NCBI GenBank assembly: GCA_049322255.1
Contig: JBMORE010000054.1
Span: 1 to 64,000 of the forward strand
Direction: 5' to 3'
Origin: Myxococcota bacterium
Lineage (GTDB): Bacteria; Myxococcota; Myxococcia; Myxococcales; Myxococcaceae
Length of the DNA stretch: 64,000 nt
Part shown: one piece after another, positions 1-64,000 of the stretch
Layout: every line of letters starts with the position of its first letter
Numbering within the stretch: position 1 is the stretch's first letter
Made by a program: the position numbers and the translations under genes
Notes under the pieces: model-generated
What the model saw: the letters and a program-made list of their open reading frames with translations, nothing else
Database searches by the model: none
Told to the model about the DNA's origin: nothing

Positions 1-1026
1 CAGCCCGACCTGCTCGTGGTTCTCCTGAAGAGTGGCTTCGCGCACTGGGCCTCGCTCTCCGACGGGAAGACGGGAAAGCTCTTCGAGGTCGAGGTAACCA
101 CCGCCTCGGAGCAAGGGCTCCTCGGGCTCGTCTTCCATCCGCGCTACCTCGAGAACGGCAAGCTGTACCTCAACTACACGACCGTCAAAGACGGCACCGA
201 CGTCAGCCGAATCGAGGAGTGGACGGTGGCACCGGGAAGCGATCTGCGCGCGGTCACGCCCAAGCCCGCGCGGGTGTTGCTCGAGGTGGAACAGCCCTAC
301 CAGAACCACAACGGCGGACACTTGCTCTTCGGGCCCGATGGCTACCTGTACATCGGCTTGGGAGATGGCGGCTTCGCGGGTGATCCGCAGGGGAACGGAC
401 AGCGGCTGGAGACGCTCTTGGGGAAGATGCTGCGCATCGATGTCGACCAGCCGACGGGAGGGCGCCCCTACGGCATCCCCGCCGACAACCCGTTCGTAGG
501 TCGCGCCGACGTTCGTGCGGAGATTTTCGCCTACGGGCTACGCAACCCGTGGCGTTATTCCTTCGACCCCAAGGGGCGGCTGGTGGTCGCCGACGTCGGC
601 CAGGACGCCTGGGAGGAGCTGAGCTTCGCCGCCGTCGGCGACAACCTCGGCTGGAACGTGCGCGAGGGGCGGCACTGTTTTTCGCCCTCCTCGGGCTGCA
701 AGAAGGGAGGGCTGGTCGACCCGTTCTACGAATATCCGCATGAGGACGGGCAGTCGGTGATCGGCGGGCAGGTTTACACGGGCACGCGCATCCCCATGCT
801 CACCGGGAAATATGTTTTTGGAGATTTTGTCAGCGGCAGATTGTGGGCGCTCGAGCTTCCTGCTGACGCCGACGCCCCTCACCCCGGCCCTCTCCCAAGC
901 GGAGAGGGTGTGCTGGCGCTGGGCAAGTGGCCGATTCTCCCCACCCACTTCGCCCGCGATGAAGAAGGCACCCTGTACGTGGCCGACTTCTACACCGGCA
1001 GCGTGTACCGAATCGATGCGAAGTAG
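1..1026 (+). CDS. PQQ-dependent glucose/sorbosone dehydrogenase family (GSDH beta-propeller), 5'-truncated by window edge
   Basis: Motifs EQGLLGLVFHP, NHNGGHLLFGPDGYLYIGLGDGG, GKMLRID, YGLRNPWR, DVGQDAWEE; frame is open from base 1. Confidence 0.9.
   Translation, partial: QPDLLVVLLKSGFAHWASLSDGKTGKLFEVEVTTASEQGLLGLVFHPRYLENGKLYLNYTTVKDGTDVSRIEEWTVAPGSDLRAVTPKPARVLLEVEQPYQNHNGGHLLFGPDGYLYIGLGDGGFAGDPQGNGQRLETLLGKMLRIDVDQPTGGRPYGIPADNPFVGRADVRAEIFAYGLRNPWRYSFDPKGRLVVADVGQDAWEELSFAAVGDNLGWNVREGRHCFSPSSGCKKGGLVDPFYEYPHEDGQSVIGGQVYTGTRIPMLTGKYVFGDFVSGRLWALELPADADAPHPGPLPSGEGVLALGKWPILPTHFARDEEGTLYVADFYTGSVYRIDAK
875..908 (+). repeat. Palindromic dispersed repeat copy 1 (in-frame inside GSDH gene)
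   Basis: cccctcaccccggccctctcccaagcggagaggg; translated as PHPGPLPSGEG. Confidence 0.85.
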
Positions 1027-1032
1027 CCCAGG

Positions 1033-2217
1033 CTACTTCAGCCGTCTCAGCGCGCTCTGCGCGGCCTGCTTCGAGTCGCAGCCGATGAGCGGCACGTCGC
1101 TCTCTCCTGGCCCGCCCTCCTCGGCGAGGTCCTCGAGCGCACCCTTGGCCCGTTTCAGCTCGAGGCTCCCCAACGCCTCCGCGGCCGCTTCGCGGTATCG
1201 ACACTTCTCGTGCCCAAGCAGGTCGATGAGCCGATCCTCCGCCTTGCCGAAGCCCGCGTGAGCGGCGTCGATGTAGTGCGATGCACACGAGTCGCCCCGC
1301 GCCTCTGCCAGTCTGCCCAGGTAGTACGCGCGCTCGCCTCTATCGGTGAGCTGGTCGATCTGCCGCCGAGCCTCCTCGGCCTTCACACCGCGTTGAGAGG
1401 CCGGAGCCTTCTCCACCGCCGAGATGGCTCCCTCGATGCCCATCCCGCGCAACAACACGAGCGCCACCACGATGGCTCCCAGCACGCCGACGGCGGCGAG
1501 AGCACGTCGCGGGATGGCCAGCTTTCTCTGGACGAGCGCGGTGGTCGTCTTCTCCACCAGCTCCGCCGCCTTCACCGCGATCTCTCCAGTGACCACCCTG
1601 CCGCGCGCGGCCAAGTCGTCGGGCACCTTCGCCAGGCCCAAATTTCCGAACGGTGGAGCTTCATCGCTCGGTGGTTGGGTGGCGGTGGAAGCCTCCACCC
1701 GGTACGGCGCACGCGGGACTTTGAAGATGCTGATCTTCCCCGGAATGCCCTTGAGCTCGACCGCACCCACCTCCTCGGAGGGCACTTCGGCCTTGTTCAT
1801 CGCCAGGTAGACGGCCTCGGTGAAGAAGACTTCGCCCGGCTCGGCGACGTGCTCGACGCGTGAGGCGATGTTCACGGGCTCACCGAAGGCGTCGCCACCC
1901 TCGAGGCGTACTTCGCCGACGTTGATTCCGATGCGCACATCGAAGCGCTCCTTGGCGGGAGCGTTGCGGTTGTGCTGCCAGAGACGATCTTGAATCGCCG
2001 CCCCCGCCAACACCGCCTGGGTAGGCGACTCGAAGGTCACCATGAACGCGTCGCCAATCGACTTCACGATCTTTCCGCCGAACGCGCGGAAGAGCGGCGT
2101 CAGCAGCGCGGCGTGCGTCGCCAGCAGGCGCTCGTTTTCCTCGAGCGTCTGCTGGCTGGTGCGCTCGGTGAAACCCTTGATGTCGGTGAAGACGATGGCG
2201 AGGTTGGCAGTTTTCAA
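1033..2217 (-). CDS. Class III adenylate/guanylate cyclase with one TM segment and C-terminal HEAT/TPR-like helical domain
   Basis: FTDIKGFT, KSIGDA, RIGINVG, GEPVNIASR cyclase motifs; TM ALAAVGVLGAIVVALVLL; HEAT-like REAAAEALG. Confidence 0.85.
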   Translation of the reverse strand: MKTANLAIVFTDIKGFTERTSQQTLEENERLLATHAALLTPLFRAFGGKIVKSIGDAFMVTFESPTQAVLAGAAIQDRLWQHNRNAPAKERFDVRIGINVGEVRLEGGDAFGEPVNIASRVEHVAEPGEVFFTEAVYLAMNKAEVPSEEVGAVELKGIPGKISIFKVPRAPYRVEASTATQPPSDEAPPFGNLGLAKVPDDLAARGRVVTGEIAVKAAELVEKTTTALVQRKLAIPRRALAAVGVLGAIVVALVLLRGMGIEGAISAVEKAPASQRGVKAEEARRQIDQLTDRGERAYYLGRLAEARGDSCASHYIDAAHAGFGKAEDRLIDLLGHEKCRYREAAAEALGSLELKRAKGALEDLAEEGGPGESDVPLIGCDSKQAAQSALRRLK

Positions 2218-2250
2218 GCGGCGACGAGTCTAGAGTACTAGCCTTCGAAC

Positions 2251-3006
2251 GTGTCGTGGATCTGGCCGGTGGCCGCAGCGCTGATGGCGAGCCTGGGGAC
2301 GCTCATCGGCAGCGGTGTCATTCTCTCCTTCGGCGCGCGGGCTGACCGGGTGGCCGGGTGGCTTTTGTCGTACGCGATTGGCACCCTCTTGGGGGCAGCG
2401 CTCCTGGGTCTTTTCCCCGAGGCCTTGGAGCACGCTCCACCCGAGCGCAGCCTGTGGTTACTGCTCGCTTCCATTCTCGTGTTCCTGGCCTTCGAACGCG
2501 CGCTGCACTGGCGTCACCCACACGAGGGGCACCACCGCGATGCGCACGGCGTGGAACCAGCGACGGCGGCGACCATTCTCGTTGGCGATGCGGTGCACAA
2601 TGCCATCGATGGGCTGGTGATCGGGGTCTCCTTCTCGGTGAACCTGGAGGTCGGCGTGACCTCGACGTTGGCGATCCTCGCCCACGAGATTCCGCAGGAG
2701 ATCGGCGACTTCGCGGTGCTTCTCCAGTCGGGCATGCCCAAGATGCGCGCGTTGGTCCTCAACTACTTGGTCGCCTTGACCCCGGTGCCCGCCGCGGCGC
2801 TCGCCTATTTCTGGTCCGCAGACACCGGTGCCATCAAGGGTTGGCTCTTGCCGATCGCCGCCGGGAGCTTTCTCTACATCGCCTTGGCCGACTTGGTGCC
2901 CGCGGTGCATCACCGCCGAGGCCGAGGGCTGGCCATCGTTCAGATGTTGCTCATCTGGTGCGGCGTCGCCACCATCTGGACCATCCAGCGCTTCGGCCAC
3001 GGGTGA
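2251..3006 (+). CDS. ZIP family divalent metal transporter
   Basis: GDAVHNAIDG and HEIPQEIGDF signatures, His-rich loop HWRHPHEGHH, multiple TM helices. Confidence 0.92.
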   Translation: MSWIWPVAAALMASLGTLIGSGVILSFGARADRVAGWLLSYAIGTLLGAALLGLFPEALEHAPPERSLWLLLASILVFLAFERALHWRHPHEGHHRDAHGVEPATAATILVGDAVHNAIDGLVIGVSFSVNLEVGVTSTLAILAHEIPQEIGDFAVLLQSGMPKMRALVLNYLVALTPVPAAALAYFWSADTGAIKGWLLPIAAGSFLYIALADLVPAVHHRRGRGLAIVQMLLIWCGVATIWTIQRFGHG

Positions 3007-3010
3007 GGTG

Positions 3011-3700
3011 TCAACGCCGCGATTTTTTGAGCTCGCGCAGCTGACGCCGGGGCCTCTCCCCCAGTTGGCGCCGCACCTTGTCCGCCAGATGAAGCCGACC
3101 GGTGCGCTCGTAGAGCTCGACGAGGCGGCGCCCCACCACTTGCGACTTGGGCTGCGCTACGAAGAGTTTGCTCAGCTCGAGCTCGGTGTCCTCCAGCTTG
3201 CCTTGGCGCTCGAGCGTGGTGGCGAGTTGAAGCCGCGCCCCCGTGGCGTCGGGGTGAGCCTGCGCACAGATGCGGTAGTGACGCTCGGCAAGCGCCCACT
3301 CACCCAGCCCGAAGTAGAGCCCCGCCAGACGAAAACGCGCCTCGTGATAGTCGGTGCGGTACGTCAGCGCCAGCTCGTGCGCGTCGATGGCGGTGCGCAC
3401 CTCGCGCCGTTCCTCCATCAACAGTCCGTAGAGGAAGTGCCCGCGCGGATTTTCGGGCGCGAGCGAGCGAGCTGCTTCCAGGTGGGCGAGCGCCAGATCG
3501 AGCCCCCGGCCGAGCTTGAGGCGCAGCCGCGCCGCTTCGAGCCGGGGAATCTCCCAGTCAGGGCGGCTCTTCACCACCGCCTCGACCAGCTCGAGCGCCT
3601 CGGTGTCGCCTCCTCGCTGTTCGAGGGCCAACGCATCGCTCAGGCGCTCCGGCGCAGCACACAGAGAGAGCCAGGCCGCCAGGGTCCACACCGCCATCAT
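3011..3700 (-). CDS. Exported tetratricopeptide-repeat protein
   Basis: Probable start MMAVWTLAAWLSLCA at 3700 (signal-like); TPR-like units APENPRGHFLYG, YHEARFRLAGLYF, HPDATGARLQLA. Confidence 0.75.
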   Translation of the reverse strand: MMAVWTLAAWLSLCAAPERLSDALALEQRGGDTEALELVEAVVKSRPDWEIPRLEAARLRLKLGRGLDLALAHLEAARSLAPENPRGHFLYGLLMEERREVRTAIDAHELALTYRTDYHEARFRLAGLYFGLGEWALAERHYRICAQAHPDATGARLQLATTLERQGKLEDTELELSKLFVAQPKSQVVGRRLVELYERTGRLHLADKVRRQLGERPRRQLRELKKSRR

Positions 3701-3718
3701 CCTCGCTGATAACAGAGT

Positions 3719-3753
3719 CCCCTCTCCCCATGGGAGAGAGTTAGGGTGAGGGA
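3719..3753 (-). repeat. Palindromic dispersed repeat copy 2 (intergenic, between divergent TPR gene and mutS2)
   Basis: cccctctccccatgggagagagttagggtgaggga. Confidence 0.9.
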
Positions 3754-3755
3754 AC

Positions 3756-6152
3756 GTGAATCTTCCGCCGCGCACGCTCGAGGACCTCGGCTTTGCGGAC
3801 ATTCGCCGTTCGCTCGCCGCGCGCAGCCGGACCGAACCGGGCAAGTCGCGCGCCCTCGCTCGAACCTTCCTCGACTCAGCGTCAGAAATCTACGACGCGC
3901 TCGCACTCATCGAGGAGGCACGAAAGCTGTTGGCCGAGCCGTTGTCCTTACCACTCACCGGGGTGACCGACGTGCGCACCTCGCTCGAACGCGCGGCCAA
4001 GGGCGGCATGCTCGAACCCAAGGAGTTGATCGCCGTCACCGGAGCTCTCTTCTCTTTCGAGCGCACCAAAGAAGCGTTGGAGGAGCGCCGCGAGGGCCTG
4101 CCAGCGATGGCAACGATTTCTCGCCGCATTCCCGACCTCGACAAGCTCGCCACCCGGCTGGACCGATGCTTCGAGTCGGGAGGAGAGATTTCCGATCGCG
4201 CCAGCCCCGAGCTGCGCGAGGCGCGCGAGCGTACCCGGGGCCTGCACAAGAGCATCAAGGCTCGCCTCGATCGCCTTCTGCACGACGAGAAATTCCTGGC
4301 GAACCTGCGCGAGCCGTACTTCAGCGTGCGCCACGACCGGTACGTCTTACCGGTGCTCGCGCAGCACCGCGCACAGGTGCCTGGCATCGTCCACAACGCC
4401 AGCCAGTCGGGACAGACGTTGTTCGTCGAGCCGCAGGAGCTGATCGGCCTGGGCAACGACCTCGCCATCGCTCAATCGATGGTGTTGGAAGAAGAGCGGC
4501 GCGTGCTCATCGAGCTCTCCGACGCTGTGGGGCGCCACGCGAAGGAGATCGCCGAGGGTGTCGAAGCTTGCGCGATGCTCGACGAGGCAGAAGGGGCGGC
4601 ACGGCTGGCCAACGAGCTGGACGCGGCCTCTCCCCATCTCGAGCCCGCGGAGGGAGGGCTGCATCTGAAAGGCCTGCGGCATCCGCTCTTGGTGCTGCGC
4701 GGACCTGGGGTGATCGCCAACGACGTGAGCGTTTCGGGCGAGGCGCGGGGGCTGGTAGTTTCTGGGCCCAATGCCGGAGGAAAGACGGTCACCCTCACGG
4801 GAGTCGGCTTGTGCGCGGTGATGCTGCGCTCTGGGCTACCCATTCCCGCTGAAGCTGGATCACGCATGCCGTTGTTCGCGTCGATCCACACGGCAGTGGG
4901 CGACGCGCAGGACCTGGCGCAAGGGCTGTCGACCTTTTCCGCGCATGTGACCGAGCTCAAGGAGATCGGCCACTCGGTGACCAAGGGCTCGCTGGTGCTG
5001 ATCGACGAGATTGCCGCCGACACCGACCCGAAGGAAGGCGCGGCGATCGCCATCGCGGTGCTCGAGGACCTCATCGAGCGGGGCGGCATGGTGCTGGTCA
5101 CCACCCACCTCGAGGAGCTCAAGGCGCTCGCCCATCTGGACAAGCGCTTCGTCAACGCGCGCGTGGGGTTCGACCCTCACAAGATGGCGCCCACCTACCG
5201 CCTTCAACTGGGGGCAGCCGGCGCTTCTTCAGCCATCGACATCGCGGCGCGGGTGGGGCTGTCGGAGAAGGTCTGCACACGCGCCCGTGAGCTCGTCTTG
5301 GGAGCCGGGGGGCCCCTTGCAAAGGCTCTGGCGGCGGCCGAAGCGGAGCGGCGCGCCCTGGAGGAGGAGCGGGAGCGGTTGAAAACCCAGACTGATGCCG
5401 CCGAGAAGGCTCGCCGTGACCACGAGGAGTCGCTTGCCTCGTTCGAGGCCCGCCGCAAGCGGGAAGAGCTTCAGCTCCGCGAGCGCCTCGCGGCCGAGCT
5501 TCAATCTGCGCAGGGGCAGGTGCGAGAGCTGCTCGCAAGCCTGAGGGCGCAGGCTTCAGCGAAGGAAGCCGAGGGGGCAGCGAAGGATCTGGCCGCGCGA
5601 CTGGAAGAAGAGCAGCGAGCGATTCGCGCCGCCCGTGCGGAAGCGGAGAAAGCCGAGTCGCCGCCGGGTCCGTTCGAGTTGCGGGTGGGCGCCTGGGTGC
5701 GCCACATCGGGCTGGACCGCGATGTCGAAATCCTCGAGCTGGCCGACGGCGAGGCGGTGGTGGCGGTGGGGCCGTTGCGCACGCGAGTGCCGGTCTCCGA
5801 GCTTGCGCCGGCGAAAAAGGCCAAGCCGGCAACGCGCTTCTCCCAGGACAAGGCGGAGAACCGGCTGGAGAAGGCCAAGGAGGCAGCAGCGAAGGAGCTC
5901 GCGCTCTCAGCGGCCACCTGCGACGTGCGGGGCCTGCGAGCGGACGAAGCGCTGCGCAGCGTCGAACAGTTCCTCGACCGCGTGCTGCGAGAGGGCGAAG
6001 AAGGCGCGCTCATCATCCACGGCCATGGCACCGGAGCGCTCAAACAGTCGATCCGCCAGTACCTCGACGGCTCACCGTACGTTCGCTCTTACCGCCCCGG
6101 GGAAAGCCACGAAGGCGGTGACGGCGTCACCCTGGTCGCCCTGCGAAGCTAA
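3756..6152 (+). CDS. mutS2: MutS2 family protein (ATPase + Smr domain)
   Basis: SQSGQTLFVEP, Walker A SGPNAGGKT, LSTFSAH, LIDEI, TTH, coiled coil, C-terminal Smr DVRG..IIHGHGTGAL..GGDGVT. Confidence 0.95.
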   Translation: MNLPPRTLEDLGFADIRRSLAARSRTEPGKSRALARTFLDSASEIYDALALIEEARKLLAEPLSLPLTGVTDVRTSLERAAKGGMLEPKELIAVTGALFSFERTKEALEERREGLPAMATISRRIPDLDKLATRLDRCFESGGEISDRASPELREARERTRGLHKSIKARLDRLLHDEKFLANLREPYFSVRHDRYVLPVLAQHRAQVPGIVHNASQSGQTLFVEPQELIGLGNDLAIAQSMVLEEERRVLIELSDAVGRHAKEIAEGVEACAMLDEAEGAARLANELDAASPHLEPAEGGLHLKGLRHPLLVLRGPGVIANDVSVSGEARGLVVSGPNAGGKTVTLTGVGLCAVMLRSGLPIPAEAGSRMPLFASIHTAVGDAQDLAQGLSTFSAHVTELKEIGHSVTKGSLVLIDEIAADTDPKEGAAIAIAVLEDLIERGGMVLVTTHLEELKALAHLDKRFVNARVGFDPHKMAPTYRLQLGAAGASSAIDIAARVGLSEKVCTRARELVLGAGGPLAKALAAAEAERRALEEERERLKTQTDAAEKARRDHEESLASFEARRKREELQLRERLAAELQSAQGQVRELLASLRAQASAKEAEGAAKDLAARLEEEQRAIRAARAEAEKAESPPGPFELRVGAWVRHIGLDRDVEILELADGEAVVAVGPLRTRVPVSELAPAKKAKPATRFSQDKAENRLEKAKEAAAKELALSAATCDVRGLRADEALRSVEQFLDRVLREGEEGALIIHGHGTGALKQSIRQYLDGSPYVRSYRPGESHEGGDGVTLVALRS

Positions 6153-6164
6153 CCACGGGCGGGA

Positions 6165-6206
6165 TTGACTGCCTGCCATGAGCTGAACATACTCATCGGC
6201 ATGAGT
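6165..6206 (+). promoter_or_regulatory. Sigma70-like promoter with overlapping palindromic operator for the vapBC-like operon
   Basis: TTGACT (6165-6170), 17-nt spacer, CATACT (6188-6193); perfect inverted repeat ACTCAT-cggc-ATGAGT (6191-6206) covering the ATG. Confidence 0.6.
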
Positions 6207-6458
6207 CATCGGCTTCAAGTGCTCCTGGACGAGGACGACTACCGGCGCCTACGCCAAGCTGCGAGGCGGGAGGGCACCACTGTCGCAGAGTGGGTGCGCA
6301 GGAACCTTCGCGCGGGCCTTCTTGCGAAAGCTGGAACGAATCATGAGAAGAAGTTGGGGGTGCTCCGGGCGGCGGTGAAGCACCAGCTCCCCACCGCGGA
6401 CATAGACCAGATGCTCGAGGAGATCGCCCGGGGCCAATCGGCGAACTTGCCGGAATGA
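6201..6458 (+). CDS. Antitoxin, CopG/RHH-like (VapB-like)
   Basis: [36 protein letters not shown] pattern; ATGA overlap with downstream PIN gene. Confidence 0.8.
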
Positions 6459-6856
6459 TCTTCGTGGACTCGAACATTCCGATGTACCTCGTCGGCGCGT
6501 CACACCCGTTGAAGGACGTCACGCATCGCCGACTTCGACAACTGATCGAGGCCGAGGAACGACTGGTGAGTGACTCCGAGGTCATGCAAGAGATGCTGCA
6601 TCGATACTCGGCGCTGCGGCGCTTGGACGCCATTCAGCCCGCTCTCGACGCATTGTTGGGCATCGTGGACGAGGTCTTTTCAATCGAACGAGAAGACGTC
6701 CTGCACGCGAAGGACCTCTTATTGGGAAAGCCCGTTTCGGCCAGAGACGCCCTCCACGTCGCAGTGATGCAGCGCCACAAAGTCAATCGCGTTTTCTCTT
6801 TCGATCGCGACTTCGACGAGTTCCCGGGACTGAAGAGAATCGGACCGGACACTTAG
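6455..6856 (+). CDS. vapC: PIN-domain toxin (VapC family)
   Basis: [34 protein letters not shown]: conserved acidic PIN residues; 133 aa. Confidence 0.9.
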
Positions 6857-7007
6857 GGTCGCTCAAGATTGCCCGTGGAGAGGAGGGCGATGACGCTGCC
6901 GATTCTCGCCGGCGCACCCGCGGCGCGCCGAAGCCGCACGATATTGGCCTCGACGGTTACGAGCAGCCACTCTTCCGAAGGGAACGTAGAACACACCGTT
7001 CCCTGGC

Positions 7008-9371
7008 TCATCGGCGCCGACCCTTGCTGGACCTTCGCCCGCCTTTGAACGACCCGCCGCTGGATTTGTTGCCCGGCCGGTGGGAAGGCTTCCCTCCCTT
7101 GCGCTGGGCGGCCTCGGAACGAAGGCGATCGAATCCGGGGTGTGGTGAGGTCCGTCGCTCTTCTCGCTCGTGCTCTTTGTGTTCGATGCGCCGCGCGGGT
7201 GCGCGCGGCCCTTCCCCGGCGAAGGCCACCACGGTGAAGTCGAGCTGGCGGCGCTTCAAATTCACCGACGAAAGCCGCACCTCGAGCGACTGGCCGACCT
7301 TCACCACCCGCCCCGAGCCGAACACCATCACGTGTCGCGGCACATCGAAGCGGAAGCGTGGCTCCACCGACTCGCCTTTCACCAACCCTTCGATGAACAA
7401 CCCGTCGAGCTCCACGAAGAATCCAAAGTCGGTCAGGGAGGAGATGGTGGCAGAGAACTCCTCCCCCACCCGTTCCTTCATCAAGAGCGCGGCGTAGAAG
7501 CTGACCACCTCGCGCTCGACCTGCATCGCCGCGCGCTCGCGCTCCGAGCTCTCCACCGCCATCGCCTCCAACCGCTCAGTCTCCGTATCGACCTCGTGCT
7601 CCGGCCGGCGGTGTCCCCTGCGCGCCCAGTGCGCCTTGAGCATCCGGTGCACCAAAAGGTCGGGGTAGCGGCGAATGGGCGAGGTGAAGTGGAGGTAGTG
7701 CTCCGCCCCCAAGCCGTAGTGCCCCTTCTCGTAGGCCGAATACACCGCCTGCATCATCGAGCGTAAGAGCAGCTGGTTCAGCGCCCTCCGCTCGGGGTGT
7801 CCCTCGAGCTTCTCCAGGAGCAGGTTCAAGTCCTTGGAACCAATCTTCCCCTTGGGCAGATGAAACCCATGCGCCGCGGCGAGCGTGGCGAAGGTGGCGA
7901 GTTTGTCTTCGTCCGGCTCACCGTGAAAACGGTACACCGACGGCAGGTGGTGCTCGTGAAAGAAGCGCGCCACCGCTTCGTTGGCGGCGAGCATGCACTC
8001 CTCCACCAGCCGGTGGCTCTCCAGGCGGTCGCGCCGCACCATGCGCGCGGGGTTGCCCTCTTCGTCGAGCTCGATGCGCGTCTCGGGGAGGTCGAAGTCG
8101 ATCGCCCCGCGCTCCTCGCGCATCTTCCGCAAGACCCGCGTCAGCGCCAAGGCGCGCGTAAAGTACGGCCGAAAGGCGTTGCGGTGGGGCACATCCTCTC
8201 CGGCGAGCACCCGGTGCACCTCGGTGTAGGTGCAGCGCGCCGCCGAGCGCATCACTCCCGGGTAGAGCTCGTAGCGGCGCAGCTTCCCCTGCCGGTCGAT
8301 GCGCAAGTCGGCCACCATGCACAGCCGGTCTTCCTCGGGTTTGAGCGAGCAGATGCCCGCGGACAGCCGCTCGGGGAGCATGGGCAGCACTCTGCCCGGC
8401 AAGTACACCGAGGTGGCTCGCCGCAGTGCTTCGGCGTTGAGGGCGTTGCCCTCCTTCACGTAGTGCGAGACATCGGCGATGGCGACCACCAGCCGCCAGC
8501 CCTCGGGCACGTCCTCGACGTAGATGGCGTCGTCGAAGTCGCGCGCGTCTTCTCCGTCGATGGTCAAAAGCGGCAGCGAGCGCAGGTCGCGCCGGCCGTG
8601 CTCTTTCGACTCCTCCGGGCTCACGGAAATCGGTACGTCATCCGCCTCGTCCATCACCTCCGGGGGAAACTCCTCATGGAACCCTCGCGCGTAGGCGATG
8701 GAGAGCACCTCCACCGAGGTGTCGCTCTCTTTCCCCAGCGAGCCCGCCACCTCCCCGATGAGCCCGTGCCCGGGGCCGAGCAGCCCGCCGCCGACGCCCA
8801 GGCGCACCTTCACCACGTCGCCATCGCGAGCAAGCTGCGTCGCCGGCACCCGCACCACCCCCAGGCTCTCGTCGTGTGGCTCGACGAAGGCTTGCGCGCG
8901 CCGCTCGCGGTAGGTGCCCACCACCAGCTGCCGGCGCCGCTCCACCACCTTCACCAACCGGCCGGCGCTACGTCCGCCCGTGCCTTTGACCACCTCCACC
9001 AGCACCCGGTCTCCGTCGAGGGCACGCGCCGCCTGCTCGCGGGGGACGAAGACGTTCTCCTCCTCCCCAGCCATCGGGTGCACGAAACCGAAGCCGTCGG
9101 GGTGCACGTGCAGCACTCCGTCCACCCGCTTGCCGCCGCTGGGCAGGCGCGCCGTGCTTGGCGGAGCCTTTGGCATCTTTCCCCCGCCGGGGAGGAAGAA
9201 TCGCTTGCCCTCTTTGGCGACTTGTCCGCGGCGCAGGAGCTCCCGCAGCACCCGCTTCACCTCGGTCTGCGCTCCGGGGTGAAGACCCGCGGCGCGCATG
9301 AGCTCCTTGACCCCCAGTGGGTGCCGCGCCTCCTCCACCGCACGCAACAGCTGCTCGGCTCGAACCGCCAC
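7008..9371 (-). CDS. rnr: Ribonuclease R
   Basis: HPDGFGFV cold-shock domain, TIDGEDARDFDDA RNB catalytic motif, HFTSPIRRYPDL, S1 domain, basic tail. Confidence 0.95.
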   Translation of the reverse strand: MAVRAEQLLRAVEEARHPLGVKELMRAAGLHPGAQTEVKRVLRELLRRGQVAKEGKRFFLPGGGKMPKAPPSTARLPSGGKRVDGVLHVHPDGFGFVHPMAGEEENVFVPREQAARALDGDRVLVEVVKGTGGRSAGRLVKVVERRRQLVVGTYRERRAQAFVEPHDESLGVVRVPATQLARDGDVVKVRLGVGGGLLGPGHGLIGEVAGSLGKESDTSVEVLSIAYARGFHEEFPPEVMDEADDVPISVSPEESKEHGRRDLRSLPLLTIDGEDARDFDDAIYVEDVPEGWRLVVAIADVSHYVKEGNALNAEALRRATSVYLPGRVLPMLPERLSAGICSLKPEEDRLCMVADLRIDRQGKLRRYELYPGVMRSAARCTYTEVHRVLAGEDVPHRNAFRPYFTRALALTRVLRKMREERGAIDFDLPETRIELDEEGNPARMVRRDRLESHRLVEECMLAANEAVARFFHEHHLPSVYRFHGEPDEDKLATFATLAAAHGFHLPKGKIGSKDLNLLLEKLEGHPERRALNQLLLRSMMQAVYSAYEKGHYGLGAEHYLHFTSPIRRYPDLLVHRMLKAHWARRGHRRPEHEVDTETERLEAMAVESSERERAAMQVEREVVSFYAALLMKERVGEEFSATISSLTDFGFFVELDGLFIEGLVKGESVEPRFRFDVPRHVMVFGSGRVVKVGQSLEVRLSSVNLKRRQLDFTVVAFAGEGPRAPARRIEHKEHEREERRTSPHPGFDRLRSEAAQRKGGKPSHRPGNKSSGGSFKGGRRSSKGRRR

Positions 9372-9375
9372 CTGG

Positions 9376-10035
9376 TTAGAAGTAGAACGTCGCGCCGATG
9401 CCCGGGGTGAAGGTCGCCGCCGTCACCGCTCCCGACCTAAAGTCGATCGGCACCCCGACCAGCGCTTCACCGTTCACCGAGAAGTGGCCGCTGAACCAGT
9501 ACTCGGCGCCTCCACCGGCTGCCAGCGCGAACACGAAGTCGTCGCCGCGGACGGAAATCCCCTTGCCGAAGCCAATCCCTCCGGCCACGTAGGGACGAAT
9601 CGGCTTCTCTTTGCTTCCCAGGTACGCCTGTCCCCCCACGCCGGCGCCGAAACCAAAGGGCACGTCGCCGTTGATGAACCCCAGGCCGAGGCCGGCATCG
9701 AAGGTGAGCGCTACCGAATCGGTCGCCAAATACTTGAACCCGAAGGTGGGGGCCGCTGGGCCCGCCCCCGAGCTGGAGGTGCCGCTCACCGCGGGAATGC
9801 CGCCTCCGCCGAAGCTGGCGCGAAGCCCGAACGCCCCCTTGGAAGGACCCGGAACAGCCGCCGAAACCGGAGCCTCCGGAGCAGAGGGAGGAGGTGCGTA
9901 AGGGTTGTCAAAGGTGATCGGCGGGCTCGTCGACGGCGGCGAAGCGGCGCTGTCGGCGGGGAGCTCCGTGCCGATTTCCTGGGCGAAGGAAACAGCCGCG
10001 CAAAGCCCCACGGCGGCGAAGAAGAAGCGGTTCAC
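9376..10035 (-). CDS. Outer-membrane beta-barrel protein
   Basis: Signal peptide (VSFA/Q), Pro-rich linker, amphipathic Gly/aromatic strands, C-terminal GIGATFYF. Confidence 0.75.
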   Translation of the reverse strand: MNRFFFAAVGLCAAVSFAQEIGTELPADSAASPPSTSPPITFDNPYAPPPSAPEAPVSAAVPGPSKGAFGLRASFGGGGIPAVSGTSSSGAGPAAPTFGFKYLATDSVALTFDAGLGLGFINGDVPFGFGAGVGGQAYLGSKEKPIRPYVAGGIGFGKGISVRGDDFVFALAAGGGAEYWFSGHFSVNGEALVGVPIDFRSGAVTAATFTPGIGATFYF

Positions 10036-10053
10036 GAAAGTCCCTTTCGGTCG

Positions 10054-11256
10054 TCAAACCTTCACGTTGACGGCGAGCTTGTACGTCTTGGCCACCTGGG
10101 CCGGGGAGAGCGCCTTGGCCAAGAAGAACTCCACATCGAACAGCCCGGGGTTGCGCGGGGTGAAGAAGAACTCGCGGGTGGCCGCCCCGCCGTTGCCCGG
10201 CTCGAAGTTCGCCTCCCGAAGACCGATGCGCTTGGCGGTGGTCGGCTCGATCGCCCAGGTGTAGTTGGCGCGCTCCTGCAGCCGCACGGTGAGGCCCTGG
10301 TTCATCTTCACTTCCGCCGCGCCTTGGTGGCCCGAGCCCTCGACGTGCACCAGCTCCATCGCGTCGCGGGAAACCGCCTTGTGCTCGGCTGGGCGCGGCT
10401 CCACCGTTTCCACCTCCACGCTGCCGCCCCACCCCGAGCTCTTCGCGGTCACCCCACTCACCTGGACGATCTGCCCCAGGTGCTTGCGTAGGCCCTTGGC
10501 GCCCTTGCCCTCGAGCAGGAAGGACACCTGCTGCCGAGTGCCTCCGTTGGAGACCACCAAGAAGAACTTGTCGCCGGTCATCTCGAGGTTGCCGCGGAGC
10601 GCAGCGAAGCCCTTCATCCCCGCGCCCATGCCGGCCGAGCACAGCTGCTCCACCTCGCCGGGAGAGAGGTACTTGAGCTTCTCCTCTTGGGGCGCTTCGG
10701 GCACCACCTCGTCCGGCTTCTTGGCGGTGTACTTGCGCACATCCACCGTGCCGCCGTAGTTCGAGGTTTTCTTGATGAGCCCGCTCACCGAGACTTTGTG
10801 CTCCAGGTAGGCGGGCAGCACCTCCTGGTCCGGCCCCTGGAGGAGAAACACCAGCTCACGCTTGTCCCGCCCAACTACGTAAAGGTAGGGAAACCCCTCG
10901 CGCACCCCCAGCCGCCCCTTCAGCGAGCCTTCGCCGAATACCCCGCGCCCGGCACCCGCGGTGAGAATCTGCTCCATCTCGCGTTTGGTGAGCGGAGCCC
11001 CCGGGGCGGGCGGCTTCGTCGCGCGGGGCATGGGCTTGTCAGGGAGCGGGCCGAAGAACAACGGGTCTTTGGCCTTGGGCCGCAGGTCGACCGGCTTGCT
11101 CTCCGGCTTGGCTTTGCCCTTGGGGACCGGTTTCGCCAGTTTTGGCGCAGACTTAGCGGCCTTCTTGGTTCGAGCGGGCCGTGACGCTACCCGCCGGGCG
11201 GAGCTCTTCTTGGGTGCCGGCTTCGCCTTCTTGGCGCCTGCCTTGGCCTTGGCCAT
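10054..11256 (-). CDS. Hypothetical protein: Lys/Ala-rich N-terminus, two duplicated beta-rich domains, C-terminal chagasin/I42-like domain
   Basis: Start MAKAKAGAKK with GGAG upstream; internal repeat ..FLL.G....L..HL...V.VSG...K.S..GG.V.V; C-terminal TVRLQE..NYTW..REFFFTP..PG resembles I42 inhibitors. Confidence 0.7.
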   Translation of the reverse strand: MAKAKAGAKKAKPAPKKSSARRVASRPARTKKAAKSAPKLAKPVPKGKAKPESKPVDLRPKAKDPLFFGPLPDKPMPRATKPPAPGAPLTKREMEQILTAGAGRGVFGEGSLKGRLGVREGFPYLYVVGRDKRELVFLLQGPDQEVLPAYLEHKVSVSGLIKKTSNYGGTVDVRKYTAKKPDEVVPEAPQEEKLKYLSPGEVEQLCSAGMGAGMKGFAALRGNLEMTGDKFFLVVSNGGTRQQVSFLLEGKGAKGLRKHLGQIVQVSGVTAKSSGWGGSVEVETVEPRPAEHKAVSRDAMELVHVEGSGHQGAAEVKMNQGLTVRLQERANYTWAIEPTTAKRIGLREANFEPGNGGAATREFFFTPRNPGLFDVEFFLAKALSPAQVAKTYKLAVNVKV

Positions 11257-11283
11257 TTGACCAGGTCTCCTTGCGAAGACGCC

Positions 11284-11312
11284 CATCTAATGGTAGCCGC
11301 GCGTTCTGTCAA
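11284..11312 (-). promoter_or_regulatory. Possible sigma70 promoter of the 11256 gene operon
   Basis: Perfect TTGACA (11312-11307), 17-nt spacer, weak -10 TAGATG; AT-richer intergenic DNA. Confidence 0.3.
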
Positions 11313-11356
11313 TCTAAGTCTTCAACTTTCTTGGGACTTTACGGTCTGGAGACGGC

Positions 11357-12565
11357 GTGGGCGAGCCAGCGACGATGCTGAGCGTCACCGAGGCACAAAA
11401 GCGCGTTCTTTCGTCGAGCGCGCCGTTGCCGGTCGAACGTGTACGGGTGGCGGAGGCGATGGGCAGAGTGCTCGCCGAAGACGTCGTCGCCGTGCGCACG
11501 CTGCCCCCGTGGAAAAACTCGGCGATGGATGGGTATGCCGTGCGCAGCGCCGACGGGGTGCGACGGCTTCAGGTGGTGGAGACGATTCACGCCGGCGCCA
11601 CCCCCTCGCGGGTGATTGGCCCGGGCGAGTGCGCGCGCATCATGACCGGCGCCCCCATGCCCAGCGGCGCCGACGCAGTGGTGATGCAAGAGCGCACCCG
11701 GCGCGAGGGCGAGACGGTCGAGCTTTTCGAGGCGGCGACGCCGGGGCAAAACGTACGCCAAGAAGGTGAAGACGCGCTGCGGGGCGAGGTCCTCCTGTCC
11801 CAAAGAACGCCCATCGGAATTCCCGAGGCGGGGCTGTTGTGGGGGCAAGGCTTCGCCGACGTCGGCGTGCACCGGCGCCCCAAAGTGGCGATCGCCTCCA
11901 CCGGGGACGAGCTGTGCCCGGTCGAGTCGCCCAAGGAGGGCCGCATCGCCGACACCAACTCGCCCATGCTGGCGGCAGCGACGCGGCGCGCGGGCGCCCT
12001 TCCCACCCTCCTGGGCATCGCCCGCGACGAGCTCGACGAAGTGGAGCGCGTCTTTTCCGGCGGGCTGACCCACGATGTGCTCCTCACCTGCGCCGGCGTC
12101 TCGGTGGGAGAAAAAGACTTCGCCCGCGACGCTTTGAGCCGCCTGGGGGTGGAGCTGTCCTTTTGGAAGGTGGCGATGAGGCCGGGCAAGCCTCTCCTGG
12201 TGGGGCTCAAAGGCCGCACGTTGGTCTTCGGCCTGCCCGGAAACCCCACCTCGGCGTTGGTCACCTTCGAGCTGTTCGTCCGGCCCTGCCTGCGCCGCCT
12301 GTTGGGCTTTGCCGACGCCGGCCCACCCCGCGTACGCGGGCGGACGGAGGTTGCCTTCCAGAAGCCGGCCGGGGTGACCCACTTCATCCGCGTCATCGCC
12401 CGCTGGCACGAGGGAGAGACATGGGTACGGCCGCTTCCCTCACAGACCTCGGGTGCACTGCGCAGTGCCGCCGCGGCCACCCACCTGCTCGAGTTGGGCC
12501 CCGACACCACCGAGTTGCTTGCGGGCGAGCCTGCCACCCTGTTACCTCTCAGCTGGACGCCGTAA
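11357..12565 (+). CDS. moeA: Molybdopterin molybdenumtransferase MoeA
   Basis: SAMDGYAVR, IMTGAPMP.GADAVVMQE, STGDEL, RPGKP, GLPGNP; alternative ATG at 11375. Confidence 0.95.
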   Translation: MGEPATMLSVTEAQKRVLSSSAPLPVERVRVAEAMGRVLAEDVVAVRTLPPWKNSAMDGYAVRSADGVRRLQVVETIHAGATPSRVIGPGECARIMTGAPMPSGADAVVMQERTRREGETVELFEAATPGQNVRQEGEDALRGEVLLSQRTPIGIPEAGLLWGQGFADVGVHRRPKVAIASTGDELCPVESPKEGRIADTNSPMLAAATRRAGALPTLLGIARDELDEVERVFSGGLTHDVLLTCAGVSVGEKDFARDALSRLGVELSFWKVAMRPGKPLLVGLKGRTLVFGLPGNPTSALVTFELFVRPCLRRLLGFADAGPPRVRGRTEVAFQKPAGVTHFIRVIARWHEGETWVRPLPSQTSGALRSAAAATHLLELGPDTTELLAGEPATLLPLSWTP

Positions 12566-12637
12566 ACCAAGTCCACCCTGTGTTTCCGCGCAGTTAGACG
12601 ACACCCGACTTGACTTGGCGGGGTCGCCACAGCTTCA

Positions 12638-13315
12638 ATGGCCCGCCCGATGAGCGACACGCCGAACGTTTTGCCGACCAAGAAGCCGGGCCATTTTTTG
12701 GAGCGCTACGCGCAGAGCGTGCTGCCGACCGTCCGAGGCGAGTTTCGGGTCGTCGTCTTTCGCGACCGGCGCAACGCTCGCGAGCACGTGGCGCTGGTCA
12801 AAGGCGAGGTGCAGGGGCTCGAGGGAGTGCCGGTGCGGGTGCACTCGGAGTGCCTGACCAGCGAGGTGTTCGGCAGCCTCAAGTGCGATTGCAAAGAGCA
12901 GCTCGAGTGCGCCCTCCAGCTCATCGCGCAGAACGGCACCGGGGTGCTGATCTATCTGCGTCAGGAGGGCCGCGGCATCGGCCTGGGAAACAAAATCAAG
13001 GCTTACGCGCTGCAAGACCAGGGCGCCGACACTTACGAGGCGAACCGCCAGCTCGGGTTTCCGGACGACTTGCGCAGCTACGACGTGGCCGCCGAGATTT
13101 TGCGCGCCCTCCAGGTACGCTCGGTCGACCTCATCACCAACAACCCACTGAAAATCGCCGGGCTGGTGGAGGAAGGCGTTCCGGTGCGCCGCAGAATCCC
13201 ATCGCGCACGAACCACAATCCGCATAACGTCGACTATCTGAAAACCAAGCGTGAGCGTTCGGGGCACCTCATTGAGCTCTTCGCCGAGGACGAGACGGAA
13301 GCCAAGACCGGTTGA
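12638..13315 (+). CDS. ribA: GTP cyclohydrolase II
   Basis: VRVHSECLTSEVFGSLKCDC, QEGRGIGL.NK, DTYEAN, TNNP.K. Confidence 0.95.
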   Translation: MARPMSDTPNVLPTKKPGHFLERYAQSVLPTVRGEFRVVVFRDRRNAREHVALVKGEVQGLEGVPVRVHSECLTSEVFGSLKCDCKEQLECALQLIAQNGTGVLIYLRQEGRGIGLGNKIKAYALQDQGADTYEANRQLGFPDDLRSYDVAAEILRALQVRSVDLITNNPLKIAGLVEEGVPVRRRIPSRTNHNPHNVDYLKTKRERSGHLIELFAEDETEAKTG

Positions 13316-14231
13316 GAAGGCTGGGCGCTCCACCGGCCGGGTTCGCCCGAACGGGAGAGACGACTTCCAGATTCGCTTCTGGGGTGTACGGGGCTCCATT
13401 CCTGCCCCCGGCGCACGCACCTCGCGCTACGGAGGGAACACCCCCTGCGTCGAGGTTCGCTGCGGCGACCACTTGCTCATCTTCGACTTGGGCTCGGGGG
13501 TGCGGCTGTTGGGCGAGAGCCACCCTGCTCCGCTCAAGGCGAGCATCTTCTTGTCGCACTACCACTACGACCATCTGCAGGGGCTGCCCTTCTTCACCCC
13601 GATGTTCAACCCCCAGAACGAGCTCGTCATCTACGGGCCCACCCGCAACGGCCAGACGGTGCACCAGATTCTCTCCGGGCAGATGCAGCAGCCCTACTTC
13701 CCGGTGACCGCCGAGATGGTCTTCCGCGCCAAGGTGGAGTACCGGCCGATCGACGAAGGCGAGCGCGTCGTTTTGGGTGAAGCAGTGGTGACCGCGGTCG
13801 AGCTCAACCACCCCGGCGGAAACTTGGGTTACCGGGTGGACTTTCGCGGCCGCTCGATGGTGTACGCCACCGACATCGAGCACGGCTCGGAGATGGACCA
13901 GCGGCTGGCGAGCTTCGCCCAGGGCACCGACGTGCTCATCTACGACGCCATGTACACCGAGGACGAGTACCTGGGCCGCAGCGGGCCGCCCAAGACCGGC
14001 TGGGGGCACTCGACCTGGCAGGGAGCGGTGGAGGCCGCTCACCGCGCCCAGGCGAAGAAGCTGGTGCTTTTCCACCACGACCCCACCCGCGGCGACGCCG
14101 ACTTGGAGAAAGTCTTGCGCCACGTGAAGAAGCAGCGCCCCGACGCCATCGCCGCGCGCGAGCAGCAGACCCTCTCCATCCCTCTCCCCGTGGGAGAGGG
14201 CAAGGGTGAGGGGCGTAAGCTCACGAGTTGA
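13251..14231 (+). CDS. MBL-fold metallo-hydrolase (start uncertain)
   Basis: FWGVRGSIP, YGGNTPC, SHYHYDHLQG (HxHxDH), HPGG, GWGHST, FHHDP; C-terminus formed by repeat copy 3. Confidence 0.88.
   Translation: MSVRGTSLSSSPRTRRKPRPVEKAGRSTGRVRPNGRDDFQIRFWGVRGSIPAPGARTSRYGGNTPCVEVRCGDHLLIFDLGSGVRLLGESHPAPLKASIFLSHYHYDHLQGLPFFTPMFNPQNELVIYGPTRNGQTVHQILSGQMQQPYFPVTAEMVFRAKVEYRPIDEGERVVLGEAVVTAVELNHPGGNLGYRVDFRGRSMVYATDIEHGSEMDQRLASFAQGTDVLIYDAMYTEDEYLGRSGPPKTGWGHSTWQGAVEAAHRAQAKKLVLFHHDPTRGDADLEKVLRHVKKQRPDAIAAREQQTLSIPLPVGEGKGEGRKLTS
14180..14213 (-). repeat. Palindromic repeat copy 3 (left arm of inverted pair)
   Basis: ccctctccccgtgggagagggcaagggtgagggg; read as PLPVGEGKGEG at MBL C-terminus. 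Confidence 0.9.
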
Positions 14232-15318
14232 CTCCCCTCACCCCGTCCCTCTCCCAGAGGGAGAGGGAGACCGCTCGCCGCAGGCCCTTGAAGGGAAGGC
14301 GGCGCGTGGCTTCGCCGACGTCGACCCACTCGAAGGTCTGATGCTCGCCCACATCGAGGCGAACCGGCGCGCCTTGCGGCCACTGCGTGGCGAAGGCGTG
14401 CTCCTCGAGGAGGTGCGGAGGACTTTCATCTCCCCAGGCGAAGGCATGGCGGTAGCCCAAGTCTCGCACCTTGGCGCGCGCTCCCGTCTCCTCGAAGAGC
14501 TCTCGGGCGGCGGCCTCGATCGGCGCCTCGCCCTCCTTCACACGGCCGGTCACCGTCTGCCAAAACCCGCCGCGGGCCTGGGTGCGCTGAAGCAGGAGCA
14601 CCTGGGGCCCCGGACGCACCACGGTGACCGACACCGTCGGTGTGGGCCTGGGAGCGAAGGAAAGCTGGGCGCCGAAGAGGTGGGCAAAGCTTTCGGCCAC
14701 CGCCCTTTCGACGTCGGCGAGGCTCACCTCCTGCCCCAGGAGGCGCTGCATCGAGGTCACTCCCGCTTCATGGATACCGCAAGGGACGATGAGCTCGAAG
14801 TGCGACAGCTGGGTATTCACGTTGAGCGCAAAGCCGTGGCGGGTGTACCAGCGCGACAGGTGCACGCCGATCGCCGCCACCTTGGCCAGGCCACCGCTGG
14901 TTTCCACCCACACCCCGGGCCACTGGGGGGCGCGCACGCCCAAGACGCCAAAGCGGGCGAGCGCGCGGATGAGCGCCTCCTCGATGTCCCTCACGTAGCG
15001 GCGCACGTCCTGGCGGTGGGGAGGCAGATGGAGCACGGGGTAGCCGACGAGCTGCCCGGGCCCGTGGTAGGTGACATCGCCCCCGCGGTCGGTCTCGAAC
15101 AGCTCGACCCTTTCGCGCGCCAGCACCTCCTCGCTGGCGAGCACGTTCTGCCGCTTTCCGCCCCGGCCCAGGGTGAGCACCGGCGGGTGCTCGAGGAGGA
15201 ACAGCGTGTCATTCACCTGCCCGGTGGCACGCGCCTCGACGAAGCGGCGCATCAGCGTCAGGCCGTCTTCGTACTCGACCCGGCCGAGGCGATGGCAGAC
15301 GAGCGGGGGCACCACCAT
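14221..15318 (-). CDS. lipB: Lipoyl(octanoyl) transferase LipB fused to C-terminal NUDIX (NudB-like) domain
   Basis: LEHPPVLTLG, RGGDVTYHGPGQLVGYP, KVAAIG, HGFALN, IVPCG; then WQTVTG and Nudix box GRVKEGEAPIEAAARELFEETG. Confidence 0.92.
   Translation of the reverse strand: MVVPPLVCHRLGRVEYEDGLTLMRRFVEARATGQVNDTLFLLEHPPVLTLGRGGKRQNVLASEEVLARERVELFETDRGGDVTYHGPGQLVGYPVLHLPPHRQDVRRYVRDIEEALIRALARFGVLGVRAPQWPGVWVETSGGLAKVAAIGVHLSRWYTRHGFALNVNTQLSHFELIVPCGIHEAGVTSMQRLLGQEVSLADVERAVAESFAHLFGAQLSFAPRPTPTVSVTVVRPGPQVLLLQRTQARGGFWQTVTGRVKEGEAPIEAAARELFEETGARAKVRDLGYRHAFAWGDESPPHLLEEHAFATQWPQGAPVRLDVGEHQTFEWVDVGEATRRLPFKGLRRAVSLSLWERDGVRGVNS
14234..14267 (+). repeat. Palindromic repeat copy 4 (right arm of inverted pair)
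   Basis: cccctcaccccgtccctctcccagagggagaggg; read on minus strand as SLSLWERDGVRG at LipB C-terminus. Confidence 0.9.
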
Positions 15319-16530
15319 TCAATCCTTGGGGGGCGCGGACTTCTTCCGCCGGCGGCGCGTCTTCGGCTTGTCCCGGGCTGAGTCGAGGGGCCCTTTCGCC
15401 GAGAGGTTCCACGAGCCTGGCGGAAGCCTCTCCACCAGCGCCTCGAGCTCACGCGCCCCGCGGGCAGCGCGCGCCGCTTCCTCCGCCAGGGTCGTCACCA
15501 GCTCGTCGGAGACGTCGAGCTCGGCGGCCCGCCGTGCCAAGAGACGACGGGCAATCTCGGCGAGCGACTCGACCGACAGCGGCGAAAGCTGCGCCACCAC
15601 CTGCACCCGATCGGCCAGCGCCAGCGGGAGCTTGCCCCCGGTCGCCTCGTGCAGCGCTCGCCCCGAATACATCGGGAGGTCGATCTCGTCGCCCTGGAGC
15701 ACGAATGACGGCGCCTTCGGCTCGCCGCGGAAGGCAATCACCAGCTGACGATCAGGCCGTGCGCGCAAAAGCTCGGCCAGGCGGTTGCCGTGCTCCACGG
15801 AGACGGCGGGCACGTCGAGGAGCAGCCGCTGTCCGTCCTCGTCGGGGAGGGGAAGAGAGCGCTCGAGGTCGGTCAGGTAGCGGCCCAGCCCACGGCGGGC
15901 GAGGTCGCGTAGGAGCGTCGTCTTGCCCGTTCCCTCCGGCCCGAGCACCAAGACCAGCTGAGCGCCCATCCGAAAGGCGGTGTCGAGCACCTTCTGCGCC
16001 TCGGTTTGCCCCAAGGGCTCGACCGCGGGTGCTTCGTCGGACATCGGGGGAGCGACCGGCCTTCCCTCACCGAGCAGCGCGCGCGACTCCTCGACGCAGC
16101 CGCGACAGATGAAGGCGCCCGCCGGACCTGCCACCAAGTCACCCACCTCGCCCCGCGGACGGCAGCAGAAGCTGCACCAGGCGGGGAGCGTCGGGTCGGC
16201 GCGCGTCGGCCCGCGCTCGATGAGCTTAGGCTCGGAGATGCTGATTTTTTCGAGCTGCTCGAGTGCCTCGGTCGCTTCGTCCTCCCCGCTCACCGCGCGC
16301 GCCAAGGGGTTCTCGGGAAGCCACTCCAGGCGACGAAGCTCGTCGGTCAAATCTTGCCGTGTCCCATCGAGCGTGCGGGCATGGCGCAACATCTTGAGCG
16401 CGCGGTTGGAGTTACCCGCATTGCGGTACAGCGCTGCCGCCTTCTTCAAAAGATCGACGGCGCGGGCCTTGTCGCCCTGGATTTCCGCCTCCTGGGCGGC
16501 GCGCACGTACTCTTTGGCGTCGTCGGGCAC
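15319..16530 (-). CDS. ClpX-type C4 zinc-finger protein with helical N-terminus and degenerate AAA+ domain
   Basis: CSFC...LVAGPAGAFICRGCV zinc finger; Walker A GPEGTGKT; GAREL sensor-2-like; no canonical Walker B DE. Confidence 0.75.
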   Translation of the reverse strand: MPDDAKEYVRAAQEAEIQGDKARAVDLLKKAAALYRNAGNSNRALKMLRHARTLDGTRQDLTDELRRLEWLPENPLARAVSGEDEATEALEQLEKISISEPKLIERGPTRADPTLPAWCSFCCRPRGEVGDLVAGPAGAFICRGCVEESRALLGEGRPVAPPMSDEAPAVEPLGQTEAQKVLDTAFRMGAQLVLVLGPEGTGKTTLLRDLARRGLGRYLTDLERSLPLPDEDGQRLLLDVPAVSVEHGNRLAELLRARPDRQLVIAFRGEPKAPSFVLQGDEIDLPMYSGRALHEATGGKLPLALADRVQVVAQLSPLSVESLAEIARRLLARRAAELDVSDELVTTLAEEAARAARGARELEALVERLPPGSWNLSAKGPLDSARDKPKTRRRRKKSAPPKD

Positions 16531-16541
16531 GGGAATGTACG

Positions 16542-16576
16542 CCCCTCACCCTAACCCTCTCCCAGTGGGAGAGGGG
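16542..16576 (+). repeat. Palindromic repeat copy 5 (supplies E1-alpha C-terminus and TAG stop)
   Basis: cccctcaccctaaccctctcccagtgggagagggg; minus-strand read PLPLGEG*. Confidence 0.9.
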
Positions 16577-17627
16577 AGCTCTTCAACTGCGCTCGCTGCT
16601 CGGCGAGGTTCCACGGCTCGATCGCGTAAACGTCGTCGAAGAGAGTCTCGCGCGCCGGGGGCGGGAGCGCCTCGGCCTCGGCGATGGCGGCGTTGATCTC
16701 TTCGAGCAGCTCGGCTCGCAGGGCCTGGTCCTTGCGGGCGTCCCACAGCTTGCGCTCCACCAGGCGCGCGAAAAAGCGAACGATCGGGTCCTTCTTGCTC
16801 CAGGCCTCGACCTCCTTCGGTTCGCGGTACCGGGTGGGGTCGTCGGAAGAGGAGTGCGCGCCCATGCGGTAGGTCTCGGCTTCGATGAGCGTCGGCCCCT
16901 TCCCCGCTCGCGCCCGCGCCACCGCCTCGGCGGCCGCAGCGTAGACGGACTCCAAATCATTGCCGTCGATCTTGACCCCGGGAAAGCCGTACGCCTTCGC
17001 CTTGATGGCAATCGACTCGGAGGCTGTCTGGCGTCCGGTGGGGACGGAGATCGACCAGTGGTTGTTCTGACAGACAAACACCACCGGCACCTGAAACACC
17101 CCGGCGAAGTTCATCGCCACGTGGAAGTCGGCCGACGAGGTGGCGCCGTCTCCCAAGAAGGCCATCGCCACCACGTCGTTCTTCTTCAACTTCGCCGCCC
17201 ACGCCGCGCCCACCGCCTGAGGCAGCTGCGTGCCGATGCATGAGCCCCAGCTCACCTGGTTCACCGAGCGCGCCGCTTGGTGCGAGGGCATCTGCCGGCC
17301 CTTGGTGACGTCGCCTAAGTTACCGAAGACTTGCGCGATGTACGGCACCAAAGGAAAGCCGCGCATGAGCATGGCTGCGCCTTCGCGTAGGGCGGGGAAG
17401 ATCCAATCGCGCGGTTCCAGGGCGAGCGCACTGCCTACCACCGCTGCCTCCTGGCCGCTGCAGGCACCGTAGAAGCCGATGCGGCCCTGGCGCTGCAAGG
17501 TCATCATCCGCTCATCGAGCGTGCGAATGCGCAGCATCTCCCGGTAGCCCTGAAGCAGCCGCTCGGCCGGGAGCGCCGTACTCCCTCTCCCCTTGGGAGA
17601 GAGTTGGGGTGAGGGGCTCGCCATCAC
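16551..17627 (-). CDS. 2-oxoacid dehydrogenase E1 alpha subunit (branched-chain/pyruvate type)
   Basis: LQRQGRIGFY, GQEA, GRQMPSH, TPP motif GDGATS..CQNN, HSSSDDPTRYR. Confidence 0.93.
   Translation of the reverse strand: MMASPSPQLSPKGRGSTALPAERLLQGYREMLRIRTLDERMMTLQRQGRIGFYGACSGQEAAVVGSALALEPRDWIFPALREGAAMLMRGFPLVPYIAQVFGNLGDVTKGRQMPSHQAARSVNQVSWGSCIGTQLPQAVGAAWAAKLKKNDVVAMAFLGDGATSSADFHVAMNFAGVFQVPVVFVCQNNHWSISVPTGRQTASESIAIKAKAYGFPGVKIDGNDLESVYAAAAEAVARARAGKGPTLIEAETYRMGAHSSSDDPTRYREPKEVEAWSKKDPIVRFFARLVERKLWDARKDQALRAELLEEINAAIAEAEALPPPARETLFDDVYAIEPWNLAEQRAQLKSSPLPLGEG
17583..17616 (-). repeat. Palindromic repeat copy 6 (forms E1-alpha N-terminus)
   Basis: ccctctccccttgggagagagttggggtgagggg; minus-strand read PSPQLSPKGRG. 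Confidence 0.9.
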
Positions 17628-18829
17628 ACATGCTCCAAAAAGAGCAACTCCGGGTTCTCCAGGTAGTGAATGAGCGCATAGGTGAAGTCGGCTCCCACCG
17701 CCCCGTCGATGGAGCGGTGATCGAAGGAGAGCGAGAGGTACATCATCTCGCGCACCATGATCTGACCGTTCTGGTCGACCACCGGGCGCTTGCGCATCTT
17801 GTGCACCCCCAGCACCGCCACCTCCGGATGGTTGATGATCGGCGTGGCGAACAGGCCCGCCTTCTGACCGAGCGAGGTGATGGTGAAGGTGCCACCGGAC
17901 AGCTCCTCCAGCTTCAGGCGCTTGTCGCGGGCCGCGTTGCCCAAGCGGGAAATCTCGTGGGCCAGCTCGCGTAAAGAGAGCCGGTCGGCGTGTTTGAGCA
18001 CCGGCACCACGAGCCCCTCGGGGGTGGCAGCGGCAATGCCGAAGTTATATTCGCCGCGGACGATCAGCTCCTGCGCGGCCTCGTCGAAGTTGGCGTTGAG
18101 GTGGGGAAACTGGCGCAGCGCCTCCACCAGCGCTTTGCAGACGAAAGGGAGGAAGGAGAGCCTGAGCGAATCGCCCCGCTGGGCCAGCGCCTCGTTCAGC
18201 CGCGCTCGCATGTTCGCCAGCGCCGTCGCGTCCATCTCCTCGACGAAGGTGAAATGAGGCGCGGTGAACTTCGAGCGCACCATGTTCTCGGCGATTTTTC
18301 GCCGCAGGCCCTTGAGCGGAATGCGCTGGTCGGCCGTCGTGGTGACGAGCTTGGGTGGCTGCGGCTTGGCCATCGCCGGCTTGGCTGCGGCCAAAGCTCC
18401 GCCGCCGATCGCCGCCTCGACGTCGGCCTTGGTCACCCGGCCCTGCGGCCCGGAGCCGGAAATCGATTCCAAGCTGAGCCCGTGCTCGCGCGCCATGCGG
18501 CGGGTGACGGGGGTAGCCAAGATTTTGGCGGTCGCGCTGCCGTTCGAAGCGGCGCGCGGCGTGGGGGCAGTGCGCGGCACCCCGGCGCCATCGACCTCCA
18601 GCGTCACCAGCGTGCCATGCACTTTGGCTATCTCCCCTTCCCCGCCGTGGGTCTTGAGGACGATGCCCTTCTTCGGGCTGGGGATGGTCACCGTCGCCTT
18701 GTCGGTCATCACCTCGACCAACGGCTGGTCTTCGGCGATGGCGTCGCCTTCCTTCACCAGCCACTTGACGATTTCGCCCTCCACCACGCCCTCGCCGATG
18801 TCCGGCAGCTTGAACTCGTAGGTTGCCAT
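17624..18829 (-). CDS. 2-oxoacid dehydrogenase E2 dihydrolipoamide acyltransferase
   Basis: Lipoyl domain LPDIGEG..TDKA, E3-binding ATPVTRRMARE..GSGPQGRVTK, catalytic DHRSIDGA. Confidence 0.95.
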   Translation of the reverse strand: MATYEFKLPDIGEGVVEGEIVKWLVKEGDAIAEDQPLVEVMTDKATVTIPSPKKGIVLKTHGGEGEIAKVHGTLVTLEVDGAGVPRTAPTPRAASNGSATAKILATPVTRRMAREHGLSLESISGSGPQGRVTKADVEAAIGGGALAAAKPAMAKPQPPKLVTTTADQRIPLKGLRRKIAENMVRSKFTAPHFTFVEEMDATALANMRARLNEALAQRGDSLRLSFLPFVCKALVEALRQFPHLNANFDEAAQELIVRGEYNFGIAAATPEGLVVPVLKHADRLSLRELAHEISRLGNAARDKRLKLEELSGGTFTITSLGQKAGLFATPIINHPEVAVLGVHKMRKRPVVDQNGQIMVREMMYLSLSFDHRSIDGAVGADFTYALIHYLENPELLFLEHV

Positions 18830-18838
18830 CGAAAGCTC

Positions 18839-19819
18839 CTATGCCACGAACTGCGCGGTCTGTTCGATACCAGCGAGGATGCGGCCGGCCAGCGGCAGAT
18901 ACTCGCTCTCGAGCGTGTAAGGAAAGGGCGTGTCCCAGCCGGTGACACGCTTCACCGGTGCTTCGAGGTGAACGAAGCAGCGCTCGTGGATGAGCGAGGA
19001 GATTTCCGCTCCCAGGCCGCAGGTGCGCGCTGCTTCGTGAACGACCACCACCCTCCCCGTCTTGCGCGCGCTGGTGACGATGCACTCGAGGTCGAGCGGC
19101 CACAGCGTGCGTAGGTCGATGAGCTCGCAAAAGACTCCCTGGCGCGCCGCCCGCTCCACCGCCTCGGCCGCCTCGTGCACCATCGCGCCATAGGAGATGA
19201 CCGTCACCGCCTCGCCCTCGCGCACCACCGCCGCCTTCCCCAAAGGAACCTCGTAGTCGCCCTCGGGGACCTCTCCTTTCGCCGCGCGGTAGATGCGCTT
19301 GGGCTCGAAGAAGAGCACCGGGTCAGGGTGGCGCAGCGCCGACAAGAGCAGCCCCTTGGCGTCGTACGGGTTCGAGGGCGCCACCACCGTCAGGCCGGCG
19401 GTGTGAATGAAGAGGGACTCGGGGCTCTGCGAGTGGTAGTGGCCGCCCTTGATGCCCCCGCCGAAAGGGGTGCGGATGACCATCGGCGCGGCGTACTGGC
19501 CTCCCGAGCGATAGCGCAGCTTGGCCAGCTCGTTCACGATCTGATCGAACGCCGGGAAGATGAAGTCGGAGAACTGAATCTCCGGCACCGGGCGCAGGCC
19601 GTACATCGCCATGCCGATCGCCGCGCCGATGATGCCGCCCTCGGCCAGCGGGGTGTCGATGACCCGATCGGGGCCGAACTCTTCGTAGAGCCCGGCGGTG
19701 GCGCGAAAGACGCCGCCGAACTTCCCCACGTCTTCGCCTAAGACCACCACGTTGGCGTCGCGGCGCATCTCGATGCGCAAGGCGTCGTTGACCGCCTGGA
19801 GGAGATTGAGGGTGGGCAT
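18839..19819 (-). CDS. 2-oxoacid dehydrogenase E1 beta subunit
   Basis: LGEDVGKFGGVFRAT, DTPLAE, EIQFSDF, HSQSPE, DLRTL.PLD. Confidence 0.95.
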   Translation of the reverse strand: MPTLNLLQAVNDALRIEMRRDANVVVLGEDVGKFGGVFRATAGLYEEFGPDRVIDTPLAEGGIIGAAIGMAMYGLRPVPEIQFSDFIFPAFDQIVNELAKLRYRSGGQYAAPMVIRTPFGGGIKGGHYHSQSPESLFIHTAGLTVVAPSNPYDAKGLLLSALRHPDPVLFFEPKRIYRAAKGEVPEGDYEVPLGKAAVVREGEAVTVISYGAMVHEAAEAVERAARQGVFCELIDLRTLWPLDLECIVTSARKTGRVVVVHEAARTCGLGAEISSLIHERCFVHLEAPVKRVTGWDTPFPYTLESEYLPLAGRILAGIEQTAQFVA

Positions 19820-19825
19820 TTTATG

Positions 19826-20770
19826 CTAGCGCCCCTCACCCTGGCCCTCTCCCAGAGGGAGAGGGGTTTTCAGCATGAGCCCCTTGATGAAGAATTCGGC
19901 CGCGCGGTAGCTTGAGCGCACCAGCGGCCCCGAGGCGACGTAGAGAAACCCCAGGCTCTCCGCCAGCTGTTTGTACTGCTCGAATTGGGCGGGGGTGACG
20001 AAGCGCTCGACCGGGAGGTGGTACGCAGAGGGCTGCAGGTACTGGCCGAGTGTCAAAACGTCCACTCCCACGGCGCGCAAATCGCGCAGGGTCTGGGCCA
20101 GCTCCTCGTCGGTCTCGCCCAGCCCGAGCATGATCGAGCTTTTGGTGTACAGGCCCTCCGGCCGGCCCTTGAGGTACTCGAGCACCCGTAGGCTCTGCCG
20201 ATAACCCGCGCGGCGATCACGCACCGTACGGGTGAGGCGCTCCACCGTTTCCACGTTGTGCGCCACCACATGGGGACGGGCGAGGGCGACGGTGGCGAGG
20301 TCCTTCTCCACGCCCTGAAAATCGGGAATGAGCACCTCGACGATCGTCCCCGGGCTTTCCCGCTGGAGCGCGCGGATAGCGGCGGCGAAGTGGCTTGCGC
20401 CGCCGTCGGGTAGCTCGTCGCGGTTGACCGAGGTGACCACGATGTACTCCAGCGCCAGCTCCTTCACTGCCAAGGCGAGGTTCTCCGGCTCCATCGGATC
20501 GAGCGGCGGTGGCGCGCCCACTTTCACGTGGCAGAAGCGGCAGGCGCGGGTACACACCTCTCCCATCAACATCACCGTGGCGGTGCCGCCCCCCCAGCAC
20601 TCGGCGATGTTGGGGCAGCGCGCCTCTTCGCAGACAGTGGCGAGCCGAGTGCGGGCGACGATCGCCTTCACCCGCTCGTAGCCTTCGCCGTGGGGCAACC
20701 GAACCTTCAGCCACTCGGGCTTTCGGGTGGTCTTTCCTTGCGGCAGCGGAAAGCGGTCGGGCGTCGCCAT
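19826..20770 (-). CDS. lipA: Lipoyl synthase
   Basis: CEEARCPNIAEC, radical-SAM CTRACRFC, HNVETV, GQYLQPS, VRSSY. Confidence 0.96.
   Translation of the reverse strand: MATPDRFPLPQGKTTRKPEWLKVRLPHGEGYERVKAIVARTRLATVCEEARCPNIAECWGGGTATVMLMGEVCTRACRFCHVKVGAPPPLDPMEPENLALAVKELALEYIVVTSVNRDELPDGGASHFAAAIRALQRESPGTIVEVLIPDFQGVEKDLATVALARPHVVAHNVETVERLTRTVRDRRAGYRQSLRVLEYLKGRPEGLYTKSSIMLGLGETDEELAQTLRDLRAVGVDVLTLGQYLQPSAYHLPVERFVTPAQFEQYKQLAESLGFLYVASGPLVRSSYRAAEFFIKGLMLKTPLPLGEGQGEGR
19832..19866 (+). repeat. Palindromic repeat copy 7 (forms LipA C-terminus)
   Basis: cccctcaccctggccctctcccagagggagagggg; minus-strand read PLPLGEGQGEG. Confidence 0.9.
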
Positions 20771-20821
20771 GGGCCTTGGGCGATGTAAATGCTGACAACC
20801 CTTGGGTCAAGTCCGGCTCGT
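20653..20821. repeat. Direct repeat copy A (lipA codons 1-39 + upstream region)
   Basis: Identical to 22076-22244 except one mismatch (20800 c / 22223 a); weaker similarity continues to ~20844. Confidence 0.95.
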
Positions 20822-20906
20822 CCCCACCTTTGGACCATGACGACGCGCGCCAGTTTGGCCGATGCACCTGTAGATGCAGCGGCCCCATCCGGCTATCTTT
20901 GGAGCA

Positions 20907-21140
20907 ATGGGACACGAACGCATCACCGTCGACCCAAACGTCTGCCAGGGCCAACCCACACTTCGGGGCATGCGGTACACGGTGGCGTTCATCCTCAAGC
21001 TGATCGCTGCCGGCTACACTCCGGCAGAAATCGTCTCGCTCTATCCTGAGCTCGAGCTCGAGGACGTGAGGCAGGCGGCCGCTTATGGTGCGTGGCTTGC
21101 CACCGAGCAGACGTTGCCGCTGCCTTCGGACGGCCCGTGA
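20907..21140 (+). CDS. DUF433 family antitoxin
   Basis: MGHERITVDPNVCQGQPTLRGMR..I...YPELELEDVRQAAAY; GTGA overlap with next gene. Confidence 0.9.
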   Translation: MGHERITVDPNVCQGQPTLRGMRYTVAFILKLIAAGYTPAEIVSLYPELELEDVRQAAAYGAWLATEQTLPLPSDGP

Positions 21141-21514
21141 AGCTTCTGTGCGACCTGCACATCTCCCCCATCACCGTAGAGGAGTTGCGCCGAGCGGGCC
21201 ATGACGTGCTGCGGGCGACTGACCGCCTAGCACCAACGGCCCCGGACGAGGCTCTGTTGGCTCTTGCACGTGCAGAGGAACGGATACTGGTCTCGCAGGA
21301 CCAGGACTTCGGAGCTCTCCTGGCCGCAAGCGGGGCAGCGAGGCCCTCGGTCATCAACCTCCGCATCCCGTTTCCAAGAATCGAGAGGATCAATGCTGCT
21401 TTGCGAGCAACGCTCACTCTCGCCGCAGAAGCGCTGACGCGTGGCGCCGTTGTGGTGGTCGAGGAGCGCAGAGTACGCATAAGGCGGCTGCCAATCGGTC
21501 GTGAGGCAGATTAG
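21137..21514 (+). CDS. DUF5615 family PIN-like toxin
   Basis: MKLLCDLHISP..LRRAGHDV..APDEALL.LA..EERILVSQDQDFG..VVVEERRVRIRRLP. Confidence 0.88.
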   Translation: MKLLCDLHISPITVEELRRAGHDVLRATDRLAPTAPDEALLALARAEERILVSQDQDFGALLAASGAARPSVINLRIPFPRIERINAALRATLTLAAEALTRGAVVVVEERRVRIRRLPIGREAD

Positions 21515-21530
21515 GAGCTGGGCGCCGCAA

Positions 21531-22193
21531 TCAGGTCCTAAGCCGGGACCGGGCGACTCCCGCCAGCTGGCTTGCGAGAGCGATGGTCGTCAGCCAGAAG
21601 ACGCCGTCGACAAGTAAGGGGAGGAGCGTCACGGTCCCGTCGAGCGGGTTGGGGGTCCATGGTACGCATCGAAAAAGCGCAAATGCCGGCAGGCCCGCGC
21701 GGTGCGCCCCCCAAACGCAGCCGTCTTCGGAATCGTTCAGGGTGCTTCCGGTAAAAAGCGTCAGCCAAGTCAGAATCAGCGCAGGCAACAGAGAGGCCCG
21801 CACCGCCTTCCACCAACATGGCCCTCGACGCCACAAGTGGATTCCCACCAGCAGGAAGGCAATCAACCCAAGCGACCATGGTTGAGATAACAGGTCGTGC
21901 CCTCGCACGAGCATGTCGCACGAGCCGGTCTCGCAGAACCAGCCAAGCGCGACATCGGGTGCTCCCTCTTGTGCAAACCGTTTTCCGGGCTCATCCCATG
22001 CCAGGTGCGGTACACCGAACATGAAGTGGAATGTCGCAATGGCAGCCAATGTGCCGATGGTCGCCAGCGTGGTGGGGGCGACGATCGCCTTCACCCGCTC
22101 GTAGCCTTCGCCGTGGGGCAACCGAACCTTCAGCCACTCGGGCTTTCGGGTGGTCTTTCCTTGCGGCAGCGGAAAGCGGTCGGGCGTCGCCAT
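21531..22193 (-). CDS. Chimeric ORF: LipA residues 1-39 fused in frame to an unrelated multi-TM membrane protein
   Basis: First 39 aa identical to LipA; remainder has ~4 hydrophobic segments and no recognised family. Confidence 0.5.
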   Translation of the reverse strand: MATPDRFPLPQGKTTRKPEWLKVRLPHGEGYERVKAIVAPTTLATIGTLAAIATFHFMFGVPHLAWDEPGKRFAQEGAPDVALGWFCETGSCDMLVRGHDLLSQPWSLGLIAFLLVGIHLWRRGPCWWKAVRASLLPALILTWLTLFTGSTLNDSEDGCVWGAHRAGLPAFALFRCVPWTPNPLDGTVTLLPLLVDGVFWLTTIALASQLAGVARSRLRT

Positions 22194-22244
22194 GGGCCTT
22201 GGGCGATGTAAATGCTGACAACACTTGGGTCAAGTCCGGCTCGT
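22076..22244. repeat. Direct repeat copy B (lipA 5' end + upstream region)
   Basis: Matches 20653-20821 at offset 1423. Confidence 0.95.
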
Positions 22245-22260
22245 TCCCATCTTGTGGAGC

Positions 22261-23019
22261 ATGGCGACCATCCATGTCGGCACCAGCGGCTACGCCTACC
22301 CGCATTGGCGGCGAATTCTCTACCCCGAACGGCTTCCCACGCGGCTATGGCTTGCGCGCTATGCGCAGGTCTTCTCCACCCTCGAGCTCAACACCACCTT
22401 CTACCGCCTGCCCACGGCCGAGACGGTCGACCACTGGCGCGCGGTAACGCCGCCGCGCTTTCTTTTCGCCGTGAAAGGCAGCCGCTTCCTCACCCACATG
22501 AAGCGTCTGACCGAGACCGGCACCGGGCTTGACCGCTTCTTTTCGTTGGTGCGGAGGCTGGGCAAGAAGCTCGGACCGGTGCTGTGGCAGCTGCCTCCGC
22601 AGATGAACCAGCCCGACCTGCCGCGGCTGGAGAACTTCCTTTCTCACCTTCCGCGCGACGTGCGGCACGTCTTCGAGTTTCGTCACCCCGTCTGGTACCT
22701 CGCCGACGTCGGCGAGCTCCTCGACTGTTACGGAGCGGCTTTCTGCGAGCACGACCTGGTGCAAGCGAGCCCCCCGTTCGTCACCGGAGGCTTTCGCTAC
22801 TTGCGCTTCCACGGCGCCACCGCCAAATACGCAGGTCGCTACCGGCGTCGCGCGCTTCGCCGGGTCGCCGAGAACCTGCACACCAGCCGGTGTGAGGCGT
22901 TCGTCTATTTCAATAACGACCTCTACGGCCACGCGGTGCGCGACGCCCTCGATTTGCTCAAGCTTCTGGGCGAGCACCCGTCCATGCGCGCAGAGGAGTT
23001 GGGTGCCAACAGCCCTTAG
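22261..23019 (+). CDS. DUF72 family protein
   Basis: IHVGTSGYAYPHW, ELNTTFYRLP, KLGPVLWQLPP, EFRH..W, YLRFHG, YFNND; GGAG before ATG 22261. Confidence 0.92.
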   Translation: MATIHVGTSGYAYPHWRRILYPERLPTRLWLARYAQVFSTLELNTTFYRLPTAETVDHWRAVTPPRFLFAVKGSRFLTHMKRLTETGTGLDRFFSLVRRLGKKLGPVLWQLPPQMNQPDLPRLENFLSHLPRDVRHVFEFRHPVWYLADVGELLDCYGAAFCEHDLVQASPPFVTGGFRYLRFHGATAKYAGRYRRRALRRVAENLHTSRCEAFVYFNNDLYGHAVRDALDLLKLLGEHPSMRAEELGANSP

Positions 23020-24413
23020 ATATGCAGCGGGTGCCCCAGCGTCGCCTCCGCGGCCTCCTTCATCACCTCGGAGAGGGTCGGGTGCGCGTGCATGGTACGG
23101 GCGAGCTCCTCGGTGGTCGTCTCCAGCCGTAAGCCCACGCACGCCTCGGCGAGCAGCTCGGTGGCGTGGGGGCCGACCAGGTGCACTCCTAGGACTTCGT
23201 CGTACTTCTTGTCGGAGACGATCTTCACCATCCCCAGCGCCTCGTCGGAGATGGCGGCCTTGGTGATCGCGCTGAAGGGGAAGACGCCGGTCTTCACTTC
23301 GTAGCCGCGCTCCTTGGCCTTCTTCTCGGTGAGCCCCACCGAGGCGACTTCTGGATAGCAGTAGGTGGCGCTGGGTACGCGGTCGTAGTTGATGGGCTGC
23401 GGGTCTTTCTGGGCGATGTGCTCGGCGGCAAGAATCCCCTCCGACGCCGCCACGTGGGCGAGCATTGGCGTGGGCACCACGTCGCCAATCGCGTACACGT
23501 TGGGCTCGCTGGTGCGCATGAAGGCGTCGGTCTTGATGAAGCCCTTCTCGGTCTTGATGTGGGTCTTCTCCAGCCCGATGTCCTCGGTCACCGGCGCGCG
23601 GCCCACGGCCACCAGCACCGTCTCCGCCTCGAGGGTCTTGGCCTCGCTCCCCACTTGGACGATGACCTTCACTCCCTTGGCGTTGGCGTCGACCTTCTCC
23701 ACTTTGGCGCCCAAAAGAAAATTGATCTTCCGCCGCTTGAAGAGGCGCTCCAACTCGGTGGAGGCCGCCTCGTCCTCGATCGGCAACAAGTGCGGCAGGT
23801 ACTCGACGAGGGTCGTCTCGCTGCCCACGTGATTGAACACCGAGGCGAATTCCACCCCCACCGCGCCGGCGCCGAGCACGATGAGGCTCTTGGGCACTTT
23901 GGGGATCTCGAGAATCGAGTCGGAGTTGAGCACCCGTTGGTGATCGATCTTCACCCCGGGGAGCGACTTGGGCACCGAGCCGGTGGCGATGATGAGGTTC
24001 TTTCCCTCCAGGGTCTGCTTCTTGCCGTCCTCGCCGGTGACCTCGACTTTGCCCTTCCCCAGAAGGCGCCCGTGCCCCTTCACCACCGTCACCTTGTTCT
24101 TCTTCATCAGGTATTCGACGCCGTTGGAGGCGCGGGTGACGATCTTCTCCTTGTGCTTGAGCGCCTGCGCCCAGTTGACCGCGGGGTCCTTGAGATCGAC
24201 GCCGAACTCGGCCGCGTGCACCACGTGCGAGTAGAGCTCGGCGGTCCAGAGGAAGGTCTTGGCGGGGATACAACCGCGCAAAGTGCAGGTGCCCCCCAGA
24301 CGCTTGTCCTTCTCCACCAGCGCTGTCTTGAGGCCCAGCTGCGCGCTCTTGATCGCCGCCACGTAGCCGCCCGGGCCCGAACCGATGATCACCACGTCGA
24401 ACGTCTCTGCCAC
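23016..24413 (-). CDS. lpdA: Dihydrolipoyl dehydrogenase (E3)
   Basis: GSGPGGY, LGGTCTLRGCIP, IATGS, GAGAVG, HAHPTLSE. Confidence 0.96.
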   Translation of the reverse strand: MAETFDVVIIGSGPGGYVAAIKSAQLGLKTALVEKDKRLGGTCTLRGCIPAKTFLWTAELYSHVVHAAEFGVDLKDPAVNWAQALKHKEKIVTRASNGVEYLMKKNKVTVVKGHGRLLGKGKVEVTGEDGKKQTLEGKNLIIATGSVPKSLPGVKIDHQRVLNSDSILEIPKVPKSLIVLGAGAVGVEFASVFNHVGSETTLVEYLPHLLPIEDEAASTELERLFKRRKINFLLGAKVEKVDANAKGVKVIVQVGSEAKTLEAETVLVAVGRAPVTEDIGLEKTHIKTEKGFIKTDAFMRTSEPNVYAIGDVVPTPMLAHVAASEGILAAEHIAQKDPQPINYDRVPSATYCYPEVASVGLTEKKAKERGYEVKTGVFPFSAITKAAISDEALGMVKIVSDKKYDEVLGVHLVGPHATELLAEACVGLRLETTTEELARTMHAHPTLSEVMKEAAEATLGHPLHI

Positions 24414-24489
24414 GAGTCCTCCCAGCGCTGTCGACTCCCCGGCGCGCTGATAGCACCCCCCCTCCGCGGATCAAGGCAATTGCTGTACG

Positions 24490-25596
24490 GTGCCGCTCGT
24501 GAACGTCCTGGTCATCGGCGGGGGGGTGATGGGCCAAAGCATCGCCCTGCGCCTGGCGAAGGAAGGCGCCTCGGTGACGGTGCTCGAGCGCTCCACCCCC
24601 GGCGCCGAGGCGTCGAGCGCGGCGGCGGGCATGCTCGCGCCACAACTGGAGGCACACACGCCAGGACCCTTTCTCGACTTGTGCCTTCAAAGCCGCGCCC
24701 TGTACGAGGCCTTCGTCGACGAGGTGAAGGAGCTCTCCGGCCTCGACGTCGGCTACCTCCGGTGCGGGGTGCTCAAGGTCGCCTTCACCGAGGCCGACGC
24801 GCAAAGGCTCCATGCGGTGGTGGGCTGGCAAAAAAGCATCGGCCTGCGCGCCGAGCTGATCGACGGTACCGACGCACGAACGTTCGAGCCCACGCTTTCG
24901 CCCCACGTCCTGTGCGCCGCGCACTTCCCCGATGACCACCAGGTGGACAACCGCCTCCTGTTGCGCGCGCTCTGGGTGGCCGCGACCCGCGCTGGAGCAA
25001 GTTTCCGCTACGGCAACGTGCGCGCGCTCGTCGTCGAAGGTGAGCGCGCCGTGGGAGTCGACTTGGACGGCGAGGTGCTACCGGCCGACGCGGTGGTGCT
25101 CACCGCCGGCGCGTGGTCGGGCCTGGTGTTGGGCGCGCGCCTCGACCCGCGGGTCGTACGCCCATCGCGCGGGCAGATGGTGCAGCTTCAGCCGCGCCCT
25201 CCGTGGCCTGGGCGCATCGTCTGCGGCCCCCAGGGCTACCTCGTCCCCCGGGCAGACGGCCGCCTCCTCGCCGGGAGCACCGTGGAGCTCGTGGGTTACC
25301 AAAAGCACGTCACCGTCGAAGGGCTCTCCCGCATCCTCGCCAATGCGCTCGAGCTGTGCCCCTCCCTCTCTTCGGCACCGGTGCAGGAGGTGTGGGCTGG
25401 CCTGCGCCCCGACACCGAAGATCACCTGCCCATCCTTGGGGAGGGGCCCGTTCGGCAGCTCTTTTTGTCCACCGGCCACTACCGCAACGGCATTCTGCTC
25501 GCCCCTGTGAGCGCCCAGCTGGTGTCGGAGCTCCTCCTCGGCCGCCCCCCTTCGGTCGACCTGCGCCCGTTCCGGCACGACCGCTTCACTGCCTGA
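24490..25596 (+). CDS. thiO: Glycine oxidase ThiO / DAO-family FAD oxidoreductase
   Basis: IGGGVMG, ASSAAAGML, YLVPR.DG, WAGLRP, GHYRNGILLAP. Confidence 0.8.
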   Translation: MPLVNVLVIGGGVMGQSIALRLAKEGASVTVLERSTPGAEASSAAAGMLAPQLEAHTPGPFLDLCLQSRALYEAFVDEVKELSGLDVGYLRCGVLKVAFTEADAQRLHAVVGWQKSIGLRAELIDGTDARTFEPTLSPHVLCAAHFPDDHQVDNRLLLRALWVAATRAGASFRYGNVRALVVEGERAVGVDLDGEVLPADAVVLTAGAWSGLVLGARLDPRVVRPSRGQMVQLQPRPPWPGRIVCGPQGYLVPRADGRLLAGSTVELVGYQKHVTVEGLSRILANALELCPSLSSAPVQEVWAGLRPDTEDHLPILGEGPVRQLFLSTGHYRNGILLAPVSAQLVSELLLGRPPSVDLRPFRHDRFTA

Positions 25597-25701
25597 CGAG
25601 ACTTGCCTCCTGTAGGGCTCGACATTCGCCGAACGGGCTGATGTGCTCCCCTCTCCTACCTATTGGCGCCCAGCGCTGGGCTGACCGTACAATCGCCGAC
25701 C

Positions 25702-26838
25702 GTGGAAGCTTTCCCTCCCACCCCTCCACGAATCCTGCTCGTCGACGACGACGAGTCGGTGCGTGACGTCATCTCGGTACTCCTCAAAGAGGAGGGGTAC
25801 GATTGCGTGTGCGCCGCCGGCGCCGAGATGGCGATCGACCTGGCGGCAGCGAACGAAACGCCGCTGGTGATCAGCGACATGAAGATGCCCGGCCACGACG
25901 GCTTGTGGCTCTTGGAGGCCTTCCGCGAACGCTACCCCGACACCGCGGTCATCATGCTCACCGGTTATGGCGACACCGAGGCCGCCGTCGACTGCCTGCG
26001 CCGCGGCGCGGTGGACTATCTGCTCAAGCCGCCCAAGCTGACCGACCTCGTCCGGGCGATCGAGCGGGCGCTTGCCAAGCGGCGCATCGAGCTGGCACGC
26101 AAGCGCTACCAGAAGAAGCTGGAACGCAAGGTGCGCGACCGAACCACCGAGCTGCGCAACGCACTCAAGAACATCGCCACCACCTACCACAACACCTTGC
26201 TCGCGCTGGTGGCCGCTCTCGACGCGCGCGAGCACGAGACGAGCGACCACTCCCAGCGGGTGGTGCAGTACACCACCGCCATCGCGCAGCGCATGGGAAT
26301 CAAGGGCCAGGAGCTGGAGGAGATCGGCCGCGGCGCTCTGCTCCACGACATCGGGAAGATCGGCGTGCCCGACGCGGTATTGCTCAAGCCGGGCAAGCTC
26401 ACCCCCGAGGAGTGGCTGGAGATGCGCAAGCACCCGGACATCGGACATCAGATGATTCAGCCCATCCCCTTTCTCTCCACGCCCGCCCAAATCGTCCTCT
26501 CGCACCAAGAGCGCTGGGACGGCCAGGGTTACCCCCGCAACCTGGTGCGCGGCGAGATTCACATCGGAGCGCGCATCTTCGCGATCGCCGACACGCTCGA
26601 CGCGATGACCACCGACCGGCCCTACCGCCGGGGCACCTCCTTCGCCAACGCCATCTCGGAGATCCAGCGCTGCGCCGGCTCGCAGTTCGACCCGGAGGTG
26701 GTGAAGGCCTTCAACGACATCGGCGAGGAGGGGCTGCGGAAAATTCGCGACGAGATGATGGGGGTGAAGAAGGGGCTCGGAGAAGGCAACGGGCCGCCTT
26801 CGAACGGCACCTCCCTGGAGGGCCCGTCCGAGCCGTGA
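25702..26838 (+). CDS. Response regulator with HD-GYP phosphodiesterase domain
   Basis: ILLVDDD..SDMKMPG..DG..LTG..KP receiver; HSQRV, LHDIGK, HQERWDGQGYP, DAMTTDRPYR; upstream TTG at 25663 possible. Confidence 0.92.
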   Translation: MEAFPPTPPRILLVDDDESVRDVISVLLKEEGYDCVCAAGAEMAIDLAAANETPLVISDMKMPGHDGLWLLEAFRERYPDTAVIMLTGYGDTEAAVDCLRRGAVDYLLKPPKLTDLVRAIERALAKRRIELARKRYQKKLERKVRDRTTELRNALKNIATTYHNTLLALVAALDAREHETSDHSQRVVQYTTAIAQRMGIKGQELEEIGRGALLHDIGKIGVPDAVLLKPGKLTPEEWLEMRKHPDIGHQMIQPIPFLSTPAQIVLSHQERWDGQGYPRNLVRGEIHIGARIFAIADTLDAMTTDRPYRRGTSFANAISEIQRCAGSQFDPEVVKAFNDIGEEGLRKIRDEMMGVKKGLGEGNGPPSNGTSLEGPSEP

Positions 26839-27158
26839 TTCAGCTCACCGCCGCGGCCGCCGCGCAGATTCGCGGCGCGCTCGCCTCCAAAGGCATTGAC
26901 GGTTATGGCTTGCGTGTCCAGGTCGTGGGGGGCGGCTGCGAGGGCTTTCTCTATGACCTGCTCTACAGCGACTTTCCCGACCCCGAGGACCAGGTGTTCG
27001 AGTCGCACGGCGTGAGACTCTTCGTCGACCCCAAGGCGCTCCGGGTGGTGGGTGGGCTGACCATCGATCACGCCAAGACACCCCACGGCACCGGATTTAT
27101 CTTCACTCACCCGAGCGCCAAGCGCCGTTGCGAGTGCGGGGCGAGCTTTTCGATCTGA
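26835..27158 (+). CDS. HesB/IscA family Fe-S cluster A-type carrier
   Basis: GTG start overlapping upstream TGA; LRVQVVGGGCEGFLY, CECGASF. Confidence 0.9.
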   Translation: MIQLTAAAAAQIRGALASKGIDGYGLRVQVVGGGCEGFLYDLLYSDFPDPEDQVFESHGVRLFVDPKALRVVGGLTIDHAKTPHGTGFIFTHPSAKRRCECGASFSI

Positions 27159-28228
27159 TGGGCGCGCTCGTCGACACACTGGGGCGCGGCCTTTCCAACC
27201 TGCGCATCAGCGTGACCGACCGCTGCAACCTGCGCTGCGCCTATTGCATGCCGGAAGAGGACTACCGCTGGCTGCCCAACGCCGACATCTTGCGCTTCGA
27301 AGAGGTGAGCGCCCTGGTCGACGTCTTCTGCGCGCTGGGGGTGAGCAGGGTGCGGCTGACGGGGGGCGAGCCGCTCTTGCGCAAAGACCTCCCCGTCCTC
27401 GTGCGCCTGCTTGCCGCCAAGCCGGCGCTCACCGATTTGGCGCTCACCACCAACGGCCTGTTGCTCTCCGAATGGGCAAAACCACTCGCCGACGCCGGCT
27501 TGCACCGGGTCACCGTCAGCCTCGACACGCTCAAGCCCGAGCGTTTCCGCGCCCTCACCCGTCGCGACGGGCACGCCCAAGTGCTCGAGGGCATCGCGAC
27601 GGCGGCGAAGCATTTTTCTGCGCGTAGGCCCCTCACCCCCGCCCTCTCCCAGTGGGAGAGGGGGCAGCGGCTCAAGCTCGACGCGGTCATCCTCCGCGGG
27701 GTGAACGACGACGAGCTTTTCGACCTCATCGAGTTTGGGAAAGAGCACGGCGCCCAAGTGCGCTTCATCGAGTACATGGACGTGGGCGGAGCCACCCGTT
27801 GGTCGATGGACCAGGTGATGTCCCAGGCGCAGATGCTCGAGGCGCTCGCTCTCAGGTTTGGGCGTGTCACCCCGGTGACCAACGGGGGCACCGCTCCCGC
27901 CGCGCTCTACCAGCTGGCCGACGGAACCCGGTTCGGAATCATCGCCTCCACCACCGCTCCCTTCTGCCGGGCTTGCGATCGCAGCCGCCTCACCGCCGAC
28001 GGCCACTGGTACCGCTGCCTCTACGCGCGCGCAGGCTTGGACTTGAAGCACCCCTTGCGCTCGGGGGCTTCGGCGCAGGAGCTGGCGCGGCTGATTGTCG
28101 ACAGCTGGCGCCAACGCACCGACCGCGGCGCCGAGGAGCGGCTGGGCTTACGCGATCGCGGCGCACTGGTGGCGCCCGCCGTGTTGCGCGCCGACCCTCA
28201 CCTCGAGATGCACACGCGCGGGGGCTGA
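27158..28228 (+). CDS. moaA: GTP 3',8-cyclase MoaA
   Basis: [47 protein letters not shown]-terminal MHTRGG; TGATG coupling. Confidence 0.95.
27629..27664 (+). repeat. Palindromic repeat copy 8 (in-frame inside moaA)
   Basis: cccctcacccccgccctctcccagtgggagaggggg; translated [12 protein letters not shown]. Confidence 0.9.
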
Positions 28229-28251
28229 AGGCCTATGGTAACAAGCCTCCC

Positions 28252-29511
28252 ATGTCTTCCCCCTTGCGCCGGGCCACGCCCGACGAACAGTTCGCCGAGG
28301 TCACCCGCGGCACCGTCGACGTGCAGATCGCCGAGGAGCTGAAGAAGAAGCTCCAGCGCTCCTACGACACCCAACAGCCGCTCCTCGTCAAGGCGGGCTT
28401 CGACCCCAACCGGCCCGACCTCCACCTGGGCCACACGCTCCTGCTCACCCGCATGCGCCGCTTCCAGGAGCTGGGACATCAGGTAACCTTCCTCATCGGC
28501 GACTTCACCGCGATGATCGGCGACCCCTCGGGCAAGAGCGCCACCCGCCCTCCCCTCACCCGCGAAGAGGTGCTGGCCAACGCCGAGACCTACAAGCGGC
28601 AGGTCTTCAAAGTCCTCGACCCCAAAGAGACGCAGGTCCGCTTCAACTCCGAGTGGCTCGACCCGTTGGGCGCCGAAGGGCTGATTCGCCTCGCCTCGCG
28701 CTACACGGTGGCCCGCATGCTCGAGCGCGAAGACTTCAAGAAGCGCTTTCGCGAGGGGCGGTCGATCGCCATTCACGAATTTCTCTACCCCCTCTTGCAG
28801 GGTTACGACTCGGTGGCGCTCAAGGCCGACGTCGAGCTGGGTGCTACCGACCAACTGTTCAACCTCCTCGTCGGGCGAACGCTGATGAAGGAGTACGGCC
28901 TCGAGCCCCAGGTAATCATGACCGGCCCGATTCTCGAGGGCATCGACGCCAAGTGGGTCGACGGCCAGATCGTCGGCGAGAAGATGTCGAAGAGCCTGGA
29001 CAACTATGTGGGCATCGACGAGCCGCCCAAGGAGATGTACGGCAAGCTGATGTCCATCACCGACGACTTGATGTGGCGCTACTACGAGTTGCTCTCCGCG
29101 CGTACCTTGGGTGAGATCGCCACCCTGCGGCAGGCGGTGCAAAACGGCAAGGAGCACCCCAAAAACCCCAAGGTGGCCTTCGCCCAGGAGATGGTGGCCC
29201 GCTTCCATGGGTCGGAGGCGGCGCAGAAAGCGGCGGTGGACTTCGAGCGTCAATTCGCCAAGAAGGAGCTCAACCTCGAGGAGCTCCCCGTCGCCGACGT
29301 CGGCTTGGCCGGCGCCCCCACGGTGCTGCTCGCCAAGGCGATCGCCGAGGCGAAGCTGGCCCACTCGAGCACCGAGGCCCGAAGGCTCATCACCCAAGGC
29401 GGAGTACGGCTCAACCAACAGAAAGTCGCCGACCCCAAAGCAGAGGTAGGTCCGGGGGAGTACCTGGTTCAGGTGGGCAAGCTGAAAGCCGCGCGCGTGC
29501 GGGTCAAGTAG
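28252..29511 (+). CDS. tyrS: Tyrosine--tRNA ligase
   Basis: [34 protein letters not shown]-terminal S4 domain. Confidence 0.96.
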
Positions 29512-30112
29512 CGATGGCCTTCTTGCCAAGCCCCAACAGATAAATCTCCATGCTGCGGCCGCGGGTGGCCTGCGGGCGAACCACCTTCACCTCGTCGTAG
29601 GCGGCGCGCACCTCTTCGCGAAAAGCCTCGAAGTCCCCTCCCATGAACAGCTTGGCGAGGAAGGAGGACCCCGGCGCTCCGTGCGCGCGTGCCACCTCGA
29701 GCGCCTTGCCCGCAAGACGTAAGGACCTCGCCTCGTCGGTGGCTTTGATGCCGGTGGTCTTGGGAGCCAAGTCGGAGACCACCACGTCGAATGGCCCCTT
29801 CGCGAGCTGACCCAACTTTTCGTCGAAGTCATCTGCCAAAACGTCGAGGACGGCGGTGCGCACCTGCGGCCGAGCCAGGGGTTGAATCGGCACCACGTCG
29901 ACCCCGACCACCTCGCCGGTGGGCCCCACCGCATCCGCGAGCAGCTGGAGGAAGCCTCCGGGAGCCGCCCCCAAGTCGAGCACCCGCTGGCCTTTCTTCA
30001 CGACGTGGAAGCGATGGGCGATCTCTTCGATCTTGAACGCCGAGCGGGCGCGCAAGCCCTTCGCTTTTGCCTTCTGGAAGTAATGATCCTTCGGCCGGTA
30101 GGGCTTGCCCAT
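29504..30112 (-). CDS. rlmE: 23S rRNA Um2552 methyltransferase RlmE/FtsJ
   Basis: [39 protein letters not shown]; start MGKPYRP at 30112. Confidence 0.92.
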
Positions 30113-30183
30113 GTGGGCGTGCGTCACTACCATCCCTTTCCGCCTCGCAGAAGCCTTCAGCGCGAGACGATCGAGCTTGGGTG

Positions 30184-30555
30184 ATGCGTTCTCGTAGCGT
30201 GGCCGTGGCCGCAGCCTCCTTCGTCCTCTTCGGGGGCGGGGCGGTGGCCACTCACTTTCAGGCCCGAAAGCTGCGCGCCGAGGGGGAGTGGTACCTCGCG
30301 CGCGGAGACGCTCAGGGCGCGGCCTACGCCCAGACCCTCGACAACGAGCTCGCCGAGCGGCAGCTCGCCACCCTGGAGGTGCGGCGTGATCTGCTCGATC
30401 AGGCACGTCGCTGGCAAGGCTTCGAGCTGCTCCTCATCATCGCCGCGGTAGTGGCGGCCTTCTCCACCTACCTCTTGTTCCTCTTCTCCCGGCTTCGCCA
30501 AGAGCTCGCCGACGTAGAAAACGAGGCGAGCAAGGGCGAGGGACTCTCAGGGTGA
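30184..30555 (+). CDS. Small two-TM hypothetical protein
   Basis: N-terminal and C-terminal hydrophobic segments flanking a helical loop; fills the gap between neighbours. Confidence 0.6.
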   Translation: MRSRSVAVAAASFVLFGGGAVATHFQARKLRAEGEWYLARGDAQGAAYAQTLDNELAERQLATLEVRRDLLDQARRWQGFELLLIIAAVVAAFSTYLLFLFSRLRQELADVENEASKGEGLSG

Positions 30556-31200
30556 GGCAGGCTGGCCGGCCGGAGTGCCGGTCTCCTGTGACAGGTCGTC
30601 ACCAGCGGCCACGTTCTTCACCTTCTCGAAGAGACGAATGTACCGGGTGGAGGCGAAGTCCTTGGCGCGCGTGGGGTCGATTCTCGCCGCCGCGCTGCCG
30701 GAGATGAGCGCCTGGAATACCCGCGCCTTGGGGTTGGCCTTGTCCTGCGCCCACACCTGCACGGTGGAAACGATGGGGCAGCTGTGCTGCAAAGTGGCGG
30801 CGGCGAAGCTGGCTTCGACTTCGAGGCGCTCCGGGTTCTCATTGAACCATTGGAGGTAGCCCACCGCGTGCGGGTCGCGGGTATCGACGTCCACCGTCCC
30901 CACCCGGCCGGAGAGCTCTCCCTTCTCCAAGGCCACCTTGATGGCGGCCTCGCACCGGGCCTTGAGGTCGCCCGCGCCGTCGCCCTTCTCGATCACCCGT
31001 TTCAGCTCTTTGAGCTTGAAGCCGGCGTCCTTGGCAATGGCGGGGACGCGCGCCTCGGGCTTCATCTGCTGCACCCGGGGGTCCTCCATCGCGTTCTTGT
31101 ACTGCTGGTACATCTTGAACTCCTCCAGCGTGAGCTCGACCCCCTGGGCGAGGGCGAGCGATGAAACGAGGAGGCTGGCGAGCGGGAGAATACGCATCAT
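30547..31200 (-). CDS. Exported hypothetical protein
   Basis: Signal peptide MMRILPLASLLVSSLALA/Q; natural-looking sequence, no family recognised. Confidence 0.7.
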   Translation of the reverse strand: MMRILPLASLLVSSLALAQGVELTLEEFKMYQQYKNAMEDPRVQQMKPEARVPAIAKDAGFKLKELKRVIEKGDGAGDLKARCEAAIKVALEKGELSGRVGTVDVDTRDPHAVGYLQWFNENPERLEVEASFAAATLQHSCPIVSTVQVWAQDKANPKARVFQALISGSAAARIDPTRAKDFASTRYIRLFEKVKNVAAGDDLSQETGTPAGQPASP

Positions 31201-31224
31201 GGTGATTCGCGTTATACCCAAGCC

Positions 31225-31512
31225 ATGGCGGGATGCGGCAAGTGCGGGAGGAAGCTGGACATCGTCGGTAACCAAGTGGGCCGGCGTGACACCTGCCCAG
31301 AATGTGGCAGCGAGCTGCACGCTTGCGTCCACTGCCGCCACTACGACGTCTCTGTCGCCAAACACTGCAAGGAGCCCTTCGCCGAAGTGCCGAGCGACCA
31401 GGAGGCGGCGAACTTCTGCGAATTCTTTCAGGTGGGCGAGGGCGGCTCCCTGGGCTCGACCTCACCAGAGGGCTTGCGTTTGGCGGCGGAGGCGCTCTTC
31501 AAAAAGCGTTAG
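31225..31512 (+). CDS. Small Cys-rich (zinc-binding-like) hypothetical protein
   Basis: CGKC, CPEC, CVHC, C..E, NFCEFF; 95 aa. Confidence 0.75.
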   Translation: MAGCGKCGRKLDIVGNQVGRRDTCPECGSELHACVHCRHYDVSVAKHCKEPFAEVPSDQEAANFCEFFQVGEGGSLGSTSPEGLRLAAEALFKKR

Positions 31513-31913
31513 TGCAGGACATGCTCGCGCTGGAAGTCGAGCTGTTCGAAGGCGCGGCGGATGATGGTGCGAAGCTCGGCGACATCCCACGGTTTGGTGA
31601 GGAAGCGCGATACTTGCCCCTGGTTGATGGCGTCGATTGCAGTCTGATTGTCGACGTGACCGGTGAGCATGATGCGAATGCAGTCGGGGTATCGCTCGCG
31701 CACCAGTTTGAGAAACTCGAGCCCCGTCATCTTCGGCATCAGGTGGTCGGAGATGATGAGATCGACAGGGATGCGCCCGAGAATCTCGAGCCCCGTCAAC
31801 GGCTCGTGGGCCACGAAGAGCTCGTACCCCTCCTTCCGAAGACTACGACACAGCGCGTTGCACACGTTTTCTTCGTCGTCGACGATCAAAATTCGCCGGG
31901 GGAAGTGGATCAC
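31509..31913 (-). CDS. Single-domain response regulator
   Basis: ILIVDDE, SDHLMPKMTG, LTGH, TKPW; probable GTG start at 31913. Confidence 0.88.
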   Translation of the reverse strand: MIHFPRRILIVDDEENVCNALCRSLRKEGYELFVAHEPLTGLEILGRIPVDLIISDHLMPKMTGLEFLKLVRERYPDCIRIMLTGHVDNQTAIDAINQGQVSRFLTKPWDVAELRTIIRRAFEQLDFQREHVLH

Positions 31914-32120
31914 CGATGTGCTCCGGGCTGGGCTTCTGTCGGAGAGATACAAGCCTTGGGCCACCACTGAAGCAATGGGCATTCGCCCCCTTGAGCCTCG
32001 GGCCACGGGGAGAGGCCTGGGTCACGGCTGACTCCGAGGTCAGGTTTGACCCACCCTGGCCATGTCCTAAGTACGCGGCATAGGCCCATACCCTTTCTCT
32101 TGTCCTCCCCGGCCTAGCCG

Positions 32121-33098
32121 ATGCAGCGCCTGACGGGTGTGGGACGTCCTCGTGTCTTGCCGCTGGCCTTCGGCGGTTTTCTGTTCCTGTCGGCCGCTGC
32201 GGCAGGTCGAGATGCAGGCTCCATCCTCCCTCTGCCCAAGCCACCTCCGCAGGCGCCGGCGAAGGTCGAGCTGGGGCGAATGCTGTTTCTTGACCCGCTG
32301 TTGTCCGCCGACGGAAAGACCTCGTGCGCAAGCTGCCACGTCCTCGAGCAGGCGGGGTCGAACGGCCAGCGATTTCCGACAGGCAGCGGGGGCGTCGTGG
32401 GTGAGCTCAACACACCGACGGTCTTCAACGTCGCCTTCAACCCACGCCAATTTTGGGACGGTCGAGCCGATTCGTTGGAAGCGCAGATCGAGGAGCCGAT
32501 CGTCGGTCGAGCCGAGCTGGCTTCGAGCTGGGAAAAAATTCTCCCCAAGCTTCGCGCAACGCCTGCTTACGCTCAGCGCTTCGCAGCGCTGTACCCGAAC
32601 GGAGTCTCTGCCACCAACGTCAAAGACGCGCTCGCCGCCTTCGAGCGATCGCTGGTCATTCCCGAATCGAGGTTCGACCGATACCTACGCGGCGACCCGA
32701 CGGCCATCACCCAAGAAGAGAAAGCCGGCTACGAGCTGTTTCGAGACTACGGTTGCTCCTCTTGCCACCAAGGCGCCAACGTCGGCGGCAACATGTTCCA
32801 GCGCTTTGGGGTGATGGCCAACCCGTTCGCCCGGAAAGAAGAAGCCTCCAGAGCGGATCGCGGCCGATTCAACGTGACAGGCGACCCCCGTGACCTGCAC
32901 GTCTTCCGCGTACCGAGCCTCCGTCTGGCGGCCCAAACGGCCCCCTACTTTCACGACGGTTCGGCCGAGACGCTCGCAGACGCCATCGACGACATGGGCG
33001 AGTACCAACTGGGGGTAGTGATTCCCCAAGCGGACAAAGCGCTCCTCATTCGCTTCCTCGAGGCGCTGTCCAGCCCCGCGCAGGGAACGATGCCATGA
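32121..33098 (+). CDS. Di-heme cytochrome c peroxidase/MauG family protein
   Basis: Signal peptide; CASCH and CSSCH heme motifs; LGRMLFLD, NTPTVFN, QFWDGRA, FRVPSLR, APYFHDG. Confidence 0.92.
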   Translation: MQRLTGVGRPRVLPLAFGGFLFLSAAAAGRDAGSILPLPKPPPQAPAKVELGRMLFLDPLLSADGKTSCASCHVLEQAGSNGQRFPTGSGGVVGELNTPTVFNVAFNPRQFWDGRADSLEAQIEEPIVGRAELASSWEKILPKLRATPAYAQRFAALYPNGVSATNVKDALAAFERSLVIPESRFDRYLRGDPTAITQEEKAGYELFRDYGCSSCHQGANVGGNMFQRFGVMANPFARKEEASRADRGRFNVTGDPRDLHVFRVPSLRLAAQTAPYFHDGSAETLADAIDDMGEYQLGVVIPQADKALLIRFLEALSSPAQGTMP

Positions 33099-34792
33099 GG
33101 GGCCACCTCACCTCCGTCTTGGGGTTGGGAACCCTGCTGGCCGGCCTGACGGCGCTGATGGCGTCGACCCAGAGCGGCGACACCAAGCTTCATTCGGAGC
33201 TGCAGGAGCTCATCCGCACCTTCAAGCTCGTCCTCTCCGAGCACGACCGTCACGTGTTCGAGGCCTGGAACGGTTCGACGCTCCACTACGACGAGCTGGT
33301 GAAGGACCTGCGGCTCGCTCGGCGTCTGGAGCAAAGGCTCGGACCAAAAATGAGGACCGCCGAGGAAAGGGAGCACTTCGCCCGGCTTCAAAGAGCTCTT
33401 CGCGCGCTCGAATTCGAGCAGGAGCTGTTCAAGAGCAAGAGCTCGGTGCTCCGAAACTCATTGCAATACCTGCCCCGCTTGGCCCACGGGCTTCTCCAAG
33501 GCCTGACGACCGAAGAGGGAAGAGGGGTTCGCGACGTTCTCGATGACGTGGTGCTTGGCACGTTCGAATTCGTCACGACTCCGCAAGCGGAGAACGCGGA
33601 TAGGATCGAAGAGCGGCTGTTGCAGATCGAGACCCGAGGCGGTCAGTTCAAGAGGCTGGCCCAACATGCCCGTCACGTCATCGCCTTCACGGAGGCGAAC
33701 AGAAACCACGTCGCGCAGTTGACCAACGGCGAGGCCACCCGCCGGCTCGACGAGCTGAGCAAGCTTTTGGAAAACCAATTCACCCGTGAAGCCGAACGGG
33801 CCCACCTGGCGCGACGGGTGCTCTATGGCGTGGCGCTCCTGCTCCTGTGCTGGCTGGTCCTCACCCTCTTTCAGCTTCGGCACCGTGGGCTGACGCTCAA
33901 ACGAACGTTGGCGAACCTGCAGCTTCTCAACGACCGGCTCGAAGAGAAGGTAGCGGAGCGCACCGGCCAGCTCGAGCAAACCAACGGCGAGCTCAAAATG
34001 CGCATGGAGGAGCTCAAACAGACGCAGGAGAAGCTCATTTTCGCCGACCGCATGGCGGCGATGGGCCAGCTGGCCGCCGGAGTGGCCCATGAGGTCAACA
34101 ACCCCTTGGGCTTCGTCATCTCCAACATCGACTTCGCCTTGGGGGAGCTGACCGAGCACATCGCCGTCGATCCACGCAGCGCGGCTCCCGAGAGCGCGGC
34201 GCAGGAGCTACTCGACGCCTTGAAAGACGCCCGAACCGGCGCGCTGCGCGTGGCCAACATCGTGCGGGGGCTCAAGGCCTTCGCGCGGATCGACGAGGGG
34301 CACCACGAGGCGGTGGACGTCCGCCAGGCGCTCGACCAGGCGATTCAGTTCGCCAACCACGAGATTCGGCACCGGGCCCAGCTCATTCGCGACTACCACG
34401 AGGTGCCCCGCATCGAGGGCAACGAGGCGAAGCTGACCCAGGTCTTCCTGAACCTCCTCATCAATGCCACTCAGGCGATCGCTGAGGCCAAGGAGAAAAG
34501 CCACCAGATTCGGGTGACGACACGTCTCAGCCCCATGGGACAGGTGGTGGTGCAGGTGCAGGACACCGGTTGCGGCATGTCGCCCGAAGTCCAAAAGCAG
34601 CTCTTCAACCCCTTCTTCACCACCAAGCCGGTCGGCACCGGAACCGGGCTGGGGCTGTCGATCTGCCACGGAATCATCTCGGGAATGGGAGGCGCCATTT
34701 CGGTCGAAAGCGCCTCGGGGGAGGGAAGCACCTTCACCATCGCCCTCCCGGTCAACCCAGCCATGACGTACGCCTCGGAGCGCTCCTCGTGA
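33095..34792 (+). CDS. Membrane sensor histidine kinase with all-helical periplasmic (DAHL-like) domain
   Basis: Two TMs around a helical domain (HYDEL, FKSKSSVLRNSLQYLP); H-box AHEVNNP, NLLINA, DTGCG, FFTTK..GTGLGL; ATGA overlap with peroxidase gene. Confidence 0.88.
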   Translation: MRGHLTSVLGLGTLLAGLTALMASTQSGDTKLHSELQELIRTFKLVLSEHDRHVFEAWNGSTLHYDELVKDLRLARRLEQRLGPKMRTAEEREHFARLQRALRALEFEQELFKSKSSVLRNSLQYLPRLAHGLLQGLTTEEGRGVRDVLDDVVLGTFEFVTTPQAENADRIEERLLQIETRGGQFKRLAQHARHVIAFTEANRNHVAQLTNGEATRRLDELSKLLENQFTREAERAHLARRVLYGVALLLLCWLVLTLFQLRHRGLTLKRTLANLQLLNDRLEEKVAERTGQLEQTNGELKMRMEELKQTQEKLIFADRMAAMGQLAAGVAHEVNNPLGFVISNIDFALGELTEHIAVDPRSAAPESAAQELLDALKDARTGALRVANIVRGLKAFARIDEGHHEAVDVRQALDQAIQFANHEIRHRAQLIRDYHEVPRIEGNEAKLTQVFLNLLINATQAIAEAKEKSHQIRVTTRLSPMGQVVVQVQDTGCGMSPEVQKQLFNPFFTTKPVGTGTGLGLSICHGIISGMGGAISVESASGEGSTFTIALPVNPAMTYASERSS

Positions 34793-34796
34793 GCCA

Positions 34797-35936
34797 TCAA
34801 AACCCCGACAGCTTGGCGATGATCTCCTTCATGATCTCCGAGGTTCCGCCCCCGATGGTGAGGAGGCGAATGTCCCGCCAGGCGCGGGCGACGTCCGTCT
34901 CTTCGATGTAACCCATGCCACCGTAGAACTGCTGGCAGTCGTAGGCGACCTTCTGGGCGAGATCGCCCGCGAAGAGCTTGGCCATCGAGATCTCCTTCAC
35001 CGGGTTCTCCTTCTTGTCGAAGCGCTCGACAGCGAAGTAGGTGAGCCGACGCGCCGCCTCGATCGCCGCGAGGTGCTCGACGAATTGATGGCGCCACACC
35101 TGGAACTTGATGATCGGCCGTCCGAAGGCCTCCCGCTCGTGCCCGTAGGCGATGGCGTCATCCACCATCTGCTGCATGCCTTGGGTGGCGAGTATCGCCG
35201 CCACCAGCCGCTCGCCCTGGAAGTTGGTCATCACGTGGTAGAAGCCTTCGTTCTCCTTGCCCAGCACGTAGCGGGCGGGAATGCGGCAATCTTCGAAGTA
35301 GAGGATCGCCGTATCCGAGGAGAGGTGGCCCACCTTGTCCAGCTTCTTCGACACCCCGAAGCCCTTCACGTCGGTGGGGAAAGTCACCAGGGAAATGCCG
35401 CCGTACCCCTCCCCGCCGGTGCGCACCGCCAGGGTGATGAAGTCGCAGCGGGTGCCGTTGGTGATCCACATCTTCGAGCCGTTGATGACGTAGTCGTCGC
35501 CCTCCCGGCGCGCGGTGGTCTTGAGGTTGGCCACGTCCGACCCTGCGTCTGGCTCGCTCACCCCCAGGGCGGCGATTTTTTCGCCCGCCAGCGCCGGTGC
35601 GAGAAACTCCCGCTTCTGCTCGTCGGTGCCGATCTCGTTGATGATCGGCGTCGCCATTTGGCTCTGCACGAGCAGCGCCAAATTGACCCCGGCGTTGCGG
35701 CTGCGCACCAACTCCTCGCAGAAAACGGTCACGTACCAGTAGTCGAGCCCACTGCCGCCATACCGGGGATCGTGGTTGATGCCCAGAAAGCCCAGCTCCC
35801 CACACTTCTTGAACACCTCGCGGGGAAAGCTGCCCGCGCGGTCCCACTCCAAGGCATGGGGCGTCAGCTCCTTCTCCACGAACGCCCGCACCGTCTTACG
35901 AAACGCCTCGTGCTCCTCGGTGAAGAAGTTGGGCAT
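34797..35936 (-). CDS. Acyl-CoA dehydrogenase
   Basis: SEPDAGSD, INGSKMWITNG, R.AFG, GGMGY, IGGGTSEIMK. Confidence 0.95.
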   Translation of the reverse strand: MPNFFTEEHEAFRKTVRAFVEKELTPHALEWDRAGSFPREVFKKCGELGFLGINHDPRYGGSGLDYWYVTVFCEELVRSRNAGVNLALLVQSQMATPIINEIGTDEQKREFLAPALAGEKIAALGVSEPDAGSDVANLKTTARREGDDYVINGSKMWITNGTRCDFITLAVRTGGEGYGGISLVTFPTDVKGFGVSKKLDKVGHLSSDTAILYFEDCRIPARYVLGKENEGFYHVMTNFQGERLVAAILATQGMQQMVDDAIAYGHEREAFGRPIIKFQVWRHQFVEHLAAIEAARRLTYFAVERFDKKENPVKEISMAKLFAGDLAQKVAYDCQQFYGGMGYIEETDVARAWRDIRLLTIGGGTSEIMKEIIAKLSGF

Positions 35937-35942
35937 CTCTTT

Positions 35943-37292
35943 TTATGTCGGCTGGCAGAAGCCGTAGCCGGTGGGAGCGCCCTGCAACTGCACGCAGGTA
36001 TGCGCCTGCGGCACCTGCACACAGCTCTGATTGCCCACGCTGACGTCACAATAGGCGCGGCAGATGCCTGAGGTGCCTGCAGCCAAGCCGTTGCAATGCA
36101 GCGACGCGGGAGGGTTCGCCCGGAAGCAGGCCGCCGGTGCGGTGCACGACTGCCCTTCGGCGCGGGTGTCGGTGGGGACGGCGCAGTAAGCCACGGGGGT
36201 GGCTGCGGTACTGTCGAAGTAGCAAAAAGTCCCCGAAGGGCAGGCGGGGCTGCGCACGTCGCACGGGCGCCGGCAGGATTGCTGTAAGGGACTGGAGACA
36301 CACACCTCGGCGTCTTCGGTGGCGGTGGCGGGCTTGCACTCGGTGCCGCCACGGCCGCCACACTTGCACTTGCCGTCTTCGGGGTCGCATGAGGTGCCCC
36401 CTTCGCACGACTTGGTGCCGCCGTCGGGCAGGGTGCACTGCTGGCCGCCCTGACACTGCGCCGGAGGACCGAGCGAGCAGATCTGCACCGACGTACACAC
36501 CGGGCCGCCGGGACCGCCGCACTTGCACTGGCCGTCCACCGGGTCGCAGGTCGCTCCCCCCGCGCAGGTGACACCCGAGCAGCTGCTTCCCGGCCGGCAG
36601 GTACGCTGCTCGGGAGCGCACACGCCCCCGTCATTACCTGCGGGGCAGGCACACGCCTCACCACTTTGACAGATGAGGCCGTTGCACTTGCAAAAGCCGT
36701 CGGTCGGGTCGCAGACGTTGGCCCCGGCGCACGTCACCCCGGAGCACAGGCTGTCGACACAGGTCTTCTGCCCCCCGGCGCTGGAGGGCGAGCAGAACCT
36801 GCCAGGAGCGCACTCCTCGGCGCCACACTTGCAGCGGGAAGTGGCGGTGTCGCAGGTCTGGTTCTTCGGGCAGGCGACCTGGCTGCAGTCGAGGGCGGGC
36901 TCGCACTTCTTGGTGGCCGGGTTGCAGACGTCTCCAGTCGCGCATTCGGTTCCACCCGTCCCACCGCACTTGCACACCCCATCGTTGCCGTCGCAGCTGG
37001 TGCCGCCCGCGCAGGTGACGTTGGCGCAGCGGGTGGAAAGGCAGGTGTTGGAAACCGCATCGCAGACATAGGCTTCGGGGCACACCACGCCGCCCCTCCC
37101 GCCGCACTTGCACACCCCGTCGCCCGGGTCGCACACCAGCGGCGACTCGCAGCGGACGTTCTTCTCGGCGCAGACGTTTCGGCCACCCCCGCCGCAAGCA
37201 CCCGAGAGGGCGAGGACGACGGCGGCCCCCACGGCAGCGAAAAGCCACGGAGCGACGCGCCCGAAGGCACGGCGCGAATGAAGCGTATTCAT
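35943..37292 (-). CDS. Cys-rich repeat lipoprotein
   Basis: Lipobox-like LSGA/C; six CDxxDGxCKC(GGxGG)-type repeats. Confidence 0.8.
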   Translation of the reverse strand: MNTLHSRRAFGRVAPWLFAAVGAAVVLALSGACGGGGRNVCAEKNVRCESPLVCDPGDGVCKCGGRGGVVCPEAYVCDAVSNTCLSTRCANVTCAGGTSCDGNDGVCKCGGTGGTECATGDVCNPATKKCEPALDCSQVACPKNQTCDTATSRCKCGAEECAPGRFCSPSSAGGQKTCVDSLCSGVTCAGANVCDPTDGFCKCNGLICQSGEACACPAGNDGGVCAPEQRTCRPGSSCSGVTCAGGATCDPVDGQCKCGGPGGPVCTSVQICSLGPPAQCQGGQQCTLPDGGTKSCEGGTSCDPEDGKCKCGGRGGTECKPATATEDAEVCVSSPLQQSCRRPCDVRSPACPSGTFCYFDSTAATPVAYCAVPTDTRAEGQSCTAPAACFRANPPASLHCNGLAAGTSGICRAYCDVSVGNQSCVQVPQAHTCVQLQGAPTGYGFCQPT

Positions 37293-37405
37293 GGAGCCTC
37301 GGTTCCTTCTTGGCGGCCTGGCAGAGTCATGGCGTTTGCGAAAGCGGTGACTATTCGCCCATCGGGGCGCACCTGTAAAGGAGCTTCCCCTGGGCCCTTA
37401 AGGCC

Positions 37406-40400
37406 TCATCGCCGCCGCCGCCCGCGCCACGTCGCCAGTGCCCCCGCCAAAAGTCCCAAGAGCGAAGGGCCGAGCGCGGTGCCCGAGCAGCCTCCGGCCG
37501 GCACGAAGTCGGGGCGAACTTTGATCGACAGCCCGCGCACATCCTGCCGCCCTGCCCCGTCGGTCACCCGCACCAGGAAACTGAAGACGACCGGGCCCGC
37601 CTTGCCGTCTTTGCCCACGGCTGCGGGTGGAGCGGTGGGCACGCCGGAGAGCTGCCCCTGAGGGTCGAGAGTGAGCCCACCGGGCAGAGACTGGGTGAGG
37701 TCGACCGCGGCGCAGCCAAAGTCCGTCAGGTTGGGGTCGGCCTGCTTGACGCAAGGCACGGTGAACACCGCGTCGGTGACGGCGGCGCCGCCGTTGTGCG
37801 ACAGCCGCGCAGCATAGGGCTGGCCGACGAACGCATCGGGCAGCGCAGTGGTGGTGATGGCCAGCGCCTCCTCGTAGGAGACGTGGAGCGGCAGCGTGGT
37901 GATGTCCTCGGTGCCGGTGGCATCTTGCACGCGCAAGGTGACCGCGTACAGCCCGGCGCGGGTGGGCACGCCCCGCAAGAGGTCCTGCCCGGAGGCATCC
38001 TCCTCGATGGCCAACCCGAACGAAGGAGGCAAGCCCGTCTCGGCAGGCCCGGGCGCCTCGGTGGGGTTTTCGGCCAGCCGTTGGAACTTCACCACCGACC
38101 AGTCGTAGGGCGGCCTTCCGCTCAGCGCCTGCAGGGCCTGGCTGTAGTCTTTGTTCAGGTAGGCGGTGGCCAAGCGGGTGGTGGCGATCTGCATGCGGCC
38201 GGGAGTCACCACGCGAATGCGCAGGTCCTTCGCCGCCTGGGTACCGGCCTCATCGGTCAGCTCGACCCGGAAGGGGATCTCCCCCGACTCGCCCGGCCGG
38301 CCTTCGACGGTGCCGTCACTGGAGAGCGCCAAGCCCACCGGCAGCCGCGAATCGGCGGCCAGGCGCCACACGTAGGGCGGCTTTCCTCCCACGGCCACCA
38401 GCGTCGCGGTGTAGCTGCGCGAGAACTCGGCGGTGGGGAGCTCCTGGTCGACGATCGCCAACGGCAGCTTCGCCGGCGTCACCGTGAGCGAGAACTGGGC
38501 AGTGGCGGTGTCGGCGGCGCTCGTCACCTTCACTTCGAAGCCGTAGCTACCCGCCTCACTGGGGGTGCCGGTGAGCGTGCCGTTGGCCCCGAGAAGGAGC
38601 CCCGGCGGCAGCGCACCCGCGTTGAGCGCCCAGGCGTAGGTGCCGTTGCCTCCGGCAGCCTGCAGCGTCAGCCCGTAGGGGGCGAACTGAGTGGCCCCGG
38701 GAATCGACTGAGTGATGATCGCCAACGCCCCGGTGCTCACCACCACTCCTCCGGTGGCGGTGACACAGTTGTTGACCTCGCTGATCTCCTGCACGGTAGA
38801 CACCGGGTTACCCGCCGGATCGTGATCGACACACACGCCCAACCAGAACCGGCCGGCGGTGAGGTCGTTGGGAAGGGCGACCGAGTCTGTCTGGGTATCG
38901 GAGGCGTTGGCCGCCAGCCCCGCCACCGTTCCGGTGAAGAGCGCCCGATCGGAGACCGTCACCACCGAGTTGTCCGAGAGGAACACCGTGTACTTGAACG
39001 GCGCGCTCACCGCGGCGCTCCCGGCGTTGGTGAGCACCCGCGGCACGGCGATGGTCTGCCCAGGCACCGCCTGGGTGGGCCCGGAGATGGAGCTCACCGC
39101 CAAATCGGGCGTGGGCGGCGCCACGGTGAACTGTCTGGGGGCGAACGAGTTGTTGTTCTCGTCGAGCTCAGCCCAAAGCCCGTCGGGGTCGGCGCGGGCG
39201 AGGAGGAAATAGCTGCCCGGAGCGGTGGAGGGCGGAATCGGACCGCTGGCGCTGACCAACTGCTCGCCTCCCGGCCCCACGTCGATCGGCGTTGAGTCTC
39301 CCAGCACCGGGTCGCCCGCCTCCCAGGTGTTGTTGACCGAGAGGTAGAAACGCACGGTGGCGCCAGTGGCGGTGCGCCCGCCCACGTTCTTGAGGGTGGC
39401 GCTGGCGCGATAGGTAGCGCCCGCATAGCCGATGGAGTCGCCCGAGAGCGACGAGACCGTCAAATCTGCCGGGAGCACGAGATCGATCGCCTGATTCACC
39501 GGGAAGCTGGAGATCGCGCAGGCGCCCGAGCTGGGGGTGGTGCAAGTGAGCGCCGCGACCCCGGTGCCCGCCACTTTCTGTACCCCAACCGAGGCCGACG
39601 CCGAGCTCGGAGCGGTAGGCCCGTAGTTGAAGCGGATCTTCCCGTCGGCCTCGAAGAGGGTGATTTGAAAGCTGAACTTGGTGGTCGACCCATAGTAGAC
39701 GACGTCCCGCCACTCGAAGGTCACCGCGCGATTGGGGGCGGCTCCGGTGACTTTGTAGGAGATGCAGGTCTGCCCCGCGGCGCAACGTGTGCCGGCGGTG
39801 TCATCGAGATCATCCCACCAGGCGGCGATGAACGAGGTGGGCCCGGTGGTCGACGAGCTGGGAATGCCCGCGTTGATCCATTCAGTCGGGTCGCCGGCGA
39901 ACACCAGAAAGCCCAGCGCCGACACGGTGACCGAGGTGTGCATTTGGTCGTAGAATTTCACCGGGAAGGGCAACGTCACGGCCTGGCCGGAGAAGGGGTT
40001 GACGGCGCTCAGGTTGGTGCCCCCGGAGATCGGCTGCCACGCGGAGGCGACCGGCCCTTGAACCTGGTAGGTCAGTTGGGCCGATGCGGTGAAGGGCAAC
40101 AGCCCCAGCACGACGGCGGCGATCGCCTGGGCCGGCACCTTCCGCCGGCGCAAGAGCCAGAGCATCGGCATCAGCAAGAGCCACCACAGCCAGCCTCCCT
40201 TGCCGGGAGCCGTAGCGCAGCCTCCCCTGGGCGGGCTTTCCACCACCTCGAGGGTGAAAGCGCCCAGCCCGGTCGCGCCTGCACCATCGCTGGCCTCGAC
40301 CACGAAGTTGTACACTCCAACCACTCCGTCTTCGTCGGCCACCGCACCGGAGACGTTGCCTTGCTCATCCAGCGTCAGGCCCTTGGGGAGAGGCCCTGCG

Positions 40401-43400
40401 TACAGCTTGAAGCGAGGCGAGGCGGCGCCCACGGCGGCGATGGCGAAGCTCACCTCGTCGCCTGGGTGCAGGGCGGCGGGCGGGTTGACGGCGGCGAGAC
40501 GGAAGCGCACGGGGAACACGCGCAAGAGGAAGTCGGCCACGTCGATACGGCCCTTGCTGTCCTCCACCTGCAAGCTGAACGAGTAGGTCCCCGCCACCAA
40601 CGGCTTGCCTTGGAGGATGCCGCGCTCGTCGTCTTGGGTGACCAATTCCAGCCCGTCGGGGAGCGTCCCCGCCGCCACCGTCCACACGAGCGGTTTGGCC
40701 AGGGGGCTGCCGTCGGCGTTCTGCGCCTGCAGGTCGGAGAGGTAGTCGGAATTCACCAGGGAATCGGGCACCGCGAGGGTGCGGATGACGAGCGCGCTCG
40801 GCTCCACCACGCGAACCTTGAGCTCTTTTTGGCCGACGCTGCCCACACCGTCTTGCACCTGGAAGACGACCCGGGTCTCACCCACGGCCACGCCCGCGCG
40901 CACCGCGCCAACGAAGACTCCCTCGGCGTCCATGGTGATTCCGTTGGGGAGCGCGCCGGAAACCACGCTCCAGACGTAGGGTTTCACTCCGCCTGCTGCG
41001 CCCAGCGAGGCCTGGTAGGGAACCGTGGGGCTGTTGATGACCGGGGGCAGCGAAGCGGTGGTGATTTCCAGCTGGGTGGTGGTGGGCAGAACCCGAATGA
41101 CCAACCGCGCCGCCGCCGAGGTGGCACCAGCGGTGACCACCGCGGTGAAGGCGCTGACCGATGCCGCCGTCGGTGTGCCCGACACCAGCCCGTCGTTGCT
41201 CATGGTCAGCCCCGCGGGCAACGAGCCGGTTGCCGTGTCCACCGACCAAGCGAGGGGGCCCTGCGCGCCTGCAGCCACCAGCCGGAAGCTGTAGGGCCGG
41301 TCGATGACCCCGTCGGGGAGCTGCTGAGTGGTGATGCGCAGCGACGACGGCGCCACCTGCACCGTGGAGATCGACGCCCCTCCGTTGTTCGTCTCGTCCA
41401 ACTCGGCAGCGGCGTTGCCCGAGTCGACGATGGCTCCGATGTAGTAGGTGCCCGGAGGCATGGTGGGCGGCAGCTTCACCAGCTCGGTGGTGGTGCTCTC
41501 GGCGCCGACCGCCAACGTCACCGTGCCGGACTCGGAAGTGGAGCCGTTGGCGCCGACGATCGCCAGCGGAACGTCATCGGGGGTGATGATGTCGTTTGCC
41601 GAAGCGTAAAAGCGGTACGCCACCGCCTCGCCGTCGACGTTGCCGATGTTCTTGAACGTACGGAACACCGGCATCGCCTCACCCACCGCGCCGCTGGAAG
41701 GAGCCTCCACGCGCGTCACCGTGTAGTCCTGCGCAGGAGCGCGCAGGAGGACCGGCCCCAACGAGAGGCTGTTGTTGCTCTCCGAAAGCTCGGCCACCTC
41801 GCCAAAGCTGTCGAGGATGGCGAAGAGGTAGTAGTTGCCAGTAACGAAGTCCTTGTTCGTCCGGTCCTTGAGCGGGACGGTGTAGCTGAAGGTCACGGTG
41901 GTGGCACCGCCCGCCGCCACCTGCGCCACCGGCTCGTCGTGAGCGATGGTGTCGGAGAGCAGCGAGAGGTTGTTGTCGGCCGAAATCGCCACCCCGATGC
42001 GGAAGTTGTTGGCGGTGGCGCCGCCGATGTTGCGGAAGGTGACACTCAGGCGGCCCACTTGGCCGAAGTGGCCGACCCGCGTCGGTGCCCCGGTCACCGG
42101 ATCGAGCACGTCCACCAGCTCGATCTCCAGATCGGCCTGCTGCATCGTCACCTGCGCCGCCGAGACGGCCACGTTGTTGGTCTCGCTCGCCTCGGTGACC
42201 GACCCGGCGGAATCCACCTGGAGCAGGTAGTAAAGCGTCCCCCCGAGCACGTTCTGCGGCACGGTGAAGGTGACGTTCTCATCGAAGGTTTGCCCGCCGG
42301 TGACTGCACGGGTGGCGCCGTAGAGGACGTAGTCAGAGGTCTCGAGGGTGTTGTTGCTCGACAACCAAATCTTGAATTCCACCGGGCCGCTGGGTGCGCT
42401 GGTGCCCTGGTTGAACCATTTGACGTTGACGGTGATGTTGCTCCCCGGCCCGGAGAGCGCCGGACCGGAGACGCTGGTCGCCACCAGGTCGACGCCCTGG
42501 GTGAAATAGTTGGCGGTGCTGCCCACGTTGTTCGACTCCGAGGCCTCGGTGACCACGTTGGTGTGGTCGGCCTGCACCAACACGTAGTACTGGCCGGGCG
42601 GAGGCAGCGGCGTGGAGGCGTTGCCCGAAGCGCTCGCAGTCGATGTCGCCGCCACGCTGACCGGAGTGGTGGCGGTGAACGCCAGCACGTCTGCGCCGTC
42701 GAGCACCCGGTCGGTCGACAGATAGGCGCGCCAGAGGAAGTTGTTCGCCGGGTTCTGCCCGAAGTTACGGAACACCGGCGAGACGGTGAAGGTGAGCGAA
42801 CTTCCGCTCACCATGTTCGACAGCCCCACCGAGTCGAGAGCGAGGTCGGGCTGCACCGGCTGACCGATGGTGATGATCTGGTTGGTCGGCCAGGAGCCCT
42901 GACCGCACGTGGGCGAACAGCTCAACACCGCCGCGCCCTGAGAGCCGGTCTGATTCTCGAACCCCACTGCCGCCGCCGGAGTACCACCGGTGTGCGTGCC
43001 GTAGTGGAATTGGATGAGGCCGGAGCTGGTGAGCTTGACCTGGAAGCTCATCGATGAGCTGGACGTGACGAAGTAGCTCCAGTCGAACCACTCGATCACC
43101 AGCTCCCCCGCCGTAGGCGCGGCCCAACGTACCTGGGCTGTGGTTTTCAAGCCTTCCAGATCTTCCCACCAGGGAGCCACCACCGAGTGGAACACACCCG
43201 ACGTGCTGGGGAGAGAACGATTGGAGAAACAGAAGCTCGTGCAAGCCGAGGGCGGAAGGGTGATGAAGCCGTTCGCATGAATGGTCACCGAGTTGTACGT
43301 CTGGCCGTAGAACGGAAAATTGAACGGCAGGGCGATGGTGGCGCTCCCCTCGTCCGGGTCGGAAAGGGTGACGTTGGTGCCGCCCGTCAGAGGCACGTAG

Positions 43401-43504
43401 GCCTGTGCCGTGGGCGAGGAAACCGTATACACCTGCGCTTGCGCGAGCCCGCCCCATACCGCCGCCGCCAGGAGGGTCGCTCCGAGGAGCTTCGTGCCGT
43501 TCAT
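37406..43504 (-). CDS. Giant surface protein: two NIDO-like + CARDB + putative-Ig modules, internal and terminal MYXO-CTERM-like tags
   Basis: Start MNGTKLLG (signal AQA/Q); CARDB DL....E.NN units; Ig units LP.G..L...G..SG.P; internal GGC-TM-RRRK-TM-ASA/Q; terminal GGC-TM-RRRR. Confidence 0.85.
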   Translation of the reverse strand: MNGTKLLGATLLAAAVWGGLAQAQVYTVSSPTAQAYVPLTGGTNVTLSDPDEGSATIALPFNFPFYGQTYNSVTIHANGFITLPPSACTSFCFSNRSLPSTSGVFHSVVAPWWEDLEGLKTTAQVRWAAPTAGELVIEWFDWSYFVTSSSSMSFQVKLTSSGLIQFHYGTHTGGTPAAAVGFENQTGSQGAAVLSCSPTCGQGSWPTNQIITIGQPVQPDLALDSVGLSNMVSGSSLTFTVSPVFRNFGQNPANNFLWRAYLSTDRVLDGADVLAFTATTPVSVAATSTASASGNASTPLPPPGQYYVLVQADHTNVVTEASESNNVGSTANYFTQGVDLVATSVSGPALSGPGSNITVNVKWFNQGTSAPSGPVEFKIWLSSNNTLETSDYVLYGATRAVTGGQTFDENVTFTVPQNVLGGTLYYLLQVDSAGSVTEASETNNVAVSAAQVTMQQADLEIELVDVLDPVTGAPTRVGHFGQVGRLSVTFRNIGGATANNFRIGVAISADNNLSLLSDTIAHDEPVAQVAAGGATTVTFSYTVPLKDRTNKDFVTGNYYLFAILDSFGEVAELSESNNSLSLGPVLLRAPAQDYTVTRVEAPSSGAVGEAMPVFRTFKNIGNVDGEAVAYRFYASANDIITPDDVPLAIVGANGSTSESGTVTLAVGAESTTTELVKLPPTMPPGTYYIGAIVDSGNAAAELDETNNGGASISTVQVAPSSLRITTQQLPDGVIDRPYSFRLVAAGAQGPLAWSVDTATGSLPAGLTMSNDGLVSGTPTAASVSAFTAVVTAGATSAAARLVIRVLPTTTQLEITTASLPPVINSPTVPYQASLGAAGGVKPYVWSVVSGALPNGITMDAEGVFVGAVRAGVAVGETRVVFQVQDGVGSVGQKELKVRVVEPSALVIRTLAVPDSLVNSDYLSDLQAQNADGSPLAKPLVWTVAAGTLPDGLELVTQDDERGILQGKPLVAGTYSFSLQVEDSKGRIDVADFLLRVFPVRFRLAAVNPPAALHPGDEVSFAIAAVGAASPRFKLYAGPLPKGLTLDEQGNVSGAVADEDGVVGVYNFVVEASDGAGATGLGAFTLEVVESPPRGGCATAPGKGGWLWWLLLMPMLWLLRRRKVPAQAIAAVVLGLLPFTASAQLTYQVQGPVASAWQPISGGTNLSAVNPFSGQAVTLPFPVKFYDQMHTSVTVSALGFLVFAGDPTEWINAGIPSSSTTGPTSFIAAWWDDLDDTAGTRCAAGQTCISYKVTGAAPNRAVTFEWRDVVYYGSTTKFSFQITLFEADGKIRFNYGPTAPSSASASVGVQKVAGTGVAALTCTTPSSGACAISSFPVNQAIDLVLPADLTVSSLSGDSIGYAGATYRASATLKNVGGRTATGATVRFYLSVNNTWEAGDPVLGDSTPIDVGPGGEQLVSASGPIPPSTAPGSYFLLARADPDGLWAELDENNNSFAPRQFTVAPPTPDLAVSSISGPTQAVPGQTIAVPRVLTNAGSAAVSAPFKYTVFLSDNSVVTVSDRALFTGTVAGLAANASDTQTDSVALPNDLTAGRFWLGVCVDHDPAGNPVSTVQEISEVNNCVTATGGVVVSTGALAIITQSIPGATQFAPYGLTLQAAGGNGTYAWALNAGALPPGLLLGANGTLTGTPSEAGSYGFEVKVTSAADTATAQFSLTVTPAKLPLAIVDQELPTAEFSRSYTATLVAVGGKPPYVWRLAADSRLPVGLALSSDGTVEGRPGESGEIPFRVELTDEAGTQAAKDLRIRVVTPGRMQIATTRLATAYLNKDYSQALQALSGRPPYDWSVVKFQRLAENPTEAPGPAETGLPPSFGLAIEEDASGQDLLRGVPTRAGLYAVTLRVQDATGTEDITTLPLHVSYEEALAITTTALPDAFVGQPYAARLSHNGGAAVTDAVFTVPCVKQADPNLTDFGCAAVDLTQSLPGGLTLDPQGQLSGVPTAPPAAVGKDGKAGPVVFSFLVRVTDGAGRQDVRGLSIKVRPDFVPAGGCSGTALGPSLLGLLAGALATWRGRRRR

Positions 43505-43591
43505 CTGTCTTCTCTCTTCTGCTTTTTCAAGAACTGGCACTTAGGGGGCACCGTCCTACCCCCAAGCACCACGAGGTCCATGAGGTGAGCG

Positions 43592-46500
43592 TCAGTAGCA
43601 GCTCACGTAATACGTGATGGTCAACGTGTCGCCCGGCTCGGGGACGAACATCGGCTCGAAGTTCACCGAGTTCGCTACGGAGTCGTACGTCCACACCGCC
43701 TGTCCGCGCGAGTCGACCTGCGGCATGTCGACACCGTTGATCTTCACCACGATCACCTTGCCGCCGGTCAGGTCGGGCACCGCGTTCAAGAAGAAGTTGG
43801 TGCGGAAGCCAAAGGCGGTCTTGCCCAGCTGCTCGAGCGACTTCGACCAGTCAGGGGTGCAGATGCTCTCCTTCACTCCGTTGGTCTGGGTGACCATCGA
43901 GGCGTAGCGGCCGTCGTCGGCGTAGGCGTTGCAGCCCGAGGGTGCCGAAGTGAAGAAGCCGGCGATCGCATTGACGGTGAACATGTTCGCCCGCTTGATG
44001 CCCTTGATGTTCAAGAACTGGTTCAAGTAGTAGGTCACCGGCTGCGGCGACTGCTCGAGCTCGTCGGTGATGCAGACGATGGCGAGGGCGGCGTCGTTGC
44101 GCAAAAACCCGGCATTGTCCGCGGTGATGAGCGGCGCGCTGAGCGCCTTGAGCGCCGGCTCGAAGCACATCTCGCTGGCGCTCCCGTTGATGCCCAAGTT
44201 CACCTTGGCCTTGAACTTGTTCTGCACGTCCGGGGTGGTGGGAGAGAGAATCTTCTCTGGATGCGACGCCCCGGTCATCAGCTTGCCGGCGTTGGTGTAG
44301 TTGTCGGTGGCGATGACCCCGATGTGGTAGTCGACGTTGGCCGACACGGCGAACTGAATGAAGGAGGCGAAGTTGTTCGCCAGCGCCTGCTGCTCGTCGC
44401 TCATCGAGCACGAGTTGTCGATGGTCAAGAGGATGTCCGCCTTCGGCTTGGCGTCCTGGGTGAAGACGTCGGTGTTGAGGCCGATGGTGTCGCCCTTGCC
44501 CTGCAAGGTCACGATGTAGGTGACGTTCTGCCCCGCCTGCACGGCGTTGATCGCGATTGCTCCCGAGTCGGAGCCCAAATCGATGGGGGCGTACTTGGCG
44601 GTGAAGGTGGTGGGCGTGGCGCCCGGGTTCACCGTCAGCCCGCCGGTGGGAATGGCCGGGGTGGAGACGAGCATGAACTCGGGGCAAGGCAGCGCGCTGG
44701 CGCAGTTGGGCCCGCCCGCCGGCTGCCCCGCCGCCGCCTGCATGGCAAAGCTGTTGATGGTCACCGGGCTGGTGCAGGTGTTGTAGATGCTGAAGGTCTT
44801 GGTGAGCGAGTTGCAGCCGCGCTGAACGGTGCCGAAGTCGAGGTCATTGGGGGCGATGGTGAGGCACCCGTTGGCGATCGCCGAGGTGAGCGACACCAGC
44901 TTCTGCGGCTGGGTCGGCGAGGACATGAAGAACTCCACCTGCCCGGTGGCGTTGGTGATGGCCGCAGGCACCTGCCCTTGCGGCCAGGCGCGCACGGTCA
45001 CCACCATCGACTCCTGCGGCTGCAGCTCACGCGAGGCCACGGTGCCCGCGGGCAACGAGTAGACGGGGTCGGTCCCCGCAGCGACGTCCAGGTTCGAGAG
45101 CAGGCAGGTTTCGCCCGCGTTCTGCCCCAGGTTCTTGATGGTGAAGGTGAGGTCGCGGTAGCTGGGCGGGGTCACCAACCCGAAGTTGAGCGCGGTGGGA
45201 GAGACCGAGTAGTTGCAGGGCGGCAGGAGCACCGCGTCGGCGGTGACGGTGATCTTCACTGCGGCCTCGTCGGGGTCATTGGAGTAGATGGTCACCTCCC
45301 ACTGCTTGGAGATGCCCGCCTGGGTGGCGTTGCTCGGAGTCACTTTCACCACCAGGTCGACCAGGTTCTTACCCGCCGAGGCCTCCAGCCCCAGGCTGGG
45401 GTTGTAGGAGTTGGCGCCGCTGACCGGCAGGGGGAGGATTTCAATCTCGCTCGGCGCTGAGTCGCTGTTGAGGGGGACGATGTCCCAGTAGTTGCCGCCC
45501 GCTCCGTTGGGCAAGAGCTTCAAATTCGCGTTGGGGTCGGGGATGGCCGGCCGGGTGCCCACGTTCATCACCGTCAGCTTGCGCGTCTGGAAGGAGCTCG
45601 CACCGCTGAAGTAGGCCACCTTGCCGAAGTTCAACGTCGGCGAAGGAACGACGTTGATGTCCGGACCGCCGCCGAAGCCTTTGAGCCCCACCGCCCCGGT
45701 CGCCTGCCGGGCCAAGGTGGTGCTGAAGGTGAGCTGCGAGGTCCGGGGGCCGAGCACGGTGGGCTTGAACGAGAGCACCAGCTTGGCCGTGCCGCCTCGG
45801 CCTGCCACGGTGAGGGTGGTCGGATCCGCTCCGGTGGCCACGACCACCTTGAACTCCGCGGGGGCGAGAGTCTTGATCTGGCTCAGCTGCACATCCAAAA
45901 GCCCGGCGTTGGTGAAGGTCAGCTCCTGGGTGATTTCGATGCCCGGAGTGACGTAGCCGAAGTCCACCGGGTTGGGAGCCCAGGTGAGCACGCTGTCGAC
46001 GCCCACACCCTTCACGGTGATGGCGAGCTCGGGGCACTGCTCCGCAGCACGGGCCTTGAAGAAGGCCAGGTACGAGCGGGACTCGGTGGGAGAAAAGCCG
46101 ATCACCACCTTCTTCTCCGTGTTGGGGGCGATGCTCACGGTGCCCTTGGCCGACTCGGGCTCGAAGGCGAACGAGAGCGCATCGCCGCCGTAAATCTCCC
46201 CCACGGAGGCGGTCGCGGGCAGCTGGGTGGGGTTCTTGAGAGGAAACTCCTGCTTCAAGGTGTCGCCCTTGGCCACGCTGCCGAAGTCGATGACCTTGGG
46301 CAACTCGCACACGCCGCTGACCGCCTTGCCCTTCAGGGTGATGATGGCAGTGTCCTTGCCCGCTTCGGCGTTGGCCGCGCGCAGCACGAGGGTCACCGAG
46401 TGGTCGACGATCTTCTCGACGTCGTTCTGCGGCGCGCGGAAGGTCATCTCGAACTCGACCACCTCGGCAGGGCCGACCGGCGAGGGAGAGAATTGAATGT

Positions 46501-46813
46501 CGAAAACCGGCGCCGGCTCGACGACGCCGCCGCTGATGGCCACCGCGTCGCCCGCCTCTTTCTCCAGCCGCTCGAGGTCGAGAGCGCCCAACCCGCCGTT
46601 GGTCACGCGCAGCTTGAGCTTTTGCTCCTGGCCCATGAACACCGAGCCGAAGTCGTAGATGGCGTCGCGATCGGTCTTGGCCACCCCGTCGACCTCGTAG
46701 ATGACCCCCAAGTCGCCGTTTCGCGTTTGGATGTCCGAATCGGGCCGGCAACGGCAACCGGAAACCACCAGGGCAAAAGCCACAGCAACGCCAGCGATTC
46801 GCGTGAAGCTCAT
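43592..46813 (-). CDS. Large lipoprotein with tandem Ig-like (choice-of-anchor D/ASH-type) domains and C-terminal VWA domain
   Basis: Start MSFTRIAG, lipobox VSG/C; repeated DFG.V..N.G units; VWA MIDAS DILLTIDNSCSM, ITDE. Confidence 0.82.
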   Translation of the reverse strand: MSFTRIAGVAVAFALVVSGCRCRPDSDIQTRNGDLGVIYEVDGVAKTDRDAIYDFGSVFMGQEQKLKLRVTNGGLGALDLERLEKEAGDAVAISGGVVEPAPVFDIQFSPSPVGPAEVVEFEMTFRAPQNDVEKIVDHSVTLVLRAANAEAGKDTAIITLKGKAVSGVCELPKVIDFGSVAKGDTLKQEFPLKNPTQLPATASVGEIYGGDALSFAFEPESAKGTVSIAPNTEKKVVIGFSPTESRSYLAFFKARAAEQCPELAITVKGVGVDSVLTWAPNPVDFGYVTPGIEITQELTFTNAGLLDVQLSQIKTLAPAEFKVVVATGADPTTLTVAGRGGTAKLVLSFKPTVLGPRTSQLTFSTTLARQATGAVGLKGFGGGPDINVVPSPTLNFGKVAYFSGASSFQTRKLTVMNVGTRPAIPDPNANLKLLPNGAGGNYWDIVPLNSDSAPSEIEILPLPVSGANSYNPSLGLEASAGKNLVDLVVKVTPSNATQAGISKQWEVTIYSNDPDEAAVKITVTADAVLLPPCNYSVSPTALNFGLVTPPSYRDLTFTIKNLGQNAGETCLLSNLDVAAGTDPVYSLPAGTVASRELQPQESMVVTVRAWPQGQVPAAITNATGQVEFFMSSPTQPQKLVSLTSAIANGCLTIAPNDLDFGTVQRGCNSLTKTFSIYNTCTSPVTINSFAMQAAAGQPAGGPNCASALPCPEFMLVSTPAIPTGGLTVNPGATPTTFTAKYAPIDLGSDSGAIAINAVQAGQNVTYIVTLQGKGDTIGLNTDVFTQDAKPKADILLTIDNSCSMSDEQQALANNFASFIQFAVSANVDYHIGVIATDNYTNAGKLMTGASHPEKILSPTTPDVQNKFKAKVNLGINGSASEMCFEPALKALSAPLITADNAGFLRNDAALAIVCITDELEQSPQPVTYYLNQFLNIKGIKRANMFTVNAIAGFFTSAPSGCNAYADDGRYASMVTQTNGVKESICTPDWSKSLEQLGKTAFGFRTNFFLNAVPDLTGGKVIVVKINGVDMPQVDSRGQAVWTYDSVANSVNFEPMFVPEPGDTLTITYYVSCY

Positions 46814-47015
46814 GTTCGTCTCCGCTCCCCTCGGCCAGCGGGGAGGCTGGGTAAAAGGCCGTGGATGGTGCCGATTTCGCACTTGGAGGTCAAGGGGCCC
46901 ACCTCGCCCTACCCCGCCCGCCAGTTCTATACCTAGGCAGATTGTCGTAGGGCGAGCGCGTCCAGTTGCCTACCCTGGCGCACATCCAGCAGTTTCAGTG
47001 GGTTGGCTAAAGGAC

Positions 47016-49937
47016 CTAGCGACGGCGGCGAAGGGCGAGCGCCAGTGCGGCCAGAGCCCACAGGGAGGCAAGCTCCGGTGGCCCTCCCGTACAACCACAA
47101 CCGCCCTTGGGTGGCGCTCCACCGACAACCTCGGTCGTGAACGGCGCGAGCGCGCGGGAGCCGTCCACCGATGTGGCGAGCACGGTGAAGTTGTAGACGC
47201 CCAGCTGCGCCTCCTCGGCCACCGTGCCCCCGACGACGCCTTCGCTGCTCAAGGAGAGCCCCAACGGCAGGCGGCCCGAGTACAGGCCAAAGCTGGCCTG
47301 GGCACCGGCCAAGGAAAGTGCCGCCGAGACCTCCTGACCACGGTAAAGCTGTTCCGGCACCGTCCCCGTCACCTGGGCGGAGTTGGAGTAGACGACCAGC
47401 ACGAAGTCGGCCACGTCGCTGCGGCCCTTGCCGTCGCTGACTTGTAGGGTGAAGGGGAAGTTCCCGGCCCGGGTAGGCACACCGCGAATCAAGAGCACTT
47501 CGTCGGTGGGCTCGAGCAAAAGACCTTGCGGGAGCCCCCCGCCCACCACCGCCCATTCGATGGGCTGACTCACCGGACTGGAATCGGCGTTCTGGGCGGC
47601 GACGTCGATGAGGTACTCCGAGCCGACGTTGCCCGGCGGCAGCACCAGGGTTTTGATGAGGAACGAGCTCGCGTCGACGACGGCCAGGGTGTAGGCGCGC
47701 ACCTCGCTGTTTCCCGCCCGGTCGCGGACCCTGAGGGAAAAATCAGCGGTGGTGCCAATGACATCGCTGGGCACCCCGGAGAGAGCCCCCGATTCGGAAA
47801 GAACGAGCCCGGTGGGCAGCCGCCCCGACTCCAGCGACCAGGTGTAGGGGCCGATCCCTCCCTGCGCTGAGAGGAAGTGCTCGTACGCGACCAGGCGCAC
47901 CGCCGGCGGGAGCTGGCGAGTGGTGATGGTGAGCGAGGCGGTGAGCGGAACCACCCGCAAGACCAGACGCGCCTCGACCGACTTTTGCCCCGAGGTGACC
48001 ACCACCGAAAAGACGGCGGTGGTGGAGGCGGAGGGGGTGCCGTGCAGGAGGCCGCTCGCGTCGAGGGTCAACCCCGCGGGGAGGTCTCCGGCGTTGGGCT
48101 TGAGGGCGAACGAATAGGTGCCGTCACCGCCCGCTGCCGCGAGCCGATAGTCGTAGGGCAACCCCAGCACCGCGTCCGGCAGCGAGGGGTTGGTCACCCG
48201 AAGCGCTTGCGCGACGACCTCCACCGTCTGCGAGGCCAGAGCGTTGTTGGCCTCGGAGATTTCCAGCACGGCCCCGCTGCCCCCCGGCTCAGCGGGGTCG
48301 ACCAAGACACCGAGGTAGTAGGTGGCAAACGGCGTCCCCGAAGGGACTCGGACGACATCGGTGGCCGAATCCTGCTCCCCCACCCCGAGCGTCACCGTGC
48401 CCCCGGTCGATTCGCCAGCGGCGGTGACGACGTGGAGCGGCACGTCGTCGAGGGTGATGATCGAATTGGCCGAAAGAAAGTACCGGTACGCTGCCGGGCC
48501 CGCGTCGCGGTTGCCGGAGTTGCGCACCGTGCGGCTGACCACCATCAGCTCCCCCGCGCCCACCCTGGAGGGGCCGGCGAGCGCGGTGGCGATGAGGTCG
48601 GGCGCCGGTCCACGAACCTTGGTGGGGCTCGAGCGGTTGATGTTGTTGAAGGTCGACGTCTCCGAGAGCCCCACCGCGGTGGCCGCGGCGAAGAAGGAGA
48701 AGTCGCCCGGTACCAGGCTGGCCCCGCCCGCGGTCGTGCTGGGCACCGGCGCGGTGAGGCTGACCACCATCGTCGCCCCTGGCCCGAGGGTGAGGTTTCG
48801 TACGTCACCGATGAACGGATCGTTGAACGCGTTCAGCGTCTCGTTTTCCGAGAGGTAGAAGGCCACCTCGAAGTTGGTGGCGGTGGCGCCGCCCACGTTG
48901 GCGACGGTGACGTCGAGGCGAACGTTCTCGCCGAAGAACGCAGCCTCGGCGGGGCCGTGGGGCGGGGTGGGGTCGAGCACCAGCACCGGATCGACCGAGA
49001 GATCGGCCTGACGGGCGTTGAAGGTGGTCGGACTGGCGACGACGTTGTTCCCCTCGGCCGCCTCGAAAATGGCGCCCGCCGACGGCCCGTCATCGAGCTG
49101 CAAAAGGAAGTAGTAGTTCCCGGTGGGGACGGAGCCGGGCAGGTTGTAGGAGACGTCGGTGTCGACCGTCTGCCCACCGGTGAGGGTCATCGATCCCTGG
49201 TGCACCAGATAGTCCGTGGCGCTCCAGAGCACGTCGCTCGAGAGCCAAACCTTGTAGTCCACNNNNNNNNNNNNNNNNNNNNNNNNNNNNNNNNNNNNNN
49301 NNNNNNNNNNNNNNNNNNNNNNNNNNNNNNNNNNNNNNNNNNNNNNNNNNNNNNNNNNNNNNGGGTCCTCGATGCCCGCGCTGGCGGAGAGCAGCTGGCC
49401 GGCGCCGGTGAGCGGACCGTAGTAGAGCTCGATCAAGCCGTTCTCCCACAGCCGCACCTGAAAAGTGAGGGAGTAGAACGAGGTCGCGTGGAAGTGGTTC
49501 CACTCGCTCCACTCGATGGCGATGCCCGCGCCGTCGGGCCCGGTGAGCGCCTCGGAGCGCAGGCGGCTCAAAGGGTTGGTGCCGGCGAGGTCGTCCCACA
49601 GCGGGGCGATCACCGCCTGAGGAGTGCCCGCGTAGGGAATGGGGCGATTGAGCGACAGCACACTGGTGTACGGCTCGAAGTGAATCAGCCCGTCGGAGGA
49701 GACGGTCACCTGGGTGTATGCCCGGTTGAAGTACGGGAAAGTGAATCCCAGCGGAAGGGTGACGCGCCCCTGATCGACGGGGTTGCTCCCTGTGAAGACG
49801 GGCTGGAGTGCGAGCGTCGTCGGCGCGCTCAACGCTGGATAGGTCACGTTGTTGGTGGTGGTGGCGAGGTACGTCTGGGCAGACCCCCACCCTGCGCTCA
49901 AGAGCACGGTCGCCAGAGCGATTCGCTGCAAGGACAT
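47016..49937 (-). CDS. Stand-alone NIDO-like + CARDB + putative-Ig protein with MYXO-CTERM (interrupted by assembly gap)
   Basis: Start MSLQRIALATVLLSAGWGSA/Q with AGGA upstream; collinear with module 1 of 37406-43504; C-terminal KGGCGC-TM-RRRR. Confidence 0.8.
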   Translation of the reverse strand: MSLQRIALATVLLSAGWGSAQTYLATTTNNVTYPALSAPTTLALQPVFTGSNPVDQGRVTLPLGFTFPYFNRAYTQVTVSSDGLIHFEPYTSVLSLNRPIPYAGTPQAVIAPLWDDLAGTNPLSRLRSEALTGPDGAGIAIEWSEWNHFHATSFYSLTFQVRLWENGLIELYYGPLTGAGQLLSASAGIEDXXXXXXXXXXXXXXXXXXXXXXXXXXXXXXXXXXVDYKVWLSSDVLWSATDYLVHQGSMTLTGGQTVDTDVSYNLPGSVPTGNYYFLLQLDDGPSAGAIFEAAEGNNVVASPTTFNARQADLSVDPVLVLDPTPPHGPAEAAFFGENVRLDVTVANVGGATATNFEVAFYLSENETLNAFNDPFIGDVRNLTLGPGATMVVSLTAPVPSTTAGGASLVPGDFSFFAAATAVGLSETSTFNNINRSSPTKVRGPAPDLIATALAGPSRVGAGELMVVSRTVRNSGNRDAGPAAYRYFLSANSIITLDDVPLHVVTAAGESTGGTVTLGVGEQDSATDVVRVPSGTPFATYYLGVLVDPAEPGGSGAVLEISEANNALASQTVEVVAQALRVTNPSLPDAVLGLPYDYRLAAAGGDGTYSFALKPNAGDLPAGLTLDASGLLHGTPSASTTAVFSVVVTSGQKSVEARLVLRVVPLTASLTITTRQLPPAVRLVAYEHFLSAQGGIGPYTWSLESGRLPTGLVLSESGALSGVPSDVIGTTADFSLRVRDRAGNSEVRAYTLAVVDASSFLIKTLVLPPGNVGSEYLIDVAAQNADSSPVSQPIEWAVVGGGLPQGLLLEPTDEVLLIRGVPTRAGNFPFTLQVSDGKGRSDVADFVLVVYSNSAQVTGTVPEQLYRGQEVSAALSLAGAQASFGLYSGRLPLGLSLSSEGVVGGTVAEEAQLGVYNFTVLATSVDGSRALAPFTTEVVGGAPPKGGCGCTGGPPELASLWALAALALALRRRR
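49263..49362. other. Assembly gap (100 N placeholder)
   Basis: Run of exactly 100 n. Confidence 0.99.
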
Positions 49938-50000
49938 CGAAACCGTTCCTTTCGAAGGCCGGCGCCACGAAAGCTTATATGCCAAACTCCACCGATAGAC

Positions 50001-51080
50001 ATGACCGCGTGGCTCGCCGCTGCAGTCCTTTTCGCCGCTCCTGCCCGTGGGAAGGCGCACGACACGCTGCACCAGCAGTGCCTCCTCTACGCCGCCGATC
50101 CCAAGAACCCCTGGGCGCTCGCGCACGGCATCACCGCGCTGGGGCCGAAGTTCGCCGCCGCCGATGGTCGAGTCGCCTCCCAGGTCATCGTGGGCGACTT
50201 CTTGAAAAAGGGCGGCCCCCCCGAGGGCAACCCCTACTCCTTCGATCGCTACGCACCCGACCGCACTCCCATCGAGCCCCACTCCAACCTGCAGGTGAAG
50301 ACGCTGGTGCTCGCGGGAGTGCCGCTCACCACGTCGTTCCCGGCGCCGTTCGGCAAGGTGACGCTGCAAGAGCTTCTGCGCGGAGTGGAGCGCGGCTTTC
50401 GCCACGTGCCACAGAACGAGGCCTACTGGCGGGAGGTGGCGTGGACGTTGGACCTGCTCTCGGCCACGCGGACGCCGGCGAAGGCCTCCTTCCAACACGG
50501 CGGCGGCGAAGCGGTCGACTTCCAAAGGGTGATGGACGATGCGCTGACCTATTTGGAGTCGGCGCAACAGGAGATCGCCGAGGGCATGGACAAGGGCCTG
50601 GCGCGCGTGGACAAGCGAAAGCAAGGCATCTACGCCCACACCTGCGGCGGGTTGCACTTGTTCCAGGCGGTGGCGAGCTGGGCGCGCTTTGCCGAAGTGA
50701 AGAAGAAGTGGGGCAAGCGCCTCGACCGGCAAATCGACGTGCTGTTCTACCGGCTCGACTCCGAGGCCAAGCAGTACGAAGAGGCGCTGCAGAAGGCGCC
50801 GCAATACAAGCTGCAGCTGCTCACCCAGATGGTGAAGTTCTACGGCCACTTCCTCGAGACCACCGGGCGGCTCAAGGTGGAGAACCGCTTCGTTCCGAGC
50901 AAGGCTCAGCGCCAACAGATCGCCAAGGCCAAGGCGCTCCTCGATTGGGCGGTGCGCGAACTGGAGGCGCAGAAGGCGTTCGCCTCGATGGAACAGCTCA
51001 AGGCCTCCCAACCGCAGATCTACCTCGATCTCATCGGCGACGCCTGTCATGCCGCACACGGCCTTGCCTATTGGAAGTGA
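50001..51080 (+). CDS. Exported hypothetical all-helical protein
   Basis: Start MTAWLAAAVLFAAPA; motifs NPWALAHG, HTCGGLH, KFYGHFLE, GDACHA; upstream part of the 1067-aa ORF call is shadow. Confidence 0.75.
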   Translation: MTAWLAAAVLFAAPARGKAHDTLHQQCLLYAADPKNPWALAHGITALGPKFAAADGRVASQVIVGDFLKKGGPPEGNPYSFDRYAPDRTPIEPHSNLQVKTLVLAGVPLTTSFPAPFGKVTLQELLRGVERGFRHVPQNEAYWREVAWTLDLLSATRTPAKASFQHGGGEAVDFQRVMDDALTYLESAQQEIAEGMDKGLARVDKRKQGIYAHTCGGLHLFQAVASWARFAEVKKKWGKRLDRQIDVLFYRLDSEAKQYEEALQKAPQYKLQLLTQMVKFYGHFLETTGRLKVENRFVPSKAQRQQIAKAKALLDWAVRELEAQKAFASMEQLKASQPQIYLDLIGDACHAAHGLAYWK

Positions 51081-51121
51081 ATGGAGCGCCTCTGTATCAT
51101 GACACCCAAGAAGGAAGTCGT

Positions 51122-51670
51122 ATGAGTCATCGAGCAGTCGCGGCGGTCGTCACCACGGTCGCCGCCGGCATCGCGTTTGCGGATCCACCTTGTGCCGCAC
51201 CCCCGCTGCCTGAAAAAGCTGTGCAAGACATCATCGAGAAGGAACGCCGGACCCGGACTGACCTCCCGTCGGCGTTCAAGAAGGCCAGCTGGACGGTGAC
51301 ACGACGTGGCTGTCACTACACCGCCATCGAGTCCATGCTCCCTCCGACACCCGAGGCGAGCCACATCTTCACGCTGAACCAACACGGAGCAATCGTCGAT
51401 GTGATCATCGGCAACTCCCCAGAAAGCCCGCTTCGGTGCCCCGACAAAGTGCTCACCGAGCTCCAGCTTGCGCAAGTCGTGAAGAGCGAGCGTGCCAAAC
51501 GCCCCGGTCTCCATGCCCCCTTCCCGAAGTCCAAGACCAGAGTCGTCCGCCAGCGCTGCCTCTTCCTCTATTTCGAGTATGCGCTGCCGGAACGTCGAGG
51601 CGACTACCAGGTCTTCACCATCGATCCTCTGGGTGAGTTGATCGACGCCTCCAGAAGCCAACCCTACTGA
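51122..51670 (+). CDS. Exported protein with two tandem ~75-aa homologous domains
   Basis: Signal MSHRAVAAVVTTVAAGIAFA/D with AGGA upstream; duplicated C..ER..R..L..F..V.R..C..E..LP..FT..G..D. Confidence 0.7.
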   Translation: MSHRAVAAVVTTVAAGIAFADPPCAAPPLPEKAVQDIIEKERRTRTDLPSAFKKASWTVTRRGCHYTAIESMLPPTPEASHIFTLNQHGAIVDVIIGNSPESPLRCPDKVLTELQLAQVVKSERAKRPGLHAPFPKSKTRVVRQRCLFLYFEYALPERRGDYQVFTIDPLGELIDASRSQPY

Positions 51671-52487
51671 TGAGGAGCTTCGTTCCCCTGAAGCGCCACT
51701 CCTGGACGCACTTCATCGCGTGTGCCTTGTCCGTTTCCGCGACGGCGAAGATGCCAAACCGTCTGCGTGAGTCTTTGTCTGAGTCAGCTCTCGCTGCTCT
51801 GAAGGCCGCGGCAGAGCACGACCCGCAGAAAGCGATTGTGCTGGCGCGCCGCTACCGGCAGGGCGACGGAGTCGACAAAAATCTGGCTACCGCCGAGTCG
51901 TGGGCGAAGAAAACCCTGACACTTCCGGCCGGGCAGCTGGAGCCGGCGCGGGTTTATCTCGACCGTGGCGATCGTTCCGAAGGACTTCGCTGGATGACGT
52001 CCGCCGCCGAGGCCGGTAACGCCGAAGCCGCCTACGAGCTCGGCAGCTGGCTCCTCAATGGCACCTTCGGAGTCAAAGACGTGGTGGCCGCGGTGCGATG
52101 GTTCGAAAAATCCGGCGACCTCGGCCGGCCACAGAGCTACTACGACCTGGCTACGATCTACCGACTCGGGATTTCGGCCCCGATGTCAAAGGAGGCAGCG
52201 GCGCGCCCAAAGACGAGCAAGCGGCGGCGCGACTGTTTCACCAGGCCGCCGAGCGGGGGCTCGTCCGCGGCGCGGTAAGCCTTGTCTTCCTCTATCGAGA
52301 TGGCCGCGGAGTTCCAAAGAATCTTGTCGAAGCTTACAAGTGGTGCCTCGTGGCAAAACCCGCCTGGTGGTTCAAAGAGGGTGATGACAGGGCGATCGAG
52401 AAAGCGCTGACACCCGAGCATCGCGCTGAGGCAGAACGGCGGGCGAAAGAATTCTCGTCGCGCCATCCACTTCAAATCGCGCGTTGA
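51670..52487 (+). pseudogene. Sel1-like repeat protein, frameshifted near 52170-52190
   Basis: Sel1 units (Y.QGDGVDKN, GNAEAAYELG, KDVVAAVRWF) in one frame continue as PKDEQAAARLF..YRDGRGVPKNLVEAYKW in the -1 frame. Confidence 0.7.
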
Positions 52488-52529
52488 ACGAGCGCACACG
52501 GGCTCGCCTATTCAGTAGAGTCGGCCCCC

Positions 52530-55490
52530 ATGCGAACCGCTCGAATCGTTGTGTGGGTTGGCGCCTTCGCCGCCGTCGTCGTGCTCGGTACTGCTTGCGC
52601 GAAGGAAGGCTGTCTTGCCGGCGAGCCCGGGTGCCACGTCAGCCCTCCCTGCCAGAAGGTTTCCTTCCAGTGCGCCAGCCCCGGTGCCCTCTCGGTGAAG
52701 GTCATCGATAATGCCTCTGAACGTCCTGGCGGCTCCAACGCCCTGGGCGCCAAAGGCGACGTGTTGCTTTCCAACGGCACCGCGGTGGCCGTCATCTCGG
52801 CGCTAGGTAATCAGAATTACCTCGATCCCAACGGCGGGTCGCTGCTCGACCTCTCCGTCGCCGGAAACGGCAACGATGGAATCAACCAGGTGTTGCAGGT
52901 GGTGGGCATCCTCCCGCGCGATGCGGCGCACTTCACCGAGCTGGAGATCATCGACGAGCGGCCCCAGCGGGTGGCGGTGCAGGTGAAAGGCACCCTCGAT
53001 GGCAACCCGAATCACCCGGTGTACACCCTCTACGAGATGCGCCCGTGCGATCCCGGCGTGCGCATCCGCACCGAGCTGGTCAACGCCTCCACCGACCCGC
53101 AAGCCTGGGCGCTGATGGACGGCTGGTACTGGAGCAAGCGCGAGCCGATTCCCTTCACTCCCCACGCGGGCGAGGGCTACACACACCCCTCCTTCAACCT
53201 CCTCACCATCGACGGGGTGTTCCACACCTTCCCGTTCCTGGCGGCCACCATCCACTCCCCGCCCTACTCCAGCTATTCGGAGGTGAGCTGCACCGAAAAG
53301 AGCATCTCCGGGTTCAACAGCGACGTCGTCTCCGCGGTGGGGCTGCCCAAGCAGGTGGTTCGGCCGCGCGACTATCTGGTCTATGAGCGCTTCATCGGCG
53401 TGGCGGACAAGGGCGACGCCGAAGCGGGAGCACAGATCGCCCACGAGGTGCGCCGGCAGGTGCTGGGGGAAACGTACGTTTCCCTCCAAGGCAAGGTCGA
53501 GCGCCCCGGCGCTGCCACCTTGGGCGAGCGCGACGTGAGCATCCTCTTCAGCGAAGGAACGCTCGCAGACCCCCGGGAGGCCCGCATCCCCTGGACTCAA
53601 GTGGCTCCCGCCGCCGACGGCTCCTTCACCGCGCGGGTGCCGGCCGGGAAGCGCTACGTCCTCGAGGCGCACTCCTTCGGGAAGAAGGCGGTGGAAAAGG
53701 ACCTCGAGGTGGGTTCGGAGAGCGTCGACGTCGGCGTGCTCACCCTCCCCTCCACCGCTGAGGTGAGTCTGATCGTCCTCGACGTGCAGACGGCGCAGGG
53801 CATCGACGCCGAAATCTTCGTCGTCCCCGCCGACGAGGCGACGAAAGAGAACACCAGCGGCTCCTTCCACGGAGAGCTGGGCAGCTGCTCCCCCTGGCTG
53901 GGGCCTCCGCCCGGCGCGTCCCCGGCCTGCAACCGCGTGCTGGTGCGCAACGGCCGAACGACCGCCGAAATCCCCGCAGGCCGGTACCACCTCTACGCCT
54001 TCCACGGGCCGTTCTGGACTTTGGCGCGGGAGACGATCGATCTCACGCCGACCGCGCACACAGTGCTCTTTTCCTTGCGCCGGCTGCCGCTGCGCCCTTT
54101 GGGTACGGTCTCCGCCGACTTGCACGTGCACGGCTCGGCGAGCTTCGACAGCCAGATCCCCGACTATGACCGGGTGCTCTCCTTCTCCGCCGCCGATTTG
54201 GAGGTCATCGTCGCCACCGATCACGACGTGGTCTACGACTATGCCCAGATCGTCCGCCAGCTCGGCCTCCAAGACCGCATGAGCACCGTGGTCGGCCTGG
54301 AGAGCACCGGCCACATCCCGTGGATGCGGGTGCCGGGCAACTCCTTCCCGCTGGTGATCGGCCACTACAACTTCTGGCCGCTGGTCTACGACCCCGCCAA
54401 GCCGCGCAACGGAGGCCCCCTCGACGAGCTCATCGAGCCGGGCGAGCTGTTCGACCGCGTCGCTCCTCTCTTCACCGGGGTGTCGCTCATCGAGCTCAAC
54501 CACCCGTGGGCCGATGCCGAGTTCGGGCGCGACCTGGGCTTTCCCCGCGCGCTGGGCCTCAACCTCCTGGAAGATCTCCCCAGCGGCGACGACGGCACCC
54601 GCGGCGGCATGTACGTGCGTTCGCCCAAGGGCGGCATGAAGAACAACGACCACCACGCCCAGGAAGTGATGAACGGCTCGCAGAACGACCTCTTCCTGCC
54701 CTACCGCGCCTTCTGGTGGTACACGCTCAACCAAGGCCAGCTGCGCACCGGCACCGCGAACAGCGACTCGCACGGGCTCACCGACAACACCGTGGGCATG
54801 CCGCGCAACGTCGTCTGGGCCGACACTCAGTCCGGCCCCAGCTTCGACGTCGACCGCTTCAACACCGCAGTGCGTGGAGGCGAAGTCTTGGGCACCAACG
54901 GGCCGATCATCGAAGCCACCCTCACCGACGAGGAGAGCAACGCCCGCCGCCCCTCGCTGGCGGTCTTTCGACCCAAACCAGGCGGCGCGGTGCGGGTGCG
55001 GGTCAGCGCGGCGCCCTGGGTGCCGATCGAGGAGATTCGCTTCGTGGTGAACGGCAAAGTGGCGAAGACCCTCGACGCCTCCGCGCTCAGCCATCCGGCC
55101 GATCCGTTTGGGGTCACCGGGCTTTCGCGCTTGGACGCTGAGGTGCCGCTGAGCGAGCTTCTTCCCACCAGCGGCGACGCGTGGATATCGATCGAAGCCG
55201 GAAGCCGCTTGCCGCTGTACGGCGATTTAGGCGGCCCTGACGACCGGCCCGACGGCGTTCCCGACACCACCGACAACAACGGCGACCGGGTGGTGGACCA
55301 GGCCGACGTCGGCGAAGGCCGCTCCACCGGGCCGTTGGCCAATCCTCCCGTCCCCACCGACGAGACGAACCCCGTGTACCACTTCGCCCAGCTCACCGGC
55401 GGCTACCCGCTGGCGTTCACCAACCCCTTCGTGCTCGACCTCGACGGCAACGGCCGCTTCGACGCCCCGAAGAGCCAAGGAGGCAAGTGA
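52530..55490 (+). CDS. Large lipoprotein with PHP-like (CehA/McbA-type) metallohydrolase domain
   Basis: Lipobox GTA/C; ADLHVH, TDHD, GHYN, NHP, NSDSH metal ligands; Ca-binding-like DNNGD and DLDGNG. Confidence 0.75.
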   Translation: MRTARIVVWVGAFAAVVVLGTACAKEGCLAGEPGCHVSPPCQKVSFQCASPGALSVKVIDNASERPGGSNALGAKGDVLLSNGTAVAVISALGNQNYLDPNGGSLLDLSVAGNGNDGINQVLQVVGILPRDAAHFTELEIIDERPQRVAVQVKGTLDGNPNHPVYTLYEMRPCDPGVRIRTELVNASTDPQAWALMDGWYWSKREPIPFTPHAGEGYTHPSFNLLTIDGVFHTFPFLAATIHSPPYSSYSEVSCTEKSISGFNSDVVSAVGLPKQVVRPRDYLVYERFIGVADKGDAEAGAQIAHEVRRQVLGETYVSLQGKVERPGAATLGERDVSILFSEGTLADPREARIPWTQVAPAADGSFTARVPAGKRYVLEAHSFGKKAVEKDLEVGSESVDVGVLTLPSTAEVSLIVLDVQTAQGIDAEIFVVPADEATKENTSGSFHGELGSCSPWLGPPPGASPACNRVLVRNGRTTAEIPAGRYHLYAFHGPFWTLARETIDLTPTAHTVLFSLRRLPLRPLGTVSADLHVHGSASFDSQIPDYDRVLSFSAADLEVIVATDHDVVYDYAQIVRQLGLQDRMSTVVGLESTGHIPWMRVPGNSFPLVIGHYNFWPLVYDPAKPRNGGPLDELIEPGELFDRVAPLFTGVSLIELNHPWADAEFGRDLGFPRALGLNLLEDLPSGDDGTRGGMYVRSPKGGMKNNDHHAQEVMNGSQNDLFLPYRAFWWYTLNQGQLRTGTANSDSHGLTDNTVGMPRNVVWADTQSGPSFDVDRFNTAVRGGEVLGTNGPIIEATLTDEESNARRPSLAVFRPKPGGAVRVRVSAAPWVPIEEIRFVVNGKVAKTLDASALSHPADPFGVTGLSRLDAEVPLSELLPTSGDAWISIEAGSRLPLYGDLGGPDDRPDGVPDTTDNNGDRVVDQADVGEGRSTGPLANPPVPTDETNPVYHFAQLTGGYPLAFTNPFVLDLDGNGRFDAPKSQGGK

Positions 55491-56398
55491 TGAGGCCCGC
55501 TGCGCTGCTCTTGCTCCTGTCGCTCCCCGCGTTCGCTGCCGAGGTACCACCGACCCAGGCTGTTGCACCTGTCGATGGCACCGCTGCGCCCAAGCTCGCT
55601 GAGCCCCCTAGCTCGAACCTCCTCGCCCCGGCCCTTCGGCTGAGCGTCGGACACTGCGCGGCGGAGCGCTTGCGCGGTCTCTTCGAGGGGCCGGTGGCCT
55701 TCGGCTACTACGAAGCCGATGTCGCCACCGGGCGCCGGGCGTGCCCGCGTACCGAAATCGGCCTGGGTGCGAAGGCAGGCGCGGTCATCGACACCCCCGA
55801 CTTTTACGGAGGCATCGCCGCCGACGCACTCCTCTTCGGCAGCTACGCCCTCGATGACACCCGCGAGCTGTTCGCCACCCTCGAGCTTCTCCACTACCAG
55901 TTCGTGCAGAACGCCACCCTCAAGGGCACCAGCCTCGGCCTGGGGCAGCTCACTGCGGGCATGTCGTTCTACGGCTACCAGTCGGGCGCCTTCCGGGGCT
56001 CGACCAGCGCACGGCTGATGCTGCCAACTTCCACACTGGGCAACGCGCGCATCGTGGGCGCAGAGCTGGGGCACGCGCTGAGCTGGCGCGGGCTGTCGAA
56101 ACTCGAGGTGCACGGATATTTGGGGCTCGATTTCTCCGCCGCCCTCTCTGCCGGCCCCGCGCTGCCACGGCTGGGGGGACTCGCCAACGTCGGCGTGCAG
56201 TATTCGCCGCTGCCCTGGCTCGGCCTGGTGCTTGACGTCAACACGCACATAGGAGGGGCGACGGACTACCTGGCTCCGGCCCTGGCGCTTCGAGTGGGCA
56301 CGAGAAGCTTCGGTGCCGAGCTGGGCGCCACGCTTCCGCTTCTGGGCAACGACCGCCACGACGCGGTCGGCGGAATCCGCTTGGCTTATCGTCTGTAG
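55487..56398 (+). CDS. Putative outer-membrane beta-barrel protein
   Basis: Signal peptide AFA/A; alternating Gly/hydrophobic strands; C-terminal IRLAYRL; overlaps upstream stop. Confidence 0.65.
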   Translation: MMRPAALLLLLSLPAFAAEVPPTQAVAPVDGTAAPKLAEPPSSNLLAPALRLSVGHCAAERLRGLFEGPVAFGYYEADVATGRRACPRTEIGLGAKAGAVIDTPDFYGGIAADALLFGSYALDDTRELFATLELLHYQFVQNATLKGTSLGLGQLTAGMSFYGYQSGAFRGSTSARLMLPTSTLGNARIVGAELGHALSWRGLSKLEVHGYLGLDFSAALSAGPALPRLGGLANVGVQYSPLPWLGLVLDVNTHIGGATDYLAPALALRVGTRSFGAELGATLPLLGNDRHDAVGGIRLAYRL

Positions 56399-56458
56399 CT
56401 TTCAAACCGGCGTTGAATGTCCGCTGGACTATCGCGTCAGAGCGACGCTTTCGCCAGG

Positions 56459-56890
56459 ATGGAGGGAACCAAAACGAGATTCATTGTTGCGCGCTTCTCG
56501 CGTTAGCGGGCCTCGATTCGCGCGCCGATGGATTTGATCAGATCGTCGCCTACGTTGCCCAGTCTCCCCGGCGAACTCATCAGCTACTGCATTGGCGACA
56601 TGAATTTCACCCCTTGCTTTGACCTTCCGGCGTTGGTGACGAGCAAACGCGCTTCGGTTTCCCCGGCGACCGATTGGATGAAGCGATTTGGAACGAAATA
56701 CGACCGGCTGAGCGTTTCACCGAAGACGACGATGGTGACGTTAGATGGGAGCAGCACCACAGGTGCCGAGTGGACTGGCACACAGCTCCCAAATGACTAT
56801 GTGCTCATCACTGGAGCTTCGGCCGGAGCGAGCGGCATTTTTCCTCCGGACCTGATGGCGGTACGTCCAAGAGAGGCGAAGCTGAAGTAG
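56459..56890 (+). pseudogene. Possible decayed exported-protein gene
   Basis: Plausible signal peptide and body appear split over three frames (MEGTKTRFIVA / ALLALAGLDSRADG / LPGELISYCIG...). Confidence 0.25.
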
Positions 56891-57034
56891 AACCGGCACC
56901 TGCGTTTGGAGACCACAACGCCGTCGGCGGGGTGCGGTTGTTGTATCGCCTGTAGAGTATGGGGCAGCACCTGGGCGAAGTCCGCGTGCGCATTACCCTG
57001 TAATGCCCTGGCCGGAGGCCGCGAGCGCTGCAAT

Positions 57035-57265
57035 ATGGAAAGTATCGCAAGTCGCCGCACCACCGTCGTGCTGTGCCCTGAGGACGAGCGAGCGTTGAGA
57101 GAGGCGAGCAAACGAGAGGGCCTCTCGCAGTCTGAGCTCATCCGCAAGGGCGTTCGGGCTGTCACGGCGCCCTATCGCCGCCGTGCCCGCGGTTGGGTGG
57201 CTGACGCTCTCTGCCAAGGAGCACCGGAGATCATCAACGAGCAGTTCGGCGACATCGATGGTTGA
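57035..57265 (+). pseudogene. CopG/RHH antitoxin, probably degraded
   Basis: RRTTVVL.PEDERALREASKREGLSQSELIR RHH motif; C-terminal part looks split between frames. Confidence 0.6.
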
Positions 57266-57305
57266 GCGAGGGCTCGTCCTCGACACCGGCGGTTGGCTCC
57301 TCGGC
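57258..57305 (+). pseudogene. PIN-toxin N-terminal remnant
   Basis: MVERGLVLDTGGWLL overlapping antitoxin stop; no further PIN motifs follow. Confidence 0.45.
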
Positions 57306-57609
57306 GGCGCGCGCTCGAGCTGGCGGTGCCACTTGCCACGCGGGCCTGACCCAAGCGGCGGCTCAATCCCAACTCAGCGCTTTCTCGTCGCGCGCTCCCG
57401 CCAGCCGGCACTACCCGGCGTCTCTTTTGAGGTGTTTTGTTCTAGACTCGTCATCATATGCAAAAAGAACCCTATCATCACGCCTCTTCAGCAAGACCCC
57501 TCAAAAAGCCCCCGCCGCTTGCCCCGCCCGGGCTCGCTGTGCCATTGCTCACCGGCGGGAGCTGAGGCGAGCACGCCTTCGATGGCCCGACCCTTCGGGG
57601 TAGACGAGG

Positions 57610-57960
57610 CTGCGCAAGGTACCGCGCGTCCCAATCAGCCATCCTTTTTCGGGTCTGTACGCCACGCTTCACCACTGTGTCGGCCTTGAGGAGGTTCAGC
57701 GCCATGTGGCGCAGCATCGCCATGTTCTCCGGTGCATTGTCCTCGCGCACCCGGCTGTGGTTCTCGTCGAAAGCGACGTCCAGCACCCAATGCAGGTCGT
57801 TCCCTACCGTCCAGTGCTTGCGCACCACCTCCGCGAACTTCGCCGCGTCGTCCGCAGGCAAGCTGGTGATGATACAGCGCACCTCGGTCGAGGTCTCCTC
57901 TCCGATGGTCCGGTGTCACGCGACCATCCCCATGCTCGTCAGCGACTGCAACCCGGCCAC
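57610..57960 (-). mobile_element. ISAs1-family transposase C-terminal fragment
   Basis: E.R.IITSL..VRKHWTVGNDLHWVLDVAFDE..SRVR..NAPENMA.LRHMALNLL; in-frame TGA upstream; N-terminal part and IRs not found. Confidence 0.85.
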
Positions 57961-57972
57961 CCCTCAATAACC

Positions 57973-59298
57973 TCAGCGGGTGCAGGCGGGCTGGGCGCCG
58001 CCGGCGCAGCCGTACACCAGCGTGTCCAGCGCGCACACTGCCTCGGCAGCGACGCCCTGACTGAACAGGTCGGCCACCACCGGCAACGCCAGCTGGGCGT
58101 TGGAGCGGGTCTGACCCGCGGGCACCCTGGTGGAAAAGAGGGTACGGCACACCGCGGCGGTGGCGTCGACCGCCTCTTCGTCTCGGCGCAGCGCCTCGGC
58201 GAAGGTGCGCACCAGGTGGAGCACCGTCCCTCGCGGATCGGTCTGCCGCAGCCCTTGCACGGTGGAGACGATTCGGGTGAGGCCGAACTCGGGCAGCTTC
58301 GCCTCCAGGCCGAGCCGGTAGCCCATGCGCACCAGGTCGCCGTTGGGGTCTTGCACCTCGTAGCAGTGCAATACCTTCTTCAGCGGCCGCAGCACGTTGG
58401 GGTGCCGGTTGGGGTCGAGGAGAATTTTCAGGTCGGCAATCGCCGCCCACGCGTCCGGCTGCACCTCGGGCGGGAGCGCGTTCACCGGCAAATCGTCGAG
58501 CTCGGAAGGGTTCTCCATACCCAAGGTGGTGCTGATCACCACCCGCACCAGCGCCACCATCCCGTTCTCGCCGCCGTACTGGGCTCCGTCGTTGGTGAGA
58601 AAGGGCTGGAGCGCGGGGTTGTCGATGAGGGTCTGGAGGTGATCGACCGCCGTCGCCCCTTCGGGAGTGATGGCGAAGGCCGCCAGCGCCTCCAGAAGCT
58701 CGAGCCCGTCGGAGAGCTGGCACACCGCGTTCTGCTGGCACATGTTGGCCACCACGGTGGCCACCTCGAAGTGCGGTGTCGAGCTCGCCGGCGGCCGCCC
58801 GAGGATGTAGCTCATCACCCCGGAGATTTGCGGATCGGCGAGGGTGAGCGCCTCCACGCTCTTGCCTTCGTGCACCATCAAGTCCATCGCGCGGCGCATC
58901 TCGCACAAGGGGTGGGCAAAGCGCGGGTCGGGCGCTTCGCTGGCGCAAACCTCTCCGGCACCCGCCCCGCCCTCGGGAGGAAGGCGGGCGAAGGTGGCCA
59001 GGGTGCCGAAGATGCCCCGAAGCGCGAAGTTGATCGGCGGCGGCTCACCCGGGCGATCGGCGACGAGCAGATGTTCTTTCACCACCCGCCGCAGCCCTTC
59101 GGTCTGTCCCGAGCTGATCGCTTTCAAAAACAGCGGCATCAAGGTCTCGATGGAGCTGCACTGCGCGAGCGTTTCCTGTTCCGGTGGGCGAGGAGCTTGC
59201 AGCTGGTCGGCCCCGCAGGCGGCGGCGATCACCAGCGCTCCCGCGCACAGCCCGCCTCTCCCTTTGGGGGAGGGTTGGGGTGAGGGGCGCAATTTCAT
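57973..59298 (-). CDS. Helical lipoprotein of unknown function
   Basis: Probable start MKLRPSPQPSPKGRGGLCAGALVIAAA/C at 59298 (lipobox AAA/C). Confidence 0.7.
   Translation of the reverse strand: MKLRPSPQPSPKGRGGLCAGALVIAAACGADQLQAPRPPEQETLAQCSSIETLMPLFLKAISSGQTEGLRRVVKEHLLVADRPGEPPPINFALRGIFGTLATFARLPPEGGAGAGEVCASEAPDPRFAHPLCEMRRAMDLMVHEGKSVEALTLADPQISGVMSYILGRPPASSTPHFEVATVVANMCQQNAVCQLSDGLELLEALAAFAITPEGATAVDHLQTLIDNPALQPFLTNDGAQYGGENGMVALVRVVISTTLGMENPSELDDLPVNALPPEVQPDAWAAIADLKILLDPNRHPNVLRPLKKVLHCYEVQDPNGDLVRMGYRLGLEAKLPEFGLTRIVSTVQGLRQTDPRGTVLHLVRTFAEALRRDEEAVDATAAVCRTLFSTRVPAGQTRSNAQLALPVVADLFSQGVAAEAVCALDTLVYGCAGGAQPACTR
59255..59287 (-). repeat. Palindromic repeat copy 9 (left arm of second inverted pair)
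   Basis: cctctccctttgggggagggttggggtgagggg; minus-strand read PSPQPSPKGRG. Confidence 0.88.
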
Positions 59299-59300
59299 CT

Positions 59301-59338
59301 CCCCCTCACCCTGACCCTCCCCCAGAGGGAGAGGGGGG
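59301..59338 (+). repeat. Palindromic repeat copy 10 (right arm of second inverted pair)
   Basis: ccccctcaccctgaccctcccccagagggagagggggg; minus-strand read PPSPSGGGSG*. Confidence 0.88.
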
Positions 59339-60490
59339 CTGTGGAATCCCCGCCTCGAAAAGAATCTGTTCGGTGTGCTGCCCCAAGGCCGGCGGCGGTC
59401 GGGTAGGCAGCGGACCGAAGTGGAACGGCGTCCGCAGGTGGGTGACCTCGCGCCCGCGTTGCTCGTCTTTCGCCGGGACGAACATCTCCCGCGCGTGCAG
59501 CTGCCTGTCTTCGAGCACTTCATCGGCGTCGTTGACCGGCTCCACGCAGGCGTCGACGTCGGCGAAGCATTTCAGCCAATGTGCTCGGGGCTGGGTGGCG
59601 AACCGTCGCGTCAGCTCGGCCTTGGCTTCTTCGGCGCCGCCTCCTTCGAGGTCGTAGGCTTTCTCGACCAGCTCAGGACAGCCCAGCACAGCGCACACAT
59701 GGGAGAAGAACTTGGGCTCGAGCGCACCGACCGCCAGCTCTTTGCCGTCTTGGCAGCGGTAGAGGTTGTAGCAGGCGTACCCGCCGTTGAGAGAGTCGCG
59801 ACCGCGCCGTGGCGCCTTGGCTTCCTTCCCCGCCGCCAGGTACGCCCCCAGGTGCATGTGCCAAAAGGCCATCGCTCCTTCGGTCATCGCCACGTCGACC
59901 AGGCGCCCTTTGCCGGTGCGCGCGCGCTCGTACAGCGCCGCGAAGATGCCCACCAAGGCGAACAGGCTCCCTCCCCCGATGTCACCCAGCTGGGCCCCTG
60001 GCATCGCGGCCGTCTCGAGCGTTCCGCCATAGCCGAGCACGCCCGCGCGGGCGACGTAGTTCAAGTCGTGGCCCGCCTTCAGCCGGTCGGGGCCGGTCTG
60101 CCCGTAACCAGAGAGCGCGCAGTACACCAACCGCGGGTTCTCCGATGCGAGCACCGCGTAGCCCACTCCCAGCCTGTCCATCACCCCGGGGCGGAAGCTC
60201 TCCACCAGGACGTCGTAACTTCTCACCAGCCGGCGAAGGGTCGCTTTTCCCGAGGGCGACTTGAGATCGAGCGCGATGGAGCGCTTGTTGCGGTTGAGCG
60301 CATGGAAGAGCGCGCTCTCCTCCCCCACCATCGGCGGCATGTGGCGGAGGTAGTCGCCCCCGTCGGGGTCCTCCAACTTGTCCACGGTGGCGCCCAAGTC
60401 GGCGAGCACCAAGGTGGCGTACGGACCGGGCAAAAGCCGCGACAGGTCGAGCACCTTCAGCCCGGCCAGGGGCAGTGCGCCGTCGGCCAT
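59306..60490 (-). CDS. CaiB/BaiF family CoA-transferase (family III; AMACR-like)
   Basis: PLAGLKVLDLSRLLPGP, NRNKRSI.LDLK, ESFRPGV, GYGQTGP, GHDLNY, LGQHT. Confidence 0.93.
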   Translation of the reverse strand: MADGALPLAGLKVLDLSRLLPGPYATLVLADLGATVDKLEDPDGGDYLRHMPPMVGEESALFHALNRNKRSIALDLKSPSGKATLRRLVRSYDVLVESFRPGVMDRLGVGYAVLASENPRLVYCALSGYGQTGPDRLKAGHDLNYVARAGVLGYGGTLETAAMPGAQLGDIGGGSLFALVGIFAALYERARTGKGRLVDVAMTEGAMAFWHMHLGAYLAAGKEAKAPRRGRDSLNGGYACYNLYRCQDGKELAVGALEPKFFSHVCAVLGCPELVEKAYDLEGGGAEEAKAELTRRFATQPRAHWLKCFADVDACVEPVNDADEVLEDRQLHAREMFVPAKDEQRGREVTHLRTPFHFGPLPTRPPPALGQHTEQILFEAGIPQPPSPSGGGSG

Positions 60491-60513
60491 CGTCTTTTCC
60501 GCTCTCGACCTGC

Positions 60514-60840
60514 CTAGCTGATCAGCTTGCCCAGCTTCATCGCCAAGCCCATGTCCATCGGCTTGAACTTGAGCTTGCCCTGCATCGCCGCCATCTGTGC
60601 GTTGAGCTGCTTCTGGCGAATCTTCACGAAGTCGTCGCCGCTCACGGTGATGGTCATCTTCGCCGTCCCCTGCGTCCCACTGGCCACCCAGTCGGAGGCT
60701 TTGGTCAGATCGAGCGTCCAGGTGCCGCCCTGGTCGCCGGTGATGTTGAAGTGAATGACCGCGTTGATCTCTTTGGCCAGGTCGGGCTTGTTGGACAAAA
60801 GGTTGGGGATTTCAGTCTCTAAAATGTCTTTGGCGGTCAT
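60514..60840 (-). CDS. SCP2 sterol/lipid-binding domain protein
   Basis: Start MTAKDIL; F.ITG..GGTW.LDL, LNAQMAAMQGKLKF..MGLAMKL. Confidence 0.88.
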   Translation of the reverse strand: MTAKDILETEIPNLLSNKPDLAKEINAVIHFNITGDQGGTWTLDLTKASDWVASGTQGTAKMTITVSGDDFVKIRQKQLNAQMAAMQGKLKFKPMDMGLAMKLGKLIS

Positions 60841-60851
60841 GCGGGCGGACC

Positions 60852-61265
60852 CTAGCCACCACCCTTTGGGTGCGTCAAGCCGAGTGCGCGCTGAAGCGAA
60901 CGTCGCACCAGCTCGAGCAAATCGTTGAGCTCGAAGGGCTTGGCCAAATAACCCACCGCCCCCAGCTCCTTGGCCTTGGCGGCGACGTTGCGGTCGGCGG
61001 AGAGGATGACGATGGGTATCGCCTGCCCGCTGTGGCGGTGCGGAAGTCTCTGAACGAACTCCCACCCGTCCATCACCGGCATCATCAGATCGAGCAGGAT
61101 GAGCTTCGGCGCGGGGGGCCCCAGCTGCTCCAGCGCCTCTTGCCCGTTGCGCGCCCGCCGCACCTCGAAACCCTCGACCTCGAGAATTTCCGCCAGCGCC
61201 TCGAGAATGTCGGGGTCGTCGTCCACCACCAAAACGACCGGGGGCTTGGGGGCTGAGCTGGTCAC
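60852..61265 (-). CDS. Single-domain response regulator
   Basis: VLVVDDD, LDLMMPVMDG, LSA, KPF. Confidence 0.9.
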   Translation of the reverse strand: MTSSAPKPPVVLVVDDDPDILEALAEILEVEGFEVRRARNGQEALEQLGPPAPKLILLDLMMPVMDGWEFVQRLPHRHSGQAIPIVILSADRNVAAKAKELGAVGYLAKPFELNDLLELVRRSLQRALGLTHPKGGG

Positions 61266-61384
61266 TGATGAAAAATAACCCTATGAAACCGTTGCTTCTC
61301 ACGCCTCACGCTGGCCGATGAGCCGACCGCACCGTTGCCTGGCCTACACTCCATGCGCAGATTGTTTTCGTCAAAACATTTCCG

Positions 61385-62122
61385 ATGTGTCGCATCCAAC
61401 CCGAGCCGGGCACCGTTTCATTCCCCACGGAGAAAAGCGCGCGCGCTGCACGTGGCCGTTTTCTCTCCATCGCCGCCCACGACTTGCGCGGCGCGTTGAG
61501 CAACGTGCGTTCGTACGCCGCCCTATTGCTTGGGCCGCGCTCGGCGCTCGACGAGAAGGCACGCCGACGCGTCGAGGTGATTGCCCGCAATGCCGACCGG
61601 GCGCTGGCGCTGGCACGCGAGGTATTCGACTCGATGCGTCACGAGGTGGGGGAGCTCCCCATCGCGCTGGAGCGCCTGGCCTTGCCGCCCTTGCTATACC
61701 GTGCCGCCGAGCAGGTACGCGGGCCGGCAGCCGAGCGGTCGGTTGGGCTCGAGCTGGCCATTCCCCAACACCTGCCCCTGGTGGAAGCCGACCCTGAGCG
61801 GGTGGTGCATGCCACCGTCGCTTTCCTGCGCCACGGGTTATCGCGCTCGCCCCCGGCCACCGCCCTCTCGCTGGCAGCCCGCGTCCTTCCCAGCGAAATC
61901 TACGTCGCCGTCACTGATGTCGGCCCTCCACTCGACGCCCAGGGGGCTTGGAAGGCGCTGCAGCGCGACCTGCGCGTCAGCCAAGAGAGCCGGCTTGCCG
62001 AGGGCTTCGAGCTGTGCCTGGCCCGCGATGAGATCGAGGCCCAGGGCGGCAAGGCGGGTGTGGAGCCGGGACCCGACCGGACGACTTTCTTCTTTACGCT
62101 CCCTCGCCTCGCGGCCGAGTGA
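61385..62122 (+). CDS. Sensor-less histidine-kinase-like protein with degenerate ATPase domain
   Basis: H-box AAHDLRGAL; ADPER..; N-box replaced (AFLRHGLSRS); DVGP; G2 EGFELCL; FFFTLP. Confidence 0.75.
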   Translation: MCRIQPEPGTVSFPTEKSARAARGRFLSIAAHDLRGALSNVRSYAALLLGPRSALDEKARRRVEVIARNADRALALAREVFDSMRHEVGELPIALERLALPPLLYRAAEQVRGPAAERSVGLELAIPQHLPLVEADPERVVHATVAFLRHGLSRSPPATALSLAARVLPSEIYVAVTDVGPPLDAQGAWKALQRDLRVSQESRLAEGFELCLARDEIEAQGGKAGVEPGPDRTTFFFTLPRLAAE

Positions 62123-62199
62123 TGGCTTCCATCGCCGGCTGGCGACACCGCTGCGGTCCCGCTATGCTTCGAACGCTTCGACGAGCGAAGGAGTCGAAC

Positions 62200-62430
62200 A
62201 TGCCCCGCGGACCCGAATTGCTCCTCATCTTGGCGGCGCTGCTGCTGCTCTTCGGCGCCACTCGGTTGCCGCAGCTGGGCGCTTCTTTGGGCTCGGCCAT
62301 TCGCAACTTCAAGAAGGGCTTTGCCGGCGAGGAAACCCCGGAGGAGCAGGCCAAGGCAGGTGCCGACAAGAAGCTCGCCGGCACCAGCACGGTGGAGAAG
62401 GCCGAAGAGGCCAAGAGCAAGAACGCTTAA
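62200..62430 (+). CDS. tatA: Twin-arginine translocase subunit TatA
   Basis: G.PELLLIL..LLLFG..RLP.LG.SLG.AIR.FKK; AAGGAG RBS before ATG 62200. Confidence 0.92.
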   Translation: MPRGPELLLILAALLLLFGATRLPQLGASLGSAIRNFKKGFAGEETPEEQAKAGADKKLAGTSTVEKAEEAKSKNA

Positions 62431-62432
62431 AG

Positions 62433-64000
62433 CTAATCGGCAAGGTCACCCTCGTAGAACTTGTCGAGGATGCTCTTGTACTTTTGTGTGCAGAACTTGC
62501 GCTTCACCTTGAGGGTGGGGGTGAGCTCGCCCGACTCCTGGGTGAAGTCGTGGTCCATCAGGTGGAACTTCTTCAGGCTGTTGTAGGGCGGCTGGTCGGC
62601 ATTGACCTGGTCGAGGACCTGCTGCACCGCCTCGCGCACCTCGGGCCGCTGGGAGATCTCGGCATAGTCCTTGGGGGTGACGCCCTTCTCTGACAGGAGC
62701 TTCTTCGCGTTCTCCTCGTTCACGCAGATGAGCACGCTGAGGTACTTGCGCTTGTCGCCGTAGACCATCGCCTGACTGATGAGCGGAAAAGTCTTGAGCA
62801 AGTTCTCCAAGTTTTGCGGCGCCACGTTCTTGCCGCCGGCGGTGACGATGATGTCTTTCTTGCGGTCGGTGATCCGCACGTACCCGTCGGGGTCGATTTC
62901 GCCGATGTCGCCCGAGTGGAACCAGCCGTCGGCCTCCAGCACCTCGGCGGTGGCCTCGGGGTTCTTGTAGTAGCCCTTCATCACCCCCGGGCCCTTGATG
63001 AGAATCTCTCCGTCGGAGGCGATCTTGATCTCGGTGTTGGGCATCGCCTTACCCACGGTGCCGATCTTGATGCGCTCGGGGCGGTTGACGGTGGTGGCCG
63101 CGGAGGTCTCGGTCAGCCCGTAACCCTCGAGCACCTTGAAGCCGAGCATGTCGAAGAAGTAGGCGATCTTCCGCGACAAGGGCGCGCCTCCCGAGATGAA
63201 CAACCGCATGCGACCGCCCAGCTTCTCGTTCAGGGTGGCGTATACCTTGGCGAACACCAGCTTCTTGGCCAGGCCAAAGCCGAGCGAGTTGTACTCCCGG
63301 CCGTGGTTTCTGGCCTCGACGTACTCCTCGAAGAGCTTGAAAGCCCAGCGCGCGAGCTTGCCCTTCACCCCCGGGGCCGCACCGGCGTTGGTGAGCACGT
63401 TGTTGTAGACCTTCTCGAAGACGCGCGGCACCGAGGGAAGGATGGTGGGGTTGGTCTCGGCGAGGTTGGGCAGGAGCTTGTCCACGCTCTCGGCGAAGAT
63501 GAGCTTGAAGCCCAGACCCAGCCACGCCGCCTTGACCACCTGGGCGAAGGAGTGCGCCAGCGGCAAGAAGAGCATCACCGCGTCTTCCTTCCGCATCAGG
63601 CTAATCTGCTGAATGGCACCCGCTTCGTACGCCCAGTTGCCCTGGGTGAGAATGACGCCCTTGGGGTCGCCGGTGGTACCCGAGGTGTAGATGAAGTGGG
63701 AGGGGTCGTCCGTCTTGATCGCCTTCACCCGCTCCTCGAACGCCGCAGGGTTGGCTTGGTGCGCGGCCTCGCCTTTCTGCACCAGCTCCGCCAGCGGGCG
63801 CTCCTTTTCTCCGGCGGCGGGACCTTCGAACACCACCACCTTCCTCACCGTGGAGCACTCGGCCAGCCGCGCGCGCACGCGGGAAAGCCTGCCGGGCTGC
63901 TTGCCTTCGGCAACATCGTGGTCGACGAAGAGCATCACCGACTCGGAGTTGTTGAGAATGTAGCGAACCTCGTCGGGGGTGTTGGAGGAATAGATGGGCA
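62433..64000 (-). CDS. Long-chain fatty acid--CoA ligase (AMP-binding), 5' end beyond window
   Basis: YTSGTTGDPKG, GGAPL, EGYGLTET, HSGDIG, DRKKDII, TPTLKVKR. Confidence 0.93.
   Translation of the reverse strand, partial: PIYSSNTPDEVRYILNNSESVMLFVDHDVAEGKQPGRLSRVRARLAECSTVRKVVVFEGPAAGEKERPLAELVQKGEAAHQANPAAFEERVKAIKTDDPSHFIYTSGTTGDPKGVILTQGNWAYEAGAIQQISLMRKEDAVMLFLPLAHSFAQVVKAAWLGLGFKLIFAESVDKLLPNLAETNPTILPSVPRVFEKVYNNVLTNAGAAPGVKGKLARWAFKLFEEYVEARNHGREYNSLGFGLAKKLVFAKVYATLNEKLGGRMRLFISGGAPLSRKIAYFFDMLGFKVLEGYGLTETSAATTVNRPERIKIGTVGKAMPNTEIKIASDGEILIKGPGVMKGYYKNPEATAEVLEADGWFHSGDIGEIDPDGYVRITDRKKDIIVTAGGKNVAPQNLENLLKTFPLISQAMVYGDKRKYLSVLICVNEENAKKLLSEKGVTPKDYAEISQRPEVREAVQQVLDQVNADQPPYNSLKKFHLMDHDFTQESGELTPTLKVKRKFCTQKYKSILDKFYEGDLAD

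Follow-up and report, generated by a model that had tools for sequence, protein, structure and literature searches.

MXAN_5598 of Myxococcus xanthus carries an internal MYXO-CTERM after a large adhesin region; a gene fusion was proposed, and its N-terminal part was proposed to be processed and surface-anchored (Guo, Haft, Wall, mBio 2025, PMC11980579; passages on this protein). The same protein also appears among the vesicle proteins named in a part of another paper. The protease MrtX was reported to cleave TraA in a Cys-dependent manner; lipidation and type II export of MYXO-CTERM proteins were proposed, lipidation still being put forward as a hypothesis, and the tests of MrtX described in the passages concerned were made on terminal tags only (PMC11980579). 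The preliminary description of the locus reported here had stated that no account of such an arrangement was known; this was too strong, as an internal MYXO-CTERM with proposed processing had been printed for MXAN_5598 (PMC11980579).

The locus was analyzed in a 64,000-nucleotide stretch of DNA of a Myxococcota bacterium (the window; GCA_049322255.1, contig JBMORE010000054.1, positions 1 to 64,000). One open reading frame holds, in this order, a signal peptide, module 1, an internal MYXO-CTERM, a second signal peptide, module 2 and a terminal tag (Table 1). Its product is quite probably a secreted polyprotein that would be cut by signal peptidase I and myxosortase into anchored proteins of ~111 and ~89 kDa.

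The locus and its junction

Table 1. Features of the polyprotein locus (positions in the window; residues numbered from the GTG codon)
Feature	Position	Strand	Remarks
Polyprotein ORF	37406..43540	(-)	2044 codons from GTG, stop-free
Likely start ATG, Met13	43504	(-)	database protein P0002 begins there, 2032 aa
First signal peptide, residues 13-35, ends AQA	43436..43504	(-)	read from sequence; like 16 family N-termini (sites by eye)
Module 1, residues 36-1108: NIDO-like head, 4 CARDB, 4 Ig (He_PIG)	40217..43435	(-)	
Internal MYXO-CTERM, residues 1106-1134: GGC with Cys1108, hydrophobic helix, RRRK	40139..40225	(-)	
Second, internal signal peptide, residues 1131-1154: RRRK n-region, h-region, Pro at -6, ASA	40079..40150	(-)	
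Module 2, residues 1155-2018: NIDO-like head, 2 CARDB, Ig repeats	37487..40078	(-)	
Terminal MYXO-CTERM-like tag, residues 2016-2044, Cys2018, ends RRRR	37409..37495	(-)	
Conserved upstream gene, choice-of-anchor D repeats, probable lipoprotein	43592..46882	(-)	NF012200 102.7 bits, cut-off 45
Conserved downstream Cys-rich lipoprotein, lipobox LSGAC, separate gene in window	35943..37292	(-)	
Stand-alone module-1 paralog, ends in MYXO-CTERM + stop	47016..51059	(-)	

Domains and masses: module 1 has four CARDB and four He_PIG stretches by Pfam, module 2 has two CARDB and three He_PIG (four Ig domains had been assigned to it earlier); NIDO (PF06119) was weak (24.5 bits, gathering score 25). Modules 1 and 2 align at about 30% identity over 485 and 679 columns; homology had been claimed earlier for their mature N-termini. 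The head domain was not recognized by the fold search, whose matches were all Ig/cadherin-like and confined to the Ig part (best E 4e-4). A role of the modules as adhesins may be supposed from these domains. Computed masses: Gln36-Cys1108, 111 kDa; Gln1155-Cys2018, 89 kDa; about 115 and 90 kDa had been expected.

Neighbouring genes: the C-terminal domain of the upstream gene gave weak MIDAS-adhesin/CglD matches (NF052240, NF033765), far under cut-off. The Cys-rich lipoprotein (35943-37292) matched no Pfam or NCBIfam family; it is tied to the polyprotein locus, with 55-68% identity among family copies. A 100-N gap at 49263-49362, the sole N run in the window, takes out part of the paralog at 47016-51059; adjoining this paralog is a 346-aa ORF (window 50040-51080 (+)) with no NCBIfam family, a 43% relative of which stands beside the polyprotein gene of locus L059. 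A scan of 34500-51500 gave 3 promoter-like and 10 terminator-like sites (0.8 and 10.8 expected); the only promoter-like site within the polyprotein ORF lies on the opposite strand.

The earlier placing of the junction at 40076..40234 holds to the letter, with the first nucleotide of PPRGGC at 40234 and the last of Gln1155 at 40076. GC3 across it is 0.78-0.94. The internal tag stands 910 residues before the C-terminus, at 1106-1134 of 2044, only the second tag being terminal; when cut out it scored 23.9-26.4 bits with TIGR03901 (cut-off 20) and 19.1-21.5 with TIGR03382 (cut-off 15.85), in agreement with its earlier reading as a complete MYXO-CTERM. Scored within the whole protein it gave 16.9 bits (TIGR03901), under cut-off. 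Its likeness to the tag ending the same ORF was confirmed for the anatomy and not for the score, the terminal tag reaching 11.1 bits, below the model cut-off.

Comparison of junctions: in 26 hand-read junctions (25 genomes) the succession of Cys, helix, basic loop, hydrophobic stretch and small-x-small was found in one frame in every case; excised internal tags passed a curated cut-off in 22/26, and module-2 tags under the same treatment in 13/23, though the window's is below it. The conserved internal tag followed by a putative signal, which the preliminary description had suggested looking for in homologs, is present. The tag Cys (Cys1108) is invariant in 25/25 aligned rows; the loop contains 3-8 basic and no acidic residues (26/26); the distance from Cys to the predicted cut is 39-59 residues, in frame at all 26 junctions. 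At the next junction, 17 loci with a stop gave frame offsets 0, 1 and 2 in 4, 4 and 9 cases. The predicted internal cut has Ala at -1 (25/26), Ala at -3 (22/26) and Gln at +1 (19/26); the same residues occur in 15, 15 and 15 of 16 true N-terminal signals of the family. A weight matrix from these 16 signals ranked the internal site first in 23/26 proteins (951-2398 positions); the matrix is small and includes +1 Gln, its cut sites were picked by eye, and the ranking tolerates two residues. In the AlphaFold model of residues 1011-1362 (mean pLDDT 86.9) an Ig domain is followed by two helices, modelled with low to moderate confidence; the predicted cut falls in a coil of low confidence, and the head domain begins immediately behind it.

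These motifs bear on the number of cuts. A single cut at the hairpin would leave one partner on the surface and one in the periplasm: either signal peptidase I releases module 2, module 1 being left in the inner membrane on the uncut hairpin, or MrtX releases module 1 and the hairpin stays on module 2. Such an outcome is allowed for by the fact that MrtX has only been proposed to process tags that carry a long C-terminal extension, and that mrtX mutants keep uncleaved substrates, part of which reaches the surface (PMC11980579, passages on both points); it is unlikely in view of the invariant Cys, of internal tags scoring at least as high as terminal ones, and of AxA/Q sites like those of true signals.

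Start codons in the first helix: the window has a TTG at Cys+14 (anti-SD pairing -9.3 kcal/mol, spacing 13) and ATGs at Cys+16 and +18 (anti-SD -4.9), and MPMLWLLRRRK would make a workable n-region. Module 2 might then be made mostly from an internal start (MPML), giving two nested proteins and no polyprotein processing. No ATG, GTG or TTG was found in 4/26 junctions and in 6/29 of an overlapping set (CTG not counted); the position and presence of start codons vary between relatives, and an internal start would not keep the two modules in frame. This alternative, raised in the preliminary description, is most improbable and fails for the family, the start codons not being conserved; in the genome of the window itself a second start may exist.

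Occurrence among relatives

A first search with a 434-residue junction query gave open junction frames in relatives of many genera. A junction profile was then built from the rows of 25 relatives and run against 363 genomes of the order; 120 matches were obtained in 85 genomes. All 75 junction-spanning matches are stop-free (74 genomes including that of the window, six families; 25 rows had built the profile). A stop is carried by 21/120 matches, all of which end by model position 134 and comprise the end of module 1 and the tag only; ten of these 21 were inspected and all were stand-alone module-1 genes, with no module-2 gene adjoining them in the surrounding DNA retrieved. The search, whose counts are floors, gave no junction in genera g13 (0/21), g16 (0/18), g22 (0/8), g30 (0/11) and g62 (0/8), several of them large-genome genera of the family, nor in families f7 (0/92) and f8 (0/34). 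A locus search of named genomes gave only 6 distant NIDO-like loci, from the matched parts of which the junction is absent.

Protein database search: 48 matches, some of them the same genes as in the genome profile count; 40 contained the hairpin, among them every one of the 37 with a query coverage of >=92%, and in the other 8 the Ig repeats alone were aligned. The sources are mostly MAGs of Myxococcales or Myxococcaceae, and the proteins are labelled 'Ig domain' or 'CARDB domain'. The gene order is kept: choice-of-anchor D lipoprotein, polyprotein, Cys-rich lipoprotein, acyl-CoA dehydrogenase. The genomes are kin and not independent, so the counts show persistence and not repeated invention; by these comparisons the fusion is old and widespread.

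Recent stop loss or an assembly error in the window genome was weighed against these data. The assembly is of metagenome type (196 contigs), and the sole run with the DNA (X1) may be its source; no RNA run was among the holders of this DNA. A contig of this run, possibly the source of the window, covers 38426-43600 with one differing letter, no gap and no difference at the junction. The junction is open in 73 other genomes of six families, and the module subtrees are broadly congruent. An assembly error at the junction was rejected on the open junction in relatives together with the continuous X1 contig; recent stop loss, named in the preliminary description, fails for the family, in which the fusion is open in 74/363 genomes. 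Taken together, either event is hardly credible. A joint in an X1 contig that leaves out 40128-40281, with only 23 letters to one side of it at 85% likeness, was set aside: joints of this kind are frequently due to other organisms, and the main contig runs unbroken through this part.

Further arrangements were seen in these searches. In family f3, loci L060, L061 and L062 hold tandem trios of free module-2-like genes, the complete ones each with its own MYXO-CTERM. The upstream choice-of-anchor D lipoprotein gene is repeated in tandem 2-3 times at L033, L036, L041, L111, L112 and L124. At L117:7277-10114 (+) a 946-aa lipoprotein-like ORF is made up of a Cys-rich start, a NIDO-like head and the C-terminal portion of what the upstream gene encodes; this is domain shuffling among genes of polyprotein-type loci. 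More module-1 paralogs read through the same hairpin into another unit (L120:4314-7985 (+); P0048). A second tag-plus-signal hairpin occurs in the genome of the window (L074:6987-8066 (-), G000 contig C170), in a 359-aa protein with a HELGH motif, which we take to be zinc-protease-like, an internal GC-helix-RVRR tag (TIGR03901 17.8 bits, below cut-off), a signal ending ARA, and ~95 residues.

Natural variants and proposed processing

Free and deleted forms: two genomes (G003, G271) lack module 1; here module 2 comes after the upstream gene and possesses a start codon of its own and a signal ending ALA/Q and AFG/Q, respectively; both signals end at the Gln homologous to the internal site. In P0037 the module-2 head and first CARDB are deleted and the signal is retained. 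A quick maximum-likelihood tree, computed from 65 Ig blocks, has one branch parting module-1 from module-2 units (SH-aLRT 91), with broad congruence between the two subtrees and free genes nested inside both. This tree, made without a formal test, suggests an old fusion with free copies arising later. Frameshifts were met in module 2 of L057 and in module 1 of L033, L042 and L045 (error or real break).

Three-unit forms: a second hairpin, ending in a lipobox, joins the Cys-rich lipoprotein as third unit at L043, L046, L048, L057, L113, L114 and L115, and in the database proteins P0003, P0037, P0041 and P0042; the stop before this lipoprotein is kept in the window and at least 16 other loci. 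The fusion state varies between close relatives, as the three-unit P0003 is 56% identical to the window protein over the query. A further unit in G337 begins at a GTGA overlapping the stop after the Arg cluster, which shows how small the step between split and fused is.

Fused and free forms alternate at this second junction among near relatives with the lipobox Cys kept, and this interchange is the strongest argument for cutting, since it is most simply understood when cut and separately made products are alike. It also bears on a reading in which the hairpin is never cut and the product is an inner-membrane protein with two large periplasmic arms linked, the motifs being relics of fusion. 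A helical hairpin around a basic loop is nothing unusual in a membrane protein, and the long persistence of the fusion could mean that linkage is needed; relics should nevertheless be lost in the course of 30-60% divergence, whereas Cys and AxA have stayed, and the second hydrophobic stretch is short, with Pro within -7..-4 in 22/26 junctions. An uncut hairpin is accordingly rated decidedly improbable.

Processing by two cuts is the reading preferred here, and topology, both cuts, lipidation and surface display are stated as predictions. The N-terminal signal would direct the chain to Sec and module 1 would enter the periplasm; the helix of the internal MYXO-CTERM would halt transfer, RRRK staying in the cytoplasm. 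The same RRRK would serve as n-region of the following hydrophobic segment, export would restart, and module 2 would be translocated and held by the terminal tag. Signal peptidase I would cut at ASA/Q1155, and MrtX after the probably lipidated Cys1108 and Cys2018, a 46-residue hairpin being discarded; two lipid-anchored adhesin-like proteins would then reach the surface via the type II secretion system. In three-unit relatives the lipobox of the second hairpin would be processed by Lgt/LspA. The genome of the window (G000) encodes MrtX (364.7 bits, cut-off 180) and, both above cut-off, GspD and LepB; it gave 39 TIGR03901 matches, 22 of them over cut-off. The out-in-out polyprotein first proposed for this ORF fits every comparative test run; its cleavage is the part that we infer.

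The fusion may have arisen by stop loss between adjacent operon genes. It is proposed to persist because the cut products equal those of the separate genes, and because going back would take both a new stop and a new start. A 1:1 ratio of the modules follows from the gene structure, but this ratio may not be what maintains the fusion. A wider reading is on balance favoured, its three parts being taken jointly: the tag-loop-signal hairpin would be a general reversible polyprotein linker in myxobacteria, one chain being threaded out-in-out, and twice so in three-unit forms; up to three envelope proteases (signal peptidase I, myxosortase, lipoprotein signal peptidase) would make separately anchored surface proteins from it; and adjacent operon genes would fuse and split with products unchanged.

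If the proposed processing is true, bacterial Sec restarts export of an 860-residue domain after a sorting tag, myxosortase acts on internal tags, and two proteases share one hairpin. The hairpin is also a candidate linker for obtaining two secreted proteins from one gene. The family makes a good test case, since members of one, two and three units exist in it alongside natural deletions, and the comparative support that it offers for a bacterial secreted polyprotein is unusually good. With annotation as single 'Ig domain' or 'CARDB domain' proteins, the surface proteomes of these uncultured myxobacteria would be miscounted.

Comparison with known systems

FbcH of Bradyrhizobium japonicum, a cytochrome b-c1 precursor, is reportedly encoded by one gene and yields two proteins, said to be parted at an internal signal-like linker by signal peptidase. 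It differs from the present polyprotein in consisting of respiratory membrane subunits, in having two units only, and in being without a C-terminal sorting tag or second protease.

In flavivirus and pestivirus structural polyproteins an anchor helix is followed by a signal sequence, which is cut by host signal peptidase. They share with the myxobacterial polyprotein the stop-transfer helix, basic loop, internal signal, signal-peptidase cut and tandem units; they are made at the eukaryotic ER and their anchor helix stays on the product, whereas here MrtX is predicted to remove the helix. The viral comparison is an analogy only.

With the ordinary MYXO-CTERM/MrtX system (TIGR03901, TIGR03382, NF040593; TraA model) the polyprotein shares the Cys motif, helix, Arg cluster and N-terminal signal; it is unlike this system in that one tag is internal, and in that the Arg cluster of this tag doubles as the start of a signal peptide. 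A literature search of titles and abstract openings, subscription papers lying mostly outside it, gave no description of a sorting tag fused to a signal peptide; the words 'internal', 'polyprotein' and 'fusion' are absent from the Haft preprint.

MXAN_5598 remains the nearest case. Its processing is likewise a proposal, and the passages of PMC11980579 that deal with it name no second signal peptide, though Table S1 of that paper may show one. The C-terminal part of MXAN_5598 is an outer-membrane barrel with OmpA (TraB-like); the C-terminal half of the polyprotein is composed of NIDO-like, CARDB and Ig domains with a terminal tag, has no barrel or OmpA, and in relatives is extended by a lipoprotein unit. 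The basic idea thus has a printed precedent in MXAN_5598, from which the polyprotein differs by the second homologous tagged protein and by the third units.
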